Positions 1 through 52,710 of a stretch of 52,710 nucleotides of DNA are shown here, piece after piece. The position numbers were made by a program, and so were the translations under genes. Position 1 is the first letter of the stretch; each line of letters starts with the position of its first letter. The notes beneath the pieces are model-generated. The model worked only from the letters and a program-made list of their open reading frames with translations, had not been told where the DNA came from and searched no databases. The DNA lies in assembly GCA_016929805.1 (NCBI GenBank), contig JAFGIB010000290.1:1-52710 (forward strand). The letters run 5' to 3'. Origin of the DNA: Deltaproteobacteria bacterium (GTDB lineage: Bacteria; Myxococcota_A; Polyangia; Polyangiales; JAFGIB01).

Positions 1-58
1 CGCGCTCGGTTTTACAGGCGAATCGGCCGCCGACTTGTTTGCCCCCCTGAACGCTTAC
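1..58 (-). mobile_element. Family B MITE-like repeat, terminal arm, truncated by window start
   Basis: Reverse complement GTAAGCGTTCAGGGGGGCAAACAAGTCGGCGGCCGATTCGCCTGTAAAACCGAGCGCG closely matches 52583-52639 and resembles 44332-44388. Confidence 0.85.
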
Positions 59-380
59 GATTAGATGTGAACCGCCGGAACAGTTCGGATGACCTCGTGT
101 CTAGGGAATGTAAGGTTATCGAGGAGAGCTTGTTTCCCTATTCAAATCGCGTAAATTTTATAATTCGTATATTGGCCGGTCGGCTCGTCTTTGCCACAAT
201 TTTGCCGCAGTTATGCCACAGTTTTACTAAGATCTACCTATGTAAGTGTTCTATACCTGCGCATACTCACCGCATCTCGTATCGATCTCGGGAAGTTAGT
301 CGGCACTGATTCGATTCATCTGGATCTCGGTACCGAAGGGTTCGGCTCGACAAACACTCTATCCAATTGAGGAGTTAATC

Positions 381-1523
381 GTGGCGGAAAGTCGTTTATT
401 GATACGAGTCGGATTACTGAGTATCGTCCTATCTGCAATCGCTTGCGACAACGAGAAAAGCGGCACAGAGGAAGCTGCGCAGAGATCTTTTGGGACCGGT
501 GGAGTCGAGAATCTCGATCCAACGTGGGGTGCTGTTACAGTTGTTCCAACAATAGACGCCGGCGTAACCGATACAACTTCGGTTAATTCCGGCGGGTCCG
601 GCTCCGAGAAAGTACCGGACACCGGACCAATAGAACGGCCGCTCGACGCAGGAGACAGCGGTGCGCGAGCGGATGGTGGCGGGATTTCGGGTAGTAGCGG
701 TGCATTCGGCACCGGCGGCACTACGACTACTGGCGGTACCGGCGGCACAACTATTACAAGCGGCCCTGCCCCGTCGATACCTCCTGCTCCCGCGCAATGC
801 CCAACAATCGCTACCGGGACTATCGAGGTATTGGGACAGCAGGTTCAGCTCTGGGCAGGTCCGGCGGGCCAACCAGGTCCAATGGTATTCTATTGGCACG
901 GAACCGGAAGTGTAGCAATGGAAGCGGTCATGGGCTTAGGTCAATTCCTTAATGAAGTCCAGAGCAGCGGTGGAGTGGTTGCTTCCTTTACTACCACGAC
1001 GGGAAACGGCAGTAACACGGGTAACTCTGTCTGGTTCACCGGCGACTTCGACATGGCGGATATTGTACTTTCATGCGCGGTAGATCAGGGTTTTATCGAT
1101 ACACGCCGGATATTTGCTGCCGGCTGCAGCGCTGGTGGATTGCAGTCCAGTGCAATGGTGTATCAACGTTCGAGCTACCTTGCGGCGTCAATGCCAAACT
1201 CTGGCGGTCTCGCGTGGCCTAATATTGCTGTATTCCAGGATCCGTCGCATATACCGGCATTAATGAGCACGCATGGTGCAGAAGGGGTTGACTATTATAT
1301 TATTGATTTTGCGCTCAGCACGGCGGCCTTAACTACAAACGTCGCGGCCAAGGGTGGTTTTGTGGTCAATTGCGACCACGGTGGAGAGCATTGCGCGCCT
1401 CCTGCCGAGGTAGTAAGGGCGCAGATCGAATTTCTCAAAGCCCATCCGTTCGGTTTCGATACCTCACCCTACGCGAGCGGCCTGCCCGCTCATTTCCCCA
1501 GCTACTGTCAAATCATTAATTGA
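381..1523 (+). CDS. Lipoprotein alpha/beta-hydrolase (PHB depolymerase/esterase-like)
   Basis: GAGGAG RBS before GTG; lipobox AIAC; Gly/Thr-rich linker; YWHGTG, nucleophile motif GCSAGG, C-terminal HGGEH. Confidence 0.75.
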   Translation: MAESRLLIRVGLLSIVLSAIACDNEKSGTEEAAQRSFGTGGVENLDPTWGAVTVVPTIDAGVTDTTSVNSGGSGSEKVPDTGPIERPLDAGDSGARADGGGISGSSGAFGTGGTTTTGGTGGTTITSGPAPSIPPAPAQCPTIATGTIEVLGQQVQLWAGPAGQPGPMVFYWHGTGSVAMEAVMGLGQFLNEVQSSGGVVASFTTTTGNGSNTGNSVWFTGDFDMADIVLSCAVDQGFIDTRRIFAAGCSAGGLQSSAMVYQRSSYLAASMPNSGGLAWPNIAVFQDPSHIPALMSTHGAEGVDYYIIDFALSTAALTTNVAAKGGFVVNCDHGGEHCAPPAEVVRAQIEFLKAHPFGFDTSPYASGLPAHFPSYCQIIN

Positions 1524-1649
1524 ACCTTAACGATGCAAAAAAAGGTCGAGCGGAAGCGCGTAAAAAGCGATGAAATAAGGGCGCGTGAAGCTTTTTTTGG
1601 ACTGCAGCTTAGGCGCTTTACGCGGACGGATTTTTTGCAACGTTAAGGT
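1524..1649 (-). mobile_element. Family A MITE-like element, internally deleted copy
   Basis: 19-bp TIR ACCTTAACG(A/T)TGCAAAAAA, 18/19 match; interior aligns in reverse to 34285-34475. Confidence 0.85.
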
Positions 1650-3289
1650 TTACCCTCCGAGGGTAATGTCGCGTACATGCGATCCCCAACGTTGTTGGGA
1701 TCGAAGGCTTCTTTGATCTTCCGCTGAAAGTGGAAAGCCAGCGGTTGCGGCGTTCTTCGAAGAGCGTTCCATATCTGTTCGTCGCTTTCTCCAACCTGAA
1801 GGTACATCGCCTCTTTTCCAGGCGGAAAACCGTTGGCGACAGCATCGACAATCGCGTCGCGCATGTGTTGCGTCCCGGCCGCCACAGACGCGTTATCCGC
1901 CGGATCGTAGGAGACGAACTGCTCCAATCCCATATTTCCGCCGCCCGCGATGCTGCTTCCGTTGCCCATGAGCGCGTCGCCGCCGCACTGCACGAGATTT
2001 CCGCCGGCCGCGTCTCGATATAGGCCTTTTATCGCGACCGGAACATATCCTTTAACCCAATCAGGCGTACCGGTTTGCATCCAGCTACCCAAGTAGCCGC
2101 CCACCCAGACGAAATTCATGTGTTTATGACCGAGCCTTTGCATATAGGTATTGGTGAACTCCGCCATATCTTTTTCGCAATACCTTTGAACCTTCCATCC
2201 GCCCGTCTCTTTAAGAATTTGATCGAGGATCTTGTCCTGTAGCTCAATCTCTCTGATCGACCGTCCGGCCATAATGAACTGAAAGGATATGCGCAGCTCC
2301 TCGGTGAGATCTTGTATATCTTTGCGTTTTACCGCCTCTTCGACATCGTTGAGAGTCTTTTCCGGATCGATATAGGTAAGCCACAAGGCCGGTCCCAAGT
2401 CAGCGCCCGCCAGCGCGTACTGCCGATGGAAGATGTACCCTATCTCGTTATCGTATATTTTATAATATATATCCGCCCAGGCGTCCCAAGTCGGCGCCGC
2501 CAGGGTATACACGCGAAAATTTTCCTGTATCGGCAATCGGTAACCGGGCAGCGTTCCTTTGACTTGGTATTCGGTCGGGCCCGGCCAATGAGCGAGCTTG
2601 ATCGCGCACTTGGTGTAAACGCCCAGTCCCCCTCGCGAACCCACCCAACCGCGGCAGATACCGCGCACGCTTGGTCCCGGCCCTTCGCCGCAGAACCAAC
2701 CGTTACCCGAACCGAGCGAGCCGGTGCGAATGATCTCTCCCTCGGGCGTGACCCACTCCATACCGAGCAGGTTATCCGAATTATTCCCCATCCAAAAAGA
2801 GCTCGGTCCCATACCCGCGTAGGCGCACGCGCTGGCGACAATCGATGTCGACGCGCCGGCCCCGATGATGTTGATGTTGAGGCCGAGCTTCATGACCTCG
2901 GCTTGAAGCTGCGCGCAGATCACGTACGGCTCCACAACCGCGTACCGGTTTCTTTCGTCTATCTCCAAGATCCGGTTCATGCGCCGCAAATCGATTTGCA
3001 GGGTCTCCTCGTCCTCTTTCAGGGGAGCCGCCCAGTGATACCACCCGGTGGAAATCGGTTTGGCTTTCACTCGATATTTGTTGCATAGCTTGATGATTCT
3101 CTGCACCTCTTCGGTGCAAGCGGGCATGATCACGGCGACCGGACGCGGCATATAATGGCTAAAGTTTGGCCTTACCAGCTCGGCAAGCCATTGAAACGCG
3201 TAGCTGTCTAGAAAAGCCGGATCATTTGAGATATGCCTTTCTCCAACGATATCTTCAAGTTCGCGGTACGCTTCTTTGCTAAACGCCAT
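1643..3289 (-). CDS. FAD-binding oxidoreductase (VAO/PCMH, GlcD-like fold)
   Basis: PVAVIMP..TEEVQ, IDLRRMNRILEID, VEPYV, LGMEWVTPEGE, C-terminal KEAFDPNN. Confidence 0.85.
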   Translation of the reverse strand: MAFSKEAYRELEDIVGERHISNDPAFLDSYAFQWLAELVRPNFSHYMPRPVAVIMPACTEEVQRIIKLCNKYRVKAKPISTGWYHWAAPLKEDEETLQIDLRRMNRILEIDERNRYAVVEPYVICAQLQAEVMKLGLNINIIGAGASTSIVASACAYAGMGPSSFWMGNNSDNLLGMEWVTPEGEIIRTGSLGSGNGWFCGEGPGPSVRGICRGWVGSRGGLGVYTKCAIKLAHWPGPTEYQVKGTLPGYRLPIQENFRVYTLAAPTWDAWADIYYKIYDNEIGYIFHRQYALAGADLGPALWLTYIDPEKTLNDVEEAVKRKDIQDLTEELRISFQFIMAGRSIREIELQDKILDQILKETGGWKVQRYCEKDMAEFTNTYMQRLGHKHMNFVWVGGYLGSWMQTGTPDWVKGYVPVAIKGLYRDAAGGNLVQCGGDALMGNGSSIAGGGNMGLEQFVSYDPADNASVAAGTQHMRDAIVDAVANGFPPGKEAMYLQVGESDEQIWNALRRTPQPLAFHFQRKIKEAFDPNNVGDRMYATLPSEGKP

Positions 3290-3306
3290 GGTCGGTTCCT
3301 TCCTGA

Positions 3307-4587
3307 TTAGAGGGCCTGATAAACGAGCTCGATAATGTCTACAATCTTAATCTTGGTGCCGTTACGCGTCGCCGCGTCGGCGAAGTTCTTTTCGCACCAT
3401 GGACAGGCGCTTGCGAGCGCGTCCGCGCCCACCGATTTGGCTTCTTCTAACCTCTCGCTCGCCGTCCACATGGAATATTCCGGGTAAGCTTCGCGCACGC
3501 CGCCGCCGGCGCCGCAGCACCACGCGGCTTCTCTATTACGTTCCATCTCGACCAGCTCCAAGCCCGGTATCGCCATAAGCACGTCTCGAGGCGGCTGGTA
3601 CACGCCTTTCGCTCCGTTATAGCGCGGCCTCGGGGGATCGTATACGACCGCCTGGCCGAAGATTTTCTTTTCCTTGCCTTTCCATGCGACATAGGGTTCT
3701 CCTTGTCTACCGAGATAACAGGGATCGTGATAGGTCACGCGCATGGGAAGCGCTTTCGTAAAGCTGATTTTTCCTTGCTTGAGTAAACGGTCTATCAGTT
3801 CCACCATGTGAATCACCGCGACCGATGATCCCGACTCCGGATAGAGTCGTTTGAAGGTGTGGTAGCAATCGGCGCAGGGTGTGACGACCGTTTCCACGCC
3901 CGCGTCCGCCCATATTTTTAGATTACGTTCAGCGGCCGCCTGATAGTCAGCTTTATAACCCATATGATAAGCTCGACCTCCGCAGCAGCTTTCGTCGGCT
4001 CCGAGGATAGCGAAATCGACCCCCGCCTTCTTCAGCAGCTCGGCCGCGTTGCGTACCGCCTCTCTGAGGTCGGGGTCGTGCGAGTATTGGCAGCCAGCGT
4101 GAAACAGCAGCTTGGATTTATGCTTGGATAAACGCTTCAGATCAAGACCCTCCGCCCAATCTCCGCGCTTGGATTTGGGTTTGTTGAGCATATTACTTAG
4201 GCTGCGAAAGCCCTTCATCACCGGTTGGTGTTGAGCGAGCCCATGTCCCTGATCGACCAGCCTAAACCTGAGCTCGTGCAAAGCCTCAATGGGCCACATA
4301 TCGTAACGGCACATCTTACAGGTCACGTCGCAGTTACCGCACATTTGACACTTAAATACCGATTCCTTTACCGCCTCCGTCACGGTCGAACGGCCGTCCA
4401 TCAAGGACAGCGCGGTAACCAACCGACCGCCGGCCGAATAAGAATGAAAGTGGTTGTATTCGACACTCGGACAACCCTTGGAAAACCTCCAACTCTTAAT
4501 TAGATCAAATGGAATCCATTTACAGTACGCGCATCGGGTGCATCTGAGCGCGTCCGCTCGGTAATCTTCTAGAGCCATGGTCGCCAC
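3307..4587 (-). CDS. Fe-S protein with two CCG domains (GlcF/HdrD-like)
   Basis: CTRCAYC..GCP and CQMCGNCDVTC ferredoxin motifs; SCCGG, TPCADC, YHDPCYLGR, WCCGAGGG, ACPWC. Confidence 0.9.
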   Translation of the reverse strand: MATMALEDYRADALRCTRCAYCKWIPFDLIKSWRFSKGCPSVEYNHFHSYSAGGRLVTALSLMDGRSTVTEAVKESVFKCQMCGNCDVTCKMCRYDMWPIEALHELRFRLVDQGHGLAQHQPVMKGFRSLSNMLNKPKSKRGDWAEGLDLKRLSKHKSKLLFHAGCQYSHDPDLREAVRNAAELLKKAGVDFAILGADESCCGGRAYHMGYKADYQAAAERNLKIWADAGVETVVTPCADCYHTFKRLYPESGSSVAVIHMVELIDRLLKQGKISFTKALPMRVTYHDPCYLGRQGEPYVAWKGKEKKIFGQAVVYDPPRPRYNGAKGVYQPPRDVLMAIPGLELVEMERNREAAWCCGAGGGVREAYPEYSMWTASERLEEAKSVGADALASACPWCEKNFADAATRNGTKIKIVDIIELVYQAL

Positions 4588-4614
4588 CTTTCTATAACAA
4601 TCCGATGTTTCGTA

Positions 4615-6084
4615 TTAGAAGCACAGCTTACCCGGGTTCATGACGTTATTGGGATCGAAGATACGCTTGACTTTTCTCAGCGCAGAAGTGCTTTGGGCGT
4701 CGCGGCTATACATCATGTCTGCCCAGATCCCGTACGGCCTCGAAAAATAGGCACCCCCGCTCACAAGCGCCTCGCTCGCTTTCGAGAATAGCTGCTTTAT
4801 ATTCGAGACTTCGTTAAAATCCCGGGGATCGTAGGGCAGATTGAACTCGCAATGATGCGCGACGCCCTGATGCTGCGGCTGAATGTAAACGCCGATTTCT
4901 GATTCGGGATAGTTATGAATGCGAGCGGTATGGTAAACCGTGTCGATGAATTCACGCGACTTATCCAACGTGGAGAGAAAGAATATCTGCTCACATGCTC
5001 CCTTGTAGCTTAGTTTCCAGTAGGGCTCGCGCGACGGCGCCAACAGCAGATCGTAGACCTCATTCGTCGTAGCTCCGTGGATGCCTGAAGCCAGCCTGAC
5101 CCCGTATGTTTGGGCGAGCTCGACCAAATCCTGTTGCTGCTCGTCAACCCGTTCCTCCGGGAATAACGCCCGACCGCCGATGCCGATGATCAGCAGCCAA
5201 GGCGGCAAGCTCTTTGTTAACGCCGCCACCTTATCGGCCTGATGAGCGAGCATATAAGCGAGCTGCGTATTATTGACCAGAATGACCTCATCGCCCAGTC
5301 GAACTCTTAGCAGCCGATGCATAAAATCAATAAGCGATTCAGGCGTCGTCGCCGGTACGAAAAACAGTTTGCGCATCGCGGGAATGAGTTCGCAACGAAC
5401 GGAGGCCCAGGTAACGATACCCATCGACCCTTGAGCGCCCGTGAGCAACCGTACATAATCCGTCGCGCCCGGTCCCTTGGGATCCGAGTGCCTCGCGCCC
5501 ATGCTCCACTGCGCCTCCAACGAGAGCGGACCGCTACCGGCCTCTCCCGTATACATCATCTCCCCGGTCCCCCAAACGACTCCGCAACTCCGTAAAGGCT
5601 CGGTAAAAGAATAGTGATAGCGAGCAATCAGGGTGGGTTGCCGCTCCAATAGGCTTGCTATCACGGATTTATTCGGCCGGGGCATTAAAGGCGTCGTCAG
5701 GCGCAAACCCTCCTTGACCAGCTCGGGTTGTAGCCGGCCATAGGTAACGCCGGGCTCGATCCACGTCATGCGATTTCTGCGGTCGATGCGCAGGACGCGG
5801 TTCATCCGGCTAAGCTCTACGATCACCGCGCCCGGAGCGCTCGGCACGGTATCGCCGTGAAAATGGGGCGGGCCGGAACTGACCGGTATCAGCGGCGTCG
5901 AGGAGTGGTTGGCCCAGGCAACCAGCTTCTGTACCTCGTCCACGCTTCCCGGCTGAGCGACAAACCAAGGTTTCAGCGGTAGAACAAAACTATTATCGCG
6001 CGCGTAGGTATCGAGGACAGCCGGGTCGTCGGAGACAAAGCGACTACCGACGATGTCTGCCAATTGTTCTTTCTTATTATCCAC
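4615..6084 (-). CDS. FAD-binding oxidoreductase (VAO/PCMH, GlcD-like fold)
   Basis: QPGSVDEVQ, VELSRMNRVLRID, IEPGVT, GAQGSMGIVT, C-terminal KRIFDPNNVMNPGK. Confidence 0.85.
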   Translation of the reverse strand: MDNKKEQLADIVGSRFVSDDPAVLDTYARDNSFVLPLKPWFVAQPGSVDEVQKLVAWANHSSTPLIPVSSGPPHFHGDTVPSAPGAVIVELSRMNRVLRIDRRNRMTWIEPGVTYGRLQPELVKEGLRLTTPLMPRPNKSVIASLLERQPTLIARYHYSFTEPLRSCGVVWGTGEMMYTGEAGSGPLSLEAQWSMGARHSDPKGPGATDYVRLLTGAQGSMGIVTWASVRCELIPAMRKLFFVPATTPESLIDFMHRLLRVRLGDEVILVNNTQLAYMLAHQADKVAALTKSLPPWLLIIGIGGRALFPEERVDEQQQDLVELAQTYGVRLASGIHGATTNEVYDLLLAPSREPYWKLSYKGACEQIFFLSTLDKSREFIDTVYHTARIHNYPESEIGVYIQPQHQGVAHHCEFNLPYDPRDFNEVSNIKQLFSKASEALVSGGAYFSRPYGIWADMMYSRDAQSTSALRKVKRIFDPNNVMNPGKLCF

Positions 6085-6148
6085 GAGATGCCTCCTTATG
6101 CGGTTACGAGCGGATGAATTTAAGAAATCCGAAGGTGCAAAACGGAGA

Positions 6149-7612
6149 TTACGCAGTAGTTTCGAAGCGCTTCGGTACGCGCCCGACTAGATAGATAAAC
6201 AGCGCGCCGGCAAATATCGGCAGCGACGCGGCGATAAAAGCGGCGGCGATCGACCATTGCAGGGTGAAGAACGCGGCGCCAATTAAAGGACCAATCACCG
6301 AGCCTATCCTGCCCCAACCCATGGTGCTTCCGACGCCGGTCGCACGGATCGCCGTGGGGTAAACCATCGCGGCCACCGCGTACATCGTCGTCTGCGCGCC
6401 CATCATGCAAGTGCCCGTTAGAAAGAGCGCGGGGACCAATACGGCAGGTTCAGCCCCTATCCCGATAGAGGCGATCGCGATAGCACCGATCAAATAGCTC
6501 GTCGTCACGACCTTAAAGATGCCATACCTGTCGATCAGTACTCCCATGGTCACCGTACCCACCGCGCCGCCACCGTTTAGAAGAACAGTCGATAACAGCG
6601 ACCAGGTCATCGATAACCCCGATTGCTTCATAAACACGGGTAGCCAGCTCATGAAGAAATAGACGCCGAAAGTATTACAAACGAAGATCAACGTGATCAA
6701 TACCGTGGGCAGGGTGCGTCCCGGCCCGAATATGCTGGCCACGCCTACTTTAGCTTGACGCGCTTCGTGAATCGTGAATTGAACCGAGTCGGATAATTGA
6801 ACCTCAGGGGCGATTTTTCGAATAACGGCCGCCGCCTTGTGTCGTTTCTCGGTACGCGCGGCAATAAAGCGAATAGACTCGGGGAGCGTAAAAACGAAAT
6901 ACGCGCCGAACGCCACCAGCGGGACTAGGAAGCCGACAATGAAGATAGATTGCCATCCGTGCCATCCAAACGTAACCGTTATCCAGATACCGATCAGGAC
7001 GCTTGCGAGAGCGGCGACGGGAACGCGAGTAGCGGCATACCCCGCAATCGCCAGGGGGAATAACCCTCCGATAAAGAAAACGGACCGCCAACCTAACGAA
7101 GGGATAAGCCAAGAACCCACGAGACCGCTCGCAAGAGCGCCGATAGGAACACCGGTATACGTCAGGGTGCTAAGCGTTCCTCGGGCGCGCGCGGGGACGT
7201 ATTCCGCTGACAACGCGACCACATTGGGCAACACGCCTCCCAATCCGAGCCCGGAAAATAGTCGCGTCAACGCCAGGCCGTCAGGTGTTGATACGAAAGC
7301 CGAGAGAAGAGTCGCTAAGCCAAAGAGAGTTACGGCGACTATTAACGGCCACCTTCGGCCGTAGCGGTCGGCGATCGGTCCTAAAATCGCCGCTCCTAGG
7401 ATCATACCGACCGGTCCCGCGGTCAACGCCAAACCGAAGTCCTTCGGTTTAAGTTGCCAATCCTGCATCAACGCCGGGACGGCAACTCCGATTACTTGCA
7501 TATCGAAACCGTCGAGCAGCATGATGACAAAGCACGTGATTAGAATACGAACTTGATAGAAACCGACCCGCCGACCGTCGATGAACTCGGAAATATCAAA
7601 CGTTGCTGTCAT
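6149..7612 (-). CDS. MFS aromatic acid:H+ symporter (PcaK/BenK/MhpT-like)
   Basis: TM1 DGFD motif, ADRYGRR motif A, AEYVPARARG, LPES, YPTAIRATG. Confidence 0.88.
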   Translation of the reverse strand: MTATFDISEFIDGRRVGFYQVRILITCFVIMLLDGFDMQVIGVAVPALMQDWQLKPKDFGLALTAGPVGMILGAAILGPIADRYGRRWPLIVAVTLFGLATLLSAFVSTPDGLALTRLFSGLGLGGVLPNVVALSAEYVPARARGTLSTLTYTGVPIGALASGLVGSWLIPSLGWRSVFFIGGLFPLAIAGYAATRVPVAALASVLIGIWITVTFGWHGWQSIFIVGFLVPLVAFGAYFVFTLPESIRFIAARTEKRHKAAAVIRKIAPEVQLSDSVQFTIHEARQAKVGVASIFGPGRTLPTVLITLIFVCNTFGVYFFMSWLPVFMKQSGLSMTWSLLSTVLLNGGGAVGTVTMGVLIDRYGIFKVVTTSYLIGAIAIASIGIGAEPAVLVPALFLTGTCMMGAQTTMYAVAAMVYPTAIRATGVGSTMGWGRIGSVIGPLIGAAFFTLQWSIAAAFIAASLPIFAGALFIYLVGRVPKRFETTA

Positions 7613-7865
7613 TTTCTAAACCTCCTCGACCGACGGCCTGGAAGAACATGTATACCCGAGTTTTTCGTTATCGGGTATGCCTGACATACGCCACGAACTT
7701 TCAAAAAGATCGATAGGTATCGCGTCAGCTTCGGCCGGCGACTGTTTTGTAATCACTATCATATACTCGTAGATCTCTATCTAAGCTAAAAACGGTCTTC
7801 GCTTCGGGTCTATGCGGAACACATCGATCACAACCATCGTAGGTATCGTATCGCGCACGGTGAGG

Positions 7866-8942
7866 CTAGAAGCTGTGAATGTACCGCAGGTTGATGACGA
7901 AGTCGTTTTTAGCCGTGTTGTCGGCTATTAACTGAAAGTACACGTTCGCGAATACTTTGTTCGGCTCATCGATTGCCCACATTGCGCCGGGGCCGATGCC
8001 GAAAATTGTGACTTTTCCGTAGTCGTTGAAACTCATATCTCCCGGATTAGACGTACCATCGGCCATCTGCCAGAGGTCGAGGTTGAATTGCATGAAGTAG
8101 TAACCGTTGACGCCGAAATGAAAGGTTTCGGGAAACTCGAACGAAGCGGCGAAGTTGACCCATCCGGCCTGACCCGCTTGCGCATACCTTATCTGCGGTG
8201 GGTTTTCCAACTGATTTCGCAAAATGTAGCCGAGCGTGGGGTTGAGATTCTTAAAGTTGTATAAGTAACTAAAACGCGCGCTCAGCTCGCAATGGGGGAG
8301 ATACAACAAGGTCACCGCCCACGAGGGGATAAGCGAGGTAAAATTAGACGATTGGTTGATGTCTTTGGAGGGATCGTACTTTCCGGTCGGGGCCGTGATA
8401 TTAAACTCGATTCGATTGGTAAAAAACGGCCTGCCGAACGCCATAACGGGTCGAAATTGCAACATCGGCCCAAAGGTTATATCGCCGAGACCGAAACCGT
8501 TATCCTGAATTAGATTGCTCGGCGGGTTCGGATTAGAGGTAGCGTCGAAAAGAATCATGGGAATCATGAAATTGATGCCGGCATGCGCCGAGTCGCCGAA
8601 CAACTCGTAAGGCAAGGTATAAACGAGCTGGTTAATCAGCACGAAGGCGTTTATCGTTGGATCCAATACGTACTGGATGGGCTTGTCCGGCTGTACTTTT
8701 CCTAAGTAAGACCTACCGTTGATAGTCTCGGCGTGGCCCCACTGTAAATACGCCAAGTAAGTAAAGCCTTCCTCGTTTCTTCCGAAGCCGTCGTAGAAGC
8801 TCGTGGCGCCTAGATTAATCCCCTGCGGCTGAAGGCCTACGGCGCGCGCGCTTGAGGGCAAGAAGGCCGAGACCAACGCGACCCATAGGGCCAGCCCGAA
8901 CAGCACGATCTCCGTAGGATTCCTTTTATAAATCTCTCTCAT
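7866..8942 (-). CDS. SphA / Phenol_MetA_deg family outer-membrane channel
   Basis: GINLGATSFYDG, GLGDITFGP, APTGKYD, GVNGYY, GIGPG, terminal Phe; start moved to ATG 8942 because a GAGGAG RBS precedes it. Confidence 0.8.
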   Translation of the reverse strand: MREIYKRNPTEIVLFGLALWVALVSAFLPSSARAVGLQPQGINLGATSFYDGFGRNEEGFTYLAYLQWGHAETINGRSYLGKVQPDKPIQYVLDPTINAFVLINQLVYTLPYELFGDSAHAGINFMIPMILFDATSNPNPPSNLIQDNGFGLGDITFGPMLQFRPVMAFGRPFFTNRIEFNITAPTGKYDPSKDINQSSNFTSLIPSWAVTLLYLPHCELSARFSYLYNFKNLNPTLGYILRNQLENPPQIRYAQAGQAGWVNFAASFEFPETFHFGVNGYYFMQFNLDLWQMADGTSNPGDMSFNDYGKVTIFGIGPGAMWAIDEPNKVFANVYFQLIADNTAKNDFVINLRYIHSF

Positions 8943-9143
8943 CGAATTCTCCTCAATCATCCGTCTCGAAAACAGCTCAATCATGTGGGCGACACGGCCC
9001 GAAAACCGCATTCATATAAAGCTCCCGTCACGCAACGCTGCGGACCGCTTCGACCTTTTCCGGCGACATCCGCCCGCCCGCGGCCGATGGTGACGGACCG
9101 GGACGGCCTACGTTCGTCGGCACTATAACAGAACGTATAACGC

Positions 9144-10382
9144 TTACGGAAGCGAAAAGCGTTGAAAAAACGGCCATATAAGGTCGGCGTTTCCCGGATT
9201 GTGACCGAAGAACTGGCCCGCTCCTACGTTAGTGCATAAGACGACTTCGACCCCGTCTCTACAATTGGTATACGTCTCGCAATTGTTACTATCCGCGGCG
9301 GACGGACCTTCCTGGCATCCATTGAAATCGGCCCACCATTTGGCGTGTTCTTTTGCTCCCATAAAAGTGACGATTACAGGCAGGCCGTTGGGTGGATTCG
9401 TGGGACCTCCGTTGTAGGGAACAATAACATCGGATAAGCCCCGGGTGGAAAATATGGGAATGGCGCGTGACGGAGTGCATGTCTGTTCGCTCGGTATCAT
9501 GAGGTCGAAAGCAGCGGGGGCTGCCGCGGCGATCAAGTCGGTCGCGTCACACGCGAGCTTAAGCGACATACCGCCACCCATTGACCAGCCGTTGGCATAG
9601 ACGCGTTTTTTGTCGATGCATAATTGCGTACTGAGCTTGGCGACTAATCCCCTGGCAAAACCCACGTCGTCCACGTCTCGCGACGTGGTGCAGCAACTGC
9701 CGACGTTCCACGCCCTATCTATTCCGTTCGGCCATACCACGATAAAGCCTTCCTGTTCCGATTTGGCTAAGAAACCCGAATTTCTCTGCTGAGTCGCATT
9801 ATCAAACAAAATAGGATGCCAATCGGTGACCAGCGGAACCGGCGTGTCCCCCGTATAACTTGCCGGTACGTGCACGACGTAATTACGGGTTACGCCGTTT
9901 ATTAGAATCGTATCGTTGTTATCGCCGACCCTTAGCGCGCCCGGCGGCGGGCACGTGATAACCTCCTCCTCCTCGGCCGGCGTTCCCCCCGTGCCCTCCG
10001 GTTGACCTCCGGCTCCTCCCGTGGGCTCGACGACCGCTCCGCCGGCGCCTCCTGTGGAAGGTCCAACCGTTCCACCGGCGCCCCCTGTGGAAGGTCCAAC
10101 GCTACCGCCGGCGCCTCCCGTAGAAGGGTTGACGACGGTGCCTCCGCCGCCGCCCGTGTTCGCGGGAACGCTACCTCCGGTTCCGCTGATCGGTGCGACG
10201 TTCCCGCCGCCCGACCCGCTGCTTGCGACCTTTCCCCAATCGATTTCTTCTCCTCCCGCCGCACCCGCGGCGTCGGCTGTTCCGCCGGTGGGCGACTGTT
10301 CGGTAAACTGCGTCTCGCACGCCGCGGCGCAGCATAGGCCAATCACGCAAAGCATTCTTGTAACGAATGTGGTTATAGACAT
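9144..10382 (-). CDS. Lipoprotein esterase, PHB depolymerase/LpqC/feruloyl-esterase-like
   Basis: Lipobox AAAC; repeated GPSTGGAGG tether; RNYVVHVP, WNVGSCC, DDVGF, GWSMGG nucleophile, C-terminal GH..WPFF. Confidence 0.85.
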   Translation of the reverse strand: MSITTFVTRMLCVIGLCCAAACETQFTEQSPTGGTADAAGAAGGEEIDWGKVASSGSGGGNVAPISGTGGSVPANTGGGGGTVVNPSTGGAGGSVGPSTGGAGGTVGPSTGGAGGAVVEPTGGAGGQPEGTGGTPAEEEEVITCPPPGALRVGDNNDTILINGVTRNYVVHVPASYTGDTPVPLVTDWHPILFDNATQQRNSGFLAKSEQEGFIVVWPNGIDRAWNVGSCCTTSRDVDDVGFARGLVAKLSTQLCIDKKRVYANGWSMGGGMSLKLACDATDLIAAAAPAAFDLMIPSEQTCTPSRAIPIFSTRGLSDVIVPYNGGPTNPPNGLPVIVTFMGAKEHAKWWADFNGCQEGPSAADSNNCETYTNCRDGVEVVLCTNVGAGQFFGHNPGNADLIWPFFQRFSLP

Positions 10383-10914
10383 CTTATAAATGACCTCCGT
10401 CTAAACCTCCCGATAAACGGAAGGCAGTATATGGGCGCGGGTTCCTATTGTCAGCGCCTTTGGCCAGTGCGCGAAGCGCGTATATTACCGCAAGATTGAA
10501 TTTTTTTACGCGCATATACTCTGCCGCCGACCTTTTTTATTCGCGAATTATCAAAATCGCGCATCGTGTCTCTTACCCGCAACGGACGCGCTCGAACAAA
10601 CACCCATTTTTTAGGACTTTTTCGGGCTGCGGTCTTTCAAAATAGAGCCGATGATTATCAAAAAGACGCTTAAGGATTTCTAGCGAGTATAGACTTCGTA
10701 AAACACTTCGGAACGATAGATTTTTGGTGTAAAAATGTAAAAAAGGCAGGGGGAAGGACGCCAACCATGCCTTATGGAACATCCGAGATCGGACACTTCG
10801 TATTATCATTCGAGGCCGTCGACACTATCGTCGATATCAACGACCCCGGTAAAATCGTCTCCCGATTCCGGCGCAGAAACCGAAATAAAGAAAGCTCCGC
10901 TCGAGTATTGCTAA

Positions 10915-11091
10915 GGGCTCACGCAAAAATAACTTCACTTTTAGCGTCCCATCTCGGGGCCAACTCTCTCATCTCCTCAATCGCGGAATCCTCGAAATAG
11001 CGCTGCCATTCCTTCGGTTCCGCTCAGTCGTCGATGAAACATTTGACTCCGAGCTGGGCGCTAAAATGTGAAATTATTTTTGCGCGAGCCC
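10915..11091. mobile_element. Family E MITE (177 bp)
   Basis: About 49-bp imperfect inverted arms starting GGGCTC(A/G)CGCAAAAATAA(C/T)TTCAC (22/24); flanked by TAA and TGA. Confidence 0.88.
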
Positions 11092-11097
11092 TGAGGT

Positions 11098-13017
11098 CTA
11101 AAACTTGCAGGTCAAGCTCATATTGACCTCATCGCGGTCTCGGAAAAGCCCCAGGCGCTCGTAGGGGTTTTCACCGAAGAAATCGGTAGCGGTCAGGTGA
11201 ATGCCCAGGTTCGCGCTGAAATTAACGCCCAAATCCAAGCTGTAGAAAGCGCTGTCCGGAAGCACTATTCCGCCGATTATCTTGGGGACTAGAAAGCCCT
11301 TAAGGGTAATAGCCGCGGCGGCGAAACCGATCTGCATCAGGCTTGTCTCGACCTTGTAGTAATTATAACCCGGTATTTCCACCAGCATCGCGTCCTCGAC
11401 ATCGTCATAGGTGGGCACCAGAGTGTGCTTGAACTGGGCCACCAACAGAAAGGGCACGTCCGGATTGAGAAAGGGACGAGTCAAAGATACCCCGTAGGTC
11501 ACCGCGATTAGCTCCTCGGGCTCGAAGTAGTACCTGAAAAAACGGTCTGGATTCGGGTCTTGGTAGCGCCCGCCGGTGGCGGAGTTGGCGTCGGTCCGTA
11601 CGGCATAAGTCCTGTCCGGCTCCACGGTCGCCTCTAGCTTGGCCACCAGGCCGGCCGGGGTTCCGAACGGAGGAGTTATCGGTTCGATTGGATTCTCAAA
11701 GGCGAATTCGAAACTCAACCCCGCGATATGCTGTCTGGGAAATCGCAGGATCAAAAAGTCGAGGTATTGGCTGTCGCCGGCCCTCGCGTTGAAGTCCAAA
11801 ATCCTTTGATCGAAGTATATGGGAATGGGCGGTGATAACTGATGGGTGAAATAATACAGCAAAGAATATCTCATCTGGCTGCCGAGATACCCCTTCCAAT
11901 GCAGGCCCGCGCGCATATCCTCGAAGTCGTTTCCAGGATACTCAAAGACCTTTTCCGCGACGACAAAGGGCGAGGGCGAGTTCGAGTAGGGAATACCCCA
12001 GGCGCCGACCAGGCTGAGCGGCGCCGTGACCGTGTCGTGCGAATCATCGACCAGTGGAACCACGAGCAGCGGAACCCAGAAAAGCTCCACGCTATGATCG
12101 ATGGCACGGATATCGATCTGGCTCGTCACCATCCAAAGCGGCGTCCGGGTTTCCTCGTAGGACTCGAGCGGGCCGAAATGCCAAGTCTCATCTTTTGGGT
12201 TGACCACGTCCAGCAACTGGTACTTACCCGTCCCGCTCCAGAGCTGCCTGCCGATGCGGAAGGAAAGCCACTCGGCGGCACGAGCATCGATGTATAGCGT
12301 TCGGAAAACCTCGAACTCGTTGTAGTAATTATCCAAAACCCAATTCTGAGCGAGCTCGCGGCGCTCGGCCGCATTCTCGGAAAGCTCCGGGATCTGCGCC
12401 CACTCGTCGGCCGGAAGCTCAACGGCTCGTACCCCTCGAGCGGTCGCGTGAATTTTCACTTCCTTAGCCGGCATCCAATCCAAATCGAACTGGAAGGTAC
12501 CGCGACCCATGGAGAGGCTGCCCGACTCCTGTCCGTGGTCGAGGGGATAGCAGGGAATGTTCGGAGTTTCGACGGGATCGCAGATCTGTCCTGTATCGGT
12601 CAGGCTTCTGCCCGAACCCCTGAAGATAGAAGCCAGGTTTTTGCGCGCCTTAAACCCGTCCGATATCAGCGGAAGGAACAGGCCGCTCTGTAGCTTGAAA
12701 TACCCCTTCATCGTAACCGACGGTGGCTCTTCGGCCGCTTGCGGCGCTTCGTCGACTTGTGGCGGAGCCTTAGCCTGCGGTTGCGCGAGCTCGCCCTTCG
12801 GTGGCAGAGGTCTCTCGGCCGGTTGCGCGGCTTCGCCGTTCGGCGCGGGAGCCTCGTCGACCGGTTGTGTCACCTCTTCGTTCGGTTGTAAAAACTGATC
12901 ATCCGGCTGCAGCGTTTCGTCGTCCGGTTGAAAAACATCGTCGGGCTCTTGAGCCGCGGCGGGCTGAATTAAGATCGGTATAATAATCAGCGCCACAAGC
13001 GCGATACGTGTCTTCAC
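11098..13017 (-). CDS. Outer-membrane beta-barrel, DUF1302-like
   Basis: Signal peptide; LYIDA..SFRIGRQ..LLDVVNPKD; alternating beta pattern; ends LTCKF. Confidence 0.65.
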   Translation of the reverse strand: MKTRIALVALIIIPILIQPAAAQEPDDVFQPDDETLQPDDQFLQPNEEVTQPVDEAPAPNGEAAQPAERPLPPKGELAQPQAKAPPQVDEAPQAAEEPPSVTMKGYFKLQSGLFLPLISDGFKARKNLASIFRGSGRSLTDTGQICDPVETPNIPCYPLDHGQESGSLSMGRGTFQFDLDWMPAKEVKIHATARGVRAVELPADEWAQIPELSENAAERRELAQNWVLDNYYNEFEVFRTLYIDARAAEWLSFRIGRQLWSGTGKYQLLDVVNPKDETWHFGPLESYEETRTPLWMVTSQIDIRAIDHSVELFWVPLLVVPLVDDSHDTVTAPLSLVGAWGIPYSNSPSPFVVAEKVFEYPGNDFEDMRAGLHWKGYLGSQMRYSLLYYFTHQLSPPIPIYFDQRILDFNARAGDSQYLDFLILRFPRQHIAGLSFEFAFENPIEPITPPFGTPAGLVAKLEATVEPDRTYAVRTDANSATGGRYQDPNPDRFFRYYFEPEELIAVTYGVSLTRPFLNPDVPFLLVAQFKHTLVPTYDDVEDAMLVEIPGYNYYKVETSLMQIGFAAAAITLKGFLVPKIIGGIVLPDSAFYSLDLGVNFSANLGIHLTATDFFGENPYERLGLFRDRDEVNMSLTCKF

Positions 13018-13035
13018 TTTTTTCTCCGGACCCGG

Positions 13036-13953
13036 TTACATGCATCCGGGCGGCGTGGGATTGGCGCTTTGGTTCTGAACGTAGATATTGCTGATCGAAA
13101 TCGAGTACTGGCCGTCGGTTGATTCTCTGCCGATGAACAACATCATCGTGGTGCTGCCCATGTCCTGTCCGTTTAACATCATGGTGACGGTATGCGAGCC
13201 GGGACTCGTATTAGCGATATAGTACTTGCCGTTTAACGGATTGGTGCTTGTCCTGACCTCCTGATTCTGAGCATCCGCTCTCGCGGTATCGGTGGTGGGC
13301 AGGTTGTTTGAACCGAAATAGCGAATCTCACCCTCCGTGGCATCGATGCGAACCGTTGCGCAACCGACCGGCTCCTCCTCTAAAGTAGCGGGATTGATCC
13401 AGTAAATCGCTCCGGCCGCGGTCGCCTTGTCCGGATTCAATATTACATTCGCCAGGGTTGGCGCCATCTGGACCGAGCTGGTCGCCACCACCCATAAGGT
13501 TTCGTTCTTCTCGTTCGAATCGATATTGAATTGATAGGTATCGATCGATTCATTCGGAATGCCTACGACTAGAAATCCAACCGGCCCCGGAGGTAAGTTC
13601 GAAAAGTACACCATGGAACTGGCATCGGACCTGGTCTCGAAGCCGGCCAAAGCCTGGCCGGTATTATTATCAAGCGCGCGCACTTGGAACTGCTGAGTCA
13701 TTATCGGGACCTCGTTCACGCTTTCCTGAAGCTCGGCGCTGAAGCTGGTTGGACCCTGAATCGCATCGGTGCCGGAAGCTCCACCGGCAACGGGCCCGAC
13801 ATTGCCAGCGCCGCCCCCGGGGGTACTGACGGTGTCGGACTTGCAGCCCGCGAAAAGCCCGCATAGGGCCATTAACACAACCAAACCAATAGTGGCGTGT
13901 TTCTTCTGGTTCTCAGAAAGTGGATTATGCATAATTTTAACGAAAATCGACAT
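13036..13953 (-). CDS. Hypothetical lipoprotein, beta-rich
   Basis: Lipobox FAGC; 18-nt gap to the downstream barrel gene; exact start uncertain. Confidence 0.7.
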   Translation of the reverse strand: MSIFVKIMHNPLSENQKKHATIGLVVLMALCGLFAGCKSDTVSTPGGGAGNVGPVAGGASGTDAIQGPTSFSAELQESVNEVPIMTQQFQVRALDNNTGQALAGFETRSDASSMVYFSNLPPGPVGFLVVGIPNESIDTYQFNIDSNEKNETLWVVATSSVQMAPTLANVILNPDKATAAGAIYWINPATLEEEPVGCATVRIDATEGEIRYFGSNNLPTTDTARADAQNQEVRTSTNPLNGKYYIANTSPGSHTVTMMLNGQDMGSTTMMLFIGRESTDGQYSISISNIYVQNQSANPTPPGCM

Positions 13954-14070
13954 TAGAGAAAATGCTCCTTATTATCTTATTTATTTAGGCCTCGGGCTGC
14001 TCACCGACTGATGGTGATCCATCCCATTACGGCGGTTTTCTTTCACATCAAGTAAACGCCAATAGTAGGC

Positions 14071-15315
14071 TCACTGAGCGATATCCAGCCCTAATTCGCA
14101 GTTTTCTTCCATGACGGCCCACATGAGCTGCGCGATGATTTCCGAGCCCCTGGTGGATGGATGAAACCCGTCCAAAGCAAAAAGAGATTCGCCCCTGGCC
14201 GCCGCCTCATCGAAAGCCGGTATGGTATCGATAAAGGTGCAGTCCGACCCTTTGAGGTTCTCGCAAAACGCCTTGACCTTGGGAATGGCGTAGTCATCTA
14301 TCGGGTTAGTGAGCCCCATAAAGCCCGGAACGTGGGGGTAGTAAAAGAAGACGATTTCCATTACGCCGTTTTCCGCCGCCTCCGCGAGCATCTCACCGGC
14401 CACGTCGATCGCGTGGTCTACATCCCTCATACAGGTCGGGCTCGTAATCCCGACGGTAATGCAACTCGTATTCAATATACAGTCGTTGCCGCCGCCGTCC
14501 ATGAGAAGGGTCTTCACCGGCCCTTCTCGATAGGCTCTACGCGCCTGGTCCGGAATGCTCGGAAGCAACGCGGATCCGCTCGCCATCATGGTCGCGCTGA
14601 CGTAATAGGGCCGATAAGTCTGACCGGAGTACCGTCGCAAGAAATTGTAGATCTGACCGGAAAGCGCCCAGTAGGAATCGCCGACCATGGCGACCGTGCT
14701 GCCGTCTCCCGTACATCGGGGAGGAATGATCTTCTCCGGCGTTACGTCCGTACCACCCGTTCCGCTGACCGGTTCCGTGCCGCCGGCGCCACTTATCCCG
14801 CCTACACCGCCGGTACCGCCTACACCGCCGGTACCGCCTACTGCGCCTGTGCCACCGGTGACAACCGTATCTTGACACAAGCTCGTATCATAAATACATC
14901 TTTCGCTGCACTTCAGCGTACCGCCCGTTTTCCCCGTCAAGCTCTGGCAGGTCGCGTTATTCAGATTCGTACGGTCGCATTGCTCGGTACCTTCTACTAT
15001 CGCGTTGCCACAAATCTGACCGCCGCCGGTGTCCGGAACACCCCCGGAGGCTTCAACCGGTATCGTGCCGCCCTGACCGGAGGCGCCCTGAGCCGCCGCG
15101 CCGCTCTGTCCCGGATCCACGTATCCGCTTTGCCCGGCTTGCGGCAGTTGATCTTGCTGATATCCGCTTCCCGCCATAGTTTGACTGTTCGCATCAAACG
15201 TGGGTTCTGACTCGGAAGAACAAGACCAGGATAACAGCCAGACGGCGCTAAAAATAACCAATACGGCAGTACGTCGAGCGCCTATAGAATTGATAAGACT
15301 TCGTCGGGTCATCAC
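14071..15315 (-). CDS. SGNH/GDSL esterase lipoprotein with a myxobacterial Cys-rich repeat
   Basis: VGDSY, DGGGND, DGFHP blocks; CGNAIVEGTEQCD; GGTGGV tether. Confidence 0.85.
   Translation of the reverse strand: MMTRRSLINSIGARRTAVLVIFSAVWLLSWSCSSESEPTFDANSQTMAGSGYQQDQLPQAGQSGYVDPGQSGAAAQGASGQGGTIPVEASGGVPDTGGGQICGNAIVEGTEQCDRTNLNNATCQSLTGKTGGTLKCSERCIYDTSLCQDTVVTGGTGAVGGTGGVGGTGGVGGISGAGGTEPVSGTGGTDVTPEKIIPPRCTGDGSTVAMVGDSYWALSGQIYNFLRRYSGQTYRPYYVSATMMASGSALLPSIPDQARRAYREGPVKTLLMDGGGNDCILNTSCITVGITSPTCMRDVDHAIDVAGEMLAEAAENGVMEIVFFYYPHVPGFMGLTNPIDDYAIPKVKAFCENLKGSDCTFIDTIPAFDEAAARGESLFALDGFHPSTRGSEIIAQLMWAVMEENCELGLDIAQ
14798..14841. repeat. 18-bp coding tandem repeat (GGTGGV)
   Basis: CCGCCTACACCGCCGGTA x about 2.4. 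Confidence 0.8.
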
Positions 15316-15724
15316 TTCTAACCTCCAAAAAAAAGCGATTCTGTTTCAGTAACCGGGTAAACCCTTGTAGTGCCCTAGTAAAACCCTTCTTCCCGAAACT
15401 CTCGCGATAAAAATACCCAATATTGAGACACTAGAATTAGTAATACCTATATAAGCTTTGTTAAAAACGCAGTCAACTCCTCTGATCTACTTACATAAAC
15501 ATACTACTCATCTAAACCCCTAACAAGCAATACGATTTCCGCGTTTTTTGCTCAGTGGAATTTATCGAGGAAAGTTAGCGAGAAAAAAATTACTGTCCCT
15601 TTTTTGCGCTATTTTAGCGTCAAGATATCGACGAGAACTCACTTGTTGGAGCACGGAAACATACTACAGAAACAGAAGGAGAATCGCGCAACGAACGGAT
15701 GCAACGATATGTTAGTCAGCTTCG

Positions 15725-16864
15725 TTATGGCTGGAGCGCGAAACAGTAAATGCCGCCGTAGCCGCCGGAACAGCCGACGCAGGCACCCCCGCCACCGCCG
15801 CCGCGATTTGAAATGTTCACGCCGGGCGCGCAACCTGGCGCGGTATGAGCGGCTATCCAATGCTCGGAGGGACCTCCCGGCCACGAGTGACCGATCTGCG
15901 GTTTGCCCGATGACTCGCTGCTTGTCCAGTCGTTGCAGGTTCCGCTCGCGCTTCCGATATTTCGTCCCTGCGCGTTTGAGCCCGTGAGCGTATCGTGGTT
16001 GTCGACCTGCGTACCGTCCGGCGCGTGGTTCGGAATGCCGTATTCGTTGGGTAAATCTCGGGCGATTAGGCGATCTGCATTTGCAGGACGCGTATTTGCC
16101 AAATCCGAGACCGTGAGCGCAACGGTTCTACCCGCGAAGTCATACCACGGCCCCGTCCCAACCCTATCGATAGCGTCCTCTGTTGAAGTGCTCAGAAATG
16201 CCCTCCACTCTTTGTTTCCCGCGCACTCGAGCACGTATTGAGCGATACGTCGGCATAAATCGTCCGCCCCTGCCAGCCCGCCGAGGTCACCACCGAATCC
16301 ATCCTGGCTACCTGATTCGCGCTGCATCGCTTCAAGGCTTGTTACGAAAAAACTAAAATGTGGACAATCGGTCGACGTCGTTCCTCCCGTTCCGGAAGTA
16401 CCCGTGTCGCTGCCGCCTGTTCCTGAAGTACCGCTGCCGGCACTCCCACCCGAGCCTCCGACGACAACACCGCCGTCATCTCTACCGCCTACACCGGAAT
16501 CCATAATCCCCGCGGTTCCTCCAGAGCCCGAAACAGCGACGCTTCCTCCAATCGCTCCAGAGCCCGAAACAGCGACGCTTCCTCCAATTCCTCCAGAGCC
16601 CGAAACAGCGACGCTTCCTCCAATTCCTCCAGAGCCCGAAACAGCGTTGCTCCCTCCGGTCACCGCGCCTATTGCGCCGACACCCGCGCCGCTGCCCGTG
16701 CCCGCGCTCGCAAAATAAGTACCGCTGTAACCACCCTCGATTGTCGGGCTTTTACTGGAATCGCATCCGACTCCATAAAGAAGAACGATGGGCAACAGAA
16801 CCTTCGATAACGAAAAGACGTGGCGACTAATTGGGTATTGAAGGAAATATCGAAAAATTCTCAT
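15725..16864 (-). CDS. Lipoprotein with endostatin/DUF1554-like domain
   Basis: Lipobox GVGC; FFVTS..GGDLGGLAGADDLC, WRAFLST, DRVGTGPWY, YCFA. Confidence 0.7.
   Translation of the reverse strand: MRIFRYFLQYPISRHVFSLSKVLLPIVLLYGVGCDSSKSPTIEGGYSGTYFASAGTGSGAGVGAIGAVTGGSNAVSGSGGIGGSVAVSGSGGIGGSVAVSGSGAIGGSVAVSGSGGTAGIMDSGVGGRDDGGVVVGGSGGSAGSGTSGTGGSDTGTSGTGGTTSTDCPHFSFFVTSLEAMQRESGSQDGFGGDLGGLAGADDLCRRIAQYVLECAGNKEWRAFLSTSTEDAIDRVGTGPWYDFAGRTVALTVSDLANTRPANADRLIARDLPNEYGIPNHAPDGTQVDNHDTLTGSNAQGRNIGSASGTCNDWTSSESSGKPQIGHSWPGGPSEHWIAAHTAPGCAPGVNISNRGGGGGGACVGCSGGYGGIYCFALQP
16516..16646. repeat. 36-bp coding tandem repeat, about 3.6 near-identical copies
   Basis: Unit CTCCAGAGCCCGAAACAGCGACGCTTCCTCCAAT(CG/TC) encodes GGSVAVSGSG(G/A)I. 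Confidence 0.92.
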
Positions 16865-16990
16865 ACCTTATCTCCGCAACACGGTTATTGCATATATCGT
16901 TCCAATCGACTTTCGCTACGCGAACGATCTATCGGACCGCCTTTTTCCACTCGGTGAAGCCGGTGGATTAACGAACGCGTTCATTTCAGG

Positions 16991-17019
16991 TTGAGATAGG
17001 GGATCTATCTCAATTTTTT
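16991..17019. promoter_or_regulatory. Perfect 9-bp inverted repeat followed by T6 (operator or + strand terminator)
   Basis: TTGAGATAG-GGGAT-CTATCTCAA-TTTTTT. Confidence 0.4.
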
Positions 17020-17203
17020 AAGTGTCCGTTAAACGGAAAATCAGCGATTAAAAGGCAATACGAGATAAGCCGCCGCGCGCTCCGTCTAAGATTTCGAATC
17101 CGCCCGGCCTACGACCGTGCCAATCCCGCGATAGGTAGCCGGAGATTCACCTCGAGGTTTGAAGCAGTACCGGACGGTTTCACGATGAGAGGTCCGATAT
17201 GAG

Positions 17204-19006
17204 TTATTGCCTTGCGGCTGGGGATCCCTCGGCTGTCCGTTCGCGCCGCCCTAGGGTAGCCGGGCTCGCGCGGCGGTTACCTGCGTGTAGGCCGTCCCAG
17301 AAGGCGCTGGTATTAGTCCCAAGAGTGCGGATTCGGTAGCCTCCCTCTTGCACCACCAGGGTCGGCAGGCCGAGCTCGCCCACCAATCGACCGTTCTGAG
17401 CGAAGTCGCGGGCGTCCAGGTTCCAGTTGCCGGTGGGATCTCCGCGAGCCGTGTCCAATCCCAACGCAACCACCAAAAACGTCGGCCGAAAATCGCGAAT
17501 GACCCCCAGCGCCCGTTTGAGCGTGGCAATATACTGCCCGTCGGCGAGCTTTTCAGGCAGCGGCAGGTTCAGATTATAACCCTTGCCTGCATCCTCGCCG
17601 CGCTCCGTGGTAAAGCCCGAAAAATAGGGGTACGCGAAATCAGGATGGCCGTGAATCGATATCGTCAGCACATTATTTTGTTTATAAAAAATGTCCTGCT
17701 GGCCGTTGCCGTGGTGATAATCCAAATCCAGAATCGCCACCCGACCCTCTCGGCTGAGTAGCTGCGCCGCCAAGGCGTTGTTGTTGAAATAACAGAACCC
17801 CCCGAACAAGCGCCGTTCCGCGTGATGTCCCGGAGGGCGGACCAAGGCGTAGCTCAATCGCCATCCTTGCACCAACAACCGGGCGCCGGTCAGCGCGCAG
17901 TCCGCCGCGCCGCGCGCCGCGTGCCAGGCATTTCGCGAAAGCGGCGTGAAGGTGTCGATGCAATAGTATCCCGCGCGCAAAGCCATCTCGAGCGGCGGCT
18001 TGGCGCGCCTTCGAATCGGAAAGACATAAGGGTATACCGCTTGCTTTTCCGGCAGTCGCGCGCACATCCGACGCAAATATTCGACATAGTCCGAGTCGTG
18101 CACCGTCTTGAGGGCGCTCACGGCGTGCGGCTCGGGATCGATAATTACGAAAAGTCCGCTTTTCTTCAGCTCCGTAAGGATACGCGAGATGCGAACCGGA
18201 CTCTCGACATAGCCGCGCTCGCGCACGTGGTGGATCTCATGCCGGTTGTTGATCAACAACGCGACCTGCGCCTTGACCGTCACAGGAGCGGAAAGCTGAA
18301 AATCGGAAGCGATGCGGCGATATCGAAATGGTCTCAACCTCACCGGGTCGTCGGTAAACGACGCGACCACCCGGTCGACATATTCGGGCGGGCAGAGCTT
18401 GGAATACTTGCGCTCGAGCACCGCGCGGACCACCTGCCGGGCGAAATCGCGACTCAGCGGTTGCTCGCTTCCAATCCCGTCGTAGACAAGCAGAGGCATG
18501 CAGTTATCGCTTGGCTTAATCGCAAGCTGATACTCGGTCCCGTCGACGGGGCGCGCGCCGTAGCGCTCGTAAAAACGCAGCCTGCGACGATTGTCCGCTA
18601 TCACGCTTTTGTCCGCGCGGCACGACTCAAAATCGTCCGGTAGACATTCGAAAAAGAGTCCCTTGGCGGCCAAGGCGCGCGCTTCGTCGCGCGCCGCTTC
18701 GTACAGAGCGCCACCTACACCGTAGCTGGTCTTACCTTTCTCCACCGCTAAAAAGTCTAAAAAACAGAAGCCGATTTGAGGCTCGTGCATCAGTACGGCG
18801 CAGCCCACCACCCGGAAACGCCGCTCGGCCACGACCAGAATATAGCGGAACCGCTTGCGGAACGGATTGCGCAGCCGATCAGGCAAGCCTTCGATCTCCT
18901 CGCGTCGAGCCTCGGGGAAGTGCGCTCTCAGGATTTGAACCGCGTGGTCCAAGGCCGTACGATTGGGCGGCAGGACGTCGTCGTGAATGCGGCGAATTCG
19001 AAACAT
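17204..19006 (-). CDS. GNAT acetyltransferase fused to an HDAC/acetylpolyamine amidohydrolase domain
   Basis: N-terminal FLDFLAV..YGVGGALY and RLRFYERYG; C-terminal RPPGHHA, GGFCYFNN, DLDYHHGNG, GLDT..DP, QEGGY. Confidence 0.9.
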   Translation of the reverse strand: MFRIRRIHDDVLPPNRTALDHAVQILRAHFPEARREEIEGLPDRLRNPFRKRFRYILVVAERRFRVVGCAVLMHEPQIGFCFLDFLAVEKGKTSYGVGGALYEAARDEARALAAKGLFFECLPDDFESCRADKSVIADNRRRLRFYERYGARPVDGTEYQLAIKPSDNCMPLLVYDGIGSEQPLSRDFARQVVRAVLERKYSKLCPPEYVDRVVASFTDDPVRLRPFRYRRIASDFQLSAPVTVKAQVALLINNRHEIHHVRERGYVESPVRISRILTELKKSGLFVIIDPEPHAVSALKTVHDSDYVEYLRRMCARLPEKQAVYPYVFPIRRRAKPPLEMALRAGYYCIDTFTPLSRNAWHAARGAADCALTGARLLVQGWRLSYALVRPPGHHAERRLFGGFCYFNNNALAAQLLSREGRVAILDLDYHHGNGQQDIFYKQNNVLTISIHGHPDFAYPYFSGFTTERGEDAGKGYNLNLPLPEKLADGQYIATLKRALGVIRDFRPTFLVVALGLDTARGDPTGNWNLDARDFAQNGRLVGELGLPTLVVQEGGYRIRTLGTNTSAFWDGLHAGNRRASPATLGRRERTAEGSPAARQ

Positions 19007-19246
19007 GAAAAGAACTCCTGCGCCCGATGCTATTGTTCAGACGCGCTAATGACCAGATACCATAACAGGCTCATGAAACCGATGGCAAATATCGAAACGC
19101 GTTATCGCTCTCTCGATCTTTTATGCGGCTTCGAGCGAAAGCGGCGAAATGCGTGAACTCGAATGGTTGCGCTACCGATACATACGCATTGAACGTTTTC
19201 TGCGATCTATTTACCATGCTAGTCGTATCGACATAGGACTCTGACC

Positions 19247-20533
19247 GTGAAAGAGATCTCCAGACACCCGGGATTTTACAAGCTTCCGATAGACGAACGC
19301 CTGCGCGTGGCGGCGCAAGCGTTGGAAATCGAGCTTGACGAGCTTATCGCTGCGATTGATCGAGGCGGCTTGCAAGCCGAAACCGCGGATAAAATTATCG
19401 AGAATGTCATCGGCACCTACGCGCTGCCTTTTGCCCTTGGGCTCAATTTCAAGGTCAACGGACGGGACTATTTGGTTCCCATGGCGGTGGAAGAGCCTTC
19501 GGTGGTGGCCGCCGCCTCTAACGCCGCGAAGATGATACGCGCTGGAGGCGGGTTTTTCGCGGATGCGGACGAATCGATCATGATCGGCCAGGTCCAATTG
19601 GAATACGTTCCAAACGCGGCCGAGGCCAGCGCGGCGATAATAAGCCATGAAAAAGAGCTGGTCGATCTCGGCAATCGAGCAATTCCCGACTTGCTGCTTC
19701 ACGGCGGTGGCGTACGCGGTTTGGAAGTTCGGCAATTAACCGATGACATGTTGGTGGTTCATATGTTGGTCGATTGCAGGGACGCGATGGGTGCGAATAC
19801 GGTCAATACGGTTTGCGAGAGCGTCTCCGGCAGAATCGGCTTGCTCGCCCGTTGCCGAGTTGGGCTTCGCATACTGTCGAACTTATGTGATCAGCGCAAG
19901 GTCCGGGTAACGGTGAAGGTTCCTCCGAGCGCGATCGCGTCCAAAGGCTTTTCCGGTGAGCAGGTGCGCGACGGGATCGCCAAGGCTTCGCGCTTCGCCG
20001 AAATCGATCCCTATCGCGCGGCGACCCATAATAAAGGCGTGATGAACGGCATAGACGCGGTTGTGATCGCCACCGGCAACGATTTTCGCGCGGTTGAGGC
20101 CGGCGCGCATGCGTATGCCGCTAGAAGCGGACGGTATCGACCGTTGTGCACGTTTTGCGTGGATGACCAGGGTCAGCTATTGGGAAAGATGGAAATCCCG
20201 ATGGCGTTAGGGATCATAGGAGGTCCGACACGAGTTCATCAAGGCGCGCGGATGGCGCTTAGAATATTAAATGTAAAAAGCGCGCGCGAGCTGGCGCAAG
20301 TGGTCGCCAGCGTGGGCCTCGCCTCCAACTTGGCCGCGCTGCGGGCATTGTCGACCGAGGGCATCCAGCGCGGCCATATGACCTTACACGCGCGCAGCGT
20401 GGCGATTGCCGCGGGCGCTCAAGGCGCTCAAGTCGAGCTCGTGGCGGAACGGATTAGAGCGCTGGGCCAAATAACCGTCGAAGCAGCCGAGCAAGTACTC
20501 CAGGATCTGTCCAACGAGCGTTACTCTACGTAG
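19247..20533 (+). CDS. mvaA: Class II HMG-CoA reductase
   Basis: ENVIG, EEPSVVAA, DAMGAN, THNKG, EGIQRGHM. Confidence 0.95.
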   Translation: MKEISRHPGFYKLPIDERLRVAAQALEIELDELIAAIDRGGLQAETADKIIENVIGTYALPFALGLNFKVNGRDYLVPMAVEEPSVVAAASNAAKMIRAGGGFFADADESIMIGQVQLEYVPNAAEASAAIISHEKELVDLGNRAIPDLLLHGGGVRGLEVRQLTDDMLVVHMLVDCRDAMGANTVNTVCESVSGRIGLLARCRVGLRILSNLCDQRKVRVTVKVPPSAIASKGFSGEQVRDGIAKASRFAEIDPYRAATHNKGVMNGIDAVVIATGNDFRAVEAGAHAYAARSGRYRPLCTFCVDDQGQLLGKMEIPMALGIIGGPTRVHQGARMALRILNVKSARELAQVVASVGLASNLAALRALSTEGIQRGHMTLHARSVAIAAGAQGAQVELVAERIRALGQITVEAAEQVLQDLSNERYST

Positions 20534-22008
20534 CCGAGCGAACGCAAGCCTTTCTCGATCTCCTTGGATAAGCGAGGAATCAGTGACTGGGTTTCAACGC
20601 CGGTTCGAATCCGCCATTGCGCGAGCTGCTGATGCAGCTTCTTTACCAAGTCGGGCTTGCTTTGAGCGAGATTGACCCGTTCGTCCGGATCCGCCTGCAA
20701 ATCGAAAAGCTGCTGGTACCATCCGCCCGATTCAAGCGGATATTCGACGAGCTTTACATTCGGCAATCTTATCGATGATATAAGACCTTTCTTACTTAAG
20801 CGCGCGCTGATCTCCGGAACGCGAACGGGCTCCGGCCTTGCGTGACTGAAGGCCGGGTGGGGCGCTTTATCTCGTTCGCTTCCTTTAATCAAAGCCAGCA
20901 GCGACCGCCCCTCGAGCCGCTCCGGCTTACGGCAACGTAAGAAATCCAACACGGTCGGCAAAACATCTACTAGCGTGACCTGCTGTTCGATGCGCCTGGC
21001 GGCCCACTTCTTGTCGGGAAAGTGCACGATCAAGGGAACGCGAAGTTGCTCGTCGTAAACCCGACCGCCGTGATCGGCGACCCACTCGCGTTCAAAAAGC
21101 GTCTCCCCATGATCCGACAGCAAGATCATAAGGGTGTTTTCCTGTATTCTCGTCCGCTTGAGCTCGTTTAGCAACCGCTCGACAATGATATCGGAAAACA
21201 AGACCTCGCCATTATAGCGAGCCTCGTATTCCCGCTCTTCCTTGGGTTCGAGCTTGAGCTTGATCTTCAATCCGGGAAGGTTGTCGCGCTCGTCGGGCGC
21301 CTCGAGCCGGGATTGTTCGGGTAAAAACCTCAATGCATATTGAGCCGGCGGAACATAGGGAAAATGGGGCTCGAAGAGGTGCAAGAAGAGAAAAAAGGGC
21401 TTTTCACCCTCACCCTTATCCCTAAGCCAGCGTTTGGCTAAAGCCCAGGTAATCTCTCCCTCCCTGCGGCTGCCGCTGAAAGCCGCGTTATACTCGTCGA
21501 AACCGCGCTGTAAATCCGTATGTGGCGTTAATGTCCAACCGCTGATAAATCCGCCGGTCGCATACCCCTCCTCTTTTAGTATCGACGCCATGGTCGGTAC
21601 CTTTTCTTTCAAACGCATGCCATTGCGCAAAATACCGTGCGACCCGGGAAAAAGCCCGGTAAATATCGTTGCATGAGAGGGAGCGGTGTTGGTCTGCGCG
21701 CTGATGGCCGTATCAAAGACCACGCTCTCTGCGGCCAGTCGGTCGATTACGGGGCTGGTGGCTTTTTCGTAGCCATAGACGCCGAGCCGGTCTCTACGAA
21801 GCGTATCGATGCTGATGAGAATTAGATTCGGCTGATCGCCGGCGGCGGCGACCGCCGATTTATTCGCTGAAGTCGCCTCCGGTGCGCTCGCTTGCTTTCC
21901 GCTCGTGCTTCTCTTCGAGCAGGAAAGAACGGCGAATAACGCGAGGGTAAAAAGCAATGCAATAATAATACTGGACTCAACGCGAGTGTTTTGTCTTTTG
22001 TCGGACAT
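20521..22008 (-). CDS. Sulfatase-fold lipoprotein with a TxPSH motif
   Basis: PNLILISIDTLRRD, TAPSHATIFTG, HLFEPH, SDHGE, FDLQADPDE; 13-nt convergent overlap with mvaA. Confidence 0.85.
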   Translation of the reverse strand: MSDKRQNTRVESSIIIALLFTLALFAVLSCSKRSTSGKQASAPEATSANKSAVAAAGDQPNLILISIDTLRRDRLGVYGYEKATSPVIDRLAAESVVFDTAISAQTNTAPSHATIFTGLFPGSHGILRNGMRLKEKVPTMASILKEEGYATGGFISGWTLTPHTDLQRGFDEYNAAFSGSRREGEITWALAKRWLRDKGEGEKPFFLFLHLFEPHFPYVPPAQYALRFLPEQSRLEAPDERDNLPGLKIKLKLEPKEEREYEARYNGEVLFSDIIVERLLNELKRTRIQENTLMILLSDHGETLFEREWVADHGGRVYDEQLRVPLIVHFPDKKWAARRIEQQVTLVDVLPTVLDFLRCRKPERLEGRSLLALIKGSERDKAPHPAFSHARPEPVRVPEISARLSKKGLISSIRLPNVKLVEYPLESGGWYQQLFDLQADPDERVNLAQSKPDLVKKLHQQLAQWRIRTGVETQSLIPRLSKEIEKGLRSLGYVE

Positions 22009-22011
22009 CGG

Positions 22012-23154
22012 TTAAAACGCCTTGGGTAATCCGAGCACTTGTTCCGCGATATAACTCAATAACATATTATTAAACACAAACACCGAAGCGTCGCGCAGTT
22101 TTCGTTCGATATCGTATTCCGTCGCGAGGCCCCAGCCGCCGAAGCTGGTCAAAGCCGCGCGTCCCGCTTCCCAAGCCGCTTCGGACGCAAGGACTTTTGC
22201 CAGCGCCGAACGTCCGGAGGCATCCTGCTTGCTTTCGAGCAAGCGCAACGCGTCCCAGCGCATGAGGTCGGCGGCCTCGGTTTTTGCATATGCCTGAGTC
22301 AACGGATACTGCACGCCCTGATTCTGTCCGACAGGACGGTTGAAAGTGATTCGCGTCTTCGCGTGCTCGATGCTTCGGTCCAAAAAGAACCTCGCGTTTC
22401 CTATCGACTCGGACGCGGCTAACAAACGCCGCAGAGCAAAACCCTTCATTAAGCATTTAAGGCCACCGCCTACCGGGCCCAAACGCGCGACGTCGGAAAC
22501 GCGAAGCCCATCGATGAAAAGCGTGGTTGTCAAACGATTGGCAATGAGCGTAACGGAATGGGTTTCTATCTTATCGCCAAGCTCTTTTCGATCGAGCAGA
22601 AAGAGCGTCGGTCCGCGGTCGGTTCGTACGAGCAATATCATCAAATCGCTGTGCTCGACGAGCGAGATTAGAACCTTGCGCGCGTCGAGCACCCAATGGT
22701 CCCCGTCAAGACGGGCGTAGCTCTCCAAATGGCTCATATCCGCGCCCGAATCCGGCTCGGTCGCGGCAACCGTGAGCAACCTGATCTTCCCGGACGCGAT
22801 CCCGGGAAGATATCGCGCGCGCTGCTCATCGGTTCCGTCCCGAACCAAGGTACTGGAGATCGCCATCTGAGCGTTGATAACCGAAGCGTCTCCACCAAAT
22901 CGATTTATCTCTTCCACTACCACCGCGGCGGTCGATGGGCCGAGACCAAGACCCCCATACTCCTTCGGGATCAAAGCACCGGGATAGCCCTTCTCGGCCA
23001 TTAAATCGACAAAAGCATCCGGAAAAGCGCGCGTTCGATCGACCTCTCGCCAGTATTCGGCGCCGAACTCGCGAGCCATCAATCGTATCTGTCTGCGAAC
23101 CTCTTTTAACTCGGGGCGCTCGATCATGTCACGGTCCAGATCTGTCATCGTCAC
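22012..23154 (-). CDS. Acyl-CoA dehydrogenase family protein
   Basis: IPKEYGGLGLG, ATEPDSGAD, RITFNRPVGQNQGVQ, FGGWG..EY.IER. Confidence 0.88.
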   Translation of the reverse strand: MTMTDLDRDMIERPELKEVRRQIRLMAREFGAEYWREVDRTRAFPDAFVDLMAEKGYPGALIPKEYGGLGLGPSTAAVVVEEINRFGGDASVINAQMAISSTLVRDGTDEQRARYLPGIASGKIRLLTVAATEPDSGADMSHLESYARLDGDHWVLDARKVLISLVEHSDLMILLVRTDRGPTLFLLDRKELGDKIETHSVTLIANRLTTTLFIDGLRVSDVARLGPVGGGLKCLMKGFALRRLLAASESIGNARFFLDRSIEHAKTRITFNRPVGQNQGVQYPLTQAYAKTEAADLMRWDALRLLESKQDASGRSALAKVLASEAAWEAGRAALTSFGGWGLATEYDIERKLRDASVFVFNNMLLSYIAEQVLGLPKAF

Positions 23155-23637
23155 GTAAACGGCTTGAAATCAGTATAAAAAATGTTCCGCCGTAACTTTG
23201 TTATATCGCTCCAGGTCGTCCAGGGACAACAGCGCACAGAGCCCGCTTAGCTAAAAATCGAAGCGCAGATCTCGCTGACCAGCGTCGATCTTTCCCAAAG
23301 GATAAAGGAAAAACATAATAAATTCAATATGATAGTTAATTTCCTCAAAAAAAACAGCACTCACGAGCCGCCGAGAGAACCAAGCCGAGCGAGGCGAGGA
23401 TGCAAATAGAAAAACGTAACTGTAACGCAATCTCACTTTCGCTCGGGCGCTCAGCTCATTGATATTAGAGTTGAAAAGGAATAACAATCGCGTTCTAACT
23501 CATCTCGCTAACACACCGATCAACGCCTGACGCTTGATTGCGAGCGAGGGCAGTTCGACAACATCAAGGGCAACACCACTCATCGGAGCGACGGCTTTCT
23601 AATCGCCTTAAATCGCCTCGGTCCAGAAGGAGTAGAT

Positions 23638-26283
23638 ATGGCATCCAAGAAGGGAAAAAAATACGTTTTCTTTTTCCGACCCGGCAAAGCAGAGGGCAAA
23701 GGAAATAACAAAAACCTACTCGGCGGCAAGGGCGCCGGCCTCGCCGAGATGTGTAACCTGGGTATTCCGGTACCTTCTGGATTCACCATCTCCACCGAGG
23801 CGTGCATCTACTACTTCAAAAACGGAAACAAGTGGCCCGTGGGGCTACAGCAAGAGGTGGATAAGAACATGGCCAAATTGGAATCGGGGATGGGAGCCCG
23901 ATTCGGCGACAGGGACAATCCTCTCTTGGTCTCGGTACGGTCAGGCGCGCGAGCCTCCATGCCGGGCATGATGGACACGGTGCTCAACCTCGGCCTAAAC
24001 GACAAAACCATCGCCGGGCTGATCAAACGCACCGACAATCCTAGGTTTGTTTACGACTCCTATCGCCGCTTTATCCATATGTTCTCGGACGTGGTGCTGG
24101 GTGTGGAAAAGGCGTTATTCGAGAAAGAGCTCTCCGCGTTGAAACAAGCAAAGGGGGTCGATCTCGATATGCAGCTTGACGCCGACGCCTTGATTCATCT
24201 CTGCGAACGCTATAAGGAAATCTTCAAAGCCCATACCGGGAAGGAGTTCCCGCAGGACCCGAAAAAACAGCTACAAATGGCGATTAACGCGGTATTCGGC
24301 TCTTGGAACAATAAGCGCGCCAAAGACTACCGAAGGCTTTATAACATCCCCGAGGACTGGGGCACCGCGGTCAACGTTCAAGCGATGGTGTTCGGCAACT
24401 CGGGAGACAAATCGGGTACGGGAGTGGCCTTCACCCGCAGCCCGTCCACGGGCGAAAACGTTTTCTTCGGCGAGTTTTTGGTCAACGCGCAAGGTGAAGA
24501 TGTGGTGGCGGGAATTCGCACGCCGCTTTCGATCGACGGTATGGGCAAGACCTTCCCGCAAGCTGCCGACAAGCTGCGCGCCATAGCGAAACGGTTGGAA
24601 AACCACTATCGCGACATGCTCGATCTCGAGTTCACGATTCAGGAAGAGACGCTTTATATGCTCCAGAGTCGCGTGGGCAAACGGACCGCGGCCTCGGCCA
24701 TCAAGATCGCGCATGATATGGTGCAGGAGAAACGCATTAAGAGGGAAGAGGCGGTGCTCAGGATTCACCCGTCGCAAATCGATCAACTACTGCATAAAAC
24801 CATTGATCCAAAGGCGACCCTGGAGGTGCTGACCACGGGGCTGCCGGCCTCGCCGGGCGCGGCGGTAGGACGGGTCGTTTTCAGCTCCGAGGAGGCCATT
24901 GAGCTACACGCGAAGGGTGAGCCCGCGCTTTTGGTTCGCTACGAGACCTCGCCGGAGGATCTCGCCGGCATGTCGGCGTCCGAGGGGATTTTGACGGTTC
25001 ACGGCGGGATGACCTCACACGCCGCGGTAGTCGCGCGCGGAATGGGCAAGTGCTGCGTAGCGGGCGCCGGCGAAATCGAGATGGACGAGGAAGACAAAAC
25101 CTTTAGCGTAAAGGGAGTCACGGTTCGCGCGGGCGATTGGTTGACCCTGGACGGAAGCGCCGGCCGAGTGATTCTCGGAAGCACCGATCTCGTCTCTCCC
25201 ACGCTTACCGGAGAATTCGGCACCATAATGCAGTGGGCCGACAAATTTCGCAGGCTAAAAATAAGAGCAAACGCCGATACGCCCGAGGACGCGACCTTGG
25301 CGCGCAAATTCGGAGCCGAGGGTATCGGTCTTTGCCGCACCGAGCACATGTTTTTCGCCGAGGATCGCATTCTCGCCGTCCGTCAGATGATCGTATCGGA
25401 TACCGATGATCAACGCGCTGTCGCCTTACAAAAGCTATTACCGATGCAGAAGAACGACTTCATCGGTATCCTCGAAGCGATGCAAGGGTTGCCGGTGACG
25501 ATTCGGCTTTTAGACCCACCGCTTCACGAATTTTTGCCCAAGACCAAAGCTTCGATCGAGAAGGTGGCCGAGGAGATGGGGATTTCCGCCGACGCGGTAG
25601 AAAGACGAGTGGAAGCGCTATCGGAGGCTAATCCCATGTTGGGCCACCGTGGATGCCGCCTCGGCATCACGCTATCGGCGATTTATGAAATGCAGGTTCG
25701 CGCGATTTTTGAGGCCACCGCGGAGCTCAAAAAGCGCAAGGTCGATGCCAGGCCGGAAGTCATGATCCCTCTCGTCGGGATAAAAAAGGAGCTTGAAATC
25801 TGCAAAGAGATGGTGATTCGCGTTGGCAAAGAGGTGCAAAAGGCGGAAGGCGTGAAGTTTCCCATCGAGGTCGGAACGATGATCGAGCTACCGCGCGCCT
25901 GCTTGGTCGCGGATCAGATAGCCGAGGAGGCGGAGTTTTTCTCTTTTGGCACCAACGATCTCACTCAAACGACCCTTGGTCTATCGCGCGATGACGCGGG
26001 AAGCTTCCTTCCCCACTACGTCGAGCGAGGGATTCTCCCCTATGATCCTTTCGCCAGCATTGACGAAGAGGGCGTGGGTTCGCTGATGAAGCTGGGAATC
26101 CAAAAGGGACGCAAGGTCAAGCCCAAGCTTAAGATCGGAATCTGCGGTGAGCACGGCGGCGATCCGAGGTCGGTGTCGTTCTGCCATGCCGTGGGGCTGA
26201 ACTACGTCAGTTGCTCCCCGTACCGGGTGCCCATCGCTCGGCTCGCGGCGGCGCACGCCGCCTTGGGCGAGAAACGCAAGTAG
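23638..26283 (+). CDS. ppdK: Pyruvate, phosphate dikinase
   Basis: LGGKGAGLAEM, VSVRSGA..SMPGMMDT, GGMTSHAAVVARG, GLCRTEHMF, SFGTNDLTQ, GICGEHGG. Confidence 0.98.
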   Translation: MASKKGKKYVFFFRPGKAEGKGNNKNLLGGKGAGLAEMCNLGIPVPSGFTISTEACIYYFKNGNKWPVGLQQEVDKNMAKLESGMGARFGDRDNPLLVSVRSGARASMPGMMDTVLNLGLNDKTIAGLIKRTDNPRFVYDSYRRFIHMFSDVVLGVEKALFEKELSALKQAKGVDLDMQLDADALIHLCERYKEIFKAHTGKEFPQDPKKQLQMAINAVFGSWNNKRAKDYRRLYNIPEDWGTAVNVQAMVFGNSGDKSGTGVAFTRSPSTGENVFFGEFLVNAQGEDVVAGIRTPLSIDGMGKTFPQAADKLRAIAKRLENHYRDMLDLEFTIQEETLYMLQSRVGKRTAASAIKIAHDMVQEKRIKREEAVLRIHPSQIDQLLHKTIDPKATLEVLTTGLPASPGAAVGRVVFSSEEAIELHAKGEPALLVRYETSPEDLAGMSASEGILTVHGGMTSHAAVVARGMGKCCVAGAGEIEMDEEDKTFSVKGVTVRAGDWLTLDGSAGRVILGSTDLVSPTLTGEFGTIMQWADKFRRLKIRANADTPEDATLARKFGAEGIGLCRTEHMFFAEDRILAVRQMIVSDTDDQRAVALQKLLPMQKNDFIGILEAMQGLPVTIRLLDPPLHEFLPKTKASIEKVAEEMGISADAVERRVEALSEANPMLGHRGCRLGITLSAIYEMQVRAIFEATAELKKRKVDARPEVMIPLVGIKKELEICKEMVIRVGKEVQKAEGVKFPIEVGTMIELPRACLVADQIAEEAEFFSFGTNDLTQTTLGLSRDDAGSFLPHYVERGILPYDPFASIDEEGVGSLMKLGIQKGRKVKPKLKIGICGEHGGDPRSVSFCHAVGLNYVSCSPYRVPIARLAAAHAALGEKRK

Positions 26284-26300
26284 TCCCCGGCGCTACCTTA

Positions 26301-26337
26301 ACCTTAACGTTGCAAAAGATCCGTCGGCGTAAACCGC
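26301..26337 (+). mobile_element. Family A partial copy (left end)
   Basis: ACCTTAACGTTGCAAAAGATCCGTCGGCGTAAACCGC matches 34285-34321 with two differences. Confidence 0.85.
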
Positions 26338-28658
26338 GGCGACTCCGTCGCTAACCCATGATTTGCGAGCGCCGCGTATTGAATTCGCTCCAACCAGTCC
26401 CGCGCTTGCTCTCGGTACAGCGCTTCACTCTCCCGCTCGAGCGTCGAGAAAAGCTCCCTCGCTCTACGAAAATCACCTAGCGCGTAACTCGATATGCCCT
26501 CAAGCCGCCGCGCTTCCAGGCTTAATCGTCTGCTCGGCAGCGCGGCCTGATTGGCCAGATGCAATAGCTTCGCCGCGGCTTCGAATCGCTGCCGAAAAAA
26601 GAGTTGCCTGGCCTCGAGATAATACGCCAAACCATCGCTTCTAACCTCTCTAAGCTCCCGCGCCAGGTAAACCGCCGTGACCGAGTCCGCCGCGACGCCG
26701 TCGCTTCCAACCAGAAGCTCGAACAACAGCTCGGCTTGCTCCGCCCCTGCCTCTAACGCTAATAATTTTACCTCGAGTAGCCTGGCCGCGTCGTTTTCGA
26801 GCGGCAACCGCAATAGATCGCGGTAGATCCGCAAGGCTTCGGTATCGCGGCCCAAGCGCCAGTGCGCATCCGCGATTTCTTGTCGCGCCGACGCCAGCAC
26901 CGGCGCCGGAGCCCGGTAATCGATCTGTAGCTTTTTCAACTCTCGCTCCGCCGCATCGAGCTCGCCGTTGCGCGCGAGCGAGCTAACAAGCTGCACGCGC
27001 GCATTCCGATCATTCGGGTCGATACCGAGAATTTCTCGGCACCTTTCAGAGGCTTCATCGTAGCTCTTCGCGGCTCGATCCGCTCCGAGCTGCGAGTGTA
27101 AACGCGCCAGCTTGTGCGGACAGACCGTAGAGAAGACGCTGCCTTGCGCGAATCGAGCCCGAGCGAGTTCCAACGCGGAATCGGGCAATGCGACCTGCAT
27201 GGCGAAGTCGCGCCACTTTTTTTCGAGCTCGTCCAACCCTACCCCGATGGCCGACGCGACATCTCCCGAGGCGTACAGCCTGCGAATCGCTCCCGCGCCG
27301 TATTCGTCCTTGATATAACGAACCAGCGAGCCCGATAAGTTGTACGCTCGCCTCTTGGATTGGCCGAAAAAACCCGCGCCAAACAGCTCTCGCAACCGCG
27401 GGGCCATGCCGATCTCGATCATCGCGCGCGACCATTGGTGCGGCGTCAGCTCGTCTGAATCGCTCCAGGCGGCCGCCACCGCCACCCCTTCGATAAGCGC
27501 CGGATTCGGCCACAATCCGCCGAAACGCCCGGCAATCCGAAACGGCCCGGCGCCGCAATTAGCCGCGACGATATGGGCGATTTCGTGAGCTAAGACCGGA
27601 TGCGGCCAGGCGTGTAATTGAAGATAAACCTGGCTGAGCCATGGCTTGGCGATGTAGGTGGTGTGAGCGCCCATCAACCGCCGTTTTTCCTCCGCGGAAC
27701 GAAAGAAGAAGGCAACCACGGGTTTCTGTTGGCGAACGCCGAACCACTTTTCCATCTGCGCCACGCGAAACTCGCACTCGGCCGCGAGCCGACGCGCTTC
27801 AGCGCGGTCAAGCTCCCTGGGGAAATGGGCGCGACATTTATTTATCTCGATTCGGGTCTCGAGCTGCTGTTCAATCCAGGCTTGCGTGCTGCGGTGACCG
27901 AGCTCAGGTCCGAACCATTGGGCAAGCGCCGCGACGGCGAAGGCCATCAATGCTAGGGATGATAAAAAAATCGATTCCGGGTCGCGGAATCCGGGTTTTA
28001 GTCGCTGCTCGAGCTTATCATAGGAAGAGACAAAGAGCGCGACTAGACCGCATCCCAGGACTAAGCTAACCGCTCGTAGCGTTAATAAAGCCGTCGGAAA
28101 ACCGATGTCTTCGTCGTAAAATGTCCCGGGAAAGAAACCGAAAAAATGACCGTATGCAAAAATAGCCGGCGTTTCGTAGAGACGGCCGAGCGCGATCGCG
28201 TAAGTGGCGAGCGGCAAGGCCACGGCCAGCGCCGTTGCCGCGCGCGAACGCGTGATCAAGCCGCCGATGACAACGCCGGCGAGACTCGAAAGAACCACCG
28301 AAAATACCGGACCGAGAACCATGAACAAAAGCCCTTGAAGCGGGCTGCAATTGCGTATCCTTAAGGAGTTCAGCGCTAAAAGCACCATGGGAATCGCGAC
28401 CACGACAACAGCCGCCCACACCGAAGCACCGAGAAGCCATATCGCACTGACCACTTGTTTTTCGCGTCTACAGCGAACCACCAAACGAGCGCCGATAAGC
28501 GCGGTGAAGGGCGGCAGAACGACGCCTAGAAGTAGAGCGCTTTCGACCCCATGCACGCCGAGCAACGGAACATAAGCGAGGCCGACCGCCACAAGGCCGG
28601 CGATAAACATCGCGAACTTGGTCGAAGTTAAGCTCAAAGCCTCGCGAGTTCGCTTCAC
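26304..28658 (-). CDS. Multi-TM membrane protein with gluzincin (peptidase MA-like) and TPR-like domains
   Basis: About 7 hydrophobic helices, HEIAH plus downstream LIEGVA, helical TPR-like C-terminus. Confidence 0.75.
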   Translation of the reverse strand: MKRTREALSLTSTKFAMFIAGLVAVGLAYVPLLGVHGVESALLLGVVLPPFTALIGARLVVRCRREKQVVSAIWLLGASVWAAVVVVAIPMVLLALNSLRIRNCSPLQGLLFMVLGPVFSVVLSSLAGVVIGGLITRSRAATALAVALPLATYAIALGRLYETPAIFAYGHFFGFFPGTFYDEDIGFPTALLTLRAVSLVLGCGLVALFVSSYDKLEQRLKPGFRDPESIFLSSLALMAFAVAALAQWFGPELGHRSTQAWIEQQLETRIEINKCRAHFPRELDRAEARRLAAECEFRVAQMEKWFGVRQQKPVVAFFFRSAEEKRRLMGAHTTYIAKPWLSQVYLQLHAWPHPVLAHEIAHIVAANCGAGPFRIAGRFGGLWPNPALIEGVAVAAAWSDSDELTPHQWSRAMIEIGMAPRLRELFGAGFFGQSKRRAYNLSGSLVRYIKDEYGAGAIRRLYASGDVASAIGVGLDELEKKWRDFAMQVALPDSALELARARFAQGSVFSTVCPHKLARLHSQLGADRAAKSYDEASERCREILGIDPNDRNARVQLVSSLARNGELDAAERELKKLQIDYRAPAPVLASARQEIADAHWRLGRDTEALRIYRDLLRLPLENDAARLLEVKLLALEAGAEQAELLFELLVGSDGVAADSVTAVYLARELREVRSDGLAYYLEARQLFFRQRFEAAAKLLHLANQAALPSRRLSLEARRLEGISSYALGDFRRARELFSTLERESEALYREQARDWLERIQYAALANHGLATESPRFTPTDLLQR

Positions 28659-28788
28659 GTCGCGTAACCGCGCGAGTCTGAGATGAGCTCGCCCCTCACG
28701 TCGCCGGTGGAAAGAACAATGAAAGAGCGAATTTCAAGTCGAATCCGACCATATTTCGTCGAAACGGCAATCGTTTCGTCTACGAGTG

Positions 28789-31188
28789 TCATATCGATTT
28801 ACCCGAGGTCACCGTGGCGAAGCTCTGAAAAGCCTCACGGTCGACGAAAACAAGCGGTAAGACTTCTTCTATTCGCGAGATGATATGCACTCGCAAATCC
28901 TCGCGAATTTGTTTTGGAACCTCCTCGAGGTCAGGTTGGTTTTGTTTAGGAATGATCACGTCTTTTATCTTACTACGGTGAGCGACCAGGCATTTCTGTT
29001 TGAGACCGTCAACGCGCAGCACGGCGCCGCTCAAAGTGATCTCCCCCGTTACCGCCACATCGGGCCGCACCTCCAATCGGGTGAGCATCGAAAGCAACGA
29101 AACGAAAACCGACAAACCAACCGCGGGGCCGTCCTTGGGAACGCCGCCTTTGGGGACGTGGACGTGAACGTCGATTTTACTCAGGAAATCCTGGTCAAGA
29201 CCGAATTTGTCCGCTCTAGCTCGGATAAAGTCTAACGCCGTTGCAGCCGACTCTTTTAAGACATTTCCGAGCTGACCGGTGAGCGAGACAACTCCCTTTC
29301 CGGGCATCTTTGAGCATTCGACCAGCAACAACTCCCCGCCCGAGGGTGTCCAGGTAAGGGAGGTCGAGAAGCCGGGCGCCAGTTTCGTTTCCGCAACCTC
29401 CATCTGCTGTTTTGGAGGCCCGTTTACTTGTTCGATATAGCTGCGATCAGCTTGAATTTGCACCGAGTCTCCATCGGCGAGACGAACCGCGACGCTGCGA
29501 CAAAGATTGGCGACATATTTTTCAAGCTGCCGAACGCCCGCCTCGTCCGTGTATTCGTCGATAAGATACTCGACGGAGTCATCCGGAATCTCCAGATGAT
29601 CCGGCGTCATACCGTGCTCGGATAGCTGTCGAGGAATCAGAAATTGACGGGCGATCTCCAGCTTCTCGTTTCGCATATACCCCGGAAGCTCAATCACCTC
29701 CATACGGTCTAGAAGCACGAAGGGAATCTTATCCTGTTGGTTGGCGGTGGCGATGAACAAAACCTGCGATAGATCGACGGGGACGTCCAAATAATGATCG
29801 ACAAAAGCGTGATTCTGTTCTGGATCCAACGCTTCCAGCAGGGCGGCGGCCGGATCTCCGCTAAAGCTGACTCCCATCTTGTCAACCTCGTCGAGAACGA
29901 ATACAGGATTGCGCACGTCCGCTTTCCTAAGCCCCGCGACGAGTCGTCCGGGCAACGCGCCGACATATGTCCGCCGATGCCCTCTGATCTCAGCCTCATC
30001 TTGAACCCCACCCAGCGAAATAACCAGATGCTTTCGCCCGAGCGCTCGGCCGATCGAACGTCCCAACGAGCTTTTTCCAACGCCCGGCGGCCCGATAAAA
30101 CAAAGAATAGGACCGCGTTTATCGCGGCGCAGCTTTCTCACCGCCATATACTCGACGATGCGTTGCTTCGCTTTTTCGATTCCGTGATGGTCCTCGTCCA
30201 AAACGCGCTGTACTTCGAATACTTCCAAACGGTCCGGTGTCAGTCGTTTCCACGGGATACTCACCAGCCAGCTAACATATTCGTACGCCACTTGATACTC
30301 GGAGCCGTGCGGGTTCATGCTGTTCATCCGCGACAACTCTCGCTTCGCCGCCTTCTCGACCTCAAGAGGCGGTTCCGCCTTGGTGAGTTTCTCTTGCAGC
30401 GCGTCGATCTCGTCGTCTTCTCCCTCGCCGTCCCCCAGCTCCCTGCGAATCGCTCGAAGCTGCTGCCGCAAGAGTAACTCCCTTTGAGAACCCGTGATTC
30501 CCTCCTGAACAATGGTCGCCACTTCTTGCTTGACGCGATGGATAGCGGACTGGCGTTTGATGAGCTCCAGCACCGTGCGCAATCGTTCGCGTAGATCCAA
30601 CGTCTCGAGAATCTGCTGTTTCTGTTCGGTCGAAATCGGCAAATTCGACGCGATAAGGTCGGCCAAAGCGCCCGCGTCCTGAACATTATCGAGCACGGCT
30701 CCGACTTCCTGGGGGGGTTGGGGAAGCAGTACAATTAGCTCGCGTGCGGACTCGCGAATCAGCGCGGTTAGCGCGTTGATCTCCTCGTCTCGAATATTCT
30801 TTTCGTATATACGTTCTACGCGAGCATAAAGGCACGGTTCGGAAGAGAGCGGCTCGATGACCTGCATACGCGCGATTCCCTGGAGAACCACGCTGAAATT
30901 GCCCGAGCTAAGTCTGATCGTCTTCAAGATTCGCGCGATCGTTCCGATGCGAAAAAGCGCGTCGAATTTCGGATCCTCGGTCTCCGGTTGATGTTGAGTC
31001 AAAACGCCAATCGTCGGTCGATCCATAGTCGAGACCTCTTCGATCAAGAAAACGGATCGTTTTCGACCCACGTTTACCGGAAAGACCGATGCCGGAAATA
31101 GGACCGAATTACGCAGCGCCATAATCGGTAGCGCATCCAGGCAATCAGGCGGAATACTGAGGTATTTTGGAGTTGTCGTTTCGTTCAC
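28789..31188 (-). CDS. lon: Lon (LonA) AAA+ protein, catalytic Ser replaced by Ala
   Basis: N-domain LPIMALRNSVLFP, Walker A GPPGVGKS, RGHRRTYVGA, Walker B LDEVDK; protease motif reads KDGPAVG. Confidence 0.95.
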   Translation of the reverse strand: MNETTTPKYLSIPPDCLDALPIMALRNSVLFPASVFPVNVGRKRSVFLIEEVSTMDRPTIGVLTQHQPETEDPKFDALFRIGTIARILKTIRLSSGNFSVVLQGIARMQVIEPLSSEPCLYARVERIYEKNIRDEEINALTALIRESARELIVLLPQPPQEVGAVLDNVQDAGALADLIASNLPISTEQKQQILETLDLRERLRTVLELIKRQSAIHRVKQEVATIVQEGITGSQRELLLRQQLRAIRRELGDGEGEDDEIDALQEKLTKAEPPLEVEKAAKRELSRMNSMNPHGSEYQVAYEYVSWLVSIPWKRLTPDRLEVFEVQRVLDEDHHGIEKAKQRIVEYMAVRKLRRDKRGPILCFIGPPGVGKSSLGRSIGRALGRKHLVISLGGVQDEAEIRGHRRTYVGALPGRLVAGLRKADVRNPVFVLDEVDKMGVSFSGDPAAALLEALDPEQNHAFVDHYLDVPVDLSQVLFIATANQQDKIPFVLLDRMEVIELPGYMRNEKLEIARQFLIPRQLSEHGMTPDHLEIPDDSVEYLIDEYTDEAGVRQLEKYVANLCRSVAVRLADGDSVQIQADRSYIEQVNGPPKQQMEVAETKLAPGFSTSLTWTPSGGELLLVECSKMPGKGVVSLTGQLGNVLKESAATALDFIRARADKFGLDQDFLSKIDVHVHVPKGGVPKDGPAVGLSVFVSLLSMLTRLEVRPDVAVTGEITLSGAVLRVDGLKQKCLVAHRSKIKDVIIPKQNQPDLEEVPKQIREDLRVHIISRIEEVLPLVFVDREAFQSFATVTSGKSI

Positions 31189-31337
31189 TTTAAGCTAACC
31201 CACGAAGCTCGACTCTATCTTAGCCAGCCGATAAAAGGGATGCCAGCTCTCACAATTGTAAAAAAACCTACAAACTTTTGACCTTTTCTACTCGTTTCGT
31301 AACATGGAACATAGGGCAAGGAAAATTAGGAGAATCT

Positions 31338-31490
31338 ATGAACAAGATCGCAAGCTCTACCAACGTAATCGCTCTTTTATTATCAATGACTGGTTGTAGT
31401 GGAGCGGTTTGGGGAAACCTTGCGATATTCGCCGTGAGTATTGGAATTTTTCTGGGAACGCTCTTTTTACACAAGCCTTCGTCCCAATAA
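31338..31490 (+). CDS. 50-aa small membrane lipoprotein-like protein
   Basis: AGGAGA RBS before ATG 31338; LLLSMTGC lipobox; second hydrophobic helix. Confidence 0.6.
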   Translation: MNKIASSTNVIALLLSMTGCSGAVWGNLAIFAVSIGIFLGTLFLHKPSSQ

Positions 31491-31605
31491 CCCTTAACTT
31501 TGCAAAAAATCCGTCGGCGTAAACCGCTTCGCTCGCGAAAAACAGCGCGAACTAATTCATCGCTTTTTTCGCGTGTCCGCTCGACGTTTTTTCCTACGCT
31601 AAGAT
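31491..31605 (+). mobile_element. Family A element lacking the inner hairpin
   Basis: Aligns to both ends of 34285-34475; TIRs degenerate. Confidence 0.85.
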
Positions 31606-31662
31606 AACGCCAGCGTACTCCATAAGCGCTATTAATAGAAACCACGCGATATGGATATAAGT

Positions 31663-33948
31663 CTACTTGGTAAAATCGCGACTAATCTCGGTTGTCTCAC
31701 CGGCGTTGATCGTTATCTTTTCGATATGAAGCTTATCGTCAGGCGTTCGTAAGCCGACATTATAGGTCCCCGCCCGAATCGGAAACGAAACGATCGGTGT
31801 GATTCGTCCTGTATCTTTGTCGTCGATAAAGACTCGCGCCCACGGAACCGAGTTTATCGATAGCATGCCCAGCTCATTTGCCTGGGAAGTAACGCGTGAC
31901 TTTTCTTTTTCCCGAGCATCCGAGGCGGTGAGATCGTCCGTAACCTTAACAGCGCTCGTCGAAATCTTCGGTTCCGTGCTTACCAGCGAGAACTCGAGAA
32001 TCGCGGTCGCGTTCTTCGTGAGATCCACTTGACGGGCGATTGGACGGTATCCTTCCGCGCGAATCTCAAGCGTTCGTTTTCCCACCGGAACGCCATCCAT
32101 TCTCATCGGCGTTCGACCGCGCTCTATGCCATCGAGCATTACGGTCGCCGGTATCGCCGGGGTTGTACGAATGACGATCGAACCGGTAGACGGTTGCCGC
32201 AATAGCTGCATGTAGATGAACATCGTAACCGCGATCGTGATCAAACCGACGCAGAGGCTGAGCGCCCAACCGGATTTCCACCACGGGGTAGAAGAAAGCT
32301 GCATCTGCACCGTTGGAATCCTCGCCTGCCGAACGCGGGGAGCGGCCGGTGCCGGCATGTAGCGCGCCTGGTACTGCGCAGGCGCCTGTCTTAGTATCTG
32401 GTACTGGGCACCGGGGGCTCGCTGGATCGCCGCGGGCTGAATGAAGGATACGGCAGGGCCTTCGGATTTGTCGCGGTCGCGGTAAAGCTCGTCGAGACCA
32501 ATCTCTTCTTCCTTGTTGAAGAAAATCTCCGTGGCGTCCTCGTCGAACTCGGTCTCGTATTTGAAAGCAGGAGCAAACAAGCCTTTCTCAGGTGGAACAA
32601 AACCCTCCTGCTCCTCGCTCGTATCGTTAATAACGGTGGGTTGGCTGCTGAAACGGTGCGCTGCGCTCTCGGCGCGCTCCTCGACCGGTGGATTCTTCAT
32701 ATCGTCGAGCTCTTCGATCTCCTCGTCGAGCTCCTTGAGATCCGCGCTCGGTTTGGCGAGCGAAGGAACTTTCGGCGGTGGAGGGATAGTGGGGACTTCG
32801 GAAGAATCCCGGCTGATGTCAACCCGAGAAACCGAGCGCATTCTATTTATGACCTCGGCGCGGGTAATCGCCGCCGCTCCCATGGGAGACGAGAAAAAGC
32901 GCCTGCGCTCAGCGATGATATTTGGATTTTTACTCGCTTCTAGTAACTCGTTAAGGCGCGCCTGTTCCGCCTCTTTTTCGGTTTCGAAAATCTCTTCCAT
33001 CCACGTGGAGAGCTGGCGCACTCCGAATCCTGGATGTTCCGCTGAAAGGTACGATTGCAGCGCGGTATTCATCTCATCCGCGGATTGCCAACGGTCGTCC
33101 GGTTCGCGCTCCAGCGCCCGCATGAGTATCATTTCGAGCTCTTCAGGCGGATCCTCGAGTAGCGCTGAAGGAGGCGGAACCGACGCTTGACTTACCAATT
33201 TGAGAACCGCGACGTCGTTGTTACCTGCAAACAGTTGCTTGGAGGTAACCATTTCGTATAGACAAACGCCGACGCCGAAAATATCGGAGCGAGCGTCTAG
33301 CCTTTTGCCTTTGACCATTTCCGGGCTCATGTAGCTCAGCTTCTTCTTCAGCGCGTCGACATTGGTCTGCTGCGCTTGTCCGACCGCTTTGGCAACCCCG
33401 AAATCGATCAGCTTTACGTCCCCTTCATAGCTGATCAAAATATTCGCTGGCGATAAATCTCGGTGAATAAAGCCGATTTGCTCTCCCTGTAGATTCTTTA
33501 AGTTGTGGGCGTAATCGAGCGCCTCGCACATCTTACTCGCCATCCACGCCGCCACCGAGGGCGGCATGTGTATGCCCTTTTTGATCAAGGTTTGATTGAT
33601 TCTGCCGAGATCTTTGCCGATGATACATTCCATCGCCATGTACATCGACTCGCCCACTTTTCCGAGCTCGAAGATGGGGCAGATGTTGGTATGGGTCAGG
33701 CGCGCCGCGGTCTTGGCTTCTTGGATAAAGGTACTGATAAATTCTTGGTCCCCGGCCATATGGGGCAAGATCCGCTTGAGCGCGGCGAGTCGCTCGAATC
33801 CCGCCTCGCCGTAGGCAATGCCGCGATAAACCGCAGCGGTCGCCCCGATACTTATTCGGTCTAAAAGGAGGTATTTTCCGAAGGGAATTAGCTCATTCGC
33901 CGACCAGCGGCTGTGCTCCTGTGCGGTTTGGTTTGGTAGGTTAATCAT
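31663..33948 (-). CDS. Hanks-type Ser/Thr kinase with TM helix and PEGA domains
   Basis: AALKRIL, HRDLSPAN, DFGVAK, YMSPE, DIFGVG; TM helix; two PEGA-like repeats. Confidence 0.92.
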   Translation of the reverse strand: MINLPNQTAQEHSRWSANELIPFGKYLLLDRISIGATAAVYRGIAYGEAGFERLAALKRILPHMAGDQEFISTFIQEAKTAARLTHTNICPIFELGKVGESMYMAMECIIGKDLGRINQTLIKKGIHMPPSVAAWMASKMCEALDYAHNLKNLQGEQIGFIHRDLSPANILISYEGDVKLIDFGVAKAVGQAQQTNVDALKKKLSYMSPEMVKGKRLDARSDIFGVGVCLYEMVTSKQLFAGNNDVAVLKLVSQASVPPPSALLEDPPEELEMILMRALEREPDDRWQSADEMNTALQSYLSAEHPGFGVRQLSTWMEEIFETEKEAEQARLNELLEASKNPNIIAERRRFFSSPMGAAAITRAEVINRMRSVSRVDISRDSSEVPTIPPPPKVPSLAKPSADLKELDEEIEELDDMKNPPVEERAESAAHRFSSQPTVINDTSEEQEGFVPPEKGLFAPAFKYETEFDEDATEIFFNKEEEIGLDELYRDRDKSEGPAVSFIQPAAIQRAPGAQYQILRQAPAQYQARYMPAPAAPRVRQARIPTVQMQLSSTPWWKSGWALSLCVGLITIAVTMFIYMQLLRQPSTGSIVIRTTPAIPATVMLDGIERGRTPMRMDGVPVGKRTLEIRAEGYRPIARQVDLTKNATAILEFSLVSTEPKISTSAVKVTDDLTASDAREKEKSRVTSQANELGMLSINSVPWARVFIDDKDTGRITPIVSFPIRAGTYNVGLRTPDDKLHIEKITINAGETTEISRDFTK

Positions 33949-34284
33949 ACTTCAACACAGAATCCGATAAGCGAGATGAAAGTTGCTTACACGAGAACAC
34001 CTGTCGGACATAGTAATTTATCCCAATCGATTCAGCAATCCGTATTGACCGCGGGGACGCTTATAATTCCATATACCGCCTAAAGATAGATAGCAAGAAA
34101 GGACCGGCGAATCCCCGCGTTTTCTTTCGAATTTCAGTCAAAGCGCGCGGCGCCGGAAGCTTCGTAAAAAATCGCCTCAGCTTGATTCGCGTCTCCCGCG
34201 TTGACGAAAGCGCGGCGACTTAAGGCGACTGTCGGAAATGACTTTACCGCTCGCGGCCGCATCCGCGGCCTATTTCCTATGTAA

Positions 34285-34475
34285 ACCTTGACGTTGCAAA
34301 AAATCCGTCGGCGTAAACCGCTTCGCTCGCGAAAAATAGCGCGAACTAGGGGCGTGCTCAACTTTTTTGGACCTCACTTAGGGTGCACTAAGCTGCGGTT
34401 CAAAAAAAGTTCCGCGCGCCCTTATTTCATCGCTTTTTTCGCGTGTCCGTTCGACGTTTTTTGCAACGTTAAGGT
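34285..34475 (+). mobile_element. Family A MITE-like element, longest copy (191 bp)
   Basis: 19-bp TIR (18/19) with nested inner inverted repeats. Confidence 0.9.
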
Positions 34476-34571
34476 AAAATTTTCGCAATAGCGCGGCTAT
34501 CGCCGCGGTTTTTCCGCGGTCACTCTTCCCGCGGTCGCGCCCGGTTGTGGCAAGGTTATTTATACAGCCTG

Positions 34572-36443
34572 CTAAGGATAGGTTTCATCGCGGGCGGTGA
34601 TAGAGTAGATCGAGCCGGAGTCGCTACCGCCCACGGGCGTTAGTTCGCAATCCACGTCCGCATCCTGGATCGCGATATCCACGACACGCCACATTTCCCC
34701 TGGTGTATCGAACCCTTGCAACGCGCTAAATTGTGGCTGGTCTTGCAGAGCGCGATCGGGCAATCCGCCGTAACTTCCTCGAAGCGCACCGTTGCAATAG
34801 ACGTTCACCAGTGGATGGGTTTCGATAGTCGGCAGTGGCACCCCGCTATCCGAAGTAATAGCGTCCGCCTTGATATTCGCGTAATACTCGACCATCACCC
34901 TGAACCTATCACCCGCTCGCGGATTATCGAGGTTAATGTTCTCGGTAACGTATTTCGACGCGGTCATATTTTTATTGTCGATATCGAGCCGGGGATTGGG
35001 ACAGTATTGCAGGAACTCGTGGTAGGCTTGATAGTTCGGCGCGTTTTCTCCGGTACAGCTTTCGAGATCAGTCGTGTTCTCGTAATCCCAAGGAGTATCA
35101 TCGCCGCGACAGGTTCTCTGATAGCAATCGGATTCTTCAAACCACGCAGCGGTGCCCGGTGTCCTGCCCAAATGCAGGTCGAGATCAACTCCTTCGCCGT
35201 TTCGCGTCGCGACATCTCCGGTTTTGTCCCAGCACAATTCCACGCGTAAGCCGGGAGCGCTGACGGACATAACCCAGGTACAACTAAAAGCGCTTTTGCC
35301 GTCTCTCTCTACCGTAAGCTTTACTTGGTACGCTCCGCTTAAGGAAAAGCTCACGATCGCGTTGCGTTGGTTCTCGCCCTCCAACTTGTAGCTCAAGGTT
35401 CCGCTCGAGGAGGTCGCGTTCGCGTCGATCGACTGAAAAAGCCTGTCGCAAGGCGAACCGGTAACCTCCCAGTGCCACTCGGTCGCGTCGTCTTTGTAGT
35501 AAAAATCCTCTCCGTTCAACCCATAGGTGGTAAAGGGCCGCGCTTTCGGCACCCGCGAATCGTCTCGCGTCGGACATTCGCCCTCGGGCACACAATCAGG
35601 AACCTCGTCGATACAACCGTTGCAGTCGTTATCCAGACCGTCGCATACCTCCTGGGAAGGCGATATGCTCTGCTCGCAGGGACCCCACCAAAAGGTAAAC
35701 TCCTGCACATACTGACAGACTTGGATACCGGACCTGCAAGCGCCTTGGCCGGCTCGGCTCGGCGGGCCTAAAAAGCAGGATTGGATCTTTCCGGCCACCT
35801 CGCAATCGCACTTCTCGTCCACCAGCCCGTCACAGTCGTTATCCAGACCGTCGCATAAACCGCCGACGTAACCTTCCTGGATATCCTCGAGACAACGCAC
35901 CGCGATCGGCGAACAAGAGTCTAAAGCTATCGGTCCGGCGTCACCCGGATCATACGCACCCTGACCGTCCTGCAGATCCGGAAAGGCCGTATCTTTTGAA
36001 ACATCGGGGACTATCGCGTCGAAGCCTCCCGCCTCCGGGAGTGGTGTATACGGCATCCTCGGGTTGAGATATCCGCAACCGATAAAGGTTCTCGGCCCGC
36101 AGGGCTCGGTTTTCAAATCATCGTCGCCCGCTTCTTCGATGTCCGGAACGCCGTCTCCGTCCGAGTCCTCATCCAGATAGTCCGGCGTACCGTCGTCATC
36201 GGTATCGCGCTCCTTACCCGTGCTATATACGCATGTGCTATCTTCAACTACACCCTCATGCTGATCACAGATAGTGTCGCAATCACAGTCTCTACAAACA
36301 TCCGTTTGCTGGCACGACTTTTCTTTCTCGTCGGCTTCGTCTTCTTTTTCCGCGCACCCCGAAGCGACCACCGCACACGCAGCGAGAACCGGCATCGCTA
36401 AACGAAGAAGGCTTCTTTTCCGTGTCATCGTCGATCGCCTCAA
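34572..36443 (-). CDS. Myxobacterial Cys/Asp-rich lipoprotein (CDGLDNDC motifs, YfaP-like C-terminus)
   Basis: Lipobox ASGC; DTDDDGTPDYLDEDSDGDG; two CDGLDNDC; DLDLHL..PRLDID..ENI. Confidence 0.75.
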   Translation of the reverse strand: MRRSTMTRKRSLLRLAMPVLAACAVVASGCAEKEDEADEKEKSCQQTDVCRDCDCDTICDQHEGVVEDSTCVYSTGKERDTDDDGTPDYLDEDSDGDGVPDIEEAGDDDLKTEPCGPRTFIGCGYLNPRMPYTPLPEAGGFDAIVPDVSKDTAFPDLQDGQGAYDPGDAGPIALDSCSPIAVRCLEDIQEGYVGGLCDGLDNDCDGLVDEKCDCEVAGKIQSCFLGPPSRAGQGACRSGIQVCQYVQEFTFWWGPCEQSISPSQEVCDGLDNDCNGCIDEVPDCVPEGECPTRDDSRVPKARPFTTYGLNGEDFYYKDDATEWHWEVTGSPCDRLFQSIDANATSSSGTLSYKLEGENQRNAIVSFSLSGAYQVKLTVERDGKSAFSCTWVMSVSAPGLRVELCWDKTGDVATRNGEGVDLDLHLGRTPGTAAWFEESDCYQRTCRGDDTPWDYENTTDLESCTGENAPNYQAYHEFLQYCPNPRLDIDNKNMTASKYVTENINLDNPRAGDRFRVMVEYYANIKADAITSDSGVPLPTIETHPLVNVYCNGALRGSYGGLPDRALQDQPQFSALQGFDTPGEMWRVVDIAIQDADVDCELTPVGGSDSGSIYSITARDETYP

Positions 36444-36584
36444 GCTGTTTCAATAAGTAAATCGGTCGGTTCCACCTCTCGATGAAGGATTTGGAAGTAC
36501 GCAGGCGCGGAAAGGTGTACCGAGCGGCATACATCAGCGTTCATTTCTCGCCATCGCAGGTCGAGCGCAGACGGGACCGGCTCG

Positions 36585-38177
36585 TTATTCGGCTTGCATC
36601 GTTACCGGAACCACGTCGATCGCGCTCTCGGACTTATCGAGGATCAAGCGATAGACTCTGCCGTTGCGCGTGTCCAAGTCAGCGTCCGGAACCTCGTCGG
36701 ATAAATTAGTTACCACGATCAGCACCCTATCCGTTTCTCGAGTCAGCTCGAGCGCGAGATAGCTGTTCGGATCTCTTCTCGCCGGCACCGCCATCCTTCC
36801 GAGCTCTTGCCCCTCTTTGGACAACCTAATCGCGATCAGCGACCAGCGTCCCCCGTGCTCTCCGCGAAGCCATATCTTCAATTGAAGGGGAAATAGTGCT
36901 TGAGCGGTATCGACCATCGTATAGCCGCTGCCGTAGGTCTCTAAAGGTGGGTCCGAAACCGGTAGGTGTTTTGGTAACTGGGCGATCGAAATCGGACCGA
37001 GCACCGGCACCCGTCCATCTTCTCGTAGGGTTTTGAACGCGCAAAAAGGAGCACGGCGGCGGCGCGGCTCAGAACCGGCGAAATAGCGTGCAACCGCAAT
37101 ATCTTCCACGATTTCCACCAAAGAATCGCCGGCGTTTTTCAGCGCCTTATCTAACGCCTCCCAGAGGTCGGGAGAACCGCGCAGCCAGCGCTTATCCTCG
37201 CTCTTCTGCCTGGCGAATTGCCATAACTCGCGCAAGAACGTCCCACTTCCACCGTCTGCTCTTTCCGACAACGCGGCCAGGAATAAAGCGCCACCCTCGC
37301 CATATTCAAGCGAGTCGGTAATCCACCCCTGCCAGGGATTCTCTTGCTTCATTTCGACATCGTCGTCACAGCCGTAACGGCCGGAGATCAACCACGCGAC
37401 ATAGGCGCCGGTCGCGCGGCGCCAAGCCTCTGCTTCCGCCGGGTCCTGGCCGAGCAACACCGCTTGAACCAGCGCGGAGACGACGCACGCCTGCAATCGG
37501 TCTGAAGAGACGCTCGCGTCGACGACGGCGTATGTCGAGGCGCTGTCGAGCAACGACCAAGCGACCGGCGCATCGACGAACGCCCTGGTAGATAGCGCGC
37601 TTTGCGAGATCAGATAAAGGTCAAAAGAAGCGGTACCCCCGTATCCTCCGTCGGCGACCGGTTCGGGCCACCCGGTCTCGATGAGCAGCGTGTACGCTTG
37701 CTCGAGCGCGGCCAGGGTTTCGTGAACCCTTTTTTCCGAAACCGCGGGAGGCGCGTGTACACAAAGCGGATATCTTTCAGACTGCAGCATCCACCCCTGG
37801 TCATCGGGCCGCGACACTCGCTGCGGGTAGGGAACAGTCGGTCCTTTCCATCGTCCCTGACCGACCGCCCACTGTGCCCACATTTCGATCGGAGAGACTT
37901 GAGCTGTTGTTTTTGGTGTCGCGGTCAATAGCAAAAGCGCCACGACGACGATCGCCGTCTTGGTTTTTCCCAACTGATGCCCTAAGCCGAACGCGCGACG
38001 ATGGGATCGATGACACAACGGTTTTGGCCGCTGATGCATGCCGCGCGCGCGTTTTATCGGCTGAGACGATTGCGGCGGTGTGAATGGCAGAGCACGGCAA
38101 CGGACTCGTATCTCCAAGCTACGCGGGTCGCGCGCTGACAAATCCTCTATAGCTTCGGTCTGATCCACCTGACCCAT
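36585..38177 (-). CDS. Exported protein resembling MXAN_6640/DUF6055-type zincins without HExxH; true start probably downstream
   Basis: DGGYGG..FDLYL, then a helix and W..ATG, YGEG.ALF; signal-like VVVALLLL segment. Confidence 0.55.
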   Translation of the reverse strand: MGQVDQTEAIEDLSARDPRSLEIRVRCRALPFTPPQSSQPIKRARGMHQRPKPLCHRSHRRAFGLGHQLGKTKTAIVVVALLLLTATPKTTAQVSPIEMWAQWAVGQGRWKGPTVPYPQRVSRPDDQGWMLQSERYPLCVHAPPAVSEKRVHETLAALEQAYTLLIETGWPEPVADGGYGGTASFDLYLISQSALSTRAFVDAPVAWSLLDSASTYAVVDASVSSDRLQACVVSALVQAVLLGQDPAEAEAWRRATGAYVAWLISGRYGCDDDVEMKQENPWQGWITDSLEYGEGGALFLAALSERADGGSGTFLRELWQFARQKSEDKRWLRGSPDLWEALDKALKNAGDSLVEIVEDIAVARYFAGSEPRRRRAPFCAFKTLREDGRVPVLGPISIAQLPKHLPVSDPPLETYGSGYTMVDTAQALFPLQLKIWLRGEHGGRWSLIAIRLSKEGQELGRMAVPARRDPNSYLALELTRETDRVLIVVTNLSDEVPDADLDTRNGRVYRLILDKSESAIDVVPVTMQAE

Positions 38178-38252
38178 TCGACATAATTTCCGTTTGCGCT
38201 TAGGATTTGATACAAAAGGCTTTTAACAGCGAAAAGAAATTACAGGATAACC

Positions 38253-38804
38253 ATGTCGGAATCTCAATTCGATCCAAATCTTTTCTTTCAGTTCGACCTC
38301 GAGCGGGGAGAAGTGCGCGCGCGCGACGGCTCGCGGGTGCTGTTGCTTTCCCAAGATGTCCTGGGTCCGCTGATCGGCACCGCGGTTCGAAGCGGTGACC
38401 TAACGGCGGTCCGCGAATTGGGAAATCAGCTCGGTAGCTACGTTAAAGGTCACCTGGGCGAATCCGTTGAGGATAAATCGCCGGCGATTGTGCTCGGCAA
38501 TGTCGCCGACGTGTTAGCGCTTTACGGTTGGGGAAGGCTACGGGTCGAACAGTGGGGCAACGCGTTGGTGCTTCAGGTGGAAAAACTACCCCCTCTAGAC
38601 CAGGAAAATTTAGCTGTCGCAGCGCTGTTGGGCGGTGCCCTGTCAACGCTGTGCTCGCGCGAGGTCGCTTGCGTACCGGTTGGCAGCGACAATCGCTACT
38701 TGGTAGTTGACCCGAATATTGCCGAACGGGTGTGGGCGTGGTTTAAAGGCGGTAACGATATCGCTAGCATCGTTTCGAAACTGGTTGCTCCGGAGGGATC
38801 TTGA
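38253..38804 (+). CDS. V4R/HNOB-like domain protein
   Basis: GEVRARDGSRVLLL, LG..LG, LALYGWGRL, LLGGAL pattern. Confidence 0.6.
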   Translation: MSESQFDPNLFFQFDLERGEVRARDGSRVLLLSQDVLGPLIGTAVRSGDLTAVRELGNQLGSYVKGHLGESVEDKSPAIVLGNVADVLALYGWGRLRVEQWGNALVLQVEKLPPLDQENLAVAALLGGALSTLCSREVACVPVGSDNRYLVVDPNIAERVWAWFKGGNDIASIVSKLVAPEGS

Positions 38805-39352
38805 ACACTCAAGTCGAAAAGTTAGAAGAGCTCCTCGCTCGGGTTCAAAAAAACCGAGCCAAACCCCAAACTGCGCCCGCTGCGCGGCCGTTAGCCGCGG
38901 ACCGGCAGTTTGCGCGGGACTCGGCCGACAGCGTATTGGAGCGAGAGCGGATATTGCGGGAGAAGCGGTCCGAGGTGAAGCCGCAAGCGCTGTTCGATCT
39001 GGAGTCAACGCCCTCAGAAGCGGTTGGAGAACCCGAAATAACGCAGCCGCCCGACTCGATCGAAGAAGCTGCGCCGATGGGCGGTCCGATTCCGAAAAAA
39101 ACCGGTACGCCCCTTGAAGCGGCGGTCGAGAATCATATGGAATCGGCCGGCGTCGCGACCGCGGCGTCGTCAATGGACGAAATCGCCATCGAGGAGGTCA
39201 TGAATGATTCGGTTCAACCGATCGCGCTACCAACGGAGCCGATTGCAAAACCGATAAAGGCTGTTGCCGAAGTGGTAAGCAAACATCCGTCGATGCAAGA
39301 ATTGACCTTCGGGGTCTTGCTTAAAAGAACGCTCTCATTACGGCCTCGATAA
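38801..39352 (+). CDS. Hypothetical protein with short terminal helices and an acidic/Pro linker
   Basis: GGAGG RBS, TTG start overlapping the upstream stop (TTGA). Confidence 0.7.
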   Translation: MNTQVEKLEELLARVQKNRAKPQTAPAARPLAADRQFARDSADSVLERERILREKRSEVKPQALFDLESTPSEAVGEPEITQPPDSIEEAAPMGGPIPKKTGTPLEAAVENHMESAGVATAASSMDEIAIEEVMNDSVQPIALPTEPIAKPIKAVAEVVSKHPSMQELTFGVLLKRTLSLRPR

Positions 39353-39497
39353 GCCGAGTGTAAGAGAGGGATAAAACAGGCCATCCGGTTCGAGATATAT
39401 CTGAGTTGCGACGGAGGATAAGCTCGGTCAAGCATACGACGATAAAAAAACCGTTCGACTAAGGTCGATGGCAACTTATTTAGCGCATTTGAGGCTC

Positions 39498-40262
39498 ATG
39501 CTTTTAGTTATTGATGTGGGAAATACGAATACTGTCCTCGGATTATATGACGGCTCCGAGCTGGTACGTCAGTTCCGTATCGAATCGACAATCGGACGGA
39601 CCAAGGACGAATTTCAATTGGTTCTAGTCAGCCTACTACAACTCGCCAAGGTGGATCCAAAATCCGTGAAGGCGAGCATTCTCGCGTCGGTCGTACCCGC
39701 GATTACGGACACCGTGGTACAAGCGGTTCGAATGGCTTTCGGTCTCGATATTCTCGTGGTTGGACCCGGGATCAAGACCGGCATGCCGATACTCTATGAA
39801 ATCCCCAAAGAAGTCGGTGCTGATAGGATAGTCAACGCGATCGCCGCGTATGAACGCGTTCGCGGCGGTGTCATCGTGGTGGATTTCGGCACCGCCACGA
39901 CCTTTGACTGTATTTCTCACCGAGGCGAATATTTGGGCGGTGTGATCGCTCCGGGCATTACGCTAAGCGCTGAAGCGCTCTTTTCTAAAGCGGCGAAACT
40001 ACCGCGCACGGAAATCGTCAAGCCGCCACGCGTGCTCGGTCGCAACACGATACACGCGATGCAATCAGGCATCATTTACGGCTATGTCTGTTTGGTCGAT
40101 GGAATGGTCGAACGCTTGATAAAAGAGATGGGCTATCCTTGCGCCACGCTGGCCACGGGCGGGTTGGCTTCGCTGATCCAATCGGAATCCAGCACCATCG
40201 AAGAGGTCATCGAATCGCTCACGCTCGAGGGTCTACGAATACTCTATGAACGGAACTGTTAG
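39498..40262 (+). CDS. coaX: Type III pantothenate kinase
   Basis: [32 protein letters not shown]; start set at ATG 39498 after GAGG. Confidence 0.96.
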
Positions 40263-40264
40263 AT

Positions 40265-40468
40265 ATGGAATGTAAAAAGGACAAACATCTCGAAAGCTGT
40301 AACTGCAGCTATGAACCCTGCTCTCGAAAAGGCGTTTGTTGTGAATGCATCAGCTATCACCTCAAACAAAGAGAACTTCCCGCGTGTTGTTTTCCCAGCG
40401 ATGCGGAGCGCACCTACGACCGTTCTTTCGAGCATTTTTCGCGTTTGGTTTCGGCAAAAAAAATCTGA
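40265..40468 (+). CDS. Small Cys-rich protein, DUF6485-like
   Basis: [34 protein letters not shown]. Confidence 0.75.
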
Positions 40469-40610
40469 CCCGATGACTCCGCGGCCGAGCGCGACGCGAT
40501 CTTTCCTGCGTGGGATAACGGTGCGACCAGATAATTAAGCGATCTATTCTAATTACGCGAAATTAGATTAGAAACGGCGATTATACACGGGGGAGCGATT
40601 ACGATTCCAT

Positions 40611-42254
40611 TTGCACTACGGTCACGCTATTGGTATCCCTATACCCGGTATGGGGATCAAACCCAATATCGAGGATGGCCTTCCCACTCACCGTCCTCTT
40701 CCATCAGTCGATTTGGCGTTATTGCCGCAAGAACGCCGCGCGCTGCGTATTCGCAATTCCGTGGGCGCTTCTTTCGTCTTGTTCGCTATCGGCAGCGGCG
40801 CCGCGCTATTTGTTTTTTCTGATGACCTACGCGACTTTGTCGCGGGGATAGTCTCGTCAAATCGCATCGACGAAAACGAGGTCGAGGCCAATCGATCTTC
40901 TCAACGCCCGAACGCGAGAAAAGCTGAAGCCACTTTGACGAATCAGAGCTCGCTGACGGATCCGGATCGTAGAGAGGCGCCGCTCGAACCGGAAAAAGAA
41001 CTTATCGCGGCTATGAAACCCGTTGTGCTCGAATCCAATCAAACAGCGATGACCGCCGACGCCTTCGATACCCCGGAAGGCTTACAACAAAGCGTAAAGC
41101 GTTTCGGAAAAGCGCGAGGTTTTCGCGACGCGCTGCTTTCCGCGGGCGCCTCGTCCGGCGAAGCAAACGAGCTGATCGAAGCGCTGACTTCGTTGGTCGA
41201 TTTTCGTCACTGTCAGCCGGAGCACGAACTGCTTTTCGAGCGTGATCAAACGCGGCGATTGGTGCGCTTCGAGTATCGCGTCGGCATTACCGAAATCTAT
41301 CGCGCGACGCGCGGCAAAGAGGGAAAGCTGGTCGGACGCGCGGTCGAAATACCGATCGATAAAAGCCGCCTCGCCAAAGGCGGCTATATCTCAAGATCGC
41401 TGCGACAAGCGCTTGAGACGGTGGGCTTGGGCGGCGGATTCGCCGGGGTATTCGTAGAGGCTTTTGAAGGGCATATCGACTTTAAAAAAGACGCGCGTGC
41501 CGGCGACAATTTCAAAGCGATCGTGGATCACGAGTACGTCAACGGAACCTTTATCGGCACGGGTACAGTACACGCGCTGGAGTATCATAGTCAACGTAAA
41601 GGAAAGCTGCTGGCCTTTTGGTACGAAGTTAAGAAAGGCAAGGGAGATTTCTACAGCGCACAAGGCCGAACGATGCAAGGGGGGTGGCTGCGCACGCCGG
41701 TTCAATACGATCATATATCATCTAAATTCAACCTTCGCCGCAAGCATCCTATCTTGAAGCGGGTCATCCCCCACTACGGCGTCGACTACGCGGCGGCGCC
41801 CGGAACGCCGGTAAAGGCGGCCGCGGACGGCAAGGTCAGCTTCGCGGGGTTTAAGGGGGCTAACGGAAATTTGGTGGTTCTCAATCACAACAACGGATTC
41901 CAGACTTTTTACGCGCATTTGCTGCGTATTGCTCGCGGCATACGTTTCGGCGTGTCGGTCGAGCAACGACAAGTCATCGGAAGCGTCGGCTCGACCGGAC
42001 GTTCCACCGGCCCTCACCTGCATTTCGCGATTAAACGCAACGGTAGGTTTCTCGATCCCGCAACTCAGCTCAACGGCCCCGGGAAACCACTGCCCGCGTC
42101 AGAGGAGTCTAAGTTTCGTCGCCTCAAACAGGCGCTCATCAACGAGCTCGAAAAGATACCGTTGGCCGCGGCACCGGAGGATTCCGAAATCTCACCGCCG
42201 CAAGAGGAAACGGAAGCCTTACCGCAAGGAAGCGAGTCACTGGACGTTTTTTAG
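40611..42254 (+). CDS. M23 peptidoglycan endopeptidase (MepM-like); start uncertain
   Basis: TM anchor; HYGVDYAA, YAHL, GSTGRSTGPHLHF. Confidence 0.92.
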   Translation: MHYGHAIGIPIPGMGIKPNIEDGLPTHRPLPSVDLALLPQERRALRIRNSVGASFVLFAIGSGAALFVFSDDLRDFVAGIVSSNRIDENEVEANRSSQRPNARKAEATLTNQSSLTDPDRREAPLEPEKELIAAMKPVVLESNQTAMTADAFDTPEGLQQSVKRFGKARGFRDALLSAGASSGEANELIEALTSLVDFRHCQPEHELLFERDQTRRLVRFEYRVGITEIYRATRGKEGKLVGRAVEIPIDKSRLAKGGYISRSLRQALETVGLGGGFAGVFVEAFEGHIDFKKDARAGDNFKAIVDHEYVNGTFIGTGTVHALEYHSQRKGKLLAFWYEVKKGKGDFYSAQGRTMQGGWLRTPVQYDHISSKFNLRRKHPILKRVIPHYGVDYAAAPGTPVKAAADGKVSFAGFKGANGNLVVLNHNNGFQTFYAHLLRIARGIRFGVSVEQRQVIGSVGSTGRSTGPHLHFAIKRNGRFLDPATQLNGPGKPLPASEESKFRRLKQALINELEKIPLAAAPEDSEISPPQEETEALPQGSESLDVF

Positions 42255-42290
42255 CTTATTTACATTTCGTATTCGTATGGAGTTTCAAGC

Positions 42291-42752
42291 GTGAACGAGG
42301 TCGTATTTCATCCAATAGGCTATGTAAAAAGCCCGGAGAAACACAGCCGGCCCGGAAGTTTCAACCGGGTCGTCAGTCAGATCATTCTAAGCGAGCACCT
42401 GGCAGCCGCGTTGGAGGGGCTAAGCGAGTTCAGCCACGTCGAAGTCATCTATTTCATGCATCTATTAGAGCCGGGGCGCGGGTTCAAGCTCAAGGTCCGA
42501 CCGAGGGGTTTACCCGAGTTGGACGAAGTCGGGCTGTTCGCCACGCGCTCGCCGAACCGGCCGAACGGAATAGGTCTAACGCTCTGTGTGCTGTTGTCGA
42601 TCGAACGTCATATTTTAACCGTGAAGGGACTCGATGCGCTCGATGGCTCTCCGGTGATCGATATTAAAGGACCTGCTCGTAGTAACTATCTTCGTCGGGG
42701 CAAGATGAAGTTTCCCAAGTGGACCGAAGCCCTCGAGCGCATCGCCGATTGA
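42291..42752 (+). CDS. tsaA: TsaA/TrmO-like SAM-binding tRNA methyltransferase domain
   Basis: HPIGYV, LEGLSEFSH, GLFATRSPNRPNGIG, GLDALDGSPVIDIK. Confidence 0.85.
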   Translation: MNEVVFHPIGYVKSPEKHSRPGSFNRVVSQIILSEHLAAALEGLSEFSHVEVIYFMHLLEPGRGFKLKVRPRGLPELDEVGLFATRSPNRPNGIGLTLCVLLSIERHILTVKGLDALDGSPVIDIKGPARSNYLRRGKMKFPKWTEALERIAD

Positions 42753-42967
42753 ATACGTCCGTTAAGGCATAGTCTGATAGAGAAAAGCTTTCTACGACGT
42801 ATGCGAAACGATTTATTCATATTAATCGACGATAACGAAGACGGATCGATAGGGATAAAGGCAGTATGAAGTTTAAAAATGTCGCTTACCCGCTTATCGA
42901 TTCGGCGTTGCGCGGTTGGTACGAAATCCAGATTCTCCGTTTCATCCTAAAAATCATCGAATCGTCA

Positions 42968-43102
42968 GCAACTTCTCAAAAAATGGTAATAAAACGATTG
43001 CACGAGATTTCTCTCTTTGGTCGAAATGACGGGTGTTGCCACGTATGTCATCTCGACCGATGGGAGAGATCCCAAACAAACCACCATTTTTTTAGAAGTT
43101 AC
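42968..43102. mobile_element. Family C MITE-like element carrying a REP-like inverted pair
   Basis: 20-bp TIR G(C/T)AACTTCT(C/A)AAAAAATGGT (18/20); inner arms 43004-43030 and 43047-43073. Confidence 0.8.
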
Positions 43103-43319
43103 GATCGCTACACACAAAAGAGCATAACAATATACGCATTCGCGTTGTGTACGTACTTTACGCATTGCATGAGTGCTGCTAACATAAAAGAAATTTGCCG
43201 CTTTTTCGCGTGGCATAACGGAATACGACGATTTTGTCTGCTGCTGTTCAAAAGCGATCAACGAGTGGGGTTGAGAGTGCTTTGCTCTCCATGTCCCCGG
43301 TTTAGATGGGAGAAGTATT

Positions 43320-44291
43320 GTGTCTATCAAGTGTTTTTTTAAAAACCTCCTTGCACTGCTGTTTTTATTTAGTGTCTCGGGAACAGCCGAAGCACAGGAT
43401 GCCAAAGTGGCTAGCGACGTAGCGTCGTACGGTGGCGTTTCGCGCGGCGAAGCGCGTTCCCTAGTCCGAAAGGTATCCGAGCAGATGCAGAAAGCCGCTA
43501 GCTCGATTGTAGGCTTGAACGACCCGATTCGCCGAGCGATGAGAATCGGGATGTTCGGTCAGGCGCCCACGCCGCAGCAAGACGCGGTAAACGACGCTAA
43601 AGCTCGCTTATACCTCTATTCGGGTTTGACCCAGCAGAGCCTTAAGGCTCTATTTCGGCCGGGCCCGGGAATGCTAGCGATTTGCACTCAGAGTCTTCAG
43701 ATTAGCGAAACGGAATGTGAAGCGCTGGTTGCAGCGTCGCTCCAAAAGCCGGTGAGGGAAGTTGCGAAGCTGTTAGAAAGCCACCCGGCCGTGATTCCAA
43801 TGCAACCGGTAACCGCCTCGCCGAACGGATACGCCACCGCGCGCCCCGTTCCACAAACCACCTACACGCCGCCAGCCCCAAAGCCGACCTACCAGCCGGC
43901 GCCAGTGGCTAAAAGCCCGGTCGTAACGACACCCGCTCCCGCCCCTCGCACGAAGTATACTCCGGACACACCTAACGTGGATACGGCTGCGGCCTATAAA
44001 GCGCGAAGGGAAAAATACTTGGCAAGCTTTAAACAAAAAAAGGAAGAGACGAAGAAGGCCAGGGAGGTTTCGAAAGCTTCGGAACCGGTCGTTACCCCTA
44101 CCAAGAATACCACCTCCGAGCCCGAGGTGTTTGAAACCCCGGAACAAGCGAAAACCTCTGCTCCAGCAGCCTCTTCTGCCTCTATAGCCAAGGAGACGGA
44201 TGAAAAACCCGAGCCGAAGGCAAAGCCTAAGCCCAAGGAGACCGACTCGTTTATCTCCGATCTCCTAGCCGATCCATTAGGTAAAAAGTAA
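43320..44291 (+). CDS. Secreted hypothetical protein with Pro/Thr/Lys-rich C-terminal half
   Basis: GGGAG RBS before GTG; signal peptide ending AEA. Confidence 0.75.
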   Translation: MSIKCFFKNLLALLFLFSVSGTAEAQDAKVASDVASYGGVSRGEARSLVRKVSEQMQKAASSIVGLNDPIRRAMRIGMFGQAPTPQQDAVNDAKARLYLYSGLTQQSLKALFRPGPGMLAICTQSLQISETECEALVAASLQKPVREVAKLLESHPAVIPMQPVTASPNGYATARPVPQTTYTPPAPKPTYQPAPVAKSPVVTTPAPAPRTKYTPDTPNVDTAAAYKARREKYLASFKQKKEETKKAREVSKASEPVVTPTKNTTSEPEVFETPEQAKTSAPAASSASIAKETDEKPEPKAKPKPKETDSFISDLLADPLGKK

Positions 44292-44331
44292 GCGCGGATA
44301 AGGGCCAACGGCGTCAATCGCGGCAATGCGG

Positions 44332-44424
44332 GTAAGCGTTCAGGCTCCAAACAACGCGGCGGCCAATTCACCTACAAAATCGAGCGCGCCCGCAGGACCG
44401 GCGATGAGTGCAATGACTGTACCT
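44332..44424 (+). mobile_element. Family B partial copy
   Basis: GTAAGCGTTCAGG...CGAGCGCGCCCGCAGG.CCGGCGA...CTGTACCT aligns with 52583-52675. Confidence 0.85.
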
Positions 44425-44463
44425 CAACGTTGCAAAAACTCCGTCGGCGTAAAGCGCTTCGCT
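44421..44463 (+). mobile_element. Family A partial copy joined to family B
   Basis: ACCTCAACGTTGCAAAAACTCCGTCGGCGTAAAGCGCTTCGCT. Confidence 0.85.
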
Positions 44464-44718
44464 GTATCTTCTCAATAAGTGGTGGCGAAACAACCTGGGA
44501 ACGCGCGCGTATAGGTTCGCTCTTGGGTAGTATTGATATAACGACTTGCCCCTGCCCAAGTAACTCAAGAATGAGAAACGTATTGATTTCTGCACGATTG
44601 CACCACGTAAGGTTAGTTCTCCCCAAAAAAAACGGGCAAGGGCAGGGGCACGGGCAGGGGCCAGTTGGGCTGCTTTCAGGTATCTTCATCTGCTCGCCAC
44701 GACTTTTTGAGAAGGTAC
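44464..44718. mobile_element. Family C-type element (255 bp) with different cargo
   Basis: 25-bp TIR GTA(T/C)CTTCTCAA(T/A)AAGT(G/C)GTGGCGA, 22/25 match. Confidence 0.8.
44634..44661 (+). repeat. GGGCAN hexamer array, potential G-quadruplex
   Basis: GGGCAA GGGCAG GGGCAC GGGCAG GGGC. Confidence 0.8.
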
Positions 44719-44724
44719 CGTGTC

Positions 44725-44842
44725 GGTCCGATATGCAAGGAGCCGCGACGAAGGACTAGCAGCGCTATTTCGAGAAGCGAGCGACGCCGCAGATTGGGAC
44801 GTCCCGCCCGAAGGACGAGCGGAGGCATTTATGAGACGGGCT
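44725..44842. repeat. Family D structured repeat; boundaries approximate
   Basis: GTCCGATATGC...GCAGATTGGGAC stem; 26-nt core matches family E core 24/26 in reverse. Confidence 0.6.
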
Positions 44843-45184
44843 TTAGTGTTGGTGCCCTCGAAATCTATTATATGTAGCAGGGTGTAACTTCGCGGATTAT
44901 CTATTGAATATCGCCTCGGTAGCCTGCAATGCGACGGCGCGTTGGGATCGATAGGGTCTTCCTCGACCGTGGAGAGGCGTAGCGAATAAGGGGATCTTTC
45001 GCGACCATGTTGAGAAATGCGCGGCGGCGGTGTAAGCGAAGGAGCGGTAGTCTGTCGGTAGAACGCCAAACGGAACGCGGCTTTACGGTTTGTCGAGCCT
45101 TCGCGCGCGGGCTTTTCCCGTGTAAAACATCGTTCCGGATTTGTTTAGAAGAAAATAGCCCTTTTAAAGAGACATCGCCCTTAC

Positions 45185-47302
45185 ATGTCAAAACGCCTCA
45201 TAATCGTCGCACGTTCCGTCGCGGTTTTGCTTCTCGGAAGCGCGATCTCATGCGCGGCGTCGATTCCCAGGGGTCGATACGGGATCAGCTCGGTCGAGCT
45301 GCAGGGTGTCAAAAAGTTCGAGCAAGAGGCGCTGCTCTCGTGTTTGGCCACCCATCGACGACCGAGATTTACTCTCAACCTCGGTCGCGACTCGACCCCC
45401 GAATGCGATGTTCCGCCTTTCGACCCTAATTATTTGCCCGTTGATCTTTGGATTTGGCCTTGGACGGAGTGGCCGCTTTACGACGGGACCACGCTAGAGC
45501 GCGACCTGGACAGGATCGAACGCTGGTATCAAGCGCGCGGTTACTACGATGCGTTGGTAGTGGACTACAAGCTGGTTAAGAACGATGAAGACCAAGAGAT
45601 CGATGTTGAAATAGTAATTGAGGAGGGCGAACCGATAACCGTGGAGCGTATCGAGCTAAAGGGGCTCGACAAGTTATCCCTCGAAGTGCGAGAAGAGGCA
45701 CAAAAAGTCATTCGACTGGAGATCGGAAAACGTTTCGACGAATCGGACTATGACGCGAGCAAAGAGGCGCTCGTCTATTATCTCGGGGATGCTTCCTATG
45801 CGAAAGCCCGGGTAGACGGGCAGGTCACCATTGACCCGAAACGAAAAAAAGCCGCCGTAGTCTATGAAATCACGACCGGACCGCGCTGCTATTTCGATAA
45901 GGTCTTGGTCGAGGGCAACATCGATCTTGAAGCTGAACCGATCATTAAAGCGACGATGATCGACCCGGGTTCGCCCTATTCGGAAAGCAAACTAAAAGAG
46001 TCGCGAGAGGCGATCTACGATCTCGGCGCTTTTGCCTCGGTGGAGATCAGCCCTCGTACCCGGGAGGACAGCAACCGCGTCGACACCGTGGTCCGAGTCG
46101 TGCCGGCTAAAAAATTTCGCTTCGCCGTGGGCGCGGGCATTCAGGTGGGCTCGGATACGCCGCAAAAGAGCGTCGAGCAGTGGAATCTGCACCTATTACT
46201 GAGAGCGGAACATCGGGATTTTATCGGAGGAATGCGAAGGCTGCGAATCGAGGATCAGCCCAGGATGATCTTTATGGAAGCTTTTCCTCAAATCGAAAAG
46301 AAACCTCATCCGGGTAACTTATTGACCATCGACTTCAAGCAACCCTCTTTTTTCGAGCCGCGCACGGTCTTGACCACCGCAGGAGAATGGGACTACGGTC
46401 CCGATCCGTACCAAGGCAACTACGTCCGACACGACCTCGATATTTGGGCCGGTCCCGGGAGATATTTCTTCCGGCACGCGCTGTACCTCTCGAGCACGAT
46501 CCACGTCAATCTCTTTCTTCCAAATAGACCTAAGTCGATGGGTACGACCGATGGCGATGACTCGCGAGCTACTTCAAGAGCGGCCGAGTGGTGCCCTAAT
46601 TGGTTGCAGGACTACTATGTCACGTTTATTCAACATAGTATTCAGGTCGATCTTCGCGATGACATGCGCAGACCGCGAAGCGGTTCCTTCTATGCACTAA
46701 CGATACAACACGCGGGCTACTTCTTACCGAGTTACTGGGACTACCTCCGTGTCACCCCGGAAGCTCGCGGCTATCTCCCCCTTCCGCTGCGGATGGTTTT
46801 GGCCGGGCGGGTGCGTATGGGGATTCTACTGATTAGCGATAGTCAAATCGGTGACGACCCCGAGCTACAGGAGCTTCGCGACTACGGTCCGATTCGCTAT
46901 CGATTGCGCGGCGGCGGCTCGAACAGCGTTCGCGGCTACAACCCGAATACGCTGGGGGATACGGTCTGGGAATGCGGCCGGCTCTATTCCGGAGGGCTAC
47001 GCCAATGGGAAGCCTCGCTGGAGTTGCGCGTGCCGCTTACGGTTGATCTCGGAACCGTCGTTTTCGTCGACGTCGGCGACGTAACCATCGAAGAGGTCTT
47101 TCGCTTTTACTATCCTCATACCACCGTCGGTTTCGGTTTTCGCTACGATACAATCGTTGGGCCTTTGCGCTTTGATTTCGGCTTTTTACCCAAGGGGCTG
47201 CAAACCTTCGGAGAATTCGACCCGCCGAAATCCAACCTACCGCCGGGTAAGATATTCGGGTTGGACGGGGCGTTTCACATTACCATCGGTGAAGCATTCT
47301 AG
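45185..47302 (+). CDS. Omp85 family (TamA/BamA-like) protein
   Basis: POTRA motif YQARGYYDA, GGSNSVRGY, TIVGPLRFDFG, ends FHITIGEAF. Confidence 0.92.
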   Translation: MSKRLIIVARSVAVLLLGSAISCAASIPRGRYGISSVELQGVKKFEQEALLSCLATHRRPRFTLNLGRDSTPECDVPPFDPNYLPVDLWIWPWTEWPLYDGTTLERDLDRIERWYQARGYYDALVVDYKLVKNDEDQEIDVEIVIEEGEPITVERIELKGLDKLSLEVREEAQKVIRLEIGKRFDESDYDASKEALVYYLGDASYAKARVDGQVTIDPKRKKAAVVYEITTGPRCYFDKVLVEGNIDLEAEPIIKATMIDPGSPYSESKLKESREAIYDLGAFASVEISPRTREDSNRVDTVVRVVPAKKFRFAVGAGIQVGSDTPQKSVEQWNLHLLLRAEHRDFIGGMRRLRIEDQPRMIFMEAFPQIEKKPHPGNLLTIDFKQPSFFEPRTVLTTAGEWDYGPDPYQGNYVRHDLDIWAGPGRYFFRHALYLSSTIHVNLFLPNRPKSMGTTDGDDSRATSRAAEWCPNWLQDYYVTFIQHSIQVDLRDDMRRPRSGSFYALTIQHAGYFLPSYWDYLRVTPEARGYLPLPLRMVLAGRVRMGILLISDSQIGDDPELQELRDYGPIRYRLRGGGSNSVRGYNPNTLGDTVWECGRLYSGGLRQWEASLELRVPLTVDLGTVVFVDVGDVTIEEVFRFYYPHTTVGFGFRYDTIVGPLRFDFGFLPKGLQTFGEFDPPKSNLPPGKIFGLDGAFHITIGEAF

Positions 47303-47442
47303 AGAGAGATACCGTCGTCGCCATCATCGCCGAGCGGTGATTCGACGGCACGGCTTTTAGACGCTCCGGAACGGGTAAACGCCGCAAGTTACCGAAATCC
47401 TCTCGAACGAAAAAAGCCATAAGCGCTTTTTCGTTTCTTGGT

Positions 47443-47503
47443 TTTTTTAACGGCGAATCGGCCGTCTTCGTAGCCAAACAGCACTACACCCCTGAACGGT
47501 TAC
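47443..47503 (-). mobile_element. Family B degenerate terminal arm
   Basis: GGCGAATCGGCCG and CCCCTGAACGGTTAC match positions 17-29 and 44-58. Confidence 0.7.
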
Positions 47504-47504
47504 G

Positions 47505-47532
47505 TTGAAGTGCACAACGCGTAGCGTATAAT
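47505..47532 (+). promoter_or_regulatory. Sigma70-type promoter, probably giving a leaderless mRNA
   Basis: TTGAAG-N16-TATAAT, then 7 nt, then ATG 47540; no extended SD. Confidence 0.7.
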
Positions 47533-47539
47533 CGCACGG

Positions 47540-47797
47540 ATGGAAAAGGTATACGAATGGACGACTCACGCGCGAGCCGCTCGCTCCGAAGGCGCTTATT
47601 GGCGTAGTCGAAGCGTCGAAGAGCGAATTTCAGCAGTAGAAACTATCCGAGAGGCTACATGGGGTATATACGATGAAACTTCCGCCCGATTGGAGCGAGT
47701 TTATCGGTTTGTTGAACTCTCACCGCGTAAGGTTCATAATCGTGGGCGCGCACGCGCTAGCGGCCAACGGAAGACCGCGCGCGACCCAGGATATTGA
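47540..47797 (+). CDS. Small basic protein, putative antitoxin partner of the nucleotidyltransferase
   Basis: Directly follows the promoter; YWRSRSVEERISAVETIR helix; overlaps the next gene by 125 nt. Confidence 0.6.
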   Translation: MEKVYEWTTHARAARSEGAYWRSRSVEERISAVETIREATWGIYDETSARLERVYRFVELSPRKVHNRGRARASGQRKTARDPGY

Positions 47798-48131
47798 CTT
47801 CTGGGTCGAGCCTACGACCGCGAATGCGAAGCGACTCGGTAAGGCTCTTGACGAGTTCGGATTCACAGAACTGGCGAAAGAGGCGCATAGATTTGCCGAG
47901 CCGGATCGATTGGCCACGTTGGGCAATCCTCCGTTGCGAATTGATATCATGACGAGTCTAACGGGTGTATCGTTCGATAAAGCGTGGAAAGGACGGATAC
48001 GCGTTGATCTGAAGGGTCACGCGGTGGGATTTCTTGGTCGCAAGGAGCTCATCGAAAATAAACGTTCTTGCGGCCGGCCCAAGGATATCGCCGACCTCGC
48101 GCTGCTGAATGAAATCGAAAACGATAGTTGA
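47673..48131 (+). CDS. Pol-beta-fold nucleotidyltransferase (DUF6036/AbiEii-like)
   Basis: IVGAHAL..GRPRATQDID, RIDIMT, K..GRPKD.ADL. Confidence 0.85.
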   Translation: MKLPPDWSEFIGLLNSHRVRFIIVGAHALAANGRPRATQDIDFWVEPTTANAKRLGKALDEFGFTELAKEAHRFAEPDRLATLGNPPLRIDIMTSLTGVSFDKAWKGRIRVDLKGHAVGFLGRKELIENKRSCGRPKDIADLALLNEIENDS

Positions 48132-48145
48132 CCTTAACGTTGCAA
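48131..48145 (+). repeat. Family A TIR remnant
   Basis: ACCTTAACGTTGCAA, first base shared with the TGA stop. Confidence 0.7.
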
Positions 48146-48181
48146 CGAGAAAAAATAACCCGGAGATGGGACGCGAAAATG

Positions 48182-48206
48182 GTAAGCTTTCGGGGGTCAA
48201 ACAAGT
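48182..48206 (+). repeat. Family B end remnant
   Basis: GTAAGCTTTCGGGGGTCAAACAAGT versus GTAAGCGTTCAGGGGTCAAATAAGT (22/25). Confidence 0.7.
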
Positions 48207-48377
48207 TAGAGCCACCGCCGGGCGCGTACCCGCGGCCCAAACTGTTGCGTTTTCGGTGTCCCGCGGGCCCCGAGCGTTCATCGCAACCGAAGCTTTCCGA
48301 CCATGCTCACTGATGACGATATCTGGCTTCACGATAAAAAGGCTCGATTCCCAGCCTTCCCAAATTATATTTTATAT

Positions 48378-50525
48378 TTATGGTAAGGCGCTGCGAACGT
48401 CCGCGCACGTGGCGGTATCGGCCAGTTTGACTAGAGTGTAGGTCGCCGAATCGGCTATATAGTTCGGTTGATTGTTATCGAGAAAACCACCTTCGCTGGA
48501 ACTACAGTCTGAGGTGCTATTGGACCGGTTGCATCCAAAGATGCGGTTATCTACGTGTGTTACCAAAGCATTACCCGAGGAGCCCGTGCAACCGTTCAGA
48601 GTGCCACTTAACGAAAAGGCGAGGCGTGTGGCCATATAGACGAAATCGGCGCGATTAGCGCCTATAAGTGCACTAGTGGGCGGATAATAATCACTACCGC
48701 TATTGGAATAAACGGCCGTCACTCCCGGCTTTCCATCGCCGTCCATATCCGAGGAAGTAAGCGATGAAGCGGTTCCTAGCGCCCAGGTACCGGACGATGT
48801 GGTCGTACCCTTCAGCATCGTGACGGCGGTAAGATTAAGAGTCGCGCCGGGCGATGAGCTACTGAGCATCGCCGTGGTCGACGCGCTAGGCAGATAGGTC
48901 GAATCGAATAGGGATGTCGGGTAATTGATCTTATACCATTCGTTATAGAACGAAGACTTGATATGAGGCGTATTCCATTCACACTCGACTATCGTAACGC
49001 TAAGCGAGTTACCCGACTGAGACACCTGGAGCTTGGTCCACGAATAGAACGTCCCGCTGCCCGCCGAAATCCATGTCGCTGCGGGCCAGCTCACTGCGGC
49101 CGTCACTTTTAGCGCAAAGGTTCCGTTCAAATCGCAGACCGTTCCGCAGGTGCCCGAGTTACAAACAGGAGCTCCATCGTCCCCGTAGTTGTCCGGACAG
49201 GCGTTACCGCAGTAACCACAGTCTTCGAGCGACGTGTTGAGATCAGTTTCGCAGCCGTTGTTATACAAGCCGTCGCAGTCATCAAAACCGGAGTTGCAAT
49301 CCGCGATATTACACGTACCGTCCGCGCATTCCGCAGTGCCGTTATTCGCCGTACACCCGTTACCGCAGTACCCGCAGTTCTGGAGCGATGTATTAAGACC
49401 AGCCTCGCAGCCGTTGATATACAAGCCGTCGCAGTCGTCGAAGCCGGAGTTGCAATCCGCGATATCGCACGTACCGTCCGCGCATTCCGCAGTGCCGTTG
49501 TTGGCGCTACATGGGTTATTGCAGTAACCACAGTTTTGAAGCGATGTATTTAGATCAGCCTCGCAGCCGTTGTTATACGAGCCGTCGCAGTCATCAAAAC
49601 CGGAGTTGCAATCCGCGATATTGCACGTGCCGTCCGCGCATTCCGCAGTGCCGTTATTCGCCGTACACCCGTTACCGCAGTACCCGCAGTTCTGGAGCGA
49701 CGTTTTTAGATCGGCCTCGCATCCATTAATTAGTAAGCCGTCGCAGTCGTCGAAGCCGGAGTCGCATTCCGCGATATTACACGTGCCGCCCACGCATTGT
49801 GCGATGCCGTTATTCGCGATACACGCATTACCACAGGTCCCGCAGTTCAGCAGCGATGTATTGAGGTCAGTCTCACAGCCATTATTCAGCACCCCATCGC
49901 AGTCCGCGAGCCCGGCCGGGCAGGAAGTAATCTTGCATTCGCCGTCGATGCACGTTTGCGAATCGGTGTCGCACTCGTTGTCACACGAGCCACAATGTTG
50001 AGGGTCTGTCATCAGGTCCGTTTCGCACCCGTCCGAGGGATCGTCGCAATCGGCATAATCGTCGATACAGGTAACGACACACGCACCATCCACGCATTCC
50101 GCTGATCCGTTCGGATTCTCGCACGGAGTAGAGCAGACCAAATCAGTAGACGAACCACCGTCGATCGAAGCGTCGTCAGCACTCTCCGAATCATCGGTTA
50201 CGTCACCAGCGGCGTCATTTCCACCCACAGCGCCGTCGAAACCATCGGTTCCGCCGCTATCGGTCGTCCCGCCCGAACCGGTTGTACCGCCGTTTTCAGT
50301 CGTAATACCGGAACCGTCAGCGCTCTCTTTATCAAATGTACCACCAGAACCACTAGTATTTATAGAACCAGTCGTACCGGCGGTGCGAGTATTTAGCGTA
50401 CTATCCCCCTCTTCCGTCGGCGTGAGTTCAAATTCTATTCGGCCGCAAGCAGCAAGTAGAAAAGCGCTCACTATAGCAAAGAGGTATAGCTTCAATGCTA
50501 CGTTTACTCTAGAAACACTCCTCAA
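48378..50525 (-). CDS. Lipoprotein with tandem 52-aa Cys-rich repeats and a beta-rich C-terminal domain
   Basis: Lipobox LAAC; repeated DCDG..NGCE.DL.TS..NCG.CG..C. Confidence 0.85.
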   Translation of the reverse strand: MRSVSRVNVALKLYLFAIVSAFLLAACGRIEFELTPTEEGDSTLNTRTAGTTGSINTSGSGGTFDKESADGSGITTENGGTTGSGGTTDSGGTDGFDGAVGGNDAAGDVTDDSESADDASIDGGSSTDLVCSTPCENPNGSAECVDGACVVTCIDDYADCDDPSDGCETDLMTDPQHCGSCDNECDTDSQTCIDGECKITSCPAGLADCDGVLNNGCETDLNTSLLNCGTCGNACIANNGIAQCVGGTCNIAECDSGFDDCDGLLINGCEADLKTSLQNCGYCGNGCTANNGTAECADGTCNIADCNSGFDDCDGSYNNGCEADLNTSLQNCGYCNNPCSANNGTAECADGTCDIADCNSGFDDCDGLYINGCEAGLNTSLQNCGYCGNGCTANNGTAECADGTCNIADCNSGFDDCDGLYNNGCETDLNTSLEDCGYCGNACPDNYGDDGAPVCNSGTCGTVCDLNGTFALKVTAAVSWPAATWISAGSGTFYSWTKLQVSQSGNSLSVTIVECEWNTPHIKSSFYNEWYKINYPTSLFDSTYLPSASTTAMLSSSSPGATLNLTAVTMLKGTTTSSGTWALGTASSLTSSDMDGDGKPGVTAVYSNSGSDYYPPTSALIGANRADFVYMATRLAFSLSGTLNGCTGSSGNALVTHVDNRIFGCNRSNSTSDCSSSEGGFLDNNQPNYIADSATYTLVKLADTATCADVRSALP
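49200..49904. repeat. 156-bp coding tandem repeat, about 4.5 copies
   Basis: Recurrent CCGTCGCAGTC.TC.AA.CCGGAGT at 156-nt spacing. Confidence 0.9.
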
Positions 50526-50712
50526 TTCCGTCCGAATTACAATAAAGATATAATTATTATAGCTCTCTTGGAATCATTTGAATAGAAGATAAGTGCCATA
50601 GTACTCCGAAATTATATTGACTACATCACGATACAAAGGCGAAAGGGAAAGGGTATGTAAGCAGATGAAGGCCAGCGCCGTTACCCGATGGATCCACTTC
50701 TTTTCCCCGAGG

Positions 50713-52032
50713 TCAGGATTCCCGGGCCTTTACTACCTCCACGCCGCCCATGTATGGAATCAGCGCGTCGGGAACGCGGACGCTGCCGTCCTTTTGCTGG
50801 TACTGCTCTAGAATGGCTACGAAAGTGCGCCCGATGGCCAAACCCGAGCCGTTTAGCGTGTGAACGAACTTGGGCTTCTCGCCCTTTGCCGGTCTGAAGC
50901 GTATATTCGCGCGCCGCGATTGAAAATCTCCGTACCAGGAACAGCTCGAAATCTCGCGATATGCTTTCTGTCCCGGTAGCCAGACCTCAAGGTCATAGGT
51001 TTTGCGCGAGCCGAAGCCCAAGTCGCCGGAGCACAACAGCACAACCTGATAGTGAAGCTCGAGGCGTTTGAGCACCTCTTCGGCGTGAGCGGTGAGCTTT
51101 TCAAGCGCCGCTTCGCCCTGATCCGGACGCTCGACGCGCACCAGCTCGACCTTATCGAACTGATGCTGACGAATCAGCCCGCGCGTGTCTTTGCCGTAGC
51201 TCCCGGCCTCGCTTCTAAAACAGGCGGTGTACGCGACGTGGGTGACGGGAAGCTGTTCGGCGTCCAAGATTTCGCCCGCGTGAAAATTGGTTACCGGCAC
51301 CTCCGCGGTCGGGATTAAATAGAGGTCGTGTCCCTGGTTTTCTTGATGTTCGTCCCAGCTCCAATCAATGCGAAACGAATCAGCAGCGAATTTCGGGAGC
51401 TGTCCGGTGCCGCGCATGGTCTCGTCTTTCACGATGACGGGCGACCAAATCTCGGTGTAGCCGTGCTCTTCGCCGTGTAGATCGAGCATAAAGGCCATCA
51501 AGGCGCGGATCATGCGCGAGCCGTGCCCTAACAGAAAAGAAAACCGGGCGCCTGAAATCTTTGTCGCGCGCTCAAAGTCGATGATTCCTAGAGCTAGGCC
51601 GAGATCGGTGTGGTCCTTGGGCTCAAAGTCAAACTCCGGCTTTTGACCCCAGCTTCGGACGAGCGGATTGTCGCTCGCGTCCTTCCCCACGGGCGTGGAA
51701 TCAGCCGGAAGGTTGGGCACGTGTAGAAGCAGGTTGCTAATCTCCGCCTCGATCTCCCGGTGCTCAGACTCAAGTCCCTTGATCTCCGAGGCGATTTGCC
51801 GCAACGCATCGCGCTGTTGAGCGAACGCCCCGCTTTTCTTGTCGAGCTTGGCCATAAGCGCGTTCGCTTGATTCTGCCCGGTTCGAAGCTCTTGCAGACG
51901 GTGAATCACCCGACGCCTCTTTTCGGCCTTTTCGGCAATCGTATCGATGCTCGCCCGGGCTTCGGCACCGCGTTTATGCAGTATTTCTCTAACTTCTTCC
52001 AGATTTTCCACGACGTATTTAAGGTCGAGCAT
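50713..52032 (-). CDS. serS: Seryl-tRNA synthetase
   Basis: LIPTAEVP, FRSEAGSYGKDTRGLIRQHQF, EISSCS, HTLNGSGLA. Confidence 0.98.
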   Translation of the reverse strand: MLDLKYVVENLEEVREILHKRGAEARASIDTIAEKAEKRRRVIHRLQELRTGQNQANALMAKLDKKSGAFAQQRDALRQIASEIKGLESEHREIEAEISNLLLHVPNLPADSTPVGKDASDNPLVRSWGQKPEFDFEPKDHTDLGLALGIIDFERATKISGARFSFLLGHGSRMIRALMAFMLDLHGEEHGYTEIWSPVIVKDETMRGTGQLPKFAADSFRIDWSWDEHQENQGHDLYLIPTAEVPVTNFHAGEILDAEQLPVTHVAYTACFRSEAGSYGKDTRGLIRQHQFDKVELVRVERPDQGEAALEKLTAHAEEVLKRLELHYQVVLLCSGDLGFGSRKTYDLEVWLPGQKAYREISSCSWYGDFQSRRANIRFRPAKGEKPKFVHTLNGSGLAIGRTFVAILEQYQQKDGSVRVPDALIPYMGGVEVVKARES

Positions 52033-52095
52033 AGCCCGCCTTTAATAGCACAAACCATCTGGTCTCAAAGGTCTGCATCGATTACAACTCGCTTG

Positions 52096-52542
52096 ATGCA
52101 AACAAACGTTTCGGCTCGAACCATAGCTCGGACAGCGGTGGTTCTACTGCTTCTAGCTGCGATTACCTCGGTTTTCGAGCTTTTCGCGCGCCAAGCGCCG
52201 GGGTCGCGTTTCGCTCTGGAGCTTTTACCCGGACCAATTTCCGCTCTGCGTAATACCTGTACTACGCTTGGAGTGCTCTTTTTCGCAACTGCTTGGCTGC
52301 TGCCGTCGATATCTAGACCCCGCGAACCGCGATGGACCGTCCGGCTCGCGCTCGCCGGGGCGACTCTCACCGTTGGATCGAGCATATACGGCGCGCTAAA
52401 CAGCATGTACGGGATTCAGATCACCGACCTTCGTCCTGACGCGACACCGCTTTTCGTCGTCAAGCACCTAGGTCACGCGCTGTTAGGCCTTTGTTTGCTC
52501 GACCTGGCGCGGCGACTTTTTAATCCCCCGCCTGAATCGTAA
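52096..52542 (+). CDS. Hypothetical membrane protein, about 4 TM
   Basis: Hydrophobic helices start after ATG 52096; the longer ORF call overlaps serS antisense. Confidence 0.7.
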   Translation: MQTNVSARTIARTAVVLLLLAAITSVFELFARQAPGSRFALELLPGPISALRNTCTTLGVLFFATAWLLPSISRPREPRWTVRLALAGATLTVGSSIYGALNSMYGIQITDLRPDATPLFVVKHLGHALLGLCLLDLARRLFNPPPES

Positions 52543-52582
52543 AGTCGTTAGTATTCAACAACAGACGTAGAACGAAAAAAAG

Positions 52583-52710
52583 GTAAGCGTTCAGGGGTCA
52601 AATAAGTCGGCGGCCAATTCGCTTGTAAAACCGAGCGCGCCCGCAGGGCCGGCGAGGATGGTACTTGCTGTACCTGACGAGCCGGCCCGAGGACGAAAGC
52701 CGGTTTTACG
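52583..52710 (+). mobile_element. Family B element, longest copy, truncated by window end
   Basis: Left arm, central hairpin GGCCGGC-GAGGAT-GGTAC-TTGCT-GTACC-TGACGA-GCCGGCC, and start of the right arm CGGTTTTAC. Confidence 0.88.

Follow-up and report, generated by a model that had tools for sequence, protein, structure and literature searches.

Replacement of the catalytic serine by alanine is the field's standard tool for separating the motor of Lon from its protease. Escherichia coli Lon S679A serves as the standard proteolysis-dead substrate trap, in which ATPase activity and binding are kept and substrates are sequestered. A Ser-to-Ala form of yeast Pim1 is said to reveal a proteolysis-independent chaperone function of Lon, and substrate sequestration without proteolysis is likewise reported for E. 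coli S679A. In both cases a serine-less Lon still does ATP-dependent work, but these are laboratory mutants, whereas the gene described here belongs to a natural lineage. In other families of AAA+ proteases, dead subunits tune active ones, as ClpR does for ClpP and FtsHi for FtsH; ClpR is a pseudo-protease paralogue, dead beside active ones. Plant FtsHi is described as a pseudo-protease paralogue of an AAA+ protease in the accessible part of PMC8197885. LonC of Meiothermus taiwanensis (MEROPS S16.007) has, according to the accessible part of PMC9569914, lost its ATPase residues and kept the protease. Our literature searches, largely without subscription journals, turned up no description of a natural Ser-to-Ala LonA.

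The window (the whole stretch of DNA analysed, 52,710 nt) lies on contig JAFGIB010000290.1 (GCA_016929805.1) of a sediment myxobacterium. It carries a lon gene with the following features:

28789..31188, minus strand: clade-D LonA paralogue, full length, with Ala for the catalytic Ser (799 aa, TIGR00763)
30553..31131, minus strand: LON N-terminal substrate-binding domain, residues 20-212 (PF02190, 9.1e-46)
29692..30105, minus strand: AAA+ ATPase core, residues 362-499 (PF00004; Lon_lid also matched)
30070-30093, minus strand: Walker A, GPPGVGKS, in the AAA+ core
29959-29976, minus strand: pore loop, RRTYVG, in the AAA+ core
29878-29898, minus strand: Walker B, VLDEVDK, in the AAA+ core
28846..29445, minus strand: Lon_C protease-fold domain, residues 582-781 (PF05362, 1.8e-70, profile 4-203/205)
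29122-29124, minus strand: codon GCG for Ala689, aligned with the catalytic Ser (S679 in E. coli), from the bases and structure alignment
28993-28995, minus strand: codon for Lys732, the Lys of the catalytic Ser-Lys dyad, still present 43 residues after the Ser position

The open reading frame starts with GTG, has no internal stops and scored 860.1 bits against TIGR00763 (cut-off 608.05), covering positions 1-795 of the 795 in the model. Around the active site, minus-strand positions 29139-29116 read ccc aag gac ggc ccc gcg gtt ggt (P684 K685 D686 G687 P688 A689 V690 G691). The sequence-only reading had reported PKDGPAVG with GCG as codon 689, and re-reading of the bases gave an exact match. 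Its further observations were also borne out: the canonical GG[ILV]KEK is replaced by VDGLKQK, Walker A and B and RRTYVG are all present, and the frame is open over its full length.

In HMMER alignments, A689 falls on the catalytic Ser of solved LonA structures. The Thermus thermophilus structure 7p6u (E 5.6e-198), a canonical LonA with the same three-domain layout and all the motor motifs, shows 'pkdgpsag' opposite this region. E. coli 6u5z (655 bits to the query), which we take to be the engineered S679A form, shows 'pkdgpaag'. The latter shares with the window Lon the residue change, the dyad Lys and the intact ATPase in an otherwise complete LonA; in the window Lon, however, the change is natural, clade-wide at the family level, under purifying selection and accompanied by additional changes around the dyad. 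Ser occupies the site in all 43 canonical LonA paralogues taken from the window genome and its relatives, so Ala at 689 is more than chance. The accessible part of PMC9569914 gives the A-type Lon centre as 42 residues between Ser and Lys, with a Pro ahead of the Ser. The window Lon fits this spacing, with K732 (the second K of VDGLKQK) and P688 both present. The N-domain, the AAA+ motifs, the Lon_C fold and the whole-protein score likewise place it in LonA, whereas the model of the Lon-related BREX protein BrxL (TIGR02653) gave 49.9 bits against a cut-off of 628.25. The loss of essential ATPase residues that marks LonC was not found; each of the two proteins has naturally lost one of two activities, in mirror image. 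The catalytic Ser expected of an endopeptidase La is Ala689 here, and by that criterion the window Lon is a non-peptidase homologue of S16, not endopeptidase La.

The window genome has five LonA genes above the TIGR00763 cut-off, including the window gene. The other four all have PKDGPSAG and GG[ILV]KEK, and they provide the intact lon paralogue that the sequence-only reading had advised looking for. The window gene itself is a member of a paralogue clade, D, which in our LonA sampling of this phylum is restricted to its myxobacterial order. Clade D had a support of 100 (31 of 74 rows in one tree, 21 of 65 rows in an IQ-TREE tree). Its canonical sister, clade B, was present in the relatives sampled and is ~50% identical to the window Lon. 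In a set of 40 species-level genomes of the order, with 40 clade-D genes between them, 19 genes carry Ala at the site, 2 carry Gly and 19 carry Ser. The orthologous clade with DGPA that had been suggested as a check does exist: in the window's own family, 13 of the 14 clade-D genes (window included) have Ala, as do 84 of the 121 nearest database proteins (query included), the remaining 37 having Ser. The cultured Sandaracinus amylolyticus carries a clade-D gene of the Ser type (P0099). Independently assembled relatives share Ala down to ~60% identity, close ones being P0003 (85% identical, DGPAAG) and P0004 (DGPAVG). In about 56% of the contigs of one DNA run, which may come from the source sample, two short pieces matched the region at 90-95% likeness, both away from codon 689, and two RNA runs of that study gave no match. 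A contig search with a single Lon protein produced 244 pattern matches, from which one weak, unrelated locus was confirmed (Megamonas, 26% identity).

Within this group, the residue was exchanged repeatedly. At least 19 changes between Ser and non-Ser were counted on a 153-row tree, with A, S or G the only residues occupying the site; the large trees were built with FastTree or quick IQ-TREE, and pairs of near-identical sequences occur among their rows, which do not count as independent. Four of the changes were reversals from Ala to Ser, each Ser tip being sister to Ala tips (SH-aLRT 97-100). Placement of the four Ser tips in a single clade, a group chosen after inspection of the tree, was rejected (delta lnL 578, p-AU 1.3e-8). 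At the codon level, ancestral Ser is AGY, and Ser members nested in Ala lineages have TCN codons, a single step away from GCN. One natural matched pair, SKDGPALG versus AKEGPSLG, is ~91% identical.

The Ala lineage of clade D is under purifying selection, including its protease domain. For six Ala-clade pairs, NG86 dN/dS was 0.035-0.23 overall and about 0.06-0.38 (0.064-0.375) in the protease domain, values that are rough because dS was saturated or undefined in many pairs. Both ranges are far below 1, and a private change under relaxed selection, the outcome that would have spoken against the sequence-only reading, does not describe a widespread Ala with these ratios. Constraint was also assessed, in 92 Ala-bearing members, at those sites where canonical LonA is at least 95% conserved. 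In AAA+, 96 of 101 such positions were kept; the N-domain kept 25 of 30 and the protease domain 37 of 57. In comparison with canonical LonA, the nucleophile is missing and the invariant protease-domain positions are partly retained. Walker A and B, the pore loop, sensor-1, the Arg finger and sensor-2 were ~100% conserved. In six matched genome pairs, protease-domain identity was 56-67% for clade D versus 82-93% for the canonical sister paralogue, and AAA+ identity was 69-83% versus 83-90%. The constraint on the protease domain is loosened across the whole of clade D, Ser-bearing members included. Changes around the dyad relative to canonical LonA are A690 to V/M/L, T693S, T696V, M713V, P725R, G727D and E731Q. 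In the pocket itself, K685, D686, E716, H675 and H677 were each found in 100% of the Ala members, and K732 in 92 of 92.

On the same strand, lon is followed after 130 nt by a membrane protein gene and preceded by a kinase gene:

26304..28658, minus strand: downstream gene, 784 aa, with 7 TM, a gluzincin-fold HExxH...E domain and a TPR domain, 130 nt past lon
27573-27587, minus strand: HEIAH, the HExxH motif of the downstream protein
27489-27491, minus strand: Glu390 of the downstream protein, the Glu ligand
31663..33948, minus strand: Ser/Thr protein kinase with PEGA domains, upstream of lon

In relatives, the PEGA kinase is often, not always, found upstream of lon. The lon gene lies directly upstream of the HExxH/TPR gene on the same strand in 20 of the 20 clade-D loci fetched (HSP-to-HSP gaps of 36-363 nt), and the pairing was seen in 9 of 13 same-order genomes sampled via the partner gene. 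Between positions 26000 and 34500, a scan gave 3 promoter-like sites, against 4.0 ± 1.9 in shuffled sequence, and 15 terminator-like sites, against 11.7 ± 4.0, neither above chance, with zero sites of either kind in the gap between lon and the partner gene.

By its HExxH + Glu motif and its modelled fold, the partner is assigned to the clan MA gluzincins. H358, E359, H362 and E390 were invariant in 21 of 21 aligned sequences. The AF2 model of its peptidase domain (pLDDT 89.9) aligned with Vibrio M9 collagenase 7wss over 226 residues (VIA Z 16.2, rmsd 3.5 Å), with M30 lugdulysin at Z 13.0 and with M1 aminopeptidases at Z 10-12; the Foldseek E of the domain model was 1.4e-4. Foldseek with the whole partner gave chiefly TPR matches and weak peptidase matches. 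Curated models matched only TPR in the whole protein, apart from Peptidase_MA_2 in 1 of 21 members (weak, E 0.015), and a PDB profile search with the partner returned no match below E 1. The peptidase and TPR domains are probably periplasmic, across the membrane from Lon, as judged from the 7 TM and the loop charges (14 K+R on the N-terminal side versus 3 on the other side). The pairing is older than the loss of the Ser, with basal clade members beside the same partner gene keeping PKDGPSAG. Phylum-wide, the partner occurred in 117 of 201 genomes, and lon was upstream in 0 of 27 loci outside the order. The partner motif stayed constant whatever the Ser/Ala state of Lon.

The sequence-only reading had proposed a natural protease-dead Lon, be it an unfoldase, a substrate trap or a regulatory subunit of active Lon, and the sequence comparisons support such a candidate. 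We consider it somewhat probable that the gene encodes a selected LonA paralogue, peptidase-dead at the canonical site, that works as an ATP-driven unfoldase/holdase, most simply as a homo-hexamer. Cutting of peptide bonds at the canonical site would be impossible because the nucleophile is Ala, and peptidase activity is presumably absent from the clade-D Ala Lons since engineered Ser-to-Ala Lon behaves in this way. The ATPase activity, hexamer formation and unfoldase/holdase role of the window Lon are predictions from sequence. Clade-D Lon would retain the complete ATP-driven motor for binding and translocating substrates, together with the ring-forming protease-fold domain. With the motor kept and the nucleophile lost, the selected activity may be to bind, unfold, remodel or sequester particular proteins at the expense of ATP, and proteolysis in the same cell would be left to the four canonical paralogues. 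The high conservation of the pocket residues other than Ser and the repeated regain of the Ser are a counterpoint to a dead pocket, and both would be easier to grasp if the pocket still acts in peptide binding, allostery or latent catalysis.

That the window Lon still cleaves, through another nucleophile or a Lys-activated water, is nonetheless very unlikely. Conservation of Lys732 and the other pocket residues speaks for cleavage, but engineered Ser-to-Ala Lon is proteolytically dead and no alternative Ser or Thr near the site is conserved among Ala members: position 693 is Ser in just 43% of them, with M, L, V or A at position 690. GCG is a single base from TCG, yet an error of sequencing or assembly, or decay of the gene into a pseudogene, is for practical purposes ruled out by the Ala in independent relatives, the full-length open frame and a dN/dS far below 1. 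A regulatory or structural subunit in mixed hexamers with active LonA, tuning processivity or substrate choice, is a possibility that we regard as rather unlikely. It would agree with the constant co-occurrence of active paralogues (four here, clade B in the relatives sampled), with purifying selection on the ring-forming protease domain and with a pocket retained except for its Ser. As in FtsHi and ClpR, a catalytic residue is lost under purifying selection with active paralogues alongside; those proteins, however, come from a different family and phylum and act in hetero-oligomers or a different complex. The nearest active paralogue is only ~50% identical, and divergence is fastest in the protease domain, the part that would form the shared ring interface. 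We know of no Lon hetero-hexamer.

The neighbouring gene invites two further explanations. In one, the dead Lon is the ATP motor that feeds the membrane gluzincin, a two-gene protease with a split FtsH-like logic. The adjacency of the two genes in the order, the invariant HExxH...E and the resemblance to M9 collagenase speak for it, but direct hand-over of unfolded chains is disfavoured because the partner peptidase is predicted to be periplasmic, with the membrane between it and Lon. The pairing also precedes the loss of the Ser, the partner is widespread in the phylum without Lon, and its motif is unaffected by the state of Lon. Given the topology prediction and the fact that the pairing came before the Ser loss, we judged hand-over to the partner peptidase to be improbable. 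More speculative still is a trans-envelope machine with clade-D Lon as its cytoplasmic motor: the silent ring would be docked to the partner's 7-TM domain and pull or thread unfolded chains, or the partner's cytoplasmic parts, in concert with the periplasmic gluzincin/TPR module, and Ser/Ala interchange would switch Lon cleavage on and off. For the favoured unfoldase/holdase, the conserved place upstream of the membrane gluzincin/TPR gene hints at a task connected with the envelope.

As an enzyme name, the 'endopeptidase La' given automatically to clade-D Ala genes is wrong. It has long been asked whether Lon has a function that is selected apart from proteolysis, and clade D offers a natural experiment on this across a whole myxobacterial order: the motor stays fully constrained, the nucleophile can be dispensed with and the site changes back and forth between Ser and Ala. 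Matched natural Ser/Ala pairs allow a direct test of the protease-independent role.

The lon gene of the window encodes a protein in which a complete LonA architecture was found by Pfam:

28789..31188, minus strand: LonA open reading frame, 799 aa, GTG start, uninterrupted
Residues 20-212 of the window LonA: LON_substr_bdg (Pfam, 9.1e-46)
Residues 362-499 of the window LonA: AAA (Pfam, 5.9e-19)
Residues 524-574 of the window LonA: Lon_lid (Pfam)
Residues 582-781 of the window LonA: Lon_C (Pfam, 1.8e-70)

The protein scored 860.1 bits against NCBIfam TIGR00763 (endopeptidase La; cut-off 608.05), spanning the entire model. The site DNA, ccc aag gac ggc ccc gcg gtt ggt, translates as PKDGPAVG, with the GCG codon at 29122-29124. 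HMMER alignment with solved LonA structures placed both the catalytic Ser of Thermus 7p6u ('pkdgpsag') and the Ala of E. coli 6u5z ('pkdgpaag') at A689. In PMC9569914, the catalytic Lys of Lon is placed 43 positions after the Ser; by this rule it is K732, the second K of 'VDGLKQK', and it is retained. The motor motifs were all there (Walker A, Walker B, pore loop RRTYVG, sensor-1, Arg finger and sensor-2). The sequence-only reading had described a Lon with Ser replaced by Ala, a variant 'VDGLKQK', intact Walker A/B and RRTYVG and an open frame; the DNA read-out and structure alignments bore out the site, and every other detail was correct as well.

In the window assembly (6.2 Mb, 462 contigs, 88.8% complete), five genes exceed the LonA family cut-off. 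Four of them are intact paralogues, which the same reading had proposed to look for, all with PKDGPSAG and GG[ILV]KEK. These full-length genes lie on contigs C80, C168, C9 and C272 (L001-L004), and the branch of the C80 copy is very long, at 1.46-1.86 changes per site. The best match to the window LonA was 51-68% identical in most of 40 relatives, well separated from the next paralogue at roughly 50%. In the window's family, 13 of the 14 other genomes had an orthologue, and none was found in the remaining one (G008, 92% complete). The site was Ala in 12 of these orthologues and Ser in one (L019, genome G011); with the window gene included, Ala is present in 13/14, and the change is not private to this genome.

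The nearest 120 proteins in a 5.8-billion-sequence collection, together with the query, had Ala in 84 cases and Ser in 37. They are labelled 'endopeptidase La' at source and come from metagenome bins of Polyangiales, Sandaracinaceae, Myxococcales or Myxococcota; the only cultured species among the nearest proteins listed, Sandaracinus amylolyticus (P0099), has Ser. Since the independently assembled relatives P0003 (85% identical) and P0004 also carry Ala, a base-calling error is untenable. Artefact or gene decay was rejected as an explanation.

A tree built from 74 LonA genes of the window genome and related genomes placed the window's gene in a clade of 31 rows with support 100 (clade D). Its sister was clade B, 20 rows of canonical Lons, including the C168 paralogue. 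Outside the order, five genomes were sampled, four from the same class and one from a different class, and all 15 of their LonA genes had Ser. None was inside clade D, and their best matches grouped with clade B; clade D is therefore a paralogue lineage restricted to the order within this sample. A set of 40 clade D genes from 40 species-level genomes had Ala (19), Gly (2) or Ser (19). Basal members (families f17, f10 and f16) retained the canonical PKDGPSAG/GGIKEK.

A larger tree had 153 rows (143 clade D and 10 outgroup), in which a genome locus and a database protein sometimes formed a near-identical pair. The site was Ala in 92 rows, Ser in 59, including the 10 outgroup rows, and Gly in 2, and parsimony required at least 19 changes between Ser and non-Ser. 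In an IQ-TREE analysis of the window's subclade (47 rows and 6 outgroups), the Ser tips L019, P0059, P0069 and P0116 were each sister to Ala tips (SH-aLRT 97-100). Constraining the four to one clade, a group chosen after the tree was seen, cost 578 log-likelihood units (p-AU 1.3e-8). The codons agree with repeated switching: canonical and basal clade D genes encode Ser by AGC or AGT (exceptions L054 and L102, TCG), in Ser members nested in Ala lineages the codon is TCG or TCC, a single step away from GCN, and the Gly codons are GGA and GGG, one in each of the two forms. Most simply, Ser(AGY) gave way to Ala(GCN), followed by occasional Ser(TCN). The site accepts small residues only, compatible with a turn that is constrained by structure and not by catalysis.

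The examination of dN/dS per domain, also proposed earlier, revealed purifying selection, all six Ala-clade pairs being far below 1. Overall values were 0.035-0.23 (pairwise NG86, rough, as dS was saturated or undefined in many pairs). The equally rough protease-domain values, 0.064-0.375, were the highest of the three domains in every case and still far below 1. Domain identity, a measure independent of dS, agreed with this picture. Retention was also counted for positions with a conservation of at least 95% across 43 canonical LonA.

Domain conservation in clade D and canonical Lons. Identities are for six matched pairs among four genomes; retained invariant positions are for 92 Ala-bearing and 49 Ser-bearing clade D members.
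Protease domain: identity 56-67% in clade D, 82-93% in clade B; retained 37/57 (Ala), 37/57 (Ser)
AAA+: identity 69-83% in clade D, 83-90% in clade B; retained 96/101 (Ala), 92/101 (Ser)
N-domain: identity 60-76% in clade D, 77-90% in clade B; retained 25/30 (Ala), 24/30 (Ser)

In clade D, the motor has stayed fully constrained. The protease domain became less constrained clade-wide, apparently before or independently of the Ser loss. Its changes gather near the dyad (A690, T693, T696, M713, P725, G727, E731, G610, A612 and M644), and K732 (92/92), K685, D686, E716, H675, H677, E624 and E646 are invariant in Ala members. In the Ser-bearing members L031, L059, P0100 and P0104, Arg replaces the catalytic Lys ('KQR', 'RER', 'KER'), and in L015/P0061 the K730 position is Glu; clade D thereby shows other routes to a site that is probably dead or altered.

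The genes around lon were the following:

26304-28658, minus strand: partner gene directly downstream of lon, with seven TM helices, a gluzincin-fold HExxH...E domain and a TPR domain
31663-33948, minus strand: Ser/Thr protein kinase with two PEGA domains, upstream of lon
34572-36443, minus strand: 623 aa, no clear family, only a sub-threshold MopE-like metal-binding motif
36585-38177, minus strand: large ORF, 530 aa, no clear family

A partner orthologue (30-50% identity, HSP-to-HSP gaps of 36-363 nt) was the next downstream same-strand gene in all 20 clade D loci with flanks. Sampled via the partner, lon was directly upstream in 9/13 genomes of the order and in 0/27 outside it, where three loci end at contig ends. 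Because basal clade D genes adjoining the partner still have PKDGPSAG, the pairing is older than the Ser loss; it does not vary with the Ser/Ala state. The partner gene is single-copy and phylum-wide (117/201 Myxococcota genomes sampled). Outside the order, the usual gene directly upstream of it encodes a HEAT-repeat protein of 765-860 aa (7/9 ORFs scanned), a second conserved pairing in other classes of the phylum (L118-L124, L128, L134). A Ser/Thr kinase gene (at least 230 bits) was upstream of lon in 12/20 clade D loci, accompanied by an orthologue of 34572-36443 in 6/20. In two small f3 genomes without a clade D lon, a kinase is directly upstream of the partner instead.

The partner family is unannotated: only TPR models matched in Pfam and NCBIfam, and no peptidase model did. 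H358-E359-x-x-H362 and E390 were invariant in 21/21 aligned sequences. The AlphaFold model, a confident one (pLDDT 90, pTM 0.87), has its seven TM helices N-terminal, and the HExxH domain alone (pLDDT 89.9) had zinc metallopeptidases as top structure matches throughout:

Vibrio M9 collagenase: Z 16.2, rmsd 3.5 Å, 226 residues aligned
M30 lugdulysin: Z 13.0
Clostridial collagenases: Z 12-13
M1 aminopeptidases: Z 10-12
Thermolysin: Z 7.5

The layout of the soluble part, protease plus TPR, is similar to that of BepA. Loop Lys and Arg residues number 14 on the N-terminal side of the membrane vs 3 opposite, and the invariant cysteines C104, C275, C295 and C513 are all on the predicted outer side; from this, we infer a periplasmic location for the peptidase and TPR domains. 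This predicted location tempers the idea, suggested by the pairing, that the window Lon is a motor for the neighbouring metallopeptidase; the order of events also disfavours it, and we regard it as improbable. A subunit role in mixed hexamers with an active paralogue is conceivable, though rather unlikely. Residual catalysis is very improbable, with no alternative nucleophile conserved.

The window protein is a LonA by homology, but by its catalytic feature a predicted non-peptidase homologue, not an endopeptidase La. In its logic it resembles FtsHi and ClpR, and it is the reverse of LonC, its mirror image, which, according to PMC9569914, lacks ATPase and retains the protease. That paper also states that no new Lon active-centre variants were identified and that Pro always precedes Ser in LonA. 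Ala, Gly and DGA-S forms all occur in clade D. The literature searched, which covered few subscription journals, yielded no account of a LonA with a natural Ser-to-Ala change.

On balance, we favour the reading that the window gene is a selected, peptidase-dead LonA that would work via the ATP-dependent part of the Lon cycle. Laboratory Ser-to-Ala Lon retains ATPase and substrate binding, and substrates can be sequestered. In the window Lon, the N-domain would recognise a substrate, which the intact pore would then unfold and translocate. Retention of the protease-fold domain would serve the ring and chamber, and perhaps peptide binding, with proteolysis falling to the four canonical paralogues.
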